The translations under genes and the position numbers were made by a program. From Promethearchaeota archaeon (lineage in GTDB: Archaea > Asgardarchaeota > Thorarchaeia > Thorarchaeales > Thorarchaeaceae): a stretch of 30,808 nt of DNA. Below are positions 1 through 30,808 of this stretch, piece after piece; the stretch's first letter is position 1, and each line of letters starts with the position of its first letter. Below the pieces are notes generated by a model, which saw nothing but the letters and a program-made list of their open reading frames with translations, was not told where the DNA came from and searched no databases. The stretch spans positions 30,184 to 60,991 of the forward strand of contig JALVPN010000211.1 of assembly GCA_027031765.1 (NCBI GenBank), written 5' to 3'.

Positions 1-1181
1 ATGATGTTCTGTATGGTGGGCCCTAGGAACGCCGCCAGCACCATCATCAGTGGTAGGCCGGGTATGACGAGCAGGAAGTCGACTATACGCATCAGGGCCT
101 CGTCGACCCTGCCACCAAAGTACCCTGCCACCAGGCCGACGGTCACACCAACAAAGGTGGAGAGTGCAGTAGCAAGTATACCGATTGTGAGGGAAATCCT
201 AGTGCCGTAGACTAGTTGGCTCCATGCATCGGCCCCCTTGTCCGTCGTCCCCAGCAGGCCAAAGTAATCACCGTATGCCACGAGGCTGATCCGTGAGACC
301 TGGACTGTGACACTACCAGTGTAGTTCATCCAAGGATGGTCATACGGGTTGCGCGGACTGCGGCTCTCTCTGAACAGGTTCGTGGGTGCAAGGCCCACAG
401 CGATACGGAGGACATCCTGGGGGTCTTCCTGTGTGGCGTTCGGGCCCTCGACCATGCCGCCCCAGCCTGCTAGGATGTCGAACCAGCTGAGGTCGATACG
501 ACGGTTTTGAATACCTGCCTGGTATGGTGGTACTGAGTCGTAGACCTTGAGCCAGTTACCAGAGGAGTCTATCAACCAAATGTAGACCTTGAACATCCGG
601 CCCCCGTATGCCTCTGAGAGGAAGTGTCCGGTACGGGTGACACCGTACTCTATTGTGATGTTCACGTCGCTTGGCAGGTTCTCGTAGACCCAGTCGAAGT
701 CAATGTAGAAGTAGATGGAGTCATTGCACTCGGGGTGGTTCCCTTCAGGGTCAGGCGTCGCAGGCCAGTCGAGCTCCTGTCCGGCCTGATGGGTCCAGGT
801 CAGGTTGACATAGCCGTCAGAGGGCGTCGTGCCAGTGTGGTGGACGAAGGAGAACCTGTCAGGATGACTCCCCACGACATGGTAGGCGGGCTCCTCCAAC
901 AGGTACTGGTTCTCAATCTGTTCGCTCGTAACAACACCGTGTGGGTCAAAGACCTGCATCCAGGCGGGCGCGAGGAACGATGGCGCCACCTTGTTCGAGG
1001 GGGATGGGTCATACTGTACAAGGAGTGGGGCCGCAATGGCCATCACTGTGAACAGCCCCAGGATTGTCAGCCCGAACACACCAATCTTGTGACGGCGGTA
1101 CTCCGACCAGAACTCCGTCATCGCAACATACCAGCCAGAGTCTCGCCAGTCGTGTTTCTTGTCGGTCGAGAGCCGTACCAA
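1..1181 (-). CDS. dppC: Peptide/oligopeptide ABC permease (DppC/OppC type) with a large extracytoplasmic insertion. The 3' end runs off the window. Paralog of 5839..7446.
   Basis: Absent from the ORF track because it has no stop in the window. Manual translation gives an open frame from a TTG at 1181 (GAGGTG just upstream): ...DWRDSGWYVAMTEFWSEYRRHKIG...LLGTTDKGADAWSQLVYGTRISLTIG...DEALMRIVDFLLVIPGLPLMMVLAAFLGPTIQNI. It is colinear with 5839..7446. Confidence 0.92.
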   Translation of the reverse strand, partial: MVRLSTDKKHDWRDSGWYVAMTEFWSEYRRHKIGVFGLTILGLFTVMAIAAPLLVQYDPSPSNKVAPSFLAPAWMQVFDPHGVVTSEQIENQYLLEEPAYHVVGSHPDRFSFVHHTGTTPSDGYVNLTWTHQAGQELDWPATPDPEGNHPECNDSIYFYIDFDWVYENLPSDVNITIEYGVTRTGHFLSEAYGGRMFKVYIWLIDSSGNWLKVYDSVPPYQAGIQNRRIDLSWFDILAGWGGMVEGPNATQEDPQDVLRIAVGLAPTNLFRESRSPRNPYDHPWMNYTGSVTVQVSRISLVAYGDYFGLLGTTDKGADAWSQLVYGTRISLTIGILATALSTFVGVTVGLVAGYFGGRVDEALMRIVDFLLVIPGLPLMMVLAAFLGPTIQNI

Positions 1182-1458
1182 CTCGATGCACCTCAGACAG
1201 GGGCACTATACACCGGACTGTGTAGTGTGGTAAACTGGTGGTCGCCCGGTAGCGACCGCATGCTGCGGCACGCGGGATATCGGGCTTATCAAGATTGTGA
1301 AACGTGTATTGGTGCAAGTCTTGGAGCGTGTGCGGCCCCGGTCGGGCCAACATGGAGGGCCGTAGCATGCGGTGCGTTGTGAAAAGGCAATCTGAAGAGG
1401 GACTGGCCACTGCCATCACCAGCGACCTGTTGTCATGTTGCCTGTTGGTACAACGACA

Positions 1459-1758
1459 CTATCTCGGCCCTTGTCGGTGTCCCCTCAATGCAACAGGCGT
1501 CAATGGAAATGCCCGGCACAGGGATGCCGCGCCTCTGTAGCTTCCACCGACTGACAATCCCATCTGCCCCAAGTCCACAACCCGCACGGGACAGCAGAGC
1601 ACCTGGGAGGCCGCCCGGACAGAGAACAGGAGGGCCATCACGTCGGGAGGGAGATAACGGTCTTCCAGAGCGCTCAGGTCAGCAAAGGGCACACCAGCAC
1701 CGCGATAATCACACTGGTGGAGTCCACGCCAGTCTGCGGCACCCAGCGTGACCGGCAT
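1459..1758 (-). CDS. Possible small hypothetical protein (99 aa)
   Basis: ATG at 1758 is preceded by GAGGT and the ORF fills a gap between same-strand genes. No family recognised; may be spurious. Confidence 0.3.
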   Translation of the reverse strand: MPVTLGAADWRGLHQCDYRGAGVPFADLSALEDRYLPPDVMALLFSVRAASQVLCCPVRVVDLGQMGLSVGGSYRGAASLCRAFPLTPVALRGHRQGPR

Positions 1759-2100
1759 TGACCTCAAATACACTACAATCTCTGGGCCCTTCAGCTGTGC
1801 GACACCACCTTGCACCTTGACTCGCAATGGGAGACAGAGTCCCAGACAATAACAGGGAACATCCTATGATTAGATTGCTGTCCTACGCAATGGGTCTCAA
1901 AAAAGACACAACTAGGTCTCGTGGTGGCACTTGGAACAGGTGATACCTACCAGGACAGCCGCTCACTGGGACGGCACAGGGGGCCGACGGTCACGGCACC
2001 CATCCGGAGGGGACCTGCAGGGCGGTGGCATCAAGATGTGTCCGCAGAGATGGTGGCCCACCGGTGGCTGTGGGCACCATGTCTGATACAATGTATACGG

Positions 2101-4074
2101 TCAGGCGCGGGGCCGACGTATGTGGCGACCCCACACCAACACGATGACAACGAGGCCCACACCGGCGCCCCCGGCCATCAAGGCTACTGCTGGGCTCACA
2201 ATGGCGGACGCGGCACCAGGGCTAGGCGCGCCACTGGTCGTGGTAGTGCTGTGGTCGGTCGTGGATGTGGTGCTAGCGGTCGTGGTCGTCGGTGTCAAAC
2301 TTGGCGAACCCGCGGTGGTCGTTGTGCATGTGTATGTGTTCGAATACGTGTATCCAGCCTGATCTGTTTCGGGTGTGGTCGAGTATGCTGTCAGCACGAT
2401 AGCGGTGTACCCGGGCACGACGAGCCCATAGTACATGGCAGTCCCAACAATCTCCGACCTCATCGACGGCGTCTCGCCGTCCACCTGGGCCATGCGCACC
2501 AGTTCGGAGATGTGCTGTTGGGCCCACATGTACTCGACATGTTGCCCCGAGGCCACGGGACTGGAGGAGTTGACCGAGTAGACCTCGACACCCGTTGCAT
2601 ACTCGAGCACTGTGGTAATGTTCACATAGGAGCTATAACGCCCGCTGACCACTATCTCACTCCCGTTGAAAAAGGGTGTACTGTCAAGAGGACGCAGCGA
2701 GACGACCTCGGAGGCACCATCAACTTCGATGCTGTAGGAGCGGAGGAAAGGAGTGGCCCAGGACCTGTAGAAGTTGACGAGCTCGGTGGCAGCATCGTCC
2801 GTGGGCTCGACCAATGCAAAGTACCCACCGTTCTGCATGGCCAGACCGGTCATCAGTCGCATGTCGGCCCCGCTGCCAAAGGCCACCGTTGAAACCGACA
2901 CGCCGAGTTTGTTTGCAGAGCGGACGGCATCCATTATCTCATCGGCATCTGTGGTCTCTCCGACTGTCGGGAGGCCATCTGACAGCACGAACATGACCTT
3001 GACAGAATCATCAGCCGTGAACATGTCGATTGATGTCATGCACCCACCATAGAAGTTCGTGCTGTCATGGGCAACGAGGTCGTCAATCCACGACTCAGCT
3101 TCGGCCACATTGGACACCGTTGCCGTACGTGGGGTGCTCCATACGCTATAGACGAACCGGGCGAACGATACCACATTGAACGTGTCGGACTCGCGGAGGT
3201 CATGCACCATCACCTTCAGTGCTGTCTTTGCCTGGTCAATCTTGACACCCCCCATGGAACCGGAAACATCGATTACGAATATGTACTGACGTGGTAGGCG
3301 TTCAGAGACATCTACTATTGTCGGGGCAAGGAGATACGCAAAGAAGCGCTGGCTGCCATTGTCATACGTCAGGAGCCGGGCGCCAGACTCGTGTCGGTCA
3401 AGCACGTACGTGAGAGAGAGCTGGGACGGGACAACTGTGTAGTCCTCGTGATACCCGAACTGGAAACCGTCCTGTACTGCGGTCACGTCCATCACATCGA
3501 CGCCCGCCACGCTGTACCCACGTATCTCCCCCAAGTGGGAGACCACAGTGAGATTGACACCGAGTGTGGCTGAGAACGTCTCACCAAACCTGAGGGGCAT
3601 GTCAAGGGTGTATACACCGAGTGTACGTGTCAGCAGGCCCTCCACGAACACCGAGAGGTACGCCGAGGTGCCGTTCTCGACATTCACACGCAGCACATAG
3701 CTCTCGCCCGTTCGTATGACAAGGACGCCGGTCTTGTTCTGAGCAACTGTCTCGTTGTACTCCTCCACTGCTGAGGACTCCGGACAAAGACGACCCCAGT
3801 ATGTCACACCACCAGTGACCACCGACACGTTACTCAGACGCAGGCCGCCCTCCAAGGGCAGTGTCCAGAGCAGCTCCCTCGCCACTGATGAGGCCGTGTT
3901 GTTGAGCACGAGGCAATAAGTCAGGTTGGCATAGTTGTCGGTCACAGACCCATGCACCTCTATGCTGCTGGGCAGCAGCTCGGAGGTCTGGGCCATCACA
4001 GTGGGGGCCCAAGACATAGGGAAGTGGACAACCAGGACACACAGGACCACTATAATCAGCACACGACGGTTCAT
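2101..4074 (-). CDS. Secreted, membrane-anchored VIT + vWA protein (inter-alpha-trypsin inhibitor heavy-chain-like architecture)
   Basis: Signal peptide MNRRVLIIVVLCVLVV; VIT-like region (IEVHGSVTDNYANLTYCLVLNN); vWA with intact MIDAS (FVIDVSGSM...STNF...LSDG); Thr-rich linker; C-terminal TM helix plus basic tail (WGRHIRRPRA); many N-x-S/T sequons. Start taken as the ATG at 4074 (ORF track starts at 4086). Confidence 0.9.
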   Translation of the reverse strand: MNRRVLIIVVLCVLVVHFPMSWAPTVMAQTSELLPSSIEVHGSVTDNYANLTYCLVLNNTASSVARELLWTLPLEGGLRLSNVSVVTGGVTYWGRLCPESSAVEEYNETVAQNKTGVLVIRTGESYVLRVNVENGTSAYLSVFVEGLLTRTLGVYTLDMPLRFGETFSATLGVNLTVVSHLGEIRGYSVAGVDVMDVTAVQDGFQFGYHEDYTVVPSQLSLTYVLDRHESGARLLTYDNGSQRFFAYLLAPTIVDVSERLPRQYIFVIDVSGSMGGVKIDQAKTALKVMVHDLRESDTFNVVSFARFVYSVWSTPRTATVSNVAEAESWIDDLVAHDSTNFYGGCMTSIDMFTADDSVKVMFVLSDGLPTVGETTDADEIMDAVRSANKLGVSVSTVAFGSGADMRLMTGLAMQNGGYFALVEPTDDAATELVNFYRSWATPFLRSYSIEVDGASEVVSLRPLDSTPFFNGSEIVVSGRYSSYVNITTVLEYATGVEVYSVNSSSPVASGQHVEYMWAQQHISELVRMAQVDGETPSMRSEIVGTAMYYGLVVPGYTAIVLTAYSTTPETDQAGYTYSNTYTCTTTTAGSPSLTPTTTTASTTSTTDHSTTTTSGAPSPGAASAIVSPAVALMAGGAGVGLVVIVLVWGRHIRRPRA

Positions 4075-4098
4075 GCCGGTACACATGCTACACAGCAG

Positions 4099-4128
4099 TA
4101 TTAATCATCCTGTGTCCATGTGGACACA
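4099..4128 (-). promoter_or_regulatory. TATA-like box (ATTAATA) plus a perfect inverted repeat TGTGTCC-N4-GGACACA upstream of the VIT-vWA gene
   Basis: TATA-like element about 25 nt upstream of the start. The 7-bp IR at 4111-4128 is immediately upstream of it and looks like an operator. Confidence 0.4.
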
Positions 4129-4384
4129 TCATCAGCTTATGGACGTCCTGCCAATCAAGCAGTTGTGTACAGCACCGTACAAGGTGTCCCAGACTGGAGT
4201 GGGGTGCGCGGCCATACCAGGGCGAGAGGAGGTGGCCCGGCAGTTGTAGACCAGAGGGTAGGCATGGGGACGGTCAGTCGAGGGGAGCGGAGGGAGGGGG
4301 AGAGTGAGAGAGAGAATGAGGGGCTTGAACCCACCAGACATGGGGCGCATAAGAAGTGTGGTCACTACGGACAGTCGGGAGCAG

Positions 4385-4433
4385 AGGAAGAGTAGAGAAA
4401 AAGTAGTGGGTGGGCAAGACCGGACGTCTTGCC
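4385..4433 (-). terminator. Hairpin plus pyrimidine/T tract after dppB
   Basis: Stem GGCAAGAC-N5-GTCTTGCC (4413-4433) 11 nt after the stop, then CACCCACTACTTTTTCTCTACTC on the minus strand. Confidence 0.65.
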
Positions 4434-4444
4434 ACCTCTTGTGT

Positions 4445-5494
4445 CTAACCGTACTTGATCCGTGGGTCCAGTACGCCGTAGAGCAGGTCTGCAACAAAGT
4501 TAGCGAGGATAGCTGTTATGGCGACAATCATGAAGATTGCCTGCACGACCGGATAGTCCAGCTGGAACAGGCTGTCGAAGATGAACCTGCCGAGGCCATA
4601 CCAGTTGAACACCGTTTCGGTCAGTGTCGCGCCGTTTATCAGGAAGCCGAAGGTCATCGCAATGATTGTCACCATTGGCAGGAGAGCGTTCTTCAGACCA
4701 TGCTTGTACAGCACCTGGTTCTCGTCCAGACCCTTGGCCCGGGCGGTGAGGATGTAGTCCTCTGTCATGACGTCAATCAGGTTGTTCCTCATGTAGAGGA
4801 AGTACCCACCATAGCCACCGACACCGAGGGTAATCATGGGCAGGAACAGGTGGTGGAGGATGTTTGCCGCCAGGATCAGCCCTCCGAATGGGGTCTCCTT
4901 TGCGACACCCCACAGGCGGTAGTCCACAGTCCTCCCTAGCGGGAAGCCAATGAGGCCATTTGTGGCAGTCGGGAGCCAGAACGAGAAAATCATCAGCAGG
5001 AGCATCCCGAGCCAGAAGATGGGTAGTGCATAGATGAAGAGGGCCACAGTCACAGCTGTCACGTCTTTCCTGGAGCCGGGCTCTGCTGCGACCTTGACGC
5101 CTGTCCAGATGCCGAGGATTATTGACACCACTGAGGAGGTGCCCATGAGGAGGAGGGTGTTCGGCAGGCGGGCCATGATCTCGTCCATGACAGGGGTCTT
5201 GCTCACGAACGACCGGCCAAAGTTGCCGGTGAACATGTTTACGATGTAGCGCCAGAACATGTAAATCCAGTCAAAGATGTCCGGGTCAGGGACAAGACCG
5301 AACTGCAGGTATATCTCCTCCAGCGCGTCCTGCGTCAGGTTACGTCGTAGCTCCTCGTTGATCATCAGGTCCACAGGACTGATGCCCAACACGAGGGAGG
5401 GCAGCCGGAAGAGGAAGAAGTTGAAGCATACTACAGTGATGACGAGGAGTATCATGTAGATGCCACGTCGGATGACGTACTCGCGTAGTCCCAA
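4445..5494 (-). CDS. dppB: Peptide ABC transporter permease DppB/OppB
   Basis: MGLREYVIRR N-terminus; EAA motif (EDYILTARAKGL); ends in the canonical DLLYGVLDPRIKY. TTG start with GGAG upstream. Confidence 0.96.
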   Translation of the reverse strand: MGLREYVIRRGIYMILLVITVVCFNFFLFRLPSLVLGISPVDLMINEELRRNLTQDALEEIYLQFGLVPDPDIFDWIYMFWRYIVNMFTGNFGRSFVSKTPVMDEIMARLPNTLLLMGTSSVVSIILGIWTGVKVAAEPGSRKDVTAVTVALFIYALPIFWLGMLLLMIFSFWLPTATNGLIGFPLGRTVDYRLWGVAKETPFGGLILAANILHHLFLPMITLGVGGYGGYFLYMRNNLIDVMTEDYILTARAKGLDENQVLYKHGLKNALLPMVTIIAMTFGFLINGATLTETVFNWYGLGRFIFDSLFQLDYPVVQAIFMIVAITAILANFVADLLYGVLDPRIKYG

Positions 5495-5777
5495 TAGTCA
5501 TCGCTCCTGGTCGACTAGTCTTCAGTACCTAGCGTCACTAAGTACTGTGAGCCAAGCTAGTCTGTCATGTCCCCCCTAATAAGAGTGATGCTCTCGGAGG
5601 GCAAGAGGGACACCGCTGCCCACAAGTCTGCACAAATCGACCATGGACTCCCAGTGGCCATAGGAGCCACCCCTGTGGTCGAGGGAACACGGACTGTCCG
5701 GGAGTTCCGCAGAGCATGACCGCATGACGCATGCCACGGGCACGACAACACATGGTGTATACTGAGAGAAACGTCAC

Positions 5778-5822
5778 CAGAGAATAGTAAGAAAGAGGAG
5801 GGGGCAGGCCACAGGGGCCTGC
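5778..5822 (-). terminator. Hairpin plus pyrimidine tract after dppC
   Basis: Stem GCAGGCC-N5-GGCCTGC (5804-5822) 16 nt after the stop, then CCCCTCCTCTTTCTTACTATTCTCT on the minus strand. Confidence 0.6.
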
Positions 5823-5838
5823 AACCAACAGAGAGGAG

Positions 5839-7446
5839 CTACCGCTCTCTGAGCCTCGGGTTCAGCACCTGGTCCATTGTGTGTCCGACAAACGTGAACG
5901 ACAGGGACAGCAACGTGATCATCATGCCTGGGAACACGACAACCCACCAAGCACCATTGCTGAAGCCCCCTGCGGACTGCGCGTCAGCGAGCATGCGGCC
6001 CCAGCTCGGCTGGCTCGGGTCTGTGAGGCCCAGGAAGGCGAGCCCGGACTCCGAGAGGATTGCGGCGACGACGCCGAGGGTGATGTTCGCGAACAGGATT
6101 GGAGTCACGTTCGGCAGGATGTGCCTGAAGATGATGTAGGTGTCAGAAGCGCCGATGGCACGGGCGGACTCCACATAGGCCTTGTTCTTCTCGGCCATCA
6201 CCTGCGAGCGTATCAGCCGTGACGTGCCGGTCCAGCCCAGGATGGCAATGACCACTATGATGTTCTGTATGGTGGGCCCTAGGAACGCCGCCAGCACCAT
6301 CATCAGTGGTAGGCCGGGTATGACGAGCAGGAAGTCGACTATACGCATCAGGGCCTCGTCAATCTTGCCACCAAAGTACCCTGCCACCAGGCCGACAATG
6401 ACGCCGACAGCTGTGGAGAGTGCAGTGGCAAGTATGCCGATTGTGAGGGAGATGCGCGAGCCGTAGATGAGCTGTGCCCATGCGTCACCACCCTTGTCGG
6501 TAGTGCCGAGGAGGCCATAGTAGGGCCCGTATGCAATCATGCTCACGGTCTCAATCTGCACAGTGACGGAGCCTGTGTAGTTCATCCACGGGTGGAGGTA
6601 GGGGTTCCGTGGACTGCGCCGCTGTCTGAAGAGGTCAGTCGGTGTGAGGCCCATTGCGACAGTGAGTATGTCTTTCGGGTCCTCCTGAGTGCCATTGGCC
6701 TCCATCATGCCCAACCAGCCGGCCTTGATATCGAACCAGCTGAGGTCGATACGGCGGTTCTGGACACCTGGCTGGTATGGTGGCTCGGAGTCGTATATCT
6801 TCTGCCAGTTTCCGGAGGAGTCGATGAGCCAGATACAGAACTTGAACATCCGTCCTCCGAGGGGCTCGTTGTAGAAGTCTCCCGCGAGCGTGACACCGAT
6901 GTCCAGGCTCATGTTGACATCGCTGGGCATTGTGTCATAGTCCCAGTGGATGACCTGAGTGAACATAATGAAGTCGTTGGCATCCGGTTTGTTGGGGTCG
7001 AGTTGTGATGGGTACTTCCACCAGATCTGGTCACCAGCATGGTGCGTCCATGTCAGGTTGACATGCCCATCACCGTATGCATAACTGAAATTGGGAGATG
7101 TGCCGTTGATGTAGACAGTGTTTGGGACTGGATCGTCACCCACCTGCTCCGTGTTGTTGGGGTTCACGTTCAGGTGGGGGTCAGGCATATACTCATTGGT
7201 GACCACACCCTCAGGGTCAAAGACCTGCATCCACGCAGGTGCGAGAAACTGTGGGGCCACCTTGTTCGTGGGGGAGGGGTCTGCAAGTGCGAAGATTGGT
7301 GCACCTATTGCCATCACCACAAACAAGGAGAGCACCGTCAGGCCAATAACCCCAGACCGGTGTTTCCTGTATTCACCCCAGAAACCACTGAGGCCCACGT
7401 ACCAGCTGCTGTCCTTCCAGCTGCCCTTCTCAACATAGTCGGACAT
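5839..7446 (-). CDS. dppC: Peptide ABC transporter permease DppC/OppC with an insertion of about 240 aa
   Basis: LLGTTDKGGDAWAQLIYGSRISL; EAA motif (AYVESARAIGAS); C-terminus ...DQVLNPRLRER. GGAGG RBS before the ATG. Confidence 0.96.
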   Translation of the reverse strand: MSDYVEKGSWKDSSWYVGLSGFWGEYRKHRSGVIGLTVLSLFVVMAIGAPIFALADPSPTNKVAPQFLAPAWMQVFDPEGVVTNEYMPDPHLNVNPNNTEQVGDDPVPNTVYINGTSPNFSYAYGDGHVNLTWTHHAGDQIWWKYPSQLDPNKPDANDFIMFTQVIHWDYDTMPSDVNMSLDIGVTLAGDFYNEPLGGRMFKFCIWLIDSSGNWQKIYDSEPPYQPGVQNRRIDLSWFDIKAGWLGMMEANGTQEDPKDILTVAMGLTPTDLFRQRRSPRNPYLHPWMNYTGSVTVQIETVSMIAYGPYYGLLGTTDKGGDAWAQLIYGSRISLTIGILATALSTAVGVIVGLVAGYFGGKIDEALMRIVDFLLVIPGLPLMMVLAAFLGPTIQNIIVVIAILGWTGTSRLIRSQVMAEKNKAYVESARAIGASDTYIIFRHILPNVTPILFANITLGVVAAILSESGLAFLGLTDPSQPSWGRMLADAQSAGGFSNGAWWVVVFPGMMITLLSLSFTFVGHTMDQVLNPRLRER

Positions 7447-7969
7447 TGTCTATCCTCCATCTGGAGACCGACAGCGCCTCAGAGCCGTCCTCTCAGGGAA
7501 GGATACCACCACACTCTGATGGCCATCGCTCCGTCAGACAGTTTCATCCAGAGAAGAGTCGAGAAAGTTCCACTAAAAAACCGTTTGGTCTGCGTTGGCA
7601 CTGCCCGGCCATACCACGTCGAGAATCGGGTCTTCACTGCACGGACAGGCCCACCGCGATGGGAGGGTCGGCGGGTTGGGATCACTGTGCCACACTGACA
7701 GTTATGCTGGGCAGCCTTCTCCACTGAAGACCCCTCCAGAGTTGTCATGGCCGTTCCAGGGGGATGGTGTCCTACACGGTCGCCCCAATTATTACAGTGC
7801 CTCTTCCGACCTCATTCCTGCACGAGGACCAGCCACACATTGCCATGACCGGGTCTGACAGTGAAGGCCGGTTGTCCAGAAGCGGTCAGTGACTCATCTG
7901 TCCTCGACGGAAAACGGCCCCGGCATGCGTGGGCAGCAAATAGGCTGCAGAGCAGGACGCGCCTTGCCA

Positions 7970-8284
7970 TCACTCGTCTGATGGTCGCTCTCCTACTGCA
8001 TCCTCAAAGGGGTCGGTCTCGACACCCTCAGCGGATAGGACAGCACCAACATCCCGTTCGCGGGCGAGCGACCTTGTCCGACGCGACGCGGCCCATAGGT
8101 CAGCCACGACCATCCCGACCAAGAAGACGCTGAGCACCCCTGTGAGGGCAATGATACTCCCGATTAGCCGCAGGGCCGGGTGCAACATAGTAAGGCCCAT
8201 CCCACCAAAGATCAGGACTACTGGGATGAGCAGGAGGCGTTTCTTTGGCTCCTCGCGTGTTGGGGGGAAGGCTCGGACGGTCAT
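7970..8284 (-). CDS. Small membrane protein with two TM helices and an acidic C-terminal tail
   Basis: Two hydrophobic stretches (LLLIPVVLIFGGMGLTML; LIGSIIALTGVLSVFLVGMVV) and plausible composition. Start taken as the ATG at 8284 (ORF track starts at 8311). Confidence 0.65.
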   Translation of the reverse strand: MTVRAFPPTREEPKKRLLLIPVVLIFGGMGLTMLHPALRLIGSIIALTGVLSVFLVGMVVADLWAASRRTRSLARERDVGAVLSAEGVETDPFEDAVGERPSDE

Positions 8285-8432
8285 CAGTATCTCACCCGTC
8301 AGACCATGCAATACCTTTTACGGTTTCCGCCTGCCCGGACTGACTTGCAACGTCACTTGCTGTCGCTTACACTGGCGGCAAAGTCCTCGACGGCAGGGAG
8401 CAACAACATCCGGAGTCGTAATGTGCCCGATA

Positions 8433-8460
8433 GGATGGATGGACGGACGGATGGATGGAT
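8433..8460 (+). repeat. Tetranucleotide microsatellite (GGAY)7
   Basis: GGAT GGAT GGAC GGAC GGAT GGAT GGAT read directly. Confidence 0.85.
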
Positions 8461-8844
8461 GCTCCCAGACGCCTAGTGACATCAGTCCGTCAACTCGTCG
8501 GGATGGGTGTTGATGATGGGGGAGACAGTTGTCCGGAGGAGCAGTCAAGTAATGGTTCACAATGACACCCCCGTTCCGTGCGCTGGGGCTAGACGGGCCG
8601 TTGGCAGGCCCACCACATACAGTAGAAGTGCACAGTACAACGGATCATCGTAGCAACGGAAAGGACAGCAGGTGTTCCCCCATTCCTGAAACCCGTACGA
8701 GAACTCAGAGACCGTTTCTCAAGGACTGATGACTCTCAACTCCGACCCTTGTTGACATGTACAAGGGGTTCCAGGACCCACTCACGAAGTCCGTGTCGTG
8801 AACACGGAACGCCTATCAACAGACCGTTGGAGGACTGAGCAGTG

Positions 8845-8851
8845 AATATAT
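8845..8851 (+). promoter_or_regulatory. TATA-like box (AATATAT) for the radical SAM gene
   Basis: About 24 nt upstream of the GTG at 8875, which fits a leaderless archaeal transcript. Confidence 0.4.
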
Positions 8852-8874
8852 CGGGATGTGTCGAGTAAGATGGG

Positions 8875-9963
8875 GTGACTGTGATAGGTTGTCTTCATGA
8901 CCAGGTCGATGGGTCGATAGAGAGTGTCGCAGCATGTCTGCTAGCCAAGCACCGGGGCAAGGCCATCCCAGTGCTCCATCTCCTCACTCGTGCTCTGAGT
9001 GACTTTTCATCCCGCGACTTGGAACTCGCACTCGGACATCTTGAGATGTCTGGCGACGTGTACATTGAACGCGCACCGCGAGTACAGGAGGACACGGTGG
9101 TCGGGCAGGGCATCCGGTCAACTGATATTGTCTTCTTTGATACGTTCCCGACCATTCTCAGGAAGTCGCTCCTCTACAAGACCGGGGTCGAATATGGAGA
9201 CTTCACAATCAACCATGTGCTTGGTTGTGCGCATGGTTGTAGATATCCCTGCTACGCGATGGTGTTGGCCAAGCGCTATGGCCGTGTGAAAGACTATGAC
9301 GACTGGAAACACCCCCGTATTGTGGGCAACGCGTTGGAACTGCTGGAACGCGAAATCCCCAAGTACCGGAGAAGAATTCGGTCTGTCCACCTCTCGTTCA
9401 CCACAGACCCGTTCATGTACGACGCTGTCAACAAGAGGGTGTTCCCCTGGGTCAAAGACCTGAGCCTCAGAATCATCGCCCGTCTGAACCGCGAGGACAT
9501 CCGGGTGACTACACTTACGAAGGGCCTCTGTCCATTTGAGCTGACTCACGAGGTGTACTCGCGCGACAACGAGTACGGTATCTCCCTAGTTTCACTCGAC
9601 TCATGGTTCCACGGCAAGTATGAACCATTCTCTGCACCGCCGGAGAAACGTGTCCTTGCCCTCAGGCGGCTCCACGACGCAGGGCTCAAGACCTGGGTGA
9701 GCATCGAGCCCTATCCGACACCGAACATTATCGAACAGGACCTCGAGTTTCTGCTTGAGAAGATAGCATTCGTGGACAAAATGATTTTTGGACGTTGGAA
9801 CTACAATGGTCTTGCCGACTCGTATCAAGGTGTCACCGAGTTCTATGTCATGTGTTCAGACATGGTCGTCCAGTTCTGTAGAGAACACGGCATCACCTGT
9901 TATATCAAGAAAAGGACGCCACAGAGCAGCAAGACCACACGCAGCATATTCTCTGTCCAATAG
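8875..9963 (+). CDS. Radical SAM protein (spore-photoproduct-lyase-like / DNA-repair-associated clade) with an N-terminal wHTH-like extension
   Basis: NHVLGCAHGCRYPCYA (Cx3Cx3C variant of the [4Fe-4S] motif), SFTTDPF, LTKG and WVSIEP motifs typical of SPL-like radical SAM proteins. About 90 extra N-terminal residues. Confidence 0.9.
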   Translation: MTVIGCLHDQVDGSIESVAACLLAKHRGKAIPVLHLLTRALSDFSSRDLELALGHLEMSGDVYIERAPRVQEDTVVGQGIRSTDIVFFDTFPTILRKSLLYKTGVEYGDFTINHVLGCAHGCRYPCYAMVLAKRYGRVKDYDDWKHPRIVGNALELLEREIPKYRRRIRSVHLSFTTDPFMYDAVNKRVFPWVKDLSLRIIARLNREDIRVTTLTKGLCPFELTHEVYSRDNEYGISLVSLDSWFHGKYEPFSAPPEKRVLALRRLHDAGLKTWVSIEPYPTPNIIEQDLEFLLEKIAFVDKMIFGRWNYNGLADSYQGVTEFYVMCSDMVVQFCREHGITCYIKKRTPQSSKTTRSIFSVQ

Positions 9964-10592
9964 AGAGTGTTACGGCCCTTCGGAGAGAAGGTCATGTTGA
10001 ATCCGCACGGGTCAACATGAGACCTCCGTTCCAACAATACTGGGTAGGCCCCTCACTCACACTCAGACCTGCTGCCATCAGGTTGAAGACCACTCATCAA
10101 GGACATGAACTACATGAAGGGTTCGGGATTGATAGTGGGGACTGACCAGGGCCTTCTGGTAGCCACCGCGACTGTCCGGACGCACCACCAGCAGAGCAAA
10201 CGATAGGGCGACCGCGAGCAGCCCGACCTAGAGGACGGAGTCCAGCTCCTGAAGAGAGTCGTCCAAATCCCCTAGACGGGTAACAGTGCGTATGGCTGGC
10301 TCCCGTACTGCCACTGGGGTCTCAATACGAAGGGAGCCTCCGCGTGAAACCGTGTCATTGTCAGCCCATGTCCTACCGGACTCGAGAGATGCGTGCCAAT
10401 AGAGCGACTTGGACTCGCCAGACCAGCGAGAGGCATTGTGTGGAGCGTTGGCGCAGCCCGTAGCGTGCGGTAGAGGAAACCGGACACTCGGCTCTGACCG
10501 CCACGCCTGTCTTGGCACGTACGCTTACTGTATCCGATCCGTACTACCGGACTCGCTCTTTCGAGTGGGACAGTTTAACACACAGGCCGCTT

Positions 10593-10611
10593 GCAAAGCA
10601 ACATATTTAAG
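10593..10611 (+). promoter_or_regulatory. BRE/TATA-like promoter for dppDF (GCAAAGcaacaTATTTAAG)
   Basis: An AT-rich box with a purine-rich upstream element in a GC-rich background, about 80 nt before the dppD ATG. Confidence 0.45.
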
Positions 10612-10691
10612 CCCACCAAGTGGCTTCGACTTCTCGGAATAGTTGGCGACTATGCCATGTCCGCACGAGAGCTCCCGCGGAGAAACGAGTC

Positions 10692-11681
10692 ATGCCTTTG
10701 CTGGACATCAGAAACCTCAGGATGTATTACAGTACCCAGAAGGGTCTCGTCAAGGCCGTTGACAATGTGTCACTGACGCTTGAGGCCGGCGAGTCAATCG
10801 GACTGGCTGGCGAGTCAGGTTGTGGGAAGAGCAGCTTGGCCTATTCGATAATGCAGCTCTTGCCCCCAGCAGCAAACATTGTGGGCGGGAACATCTACTT
10901 CAAGGGAGAGGACCTCCTGCAGAAGTCGGCACGGGAGATGCGTGACATCCGCTGGAAGAATGTGGCCATCGTCTTTCAGGGAGCGATGAACGCACTGAAC
11001 CCTGTGTTCGAGATTGGAGAACAGATTGCAGAGGCCATCCTCATGCACGAGAACGTGACAGAGGAGGAGGCCCTTGACAGGTGCGCAAAGCTCTTTGAGA
11101 TGGTAGGCCTCGACCCCGAGCGCATCCACAACTACCCACACGAGTTCTCAGGAGGGATGCGACAGAGGGCGATGATAGCCATGGCCCTCGCGTGTAACCC
11201 AGACCTTGTGATTGCGGACGAGCCCACGACCGCACTCGACGTCACAATCCAAGCGCAGATCCTGAAGCTCATGCAGAGGCTCCAGAGAGACCTGGGCCTG
11301 TCACTGATACTGATCACGCACGACTTGAGCGTCATTGCGGAAACGTGTGACAAGACCGCAATCATGTATGCCGGCCGCATCGCGGAGCTCGCAGACGTTG
11401 TGTCGATATTCAAAGACCCCATCCACCCGTATGCCACCGGGCTGGTCGGGGCAATCCCAAGCATGGTGAAGGCAGAAAAGCGGAAACTGACATCAATCCC
11501 GGGCTCACCCCCAGACCTCATCCAGCCGCCGACCGGGTGCAGGTTCCACCCACGCTGTCCCTACGCAGAGGACATTTGCAAACGCGAGGAGCCACCCTTT
11601 GAGGAGATTGAGCCCGGCAGGTTCGTAGCGTGCCACCTTGCAGAGAGGCTCAAAGGACGACTGACGGTAGACCTAGAGTAG
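10692..11681 (+). CDS. dppD: Peptide ABC transporter ATPase DppD/OppD
   Basis: Walker A GESGCGKS; signature FSGGMRQR; Walker [11 protein letters not shown]; C-terminal oligo_HPY region (HPYA...GCRFHPRC). Start taken as the ATG at 10692. Confidence 0.97.
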
Positions 11682-11695
11682 GAGGCCGGTGAACA

Positions 11696-12757
11696 ATGGT
11701 AGTTGAACACAGTGAACTGCTTTCGAGTACAGTAGAAATAAGGAAGGGAGAGCCACTCGTCAGGGTCAGGGACATGAGAAAATGGTTCCCTGTGAACACG
11801 GGTTTCCTGTCCTCGCTCCTCTACAAGCAGGAGCTGTTCGTGAGGGCCGTGGACGGTGTTTCCTTCGACATCCTGAAGGGCGAGGTCCTGGTGCTTGCCG
11901 GTGAGTCGGGTTGTGGAAAGACCACCACCGGCCGGTGTGTGCTCTATCTCGAAGAGCCCACGGACGGTCATGTGATCTACGCTGGACAAGACCTGGGCAC
12001 ACTGGACAGGCACGAGATGAAGGAGCTCCGCAAGCGGATGCAGATAACTTTCCAGGACCCGTACGAGTCGCTGAACCCCAAACAGAGCATCTACAGCATC
12101 GTTTCAGAGCCGCTTGTCGTCCACAAGATCCCACTGACCCCGAGTCAGAAACGAGAGAGGGTCTTGGAGGCACTGGAACATGTCGCACTTACACCCGCAG
12201 CGGACTACATCGACAGGTACCCACACGAGCTGTCCGGCGGTCAGAGGCAAAGGATTTCAATCGCAAGGGCCCTCATCCTGAGCCCCGAGTTCATGGTCGC
12301 TGACGAGCCCGTGTCCATGCTCGACGTCTCAATCCGTGCAGAAATCCTCAACCTCCTGCTCGACCTCAAGGACGAGATGGATCTCACATACCTCTTCATC
12401 ACACACGACCTCGCTGTCGCCACGTACATTGCTGACAGGATTGGCATCATGTACCTCGGCAAGATAGTTGAGATTGGGCCGGCCCACGATGTGGCCTTCA
12501 GTCCACAGCACCCGTACACAAGGGCGCTGATATCGGCAGTACCGTCCGGTGACCCGACCGTAAAGAGGCGTGTCGAGTCCCTCAAGGGGGAGCCACCGAG
12601 CCCAATCAACGTCCCACCAGGGTGCAGGTTCCACCCGAGGTGTCCGTATGCTCAGGACATCTGTTCACGTGAGGCCCCCGAGGAGAGGGACATCGGCAAC
12701 AACCATATTGTTGCGTGTCACTTTGCAGGGGAGTTCGGCGACTCCCCAATAGCATAG
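11696..12757 (+). CDS. dppF: Peptide ABC transporter ATPase DppF/OppF
   Basis: [30 protein letters not shown]...GCRFHPRC. Starts 14 nt after dppD with a GGAGG RBS. Confidence 0.97.
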
Positions 12758-12858
12758 CGGCCCTGTGTGTTCACAACGGACAGGCCCGACCGTATGTGTC
12801 AGGGTGGCAGTGACATCACCCACATAGCGAGAGTTGTACGTAGTTGGGAGTGAGCCAC

Positions 12859-13299
12859 GTGGCAGGTGACGAGGCCGACAGACAGAGGGTACTACGTGCC
12901 ATCAAGAGGTGCCTGTCGGATGCCTACGAGTTCTTCCAGGAGGCGATGGACACACTGGACGAGATTGGCCGCGTGCCCATAGGAGCGGGCATTACACCAT
13001 TTGTCGGCGGTCATCTGATACGAAGCCCCAAGGAGCACTACAGGAGGGCCCTCATCAAACTCGACGCTGCAGAGCGTGCCCTCAGACCCCTGTTGACCAG
13101 GTTCAGAGACGGCCGGGTCAACGCATCACACTTCACTACAGAGGAGGCGCTCGTACGCATGAGGGATCTTGCCGAGTTCGATTTTTCAGTCCTGATAAGG
13201 CTGCTCGCTGAACGACGGGGGCGGGACTCTGTATGGTACCGGATGAGAGAGCTCTGTGACCTCATAGAACGTGTGTTCGACGATGTTGCAGAGGACTGA
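12859..13299 (+). CDS. Hypothetical all-alpha protein (about 146 aa)
   Basis: Amphipathic helical pattern; GTG at 12859 preceded by GGAGTGAG. No family recognised. Confidence 0.7.
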   Translation: MAGDEADRQRVLRAIKRCLSDAYEFFQEAMDTLDEIGRVPIGAGITPFVGGHLIRSPKEHYRRALIKLDAAERALRPLLTRFRDGRVNASHFTTEEALVRMRDLAEFDFSVLIRLLAERRGRDSVWYRMRELCDLIERVFDDVAED

Positions 13300-13464
13300 T
13301 GCCAGTACGGGGGTACGGGACGGTATGGGAGTGCATGGTGGGCCTCGTATGACACCAGCGGCCACAAGACCTGCCCCCACTGTCAACCGTGCGTCCAAGA
13401 CCACCCAGAAACACGAATACTTTGGTCCTTGGCGATGTCCACTTCGACAGTATGAGATTCTGAT

Positions 13465-13480
13465 AGCAAAGGTATAAATG
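13465..13480 (+). promoter_or_regulatory. BRE/TATA-like promoter (GCAAAGgTATAAAT) upstream of DUF92
   Basis: Good TATA match, with the same GCAAAG upstream element as the dppD promoter candidate. Confidence 0.4.
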
Positions 13481-13601
13481 GGGTGCCGCGGGCCTTCTGG
13501 TATTAGAAGGGATGAATACCATCCGTTATATGATGATAGAACATTGATGGCCATGAAACAGCGACCTTGGCAGACCACGCCGGACAGGGATGTGTTGGTG
13601 G

Positions 13602-14510
13602 ATGATGAGCATAGTTACGCACCCGGTGGTGTCAGGACTACTAGTAATGTGCCTAATTGGTGCACTGAGCTACAAACTGGGCTTCGTCGACATATCAGGA
13701 CTCGTCAGTGCGTTCATTGTTGGTTTCACTGTCTGGTATACGGGCGGGCCACCTGCGTTCACACTCCTCCTCTTCTTCTTCATCAGTGCCGGTCTGGCCA
13801 CGAAGTTCAAGTACAAGGTGAAGGCCGAACGGGGGCTGGCACAAGAGAGCAAGGGGAAGCGCTCCTGGAAGAACGTGATGGCCAGTGGGGCAATCCCCAT
13901 GTTATTCTCAATACTGATGTACCTGTCACCAGTGCTCGGCCTGAACCCCTACTGGATGTTGGGGGGCTTCATCGGTGCGGTTGCGACCACAACCGCTGAC
14001 ACCCTTGCAAGTGAAATCGGTGTCTTCAGTTCCAAGAAGCCAAGACTGATCACAAACCTGCGGAGGAAGGTCCCGCGGGGGACAATCGGCGCGGTTTCGC
14101 TGCTCGGGGAGGCAGTGGCTGCTATGTCGGGACTTCTCCTCGGAGCCATCGTGGTCATTTTCCACCTCTTTGCACCCGGCTCGGTACCAATCCAGAATGC
14201 CACCGAACTGTTGCTGATTGTCCCGCTCTCAGTGTTGACCGCCTTCATAGGCTGCAACCTCGACAGCCTGTTCGGGGCCCTCGTCCAGAACAGGTTCGTC
14301 TGTGAAATCTGTGGGGCAATAACGGACAAGGAGTTCCACTGTGACTACGAGACCAAGTACATAGGAGGGTTCAAGAGGTTCACGAACATGCATGTGAACT
14401 TGGGCTCCTCTGGTATGGGGGCAGCCCTTGGGGTCGTACTTGGTGCTGGCCTCTTTGTGTGGATACTGGGAGGGCTCTTCCTCTGGATTGTTGCTTCATC
14501 GAGCAACTAG
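13602..14510 (+). CDS. DUF92 / TMEM19 family membrane protein
   Basis: Motifs K...G.RSWKNVMASG, ATTTADTLASEIG, GAVSLLGE and DSLFGA, with a C-terminal CEICG...HC element. Confidence 0.92.
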   Translation: MMSIVTHPVVSGLLVMCLIGALSYKLGFVDISGLVSAFIVGFTVWYTGGPPAFTLLLFFFISAGLATKFKYKVKAERGLAQESKGKRSWKNVMASGAIPMLFSILMYLSPVLGLNPYWMLGGFIGAVATTTADTLASEIGVFSSKKPRLITNLRRKVPRGTIGAVSLLGEAVAAMSGLLLGAIVVIFHLFAPGSVPIQNATELLLIVPLSVLTAFIGCNLDSLFGALVQNRFVCEICGAITDKEFHCDYETKYIGGFKRFTNMHVNLGSSGMGAALGVVLGAGLFVWILGGLFLWIVASSSN

Positions 14511-14840
14511 CACGGAGAACAGTGCCCACCACCAGCAAGGCGACCAGCCCGTAGCAGACAACAGCAACAGCAGTACAGAGGACAGGCCGGTCACACTCAT
14601 GCTCGGGGCAGCACGGCACATACTCAACACCATGGTGCGTGCTGCATCCCATGGCCCTTGACGTGCGTGACGGGGCAGGGCATCGTGTTGACCCGGGGAC
14701 GTCGCACGCACTGACAGTCACACCCAGTCCCGGACATAGACAGGCAGGGCACATCTGGCAGCACGAATAAATGGTCATTCTACCAGCCAGTACAGGCCCG
14801 ACCTACTAGAAATCCCGACACACAAAGACCACTGGAGACA

Positions 14841-15671
14841 ATGCACATGTCTGACCTGAGCAAGTCTACCGCATATGCATGGGCCCTGACGGGCCTCTTT
14901 GCAGCCATACACTTTGACCTAGCGCTCATGCCTGCAGTCCCGACCATTGGGGTCGAGGGCTCCATATCGCTGGGCCTGGTGAGCGCACCCCTTACGGGGT
15001 TCCTCCTCGGGCCCATGTATGGCACCGTCGCTGTCCTGATTGCATCATTCATAGCAACGGCAGCAAACCCCGCTATTGCAGCTGCAGGCCCGCTCACCCC
15101 GGTAGCAACGGCCACAGGTGCACTGAGTGCAGGGCTGCTGCGGACGGGCCGGGTACGTGAGACCACACTGCTCTATGTGGCCACACTGTGCCTGTACCTC
15201 ATAAGCCCGGTAGGCATGCTGTTGCCGGCGTTCATTTGGTTTGACACTATTGGGCTCGGCGTCCTCCTGGTCGTGCAGGTACCACCCGTAAGACAGAGGA
15301 CGGTCGAGGTACTCAGCTTTGAGGGACATCACCGCCCTTGGGCCACAGTACTGACAGTCTGGGCCATCGTCTTCGTTGCCGTACTCGCAGACCAAGCGAT
15401 GGGATCCGCCATTGCCGCATTCCACTACGTCTACATAGTAAGGGTGCCGAGCGACGGGCTCGCACCATTCTACGCTCTCGCAATGTTCGTATACCCGGTA
15501 GAGAGGGCAATCGCCTCCATAGCATGCGCCCTCGTCACAGTCCCCATCGCAGGGGTCGTGTTCCGCGAGTTCCACGAGTTCAGGGAGTTCGCGTCCGGCA
15601 CATCCGGCTCCCAAGGGGGCACCCCACAGGATGCCATAGAGCAGGCGGCAGAAACGGCAGCCGAAGAATAG
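14841..15671 (+). CDS. ECF transporter S-component-like membrane protein
   Basis: Multi-TM; APLTGFLLGPMYGTVAVLIASFI motif; C-terminal YPVERAIAS. Confidence 0.8.
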   Translation: MHMSDLSKSTAYAWALTGLFAAIHFDLALMPAVPTIGVEGSISLGLVSAPLTGFLLGPMYGTVAVLIASFIATAANPAIAAAGPLTPVATATGALSAGLLRTGRVRETTLLYVATLCLYLISPVGMLLPAFIWFDTIGLGVLLVVQVPPVRQRTVEVLSFEGHHRPWATVLTVWAIVFVAVLADQAMGSAIAAFHYVYIVRVPSDGLAPFYALAMFVYPVERAIASIACALVTVPIAGVVFREFHEFREFASGTSGSQGGTPQDAIEQAAETAAEE

Positions 15672-15677
15672 TGGTCA

Positions 15678-15884
15678 ATGTCTGCAAGGAATGCGGACTG
15701 GAAGGACACACAGGGCCGCCACAGCGGACACCACAGTCCCAAGAAGAGCGGGGCAGTAGTCCCGCCAAGGGGCTGCTACGTGGAACCTATAGAGGGGCCC
15801 GACAGCGGGAATGCCCACACCCTTGTGCTTGTGACTGCCACAGAGGACTCCCGACCAGTGTGGCCTTTCGAGCCGGAGTGCTGA
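15678..15884 (+). CDS. Possible small hypothetical protein (68 aa)
   Basis: ATG 6 nt after the ECF stop with GTGGT upstream. No recognisable family. Confidence 0.25.
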   Translation: MSARNADWKDTQGRHSGHHSPKKSGAVVPPRGCYVEPIEGPDSGNAHTLVLVTATEDSRPVWPFEPEC

Positions 15885-16288
15885 ACCCCCAACAGGCCAT
15901 AGACCACTCTCCTGTGACCGCGGCACGGCTGCACGGGGGAGCGCACCAACACAATGTTGCCGACCGGCGCGCACGTTGTTGACGACGACACCCTCACGAC
16001 CATTGTCAGGTCGGCGTGGTAGCGGAAAGATAGAGAGGACGCCCTGGCCCCAGACCGCCGTTCACATACACCGCCGGTACGGTTCCAGCCCGCATACAGT
16101 TGCCCCACATGCACACTAGAAATGGGTATCACTACTACACTCCTGCACCCACCCATCCACATAGGCACCGTCACGTCGCCACACTGAACAGAACCCATAT
16201 AATGCTGCAGGACATGGCCCGCTCACGTCCTCACAGTGGGCAGTCCCCTAGAACATGGCTGCCCTGACGAGGAGGAAACAGGAGAGTC

Positions 16289-16807
16289 TTGCTAGACACA
16301 GTGCACCTCACACCCCTATGGCTACTCATGGCCAGCGTATTCGCGCTCTTCCTGCTACTGTTCATAGGTAGCAGTATCAAGGTGCTCAGAGAATATGAGC
16401 GTGCTGCCGTCTTCCGACTGGGCAGGTTCAGGGCGGTCAAGGGTCCTGGGACCATATTCGTCATCCCGGTCATAGACCGCATGGTAATGGTGACACTACT
16501 GACACAGTCACTCACCATCGCTGGACAGATGCAGACCAGCGACCGCATCAGTGTCAACGTCAGGGCGGTAGTACAGTTCAAGGTTGTCGATGTCGAGCGG
16601 GCCGTGCAGGGTGCAAAGGACTACATTGAGGCAATCAGGGTGGTCGCACTGGAGGCCCTGAGAGACACAGTGGAGGCCACATCCTATGACAGTCTCGTCA
16701 TGGACAGGGAACTGGTTGCCAGCCGCCTCCAAGAAACAACTGCTGAGCGGCTTGAGCCCCGAGGGCTGAGAGTGGGCAGCGCTGCACTTGAGGTAGAGTC
16801 GACATGA
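16289..16807 (+). CDS. SPFH/band-7 (stomatin-like) protein lacking the C-terminal helical tail
   Basis: TM segment, then IKVLREYERAAVFRLGRF...KGPG. Ends at SAALEVEST, where the downstream paralog continues into the AQAERERRA helix. Confidence 0.88.
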   Translation: MLDTVHLTPLWLLMASVFALFLLLFIGSSIKVLREYERAAVFRLGRFRAVKGPGTIFVIPVIDRMVMVTLLTQSLTIAGQMQTSDRISVNVRAVVQFKVVDVERAVQGAKDYIEAIRVVALEALRDTVEATSYDSLVMDRELVASRLQETTAERLEPRGLRVGSAALEVEST

Positions 16808-17036
16808 CCCGACTGCGCACCGGGCACACATGAAATGGTGCGATGACCAGACCAGTCCTAGGGAGTACCCGACGGCCACGCACCGGGAGATACCAGGAAC
16901 GGCGTGTGAGACCGTCGGATGCACGATGATGGCCAAGCTTCATATGCGTTCAAGCTCCAGACTGGACTGGAAGAGGCCTAGGAATGGGCTGTCTTCCGGA
17001 CAACAAAGTGGTTGAACACGAGGAGAAGACACGAAG

Positions 17037-17867
17037 TTGCAGCTAGTAGGAGACACCACAGGCCTCTGGTTACTACTGGCCGTTGTCGTAGCCATTCTTG
17101 TGCGCACGTTCATCGTGAGCGGCATCAAGGTGCTCAAAGAGTGGGAGCGCGTTGCAATACTCCGGCTCGGTAAGTTCAAGGGCATCAAGGGCCCTGGAAT
17201 AATCTGGATCTTCCCGATGCTGGACAAGATAGCAATGAAGGTCTCAAAGAGGCTCCTGACGTACGCCTTCAAGACTGAGAGGTCACTGACACGCGACAAT
17301 GTGCCGGTCGTCGTAGACGCTGTGATGTACTTCAAAGTCATCGATGAGGAGAAGGCCATCCTTGAGGTCGAGCGCTATACTGTAGCTGTCGAGCTCGCCG
17401 CGCAGACGACCCTGAGGGAAACAATCGGCAAGGTGACACTCGACGAGCTCCTCTCTGAGAGGGAACAGATTGCCGTTCACCTCCAGGAACTGATTGACGA
17501 GAAGACCGAACACTGGGGTGTCAAGGTGACCAGTGTCGAGATACGGGACGTGGTAATCCCGTCAGCACTCCAGGACGCCATGAGCCGGGAGGCCCAGGCC
17601 GAGCGGGAGCGCCGTGCAAGGATTACGCTGGCCCAGGCCGAGCTTGAGGCTGCAGAGAGCATGTTGCAGGCCGCAAAGAAGTACGAGGAGTCGTCTGTCG
17701 GCTTCGTCCTGCGGACCTGGAACATAATGCAGGAGATCTCAAAGAACGCGAACCTCATCATCATGGTGCCGACGAACATCCCGGAGGTCGGACTTGCAGC
17801 AGGGACCGCAACAGCGCTGACCGCAGGGACCGGTGGCGTCAGGGTGCCCAACAGGGGGAGCGAGTAG
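17037..17867 (+). CDS. Full-length SPFH/band-7 (stomatin-like) protein
   Basis: IKVLKEWERVAILRLGKF..IKGPG, TRDNVPVVVDAV, VEIRDVVIP..LQDAMSREAQAERERRA. Confidence 0.96.
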   Translation: MQLVGDTTGLWLLLAVVVAILVRTFIVSGIKVLKEWERVAILRLGKFKGIKGPGIIWIFPMLDKIAMKVSKRLLTYAFKTERSLTRDNVPVVVDAVMYFKVIDEEKAILEVERYTVAVELAAQTTLRETIGKVTLDELLSEREQIAVHLQELIDEKTEHWGVKVTSVEIRDVVIPSALQDAMSREAQAERERRARITLAQAELEAAESMLQAAKKYEESSVGFVLRTWNIMQEISKNANLIIMVPTNIPEVGLAAGTATALTAGTGGVRVPNRGSE

Positions 17868-17899
17868 CGGGTCCACCTGCATAGTGAGAGGAGAGGACA

Positions 17900-18625
17900 A
17901 TGGACGCGTGGGTCAAAATACTAGTCGTCCTGCTGATGATGACGGCCCTGAGCATGGTCATGACGTACCTGCTCATTGACCCCTTCATTGCACTGATACT
18001 CATGGGCGTCATCCTGACCATGCTTGTGATGACCGTCGAGCCGGCATCAGGAAAGGCAATGGCCCAAGTGATTGTCCCCATCATCATCCTACTGTTCGTC
18101 CTAGAAATCTTCATGAACCCCAACGTGGACTACAGCAGCAACCTCTGGATGCTAGTGCTCATCGGTGTTGTGCTCTACTTCATGTTCACCATCTTCACAG
18201 GTGGTGGCACTTTTGGAGGCGGCTCGTTCATTGATGCCAAGGTCGCACTGAAGCTATTCCCATTCTATGGGATTGCAGTGTTCCTGGCGGTACTCATCGA
18301 CCCGAGCGGGAAACTGCCAATATACCTCATGGCAGGGACAGTCCTGTGCCTCATGGCCGTGTACTTTGTGTTCCTCAGAGACTACGAGAACTGGCCGCAG
18401 TACGTCTACGGCACGCCCCGCAAGGTCGTGGCCATCACAGACCTGGACCCGAGGGGAAAGGTCAAGTCTGGTGCAGAGCTCTGGTGGGCCAGGGCCGTTG
18501 GGGAGCCGATCTCAGCAGGCGAGGAGGTCGTTGTGGTGGGGCTGACAGGGTTCACGATGCTGGTGGACAAGCTCGACAGTCCGAGGCTGTCAGGCCCATC
18601 ATTCGAGACGACAGGGCAGACCTGA
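17900..18625 (+). CDS. NfeD-like (stomatin operon partner) membrane protein with a C-terminal OB fold and no protease domain
   Basis: Multiple TM helices, then VVAITDLDPRGKVKSGAELWWARA..PISAGEEVVVVG (NfeD C-terminal pattern). Directly downstream of stomatin. Confidence 0.88.
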   Translation: MDAWVKILVVLLMMTALSMVMTYLLIDPFIALILMGVILTMLVMTVEPASGKAMAQVIVPIIILLFVLEIFMNPNVDYSSNLWMLVLIGVVLYFMFTIFTGGGTFGGGSFIDAKVALKLFPFYGIAVFLAVLIDPSGKLPIYLMAGTVLCLMAVYFVFLRDYENWPQYVYGTPRKVVAITDLDPRGKVKSGAELWWARAVGEPISAGEEVVVVGLTGFTMLVDKLDSPRLSGPSFETTGQT

Positions 18626-18634
18626 ACAGAGTGA

Positions 18635-18674
18635 GCGGGCCACATGCCCGCACCCCCCTCTCTTTTTCTTCTTT
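18635..18674 (+). terminator. Hairpin plus pyrimidine/T tract after nfeD
   Basis: GCGGGC-N5-GCCCGC (18635-18651), then ACCCCCCTCTCTTTTTCTTCTTT. Confidence 0.7.
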
Positions 18675-18795
18675 GAAGGACAGTTCCCAGTCAGCACACC
18701 AGTACGACTCGACTGACGGCGGTGGTCATGACATCTTGGCAGTCCGCGGCGGTTATTGGCTGGCACCACATGCTGTGGTCAAGGGACTGTCCTGC

Positions 18796-21456
18796 TCAGT
18801 GCCGGTCTACGAGGTCACGGAGCATATCGATGACAGTGGCCCCGACCCGACGCAGCGACAGCGTGTCCAAGTGTACGACCCGCGGCTCCAGTGGTGAGAG
18901 ATGTCTGGACAGCTCGGTGGGAGCGACCGCATCACCCAGCAGGAGCACGAGAGTGGCATGTGCTGGCCCCTTGGACAGTGCCTCAAGATATGTGGCGGAA
19001 GTGGGGTCCGGTGAGGTGGTACCGTCAGTCACAACGACCACCAAGGTGGGGCGTTCCTTGAAGTCGTGCAGGTACTCGGCAATGCCGCGGTAGAGCTCGC
19101 CCGTGTCAGGGGGCTGCAGAGGAGTGGGTGGTGTCCCCAAGATGAAGTCCACTAGTGCACTGACAACACCGGCCCGTGTAAGGTCGTCAGAGAATGAAAA
19201 GACCATCCGGTCAACATCAGCGTGCAGCACGAACTTCTCGGGCCTCGTGCTGACACGCATCGCACCGAGCCTGCCGTCAGAGTCGTTGTACAGCAGTAGG
19301 TCGAGCACATGGAGCAGCAAGATGACCGCGGCATCGCGCCTTGACACGTGTCCGTCAGGACTGTGCAGAGAGCTGTTGACTGCCCCAATTAGCCCCGCAA
19401 TGCGTGAGAGGGCACTCTGGACTGCCCCGACGGAACGGAGCCTCACATCACACTGGTCGGCCCCGGGCCCCAGGGCGGTACACAGGACGACATTATAGTC
19501 CCCGAGCACTGCCTGCTCAATGAAGTCGACCTCGGTCTCTTCCGTGAGGACACCGACCTCGTTTGGGCCAAGGGGCGGGTCAGTCCTGCTGAGGGACAGG
19601 CGGAGTGGTGGCCCCCAGTCCCGCAGCACGATTTGGGAGCCAAGGCCTATCAGTAGACCGGGCACCATCCTACGGATGCTGTCACCATGCATGTGTAGCC
19701 AGGCCATGTTCTCGACTGACGGTGCACCCTGCGGTGAGTCATAAGTGAAGACGGCGAGGTCGAGCGGTGCGATGTCACCATCATATTTTGTGACGTCAAC
19801 GACTGACGCGGCGAGGCCGAGGAGGCCTGCGTCCTCGTGGCACATACGCACCCATCTCGACCTGCAGCCATGGCACTCCCTGACACGTCCCGCAGCCCAC
19901 TGACTAGAGTCTGCTGCAAGCACGAGGACCACATCACCCGCAGAAACATCGAGGAGCCGCATATCATCTGGTGACAACAGCAGCGTGCCACGGGGGAGGT
20001 CCTCGGTGTCGACAGAGAAGCGTAGCGCAGACAGCACTGTCTCACACTGCCGCACACCGATGCACCGCAGCAGTTCCCTAGTAAAGCGGTTGAGGTGTGA
20101 CGCCTCGCTTAGGACTGTGGCCTTTGGTGCATAGGCAAGCACTGTGGTGGCGAGAGCAGCGGCGTCCCGCGACAGTACCCCTTCTGTAAAGGCACTACGC
20201 CACCCTGCAATATGTAGCGTACCGTCACGACCCGTGTGGATGACCACCTGATGGGCAGACGCACCACCGGGCGCCTCAATTGTGACACACGCCGTATCTG
20301 TGACCACCCGACCACCGTCATCTGACAGCATCACATCCACAGAAGTGACAAGCCCGATCTGTCGTGTGGCGAGTACCCGCAGGACACGTGCCGACTCCTT
20401 CACTGCCATGCGCCCCAGTGCCCCCTCCGCCACCACAGCGCTGTCGACTTCGACGTCCTCAATCACCCGGGGGCGGACTAGCCGCAGGATGTTGCCAGCC
20501 AGCACGCGCTGGACATCACCCGGTCTTGCACCCAGGCTGCGGCTCAGTAGGAACGATAACACCTCGGCGATGCTGTCACCAGTATGGGTCTCAGGATAGG
20601 CACTAGCGAACACAAGACGTTCTGACCAGTGGTGCTCCCCCCGTGAGCGACGCATCCTGCCTATGAGGGTTGACAGTGATGCAATCGTAGCACCACATGT
20701 GAGCACACGGGCCCCCGGTATGTCGGCCAGCCGACCAATGTCGCGGCCCCATGTCCGGTGGTCACGCACCGCCACCAACAGGTCTGGCCCGGACAGTCCG
20801 TGCTCCTTGAGTGATATCAGCCAGAGGAGGAGGCGGTCCAATTCCTGACGTCCCTCCATGGCGACGACAAGCGGCCGGCCCTCAACGAGCGCCCTAGAAG
20901 CTCCGATGTCAAGCCCGCCCTCATCACTCACGGGCAGGTCTGCTGCCATGACGAGCCGCAGTGGGGCCGTGTCAATGCGGGCCAGTGGGAGGTGCTCTAC
21001 CGGATAGAAACGGGACGCATAGGGACTGGAAGAGGTCCACTCCACGAGCATGCGTACGTTGCTGTCCTGCTGTGCCGGCGGCAGGGCCTGGCGCTCAAGA
21101 TACAGGAGAGGCCTAGCAAGGAACTGGTCAACCACCCAGGACCCAGTCTTAGCACCCGCAACCGAAGAACAGAGGTCAGACAACAGTGGTGGCCGGCGGA
21201 GGTACTGATAGATGCGGCGCGGCACGTACCGGAAGGCCGTGAGATAGGAGCTCGAATAGCGCAGCAACTGGCCACACACGCGGTCGTAGAAGGACATGAC
21301 CCCTAAGGGGTCGAATGAGCGCTTCTGACCGCCGACAGACACGGCACCCAGTTTCAACATTGCGTCCACTACAAAGAACCGACAGACCTCACTAGACTCT
21401 GTATCCTCGGTCACTATCATGGTGTCGTCCCCACCTACAACTGTGTGGGTGGCCAT
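18796..21456 (-). CDS. 886-aa multidomain protein: degenerate amidohydrolase-like barrel + unknown region + CDC48/VAT N-domain-like module + vWA-like domain
   Basis: FVVDAMLKLG and RLVFASAYP...VQRVLAGNILRLV resemble the amidohydrolase_2 DxHxH and FGSDYP...GNA motifs with ligands lost. LLLSPDDMRLLDVSAGDVVLV...LRLSLSRTDPP...VGVLTEETEVDF resembles CDC48_N/CDC48_2. PTLVVVVTDG resembles a vWA strand. The ORF is certain; domain calls are by eye. Confidence 0.8.
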   Translation of the reverse strand: MATHTVVGGDDTMIVTEDTESSEVCRFFVVDAMLKLGAVSVGGQKRSFDPLGVMSFYDRVCGQLLRYSSSYLTAFRYVPRRIYQYLRRPPLLSDLCSSVAGAKTGSWVVDQFLARPLLYLERQALPPAQQDSNVRMLVEWTSSSPYASRFYPVEHLPLARIDTAPLRLVMAADLPVSDEGGLDIGASRALVEGRPLVVAMEGRQELDRLLLWLISLKEHGLSGPDLLVAVRDHRTWGRDIGRLADIPGARVLTCGATIASLSTLIGRMRRSRGEHHWSERLVFASAYPETHTGDSIAEVLSFLLSRSLGARPGDVQRVLAGNILRLVRPRVIEDVEVDSAVVAEGALGRMAVKESARVLRVLATRQIGLVTSVDVMLSDDGGRVVTDTACVTIEAPGGASAHQVVIHTGRDGTLHIAGWRSAFTEGVLSRDAAALATTVLAYAPKATVLSEASHLNRFTRELLRCIGVRQCETVLSALRFSVDTEDLPRGTLLLSPDDMRLLDVSAGDVVLVLAADSSQWAAGRVRECHGCRSRWVRMCHEDAGLLGLAASVVDVTKYDGDIAPLDLAVFTYDSPQGAPSVENMAWLHMHGDSIRRMVPGLLIGLGSQIVLRDWGPPLRLSLSRTDPPLGPNEVGVLTEETEVDFIEQAVLGDYNVVLCTALGPGADQCDVRLRSVGAVQSALSRIAGLIGAVNSSLHSPDGHVSRRDAAVILLLHVLDLLLYNDSDGRLGAMRVSTRPEKFVLHADVDRMVFSFSDDLTRAGVVSALVDFILGTPPTPLQPPDTGELYRGIAEYLHDFKERPTLVVVVTDGTTSPDPTSATYLEALSKGPAHATLVLLLGDAVAPTELSRHLSPLEPRVVHLDTLSLRRVGATVIDMLRDLVDRH

Positions 21457-21562
21457 GCACCTGTGGCAGTACGGACATGGGTGTTTCCTGTGTCGTGCGC
21501 GGACACCCCCCGGTCACCACTGAGACCCAACACTGACGGTTTGACCGGGCCGCACGGCTGTG

Positions 21563-22864
21563 CTACTCCTGGGGGAGGAGGGCATCAATCAGACTGCGCA
21601 GGGTCTCCTCATCCATCCTGCGGATCTCCTCAGGCGGGATATTGCCGAGCATGTCCGGAGGCACCTGCACGAGCAACCGGGCCTTGGACTCACCGTACTG
21701 CTCCGCGAGCATGGCCAGACGGGGGTCGCTCTCAGGCTCTGCTCCTGGCGGGACGCCAAGTCGCTCACTCTCAGCAAGCAGGGCCTTCAGTTCGGCGACC
21801 GTCATCCTCCTGAGCTTGGAGTCAGAGTATTGCTGACGGACAGACTCAGGCAGTGCGGCAATCAAGTCCTTCTTGGTACGGCGTCCCGTCCCGCGCGCGG
21901 TCGTAGGTGCCACCTCAGGAGCTGTCGTGGTGGACTCGGCGAGCAGTCTGAGGTCATCAAGTGAGAGAGCTTCAATATCGTCTTGGGACATCCCAGCAAG
22001 GACTTCAGGGGGGATTCTTGACAGCAACTGCTCACGCTCGGTCGTCCTGTGGACACGCCGGACACGCCGGACACGCCGGACACGCCTGGTCTTGGGTGGG
22101 CCCGTTTCACCCATCAGTTTGTCAACAAGTTCTCGTGCGGTCTCGGGAGTCAGTCTCTGCAAATCCTCTGGTGGCAACGAGTCACGGACATCTTGGGGCA
22201 GCTCACCCAGTATCTCTTCGACTTCAGGAGAGAGAGCCCCTCTCTGATTGGACGACGCATCCACTTCTAGCATGCTGTGGTACTCGTCCGCATGCTCCTC
22301 AAGTAGGATGGGGCCGGCCTCGAGCTCCTGCTCGAGCACCGATGTGTCAATCTCGATGTCGAAGCCGCGGCTCCGCCACGACATGAACCGGTCTATTGCG
22401 TCCACGGTCATGTTGATACCTTCAAGGAACAGACGGATCTCCTCATCGGTCATATCCTGGAAGTCGCCGAGAATCGTACTCAGCGTTTCTTCCGGCAGGC
22501 GGGCCCATATCGGGCCATGCAACAGTCTTGACAGCCCAGCAGCACAGTGAGAGCGTACCCAGACGTCCTTGTCGCGGAGACCACGGAGGAGGTGTGGGAT
22601 AGTCCTCGGCTGGGCGTACCACGCAAGTGCCATTGCAGCAGCAATCCGGACATCATCCTCTTCGTCGTCGAGGGCGGGGAGGAGGTCGGGTACCACCGTG
22701 GGGTCGCCCAGGTCCACTGCTGCGATGAGTGCCCGCTCGCGTACCACGTCCGAAGGGTCAGAGAACGCCTTCACAAGGGCTTTACGATAGCGCGGGTCCT
22801 GTCTAGCCAATCTGCCGACATCCTCGGTCTCGAAATTCAACAGCATTTCTCGTACTTCAGACAA
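21563..22864 (-). CDS. HEAT-repeat protein with four C-terminal helical repeats of about 33 aa
   Basis: N-terminal HEAT/PBS-type repeats (DPSDVVRERAL; DEEDDVRIAAAMAL; DKDVWVRSHCAAGL). TTG start with GGAGG upstream. Confidence 0.9.
   Translation of the reverse strand: MSEVREMLLNFETEDVGRLARQDPRYRKALVKAFSDPSDVVRERALIAAVDLGDPTVVPDLLPALDDEEDDVRIAAAMALAWYAQPRTIPHLLRGLRDKDVWVRSHCAAGLSRLLHGPIWARLPEETLSTILGDFQDMTDEEIRLFLEGINMTVDAIDRFMSWRSRGFDIEIDTSVLEQELEAGPILLEEHADEYHSMLEVDASSNQRGALSPEVEEILGELPQDVRDSLPPEDLQRLTPETARELVDKLMGETGPPKTRRVRRVRRVRRVHRTTEREQLLSRIPPEVLAGMSQDDIEALSLDDLRLLAESTTTAPEVAPTTARGTGRRTKKDLIAALPESVRQQYSDSKLRRMTVAELKALLAESERLGVPPGAEPESDPRLAMLAEQYGESKARLLVQVPPDMLGNIPPEEIRRMDEETLRSLIDALLPQE
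22051..22086 (+). repeat. Perfect 9-bp tandem repeat (GGACACGCC)x4, encoding RRV x4 on the minus strand
   Basis: Read directly from the sequence. Confidence 0.95.
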
Positions 22865-22950
22865 GGGCGAGTCCTCCGCCGTTCGTCAGACTCATTTGCA
22901 CCAGTCCGCGCATATCACATTGGCGCGCCATGAAGCTCTGGTCAGCTCCT

Positions 22951-22960
22951 CTACTTAAAT
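22951..22960 (-). promoter_or_regulatory. TATA-like box ATTTAAGTAG upstream of the HEAT gene
   Basis: AT-rich box about 90 nt upstream of the TTG, in a divergent intergenic region. Confidence 0.35.
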
Positions 22961-23112
22961 CAGTTGGCAAGATGGACCCCCCGGCATACGAGGACGGACG
23001 GGTGTTGACACTGGCCCACCGCGGCAAGGGGCCCACAGCAACCATGACAGTGCTGGAGGACACCGATAGGGTTTTGGCCCGGTTGTATCCCCGGCTGCAT
23101 GGTGCACCACCG

Positions 23113-23964
23113 TTGGATCCCGAGAGGAGTAGCGCAACGCTGAGAGTGGTCATATTCACCCTCGTGATGTTGGAGATAGTTGTCATCCCGCCTGCCCTCG
23201 TGTCCGTGCTCACGGGCATCGCCAAGGAGCTGGCTGCAACACTGTTGTTCTTCCTGTCATTCGGACTGATCTATGCTGCTGTCGTGCTGTGCCTGAGGTG
23301 GGAGGACGCTGGGAGCCCTGAAGACCTGGGCCTGCACCTTGACACAGGTACGCTGCCACACCTTCTCATCGGTGGGACAGCAGGGACAGCAGCAGCAGGG
23401 CTCGTGATAGCGTGTGCCATTATGTTTGGTGGCACTCTCCGGGACGCCTCAGAAATCACCGCCGCACTGATTTCCAGTGAACTCATCATCACAGCCCCCG
23501 TCGCTATGTTTGAGGAGCTTGCATACAGGGGCTATCTGATGACCAGGATGGAAAGACTGTTGGGGCCCACACGCGGGCTTGTCGGGGCGTCCATCATCTT
23601 CTCACTCCTGCACTTCACATGGTGGCTACCCCTCGGCTCGGTGCCGGCACATCTCGTCGCACTCTTCACCCTCAACCTTGCACTGGGTGGCATCGTCCTC
23701 GGGCTGGGCTACCACATGTCTGGAGACCGTCTCTGGCTGCCCGTGGGGTTCCACTTCGCATGGAACATGCTGGCCTACGTAGTCTTCCCGGTCTTCCCCA
23801 GAGACCCGGCCACAGGGACGCCCACCGTGGTCTACATGCCGGAACTCTTCCAGATCGAGTGGGGGGTCACCACACTGGTCGCGTTCCTCTTTGGCCTGAT
23901 ACTCATGTGGCTCCTCATGCGCACACGCGGCCATGGCGTGCAGGGACTGCGTGCTGCTGCGTAA
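23113..23964 (+). CDS. CPBP/Abi (CAAX type II) intramembrane metalloprotease
   Basis: EELAYRGY, FSLLH and HFAWN motifs. Likely start is the TTG at 23113 (the ORF track's 22930 start probably over-extends). Confidence 0.92.
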   Translation: MDPERSSATLRVVIFTLVMLEIVVIPPALVSVLTGIAKELAATLLFFLSFGLIYAAVVLCLRWEDAGSPEDLGLHLDTGTLPHLLIGGTAGTAAAGLVIACAIMFGGTLRDASEITAALISSELIITAPVAMFEELAYRGYLMTRMERLLGPTRGLVGASIIFSLLHFTWWLPLGSVPAHLVALFTLNLALGGIVLGLGYHMSGDRLWLPVGFHFAWNMLAYVVFPVFPRDPATGTPTVVYMPELFQIEWGVTTLVAFLFGLILMWLLMRTRGHGVQGLRAAA

Positions 23965-24006
23965 CACTATTCAGTCGGCGGGCACCTGGGATGACCCGTG
24001 GGACAG

Positions 24007-24381
24007 ATGAGCGAGAGCGACAGACCAATAGAGGTCGTCCTTGAGGACGGCACGACAGTCCGGGGAGTACTGGACAGGGTGAAGGGCCCCCTCATAGTTG
24101 AGGACATAACCGACAGGCTCCCAATAACCGGACGCGCTGTTGTGATGGGCAAAGAGGTCAGGATAACCCTGGGCATCGGCAGGGGAAACCTCAAGGCGAC
24201 ACGCAACGTCCAGCGCGGCGAGATCGCCTACATGCCACTGGGCGATTCTCTCTGCATATACCTTGAAGATACAACAACACCCGCACCTGTCAACCCACTA
24301 GGCATGGTGACACCAGTGGACGCGGTCGACAGTCTGCGAGGTGTCAGGAGGGGGGCAAGGGTCACTATCAGGGCCCCGTGA
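24007..24381 (+). CDS. Cyclophilin-like fold protein (DUF369/TM1367-like)
   Basis: P..VE.I..RLPI.GRA...G.EV...RGEIAYMPLGDSLCIY......PVNPLG pattern. Confidence 0.85.
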   Translation: MSESDRPIEVVLEDGTTVRGVLDRVKGPLIVEDITDRLPITGRAVVMGKEVRITLGIGRGNLKATRNVQRGEIAYMPLGDSLCIYLEDTTTPAPVNPLGMVTPVDAVDSLRGVRRGARVTIRAP

Positions 24382-24418
24382 ACCGGGGCACACACTGACG
24401 GCGTCTTGTGCCAAGGCA

Positions 24419-24979
24419 TCACGAGCGTTGGACGGCCTCGATGATCGTCTGGGCGTCGTCAGACTCGGGCTCCGTGGGGTCGACCACCATACCGGGTTCC
24501 CGGGTCTCGATGAGGACCTCCATCCCGGAGTCGCGCACACGGACAAAGCCAGTCCCGGTTGTCGGACGCACACGGATACACTTTGTTTCGAACTCGTACT
24601 TGCCAGACAACTGTGTGGCCCGGGCCTCCCGTCCAAGCCGTGACACTGCAACTCTCAGTCGTTCCTTCAGTTCTGCCGCCTGGACCTGTAGCTTCCTGCG
24701 GGCTGCGCTTTCCGCATCAAGTGCTTGCTGTAACTCCTCGAACTCGACCCGTGGTACGTAGTCGCTGTACGGGTCGACCCAAGTAATCCGCGTACCGCTC
24801 TGCCTCCGGACAGTGTGCACGAAGTCGAGCGCACTGAGCACTGCCACTATGTCGTATACCCTCCGCTTCTCCTTGATGCCAAGGAGCCTGGCGAGCTCGG
24901 CGCTCTCAATCCCCGCGTCCCCACGCTCCTTAAGAATGGCTATTGCATTCTGGGCGAGCTCTCTCAGTCGTGTCAACAC
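24419..24979 (-). CDS. E2F/DP-family winged-helix transcription factor with coiled coil and a C-terminal beta-rich domain
   Basis: LARLLGIKEKRRVYDIVAVLSALDFV...ITWVD matches the E2F/DP signature (RRxYDxxNVL...I.W.G), followed by a coiled coil. GAGGTG RBS. Confidence 0.88.
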   Translation of the reverse strand: MLTRLRELAQNAIAILKERGDAGIESAELARLLGIKEKRRVYDIVAVLSALDFVHTVRRQSGTRITWVDPYSDYVPRVEFEELQQALDAESAARRKLQVQAAELKERLRVAVSRLGREARATQLSGKYEFETKCIRVRPTTGTGFVRVRDSGMEVLIETREPGMVVDPTEPESDDAQTIIEAVQRS

Positions 24980-25237
24980 GGCACCTCAGGTACGTCGAGT
25001 GACAATTACTCCTCAAGGAACAGAGCAATAAATTGGCAATACCACCTTGTATTTAGGTGTTTGTATTGTGTTTCTTTTTTTCGTAAGACCCGCGACAAAA
25101 AACATCTGAGGATTATTCGACCCGACCGACGAAAAAGCGCACTGTCCACTGGAAGACGTACTACCGACAATTTCTTATCATCCCACAGGCCGGACACACA
25201 GGCCAACCCGAAACACGACGCAATGGCGGCGGTAGCA

Positions 25238-26572
25238 ATGAGCAGGAAAAAAGTAATCATCATGGGCGCGGCTGGCCGCGACTTTCACAACTTCAACGTC
25301 TTTTTCAGGGACAATGAGGAGTATGAGGTCGTGGCCTTCACGGCCGAGCAAATACCGGGCATCGGTGATAGGGTCTACCCACCCGAGCTGTCTGGCGGTC
25401 TCTACCCGGACGGCATCCGCATCTATCCGGAGGAGAAGCTGCCGGAACTTGTGAAGGAGCACGGTGTGGAACAGTGCATCCTCGCATACTCTGACCTGTC
25501 CTATGAGACCGTTGGGAGCAAGATTGCATGGGTGAACTCCATGGGCCCGGACATGAGGCTCATGGGGCCGACCACGACGATGCTCAAGAGCAAGAAGCCC
25601 GTAATCGCAGTGTGTGCTGTGAGGACGGGCTGTGGAAAGAGCCAGACGTCCCGGCGTGTCAATGAAATCCTCGTCCGGAAGGGGCTCAGGCCCGTGAATG
25701 TCAGGCATCCCATGCCCTATGACCCCGACCTCACGACCCAGATTGCGCAGCGCTTTGCCACCCTTGAGGACATGGACAAGTACAACTGTACCATCGAGGA
25801 GCGCGAGGAGTACGAGCCCATGGTCAAGATGGGCATTGTTGTGTACGCCGGCGTCGACTACGAGAAGATCCTCCGGCAGGCCGAGGAAGAGGCGGACATC
25901 ATAACGTGGGACGGCGGCAACAACGACACCCCGTTCTACAGGCCCGACCTGCACATTGTGGTCGCCGACCCCCACCGTCCGGGCCACGAGATATCATACT
26001 ATCCTGGTGAGACGAACCTCAGGATGGCAGACGTAGTGATAATCAACAAGGTTGAGACCGCCGACTACGAGGACATAGAGGAGGTCAGGGAAAACGTCAT
26101 GGCCGTGAACCCGGACGCACTGATTATCGATGCTGCCTCACCACTGACAGTGGACAACATCGATGTCATCAGGAAGAAGCGAGTCATAGTCATTGAGGAC
26201 GGGCCGACCGTGACCCATGGAGAGATGCCCTATGGTGCGGGGTACATCGCCGCACGTAAGGCGGGCGCGTCCATCGTTGACCCACGGCCCTATGCGGTCG
26301 GGAGCATCCAGGACACCTTCAGGAAGTACACACACCTCGAAGATGTGCTCCCGGCGATGGGCTACGGGAAGGCCCAGATCCGCGAGCTCGAAGAAACCGT
26401 CAACAGGGCCGATGTCGATGCGGTCGTCATTGGCACGCCCATAGACCTCGGGCGCCTCATCAAGATTAACAAGCCAAGCACACGCGTCCGCTACGAACTG
26501 CAGGAGATAGGCCGCCCGGACCTTGAAGATGTCATTGGTGACTTCTTGGAGGAGCGCGGCCTGTCACAGTGA
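25238..26572 (+). CDS. P-loop protein of the family annotated as cyclic 2,3-diphosphoglycerate synthetase-like GTPase; probable arginine synthetase (ArcE-like)
   Basis: VIIMGAAGRDFHNFN, AVRTGCGKSQT (P-loop), RHPMPY, TIEEREEYEP, WDGGNND, EDGPTVTHG. Start taken as the ATG at 25238 (the ORF track's 24815 start overlaps the E2F gene). The specific function is inferred. Confidence 0.88.
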   Translation: MSRKKVIIMGAAGRDFHNFNVFFRDNEEYEVVAFTAEQIPGIGDRVYPPELSGGLYPDGIRIYPEEKLPELVKEHGVEQCILAYSDLSYETVGSKIAWVNSMGPDMRLMGPTTTMLKSKKPVIAVCAVRTGCGKSQTSRRVNEILVRKGLRPVNVRHPMPYDPDLTTQIAQRFATLEDMDKYNCTIEEREEYEPMVKMGIVVYAGVDYEKILRQAEEEADIITWDGGNNDTPFYRPDLHIVVADPHRPGHEISYYPGETNLRMADVVIINKVETADYEDIEEVRENVMAVNPDALIIDAASPLTVDNIDVIRKKRVIVIEDGPTVTHGEMPYGAGYIAARKAGASIVDPRPYAVGSIQDTFRKYTHLEDVLPAMGYGKAQIRELEETVNRADVDAVVIGTPIDLGRLIKINKPSTRVRYELQEIGRPDLEDVIGDFLEERGLSQ

Positions 26573-26651
26573 CGGGTGCAAGGCGCCCCGACGTGGTGGC
26601 GACCCGGTACGGACACACCGGGCATTCAGGACCGTACTGTCCTGGCCGGGC

Positions 26652-27644
26652 CTACCACCACTCATCAGCGACCGGCCCCGAGGGCTCTACCCCTGAGACC
26701 ACACCAAGAGCAGGGCCAACACCAGACCTCATCTTCAGCAGGTTCAGGTAGAGCACAGACCTGAACACAGCGTCAATGGGTGCCACCAGGAAGGCGACTC
26801 CCAGCGAGGCCACCAACAGTGCCACCTGGCCCGCAGTTACGAAGATAGCAGTCAGCCCCACCAAGACAATGCCTGCGAGGATGAGTTTGAGGAGGGTGAA
26901 CATGATGATGGCACCTAGGACGTGAAAGAAACGGCCCTGCGTGAGGACGTACGAGCGCCTGAGCGCTTCAGACACGGAGCAGTCGTCCGCCACGGGCACC
27001 ACCATTGCCACATACATCCGGACTGCAAAGAACAGCGCCGCGAACAGGCACAACATGCCCCCGGCAAAGAGCAGGAGGATGTAGCTGGAGGGCGCGCTGG
27101 CAGTGAGTACCAGATAGATGGACGTTGACATTGCAAGCAGCCACACCACCAGCAGGCCACCCGTTACAAGGGACACCACGACCGATACAGAAACAACACC
27201 TGCAAACGTCTCATTCCCACGTGATATTGCCAAGTGGAGATTATCAACGCCGCGCCCGTACCGGGACAGGACGTATGCAATCACCCATGCAGTGCCCAGA
27301 CCGGAGAGGAACAGCCCTATTGCCACCAGCGCTATGTCAGCAATCACAAAGGTCACTGGCATATTCATCCACGACATCATTGCACCGGGCAACAGGTCAA
27401 GGGAGAATGACAGGTACTGCAAGTCTGATGTAAATGTGGCCAGTACCTTGTCGCCGAAGAGTAGGACGAGGACTGTAAAGCGGAGCACTCCCGACAACAA
27501 CAGCATGCTCCCCAAGAGCGCAGCGTACACATGGGGTCTCTTGATCCACAGGTCCACCGCCCTGACAGCCACGGCCACCGCACCGAGTGGCTCTTCCAAT
27601 TGTTCGTCCGGAGGTGTCGGCTTAGCATCGAAGTCAATTGCCAT
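26652..27644 (-). CDS. Multi-pass membrane protein (GDPD-membrane-domain/DUF975-like), paralog 1
   Basis: Several TM helices; ALRRSYVLTQGRFFHVLG motif; ends ADEWW. Confidence 0.88.
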   Translation of the reverse strand: MAIDFDAKPTPPDEQLEEPLGAVAVAVRAVDLWIKRPHVYAALLGSMLLLSGVLRFTVLVLLFGDKVLATFTSDLQYLSFSLDLLPGAMMSWMNMPVTFVIADIALVAIGLFLSGLGTAWVIAYVLSRYGRGVDNLHLAISRGNETFAGVVSVSVVVSLVTGGLLVVWLLAMSTSIYLVLTASAPSSYILLLFAGGMLCLFAALFFAVRMYVAMVVPVADDCSVSEALRRSYVLTQGRFFHVLGAIIMFTLLKLILAGIVLVGLTAIFVTAGQVALLVASLGVAFLVAPIDAVFRSVLYLNLLKMRSGVGPALGVVSGVEPSGPVADEWW

Positions 27645-27809
27645 GTGAGAACAACCCCGACCACCGACTGGGTGAAGATGCTAATAACCCCAACGGCGGG
27701 CGCGATGTCCACGGCACACCCCGGACCAGCAGGACACACACTGGACCAGCGACCGGCACCCGGGCGCATGGTCGCACCCGGTCGGTGAAACACCTGTCAT
27801 GACGGGCTA

Positions 27810-28766
27810 CTACCACCACTCGTCAGCAGCTGTGGACTCACGCTCTCCTGTCCGTTCCAGCAGGTCCTTGTACAGGACAACGCGGAACACGGGGGCTATT
27901 GGACTCAGGAGGAGGGCCGAGACCATGTTTGGGAGGACCAGCCCGATGGGGCCGAGGAGGACGAGGAACCCGGCCATCGCCATCGCGAGGACGTATGACA
28001 GGACGAGCAGCAACAGGGACACCAGCAGGTGGGCCCCGAGGACATGGAAGAACGAGCCCTTTGTGAGGTCAAAGGAGCGCTGGACTGCCTGGGTGGGCGA
28101 AACGCTCTCTGCAACCACCACCACCGTGGCAACGGTCGTACGCACGTAAAAGAACAGGACGATGAGGCTGACAACGATGAGGACCGAAAGACCGTACAGG
28201 AGTGGGCCGATATCGGAGGGTGTAGGCGTGGTCGCGGGCTCGGTCGCCTGGACGAATACGAGGGAGGGCACCATCAGCACAGCCACGACCAGACCAATGA
28301 TTGCCTGGACTACAGCTACTGGGACGAGCCTTGTGAGGCCTGTCGAGAGAGCGGCCCCGGCATCGCGTCCCTCAGAGGTGTAGTCACGCAGAGCGAAGGC
28401 CAGAGTGGCTGCCTCGGCACCGGCAAGCATGACAATTCCCCCGACCGTCAGGACAACGAGGACTGCAAGATATACGGTCGTCGATGCGGTCACCTGACCA
28501 CTCAACACGTCAGTGAGGACTGTGGAGATCAGCGAGGACGGGTCGGGGCCGACAGTGGCGTAGGAGGCGATGGCACTGCTCCCGAAGAACGCGACCACCA
28601 CGACCAGCCTTACAAGTACGAAGAGCAGGGCGTATAGGCCGAAGAGTGCCATGTAGATATAGATGGGCCCGCGCCACCAGACAGAGAGCCCACGTGTAAC
28701 AACTCCCACTGTAGACAGTCTGAACTGCCCGGCTGTGCTCCCGGGCGCTTCCTCTTCAAGTGCCAA
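27810..28766 (-). CDS. Multi-pass membrane protein (same family), paralog 2
   Basis: AVQRSFDLTKGSFFHVLG motif; ends ADEWW. TTG start at 28766 after GGAGGT. Confidence 0.88.
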   Translation of the reverse strand: MALEEEAPGSTAGQFRLSTVGVVTRGLSVWWRGPIYIYMALFGLYALLFVLVRLVVVVAFFGSSAIASYATVGPDPSSLISTVLTDVLSGQVTASTTVYLAVLVVLTVGGIVMLAGAEAATLAFALRDYTSEGRDAGAALSTGLTRLVPVAVVQAIIGLVVAVLMVPSLVFVQATEPATTPTPSDIGPLLYGLSVLIVVSLIVLFFYVRTTVATVVVVAESVSPTQAVQRSFDLTKGSFFHVLGAHLLVSLLLLVLSYVLAMAMAGFLVLLGPIGLVLPNMVSALLLSPIAPVFRVVLYKDLLERTGERESTAADEWW

Positions 28767-28864
28767 GACATGACCTCCAAGCACACGGTGCCACGACTGC
28801 GCCCCTTATCTTTCCTGCGGACTGCACACCCACGACACATGACCGGGCGCACCGAGGTGCTACA

Positions 28865-30457
28865 TCAAGAGGGACGTGGGCGCACATCACAGACCTCCAT
28901 GAACTTCATGCCACCCGCCCGTTCAAGCAGCTCCTCAAAGCCCATGATGAACACACGCGGTGTGACCTCCGTGCTGTTCTTCGTGATGCGCTGGATCTCG
29001 CGGATGAGGCCGGTGTAGTCCCCGTTGGGAGGGCCCTTTGGAGCAACGTACAGGTTCAGGACATCCATACTGTAAGGGTCGTGCATGTCCTCCTTTGCAA
29101 TCTCAATCTGGAGCTCCTCGATGGCATCGAGGGCGAGCAGGTCTGTCCGGAGTGCCGAGAGGTTCACTGTGGCACCCTTGACCTTCTTCTCACTGATGCC
29201 CATGACCTCCATCTGCGCCTGTGCGTCGTTCGTGCGGCCAATGTCCCAGAAGAAGGGCCCATCAAGGCCGCAGTGTGGACACTTTCCGAGCTCGTACTTT
29301 GAGCTCACGTCACCCAGCAGGAAGCCCTCGAAGACCGTGCCGGTACCATCGAGGTGGAAAAGGACCACATGTCCGCCCTCGCCTTCACTGACAAAGTCGT
29401 ACGTGCCATCATCATTGAACCTGACGAACTCCCATGACATCATGAGCGGCGACACGCTGTGGTATGGCCCCTCGTAGTTGCACTGGACAGCAAAGCTGAA
29501 CTTGCTCTCCGAGGACGCGTATCCGCCAATGACCCGCACCTCCCGCGCGCCCTTTTCCATGAGCGTCTCGCGGATGTCGTCGGCAACACGCGGGTAGATC
29601 TTCTCGCCAGCAAGGAGGACGACCACTCTCTCGGGGGCCTCATAGTCTGAGGTTGCCATTGTGCGGAAGAACCTGTTGCGCATGTAGCTCGGCATGCCTG
29701 CAAAGCCGTTGACCTTGAACACCTTGGCCAGCTCCACCAGCTTCTCGGTGGGAATTGCACCACCAGCGCTGGTAGCAACGTAGAACTTGCTCATCTGGCG
29801 CAGCCCCAGGTTCACCGCGTGCCACCCGAGGTGCGGCGCGTAGGGGAAGAGGTTCATGCTCACCATCTCCCAGCCCTTTTTGGCCCACGGGTCTATGGCG
29901 AGCTGTCCGACCTTCACACAGTTCCTCTTGAGGAGGTCGTGGTCATACCGGGTCAGGAACACCGGGCTGGGCAGCCCGGACGCGCGGCCGGAGCTGAGCC
30001 AGAACTGCAATGGTGAATAGGTGTAGGTCATGAAGTCACGCAGCCGGGCCATGGCAGCATCGGCGCCAAGTCCGAGCTTCACGCGGAGGCCATTGTTCCT
30101 GATGAAGCGGTAGTCGTTGTCCCGGCCCACTTCCTTCGTATAGTCCATGAGACCCCTGATTATGTCTGCGGGTTCCCGGGGACTGCCGTCCACTTCAGAG
30201 GGGTTGAGTACAAACTCGCGCAGGTTGTCCTTGTAGTCGCTCTTCCTGACAAGGGGGATGTTGTAACGTGCCCAGTCCTCAATCTGTGTGATGTCATATG
30301 GGTCAATGCCGTGCTCCTTGAAGAGCCGCCGGTAGTACGGGTGGTTGGGCCAGACCTGGTACCTGATGAACGCCCGGAACTTGCGCTGCTGAAGCTCGCG
30401 TATCTCACGGTGGTCTGTACGCTTCAGCTCTTCAAACGTAAAGGTGGTACGTGTCAT
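28865..30457 (-). CDS. Phenylacetate-CoA ligase (PaaK)-like adenylate-forming enzyme
   Basis: ELQQRKFR...HPYYRRLFKEHGIDP..I..IED...IPLVRKSDY; loop SSGRASGLP; AGEK, GYASSE, GDV and KVKGATV motifs. Start taken as the ATG at 30457. Confidence 0.85.
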   Translation of the reverse strand: MTRTTFTFEELKRTDHREIRELQQRKFRAFIRYQVWPNHPYYRRLFKEHGIDPYDITQIEDWARYNIPLVRKSDYKDNLREFVLNPSEVDGSPREPADIIRGLMDYTKEVGRDNDYRFIRNNGLRVKLGLGADAAMARLRDFMTYTYSPLQFWLSSGRASGLPSPVFLTRYDHDLLKRNCVKVGQLAIDPWAKKGWEMVSMNLFPYAPHLGWHAVNLGLRQMSKFYVATSAGGAIPTEKLVELAKVFKVNGFAGMPSYMRNRFFRTMATSDYEAPERVVVLLAGEKIYPRVADDIRETLMEKGAREVRVIGGYASSESKFSFAVQCNYEGPYHSVSPLMMSWEFVRFNDDGTYDFVSEGEGGHVVLFHLDGTGTVFEGFLLGDVSSKYELGKCPHCGLDGPFFWDIGRTNDAQAQMEVMGISEKKVKGATVNLSALRTDLLALDAIEELQIEIAKEDMHDPYSMDVLNLYVAPKGPPNGDYTGLIREIQRITKNSTEVTPRVFIMGFEELLERAGGMKFMEVCDVRPRPS

Positions 30458-30643
30458 ACTAGGCCTCCGGAGGGGAGATTGCAAGGGGTGACTGACCGGG
30501 CATACAAATAATAAGAATTACGAGCACTCGCCGGCCCGAGGACACTGCAGAGGACCAGTATAGGTTTCAGAAAGCCATAATAGTATCAACACCCAAACAA
30601 CCCGTGCAGCTTGGCCGAGTGGAACCGCACGGAGTGAGCCCCA

Positions 30644-30808
30644 TTGTCAGCAACAGATGAGAAGCTTCAGAGAGGAATCATAGAGCTTGAGAAAGGGAAC
30701 GACAAGAAGGCCTTCGGATACTTTAAGGACGTCTTTGAGGCGCGGCAGGAGCGACTACTGAGGAACGTGCAGGAGAACCCCAAGTCGCCAACGCTCATGC
30801 TCGACGCA
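30644..30808 (+). CDS. 5' part of a helical (TPR-like) protein, running off the window
   Basis: TTG after GGAGTGAG; open to the window end: MSATDEKLQRGIIELEKGNDKKAFGYFKDVFEARQERLLRNVQENPKSPTLMLDA. Confidence 0.7.
   Translation, partial: MSATDEKLQRGIIELEKGNDKKAFGYFKDVFEARQERLLRNVQENPKSPTLMLDA

Follow-up and report, generated by a model that had tools for sequence, protein, structure and literature searches.

A wHTH-radical SAM gene in a Thorarchaeota-like genome as the probable surviving half of a mobile TcmP cassette

The gene found at positions 8875 to 9963 of the window, that is, of the whole 30,808-nucleotide stretch of contig JALVPN010000211.1 (assembly GCA_027031765.1) that was analyzed, encodes a winged-helix (wHTH) domain followed by a radical SAM enzyme similar in fold to spore photoproduct lyase (SPL). 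This gene is probably the surviving half of a mobile cassette composed of a three-Cys-motif partner (TcmP) gene and a radical SAM gene, which was inserted at this site, and whose partner was later deleted. The TcmP-radical SAM pair has already been catalogued (TIGR04474, and the related PADLOC candidates), and the locus is a partner-less form of this known cassette, in which the boundary between the genes has shifted. The features on which this interpretation is based are the following.

7970 to 8311, reverse strand: small membrane-protein open reading frame, bordering the inserted segment
8312 to 10594, no strand assigned: lineage-specific inserted segment of about 2.3 kb, between the small open reading frame and oppD
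8641 to 8796, forward strand: TcmP-like gene relic (53 codons from the 3' end), with neither a start codon nor a usable reading frame
8845 to 8851, forward strand: AT-rich heptamer AATATAT, read from the sequence, with its center 27 nt ahead of the GTG start codon
8875 to 9963, forward strand: intact gene for the wHTH and SPL-like radical SAM protein (362 residues, stop codon included)
8875 to 9159, forward strand: winged-helix domain (residues 1-95), homologous to the C-terminal GMT-wHTH of TcmP
9160 to 9960, forward strand: partial TIM-barrel core of the radical SAM domain (residues 96-362), with PF04055 and the structural match to SPL
9226 to 9252, forward strand: cluster motif C118-AHG-C122-RYP-C126 (Cx3Cx3C), the spacing of which is conserved in the homologues
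10620 to 11681, forward strand: oppD, bordering the inserted segment

The gene and its two domains

The reading frame is free of disruptions over its 362 codons and begins with a GTG codon, for which no earlier start is possible, because an in-frame TAA lies 9 nt (three codons) upstream. Its translation contains the peptides cited in the first-pass annotation. The later in-frame starts past codon 3 are a TTG at codon 50 and an ATG at codon 57, both inside a conserved domain, and the N-terminal 95 residues or so show protein-level conservation across about 40 clusters of homologues, which contradicts a true start near residue 90, a possibility raised in the first-pass annotation. The full-length homologues are 53-63% identical to the protein, covering 94-99% of its length, and 93 of the 97 highly conserved columns of the family are retained, the four deviations all being conservative (the family median is two). 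AlphaFold2 models the whole protein with a pLDDT of 93.1 and a pTM of 0.92. The orphan enzyme is an intact, foldable-looking protein that has lost its usual partner. The heptamer upstream of the start codon may represent an archaeal TATA box, which would imply a leaderless transcript.

The N-terminal domain, modeled alone with a pLDDT of 82.9, has the secondary structure order H-S-H-H-S-S. When this model was compared with 48,161 chains by VIA-align, the top 50 matches were all winged-helix domains, the best of which was the WH domain of the Pyrococcus Rpa2 protein (Z 8.7, rmsd 2.0, 63 residues). The Z values recorded for this domain, of 7-9, are middling. The isolated domain returned no match at E<=0.001 in Foldseek, where the list was made up mostly of wHTH proteins. 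The wHTH fold is nevertheless settled, because the matches are uniform in fold class and are accompanied by homology at the sequence level. In the hhalign comparison of 44 N-terminal domains with the C-termini of 71 TcmP proteins, for example, the probability was 97.8% (E 1.2e-12, 74 columns), while a custom wHTH HMM recovers the domain of the present protein with an E of 5.5e-16. The family model PF22560 matches the C-termini of stand-alone TcmP proteins (E 7e-10 and 1.5e-10), the N-termini of radical SAM relatives (P0056, E 1e-7; P0039, E 7e-6), and the middle of the fusion proteins (E 1e-4 and 5e-3), and has no match to the present protein at E<=10. In the fusions, residues 1-95 align to the segment between the TcmP core and the radical SAM domain. 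Both the winged helix and its resemblance to the C-terminal domain of TcmP, which had been proposed in the first-pass annotation, are thus borne out.

The further proposal, that the wHTH was newly fused to the radical SAM enzyme and steers it to DNA for modification or repair, is unlikely to be correct. The confirmation of the wHTH fold and the position of SPL, which acts on DNA, as the closest structure to the catalytic domain both fit such a role, as do the conserved arginines of the wing (YIER-P-R...R), but the domain as a whole is acidic, with 8 K/R against 13 D/E and a net charge of -5. Its most conserved positions are hydrophobic, together with Glu57, within the signature ALxxLE...Y[IV]ER. 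The third helix of a wHTH domain is usually the DNA-recognition helix, and here its conserved residues include Leu-Glu, with no basic residue among them. The best structural neighbors, in turn, include protein-binding WH domains, such as those of Rpa2, cullin (WHB), and ESCRT-II. The acidity of the domain and these protein-binding neighbors leave DNA binding by the wHTH neither supported nor excluded. The presence of the same domain on TcmP in most systems indicates a shared connector, rather than a new targeting device, and the notion of a new fusion is contradicted by the constant order of core, wHTH, and radical SAM domain described below, and by the fact that TcmP proteins of the type seen in the relic have no wHTH of their own.

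The remainder of the protein corresponds to the radical SAM domain. The PF04055 (Radical_SAM) model covers residues 112-295 with 28.3 bits, just short of the gathering threshold of 29.5, and scores 30-43 bits on the close relatives. In the VIA-align comparison, the modeled barrel is closest to SPL (Z 19.0-19.4, rmsd 3.2-4.3, 244-253 residues), followed by viperin, PFL-AE, and LipA, at Z values of about 15.6 or less; over viperin, PFL-AE, LipA, NifB, and RlmN the values are 13-15.6, and the partial TIM-barrel fold is present. Foldseek also places SPL first (TM-score 0.51-0.54 over about 300 columns, with 14% identity), in agreement with the initial description of the enzyme as SPL-like.

The canonical Cx3Cx2C cluster motif is not present in this protein, in which CAHGCRYPC has one residue more, with an invariant Pro125. 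This Cx3Cx3C spacing, recognized in the first reading, recurs as CxH[GD]Cx[YF][PQ]CY in 117 of the 120 best homologues, which makes the extra residue a character of the family, rather than an error, and the residues C122, P125, C126, and Y127 are invariant in an alignment of 79 sequences. In the literature, nothing was found on Cx3Cx3C radical SAM sites beyond a single mention for NifB, which is apparently a slip for Cx3Cx2C.

It is highly improbable that the protein is simply an ordinary SPL, or an orthologue of the COG1533 "DNA repair photolyase", with no link to TcmP. Many of the homologues are labeled "DNA repair photolyase" by JGI, and SPL is the top structural match, but the identity with SPL is only 14-16%, the cysteine spacing differs, and PF20903, the model of the SPL family, does not match the protein at E<=1. 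The matches to the PA0069 and Rv2578c radical SAM families (NF033668 and NF038135) are weak, at 42.9 and 42.1 bits, in comparison with cut-offs of 360 and 430, and the association with TcmP, whether by linkage or fusion, is pervasive in the family, which contradicts the alternative, also considered in the first-pass annotation, that the homologues are routine SPL-like enzymes. On the basis of the structural model, the enzyme is SPL-like in its fold and lies outside the SPL family, given the lack of a PF20903 match and the distinct cysteine spacing. The NCBIfam "mobile pair" radical SAM family scores far below its cut-off on this protein, and DUF5131 / phage Gp37-Gp68 (PF07505) reaches 16.9 bits, against 28.9, over residues 103-181. 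The family profile returned no match when searched against the sequences of the PDB.

The TcmP partner and the order of the domains

A search of 5.8 billion proteins recovered thousands of relatives, which fall into three length classes. The shortest, of about 275 residues, consist of the radical SAM domain only (residues ~94-360 of the query), while those of about 350-360 residues, several of which are labeled Candidatus Thorarchaeota, cover 94-99% of the query. The longest, of about 630 residues, are fusions with TIGR04474 (TcmP) on residues ~11-256 and radical SAM homology from residue ~362 onwards, and their C-terminal half is 47-54% identical to the radical SAM domain of the present protein. 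The enzymes that are linked or fused to TcmP are 47-63% identical to the query over 94-99% of its length.

The association with TcmP, which the first-pass annotation had described as frequent, was quantified using three purpose-built HMMs, one each for the core of TcmP, the wHTH, and the radical SAM domain, which were scanned over 80 loci of GTDB species representatives and the window. Of the 73 informative genome loci, 62 have TcmP either fused to the enzyme or next to it, and a separate TcmP gene lies beside the radical SAM gene in 65 of the 70 informative loci on IMG/VR viral contigs. Overall, the pair was counted at more than 590 loci in genomes and on 72 viral contigs, across bacteria, archaea, and viruses. 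None of the other genes found near the pair recurs in more than five of the 80 loci; the neighbors that recur slightly are N6/N4 DNA methylases, an Eco57I-type methylase, and a ResIII helicase.

The core of TcmP is characterized by the motifs DxFAGxG, GSP, and IDPFG. A search of the PDB with the TcmP protein of the G003 genome gave no match, and a search with the TcmP profile gave matches to RlmJ only, which are non-significant (E about 0.46). The core is putatively RlmJ-like, and would be a Rossmann-type domain that probably binds SAM. No functional work on TcmP or the GMT-wHTH was found in the literature, and the other domain fusions of the distant relatives offer no functional clue besides P0303, a TcmP-wHTH-SPL protein that carries PF20903.

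In a maximum likelihood tree of 152 radical SAM domains, the wHTH-radical SAM proteins of the Thorarchaeota type form a single clade (SH-aLRT 96), in which 40 rows have both domains and four were scored as radical SAM only. This clade stands apart from the group that contains the fusions and most of the radical SAM-only forms, and its support indicates that the wHTH-radical SAM architecture is a stable trait of the lineage, rather than a local accident.

In the sequences compared, the order of core, wHTH, and radical SAM domain is constant over the whole family, and it is the gene boundary alone that moves. The break between the genes may fall after the wHTH, which is the most common arrangement, nowhere, as in the fusions of about 630 residues, or before the wHTH. 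The wHTH is found on the radical SAM protein in the present case because the gene break precedes the wHTH in the Thorarchaeota clade.

The arrangements observed in two other carrier genomes, in which TcmP lies directly upstream of the orthologue, are consistent with a fixed domain order and a sliding gene boundary. The G003 system contains two copies of the wHTH, given that its TcmP also bears one, while the TcmP of the type found in G001 and L015 lacks this domain and is divergent in its core. The locus shows, in this context, that the wHTH is a movable connector that may be carried by either gene.

Insertion of the cassette and probable loss of the partner

The acquisition of the gene can be read from the comparison with four relatives (G015, G011, G009, and G007), which present the order oppC (reverse), a small 113-residue open reading frame (reverse), oppD (forward), oppF (forward), and the next two genes. 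Their OppD and OppF proteins are 83-92% identical to the copies in the window. In these relatives, the gap between the small open reading frame and oppD is about 120-370 bp, in comparison with about 2.3 kb in the window, and the DNA homology stops at about position 8284 and resumes at about 10595-10699. These four empty sites indicate that the radical SAM gene arrived by insertion. The homologue is carried by four of the 24 genomes of the same family, and the flanks of the carrier loci examined (those of G001, G003, and G004) have no gene in common with the window.

There is no second copy of the 8312-10594 segment in the genome, and the search for direct or inverted repeats flanking the insertion found only matches of 12-22 nt, at the level expected by chance. 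No tRNA genes are present in the window, nor is there any Rfam match at E<=0.1 between positions 7400 and 10700.

The first-pass annotation had based its suggestion of acquisition on GC content, and the suggestion itself proved correct on the evidence of the empty sites. The dip is real, with 53.5% GC in the radical SAM gene against a mean of 59.6 +/- 2.9% in 1,273 long open reading frames (2.6th percentile), but its size had been overstated, given that the GC3 of 65.5% lies at the 21st percentile and the divergence in codon usage is ordinary. As the dip is of about 2 SD and the codon usage is ordinary, GC was set aside as decisive evidence of acquisition, and synteny was used instead.

The assembly comprises 2.95 Mb in 229 contigs, with 95% completeness and a GC content of 59.2%. 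No TcmP was found in this genome with TIGR04474 or by tblastn with seven fusion cores, nor with the G001- and G003-type proteins or the core HMM over all six-frame open reading frames, and the earlier observation that no TcmP catalytic domain lies upstream of the gene can thus be extended to the genome as a whole. What had been missed is the relic at positions 8641-8796, which matches residues 297-349 of the 350-residue TcmP-like protein of G001 (36% identity over 53 residues, E 7.5e-7), with a score of 35.0 bits, in comparison with a maximum of 22.3 bits in 100 shuffles. The TcmP partner of L015 also matches this site, more weakly. The relic was recognized through a single match of 53 residues.

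The TcmP-like gene of G001 directly precedes the orthologous radical SAM gene, and the relic occupies the syntenic position. The distance from the end of the relic to the start of the radical SAM gene is 78 nt, and that from the end of the intact G001 gene to its radical SAM neighbor is 63 nt. This remnant of the 3' end indicates that a TcmP-like partner was once present at the locus and was then deleted. The rest of the inserted segment, about 330 bp of the upstream flank (8312-8640) and 630 bp downstream of the gene (9964-10594), yielded no other gene relics in comparisons with the neighbors of the homologous loci and the HMMs.

In the sequence of events that best accounts for these observations, a two-gene cassette, formed by a TcmP-like gene and then a Cx3Cx3C SPL-like radical SAM gene, would have been inserted between the small membrane-protein gene and oppD of a Thorarchaeota-like host. 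The TcmP-like gene would subsequently have been deleted, except for about 53 codons at its 3' end.

The orphan enzyme and its relation to known systems

The persistence of an intact gene after the loss of its partner raises the alternative of a domesticated stand-alone enzyme, that is, a wHTH-radical SAM protein that is independent of TcmP in some Thorarchaeota and fulfills a host function, such as the repair or modification of DNA or RNA bases. This is possible, although doubtful. The intact reading frame, with its four conservative deviations, and the host-like codon usage favor this alternative, and a TATA-like element is present 27 nt upstream of the start codon. A second intact orphan occurs in G004, a Thorarchaeota MAG of another genus, where no TcmP was found in the genome, and the best relic score upstream of this orphan is 22.7 bits, which does not stand out from the maximum of 22.3 bits in the shuffled window flank. 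The intact gene, the ordinary codon usage, and the relic-free orphan of G004 all argue for a stand-alone function over decay. TcmP is similarly missing from the fetched flanks of 11 of the 73 informative genome loci, two of which are wHTH-radical SAM genes (that of the window and L012, which is the G004 locus), but the partner is present at about 85-93% of all loci, those of viruses included. The gene is also patchily distributed among the genomes of the family and occupies a different place in each one, unlike a housekeeping gene, and the relic shows that the loss of the partner was secondary here.

Given that other loci nearly always include the partner, a remnant still awaiting decay is slightly favored over a domesticated stand-alone enzyme. 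A more specific proposal, which seems unlikely, is that some Asgard lineages have domesticated a wHTH-radical SAM enzyme freed from TcmP, which would act on nucleic acids through its Cx3Cx3C site and invariant proline, while the wHTH derived from TcmP provides the contact with the substrate or a partner.

The activity of the complete cassette can be outlined in conditional terms. The residues C118, C122, and C126 would bind a [4Fe-4S] cluster, and SAM would be cleaved to produce the 5'-deoxyadenosyl radical, which, by analogy with SPL, may attack a base in a nucleic acid. In the complete systems, the wHTH would connect the radical SAM half with the TcmP core, and the pair may thus constitute a nucleic acid-modifying module, of the defense or mobile-element kind, with either DNA or RNA as its substrate.

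The clean insertion, with its four empty-site relatives, confirms the mobility of the cassette in the Asgard archaea, and the locus represents a natural state of partner loss, with a datable relic, which could show whether the enzyme half is able to persist alone. The TcmP-radical SAM family is of wider interest than this orphan locus, and an intact pair or fusion would be a better starting point for experiments than the orphan.

Among the known systems, SPL (PDB 4FHC, 4FHF, and related entries) is the closest solved fold, about 4 Z units above the other radical SAM structures. The cluster motif of SPL is Cx3Cx2C, whereas that of the present enzyme is Cx3Cx3C, and the latter also has an additional N-terminal wHTH and an archaeal host.

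The PDC-M30 and PDC-M41 systems of PADLOC, which are defense candidates composed of a TcmP-like A component and a DUF5131-like B component, offer a second comparison. The PDC systems are candidates that were nominated because they occur within BREX, DISARM, or Type I RM systems, as defined in the main text of Payne et al. (bioRxiv 10.1101/2024.01.29.577857), which does not name M30 or M41. The TcmP partner of the relatives matches PDC-M30A and PDC-M41A, with E values of 1e-29 and 2e-10, respectively, while the radical SAM half matches PDC-M41B and PDC-M30B only weakly (17.4 bits over about 76 residues and 14.3 bits over about 42, respectively). The TcmP-radical SAM pair resembles these candidates as a self-contained cassette in variable contexts, often with restriction-modification genes, and differs from them in that its radical SAM half belongs to a sister radical SAM family, and in that the A component is absent from the locus.

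The TcmP-radical SAM pairs and fusions themselves are the closest known systems, and in these the TcmP core is present, whereas the locus and the genome studied here retain only the 53-codon relic. In most of the pairs, the wHTH is found on TcmP, and in the present case on the radical SAM protein. The likeness to the GMT-like wHTH of PF22560 is one of homology, based on the profile-profile comparison and the signature common to both, and the same domain that lies C-terminal to the TcmP core in that family lies N-terminal to the radical SAM domain here.

TcmP joined to a true SPL domain

The metagenome protein P0303 (651 aa) is a fusion of another kind, made up of a TcmP core, a GMT-wHTH domain and the radical SAM domain of the true SPL family, the last of these matching PF20903 with an E-value of 1e-19. 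The SPL/DUF5131 megacluster therefore has three or more branches that pair with TcmP.

Further copies and homologues of the radical SAM gene

The following loci were recorded in two relatives (G004 and G006) and in the archaeon's own genome:
G004:C6, 8199-9589 (-), in locus L009, which holds the other relative's orphan radical SAM gene
G006:C25, 2-301, partial wHTH-radical SAM gene copy L005, at a contig end
G006:C65, 9331-9642, partial wHTH-radical SAM gene copy L006, at a contig end
C213, 215-835 (-), second, distant SPL/COG1533-like radical SAM homologue in the own genome

At L009, two genes come after the radical SAM gene, one for a PadR-family regulator and one for a membrane protein with a HAAS domain; together they constitute a PadR-HAAS signalling pair. 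Both partial copies match query residues 75-174 at approximately 65% identity, and may represent a repeated or fragmented element. The homologue on C213 has 25% identity to query residues 97-279 (HMM E-value of 7e-6).

Flanks of the inserted segment and the opp genes

Upstream of the TcmP relic, the inserted flank contains a short, microsatellite-like (GGAT/GGAC)n run (window 8433-8461). Downstream of the radical SAM gene, some 630 bp of inserted DNA (window 9964-10594) is apparently non-coding, with no recognizable gene relic, RNA family or repeat.

Two opp-type peptide ABC transporter permeases (OppC-like) form a tandem duplication that is kept across the genomes of the family:
window 3-1181 (-), tandem paralogue
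window 5839-7446 (-), tandem paralogue

These paralogues share 72% identity, and the OppC-like protein carries a large extra-membrane insertion of around 250 aa.

TcmP cassettes at homologous loci

The wHTH is present twice in the cassette of relative G003 (L010; G003:C51, 8123-9244 and 9361-10437), at the TcmP C-terminus and at the radical SAM N-terminus, which suggests either partner replacement or WH-WH pairing. At four Clostridia loci (L063, L066, L070 and L081), two tandem TcmP paralogues precede the radical SAM gene. After it come genes for a 709-aa N6_N4 DNA methylase and a ResIII/SNF2 helicase of 954 aa, a setting that is Type III RM-like.
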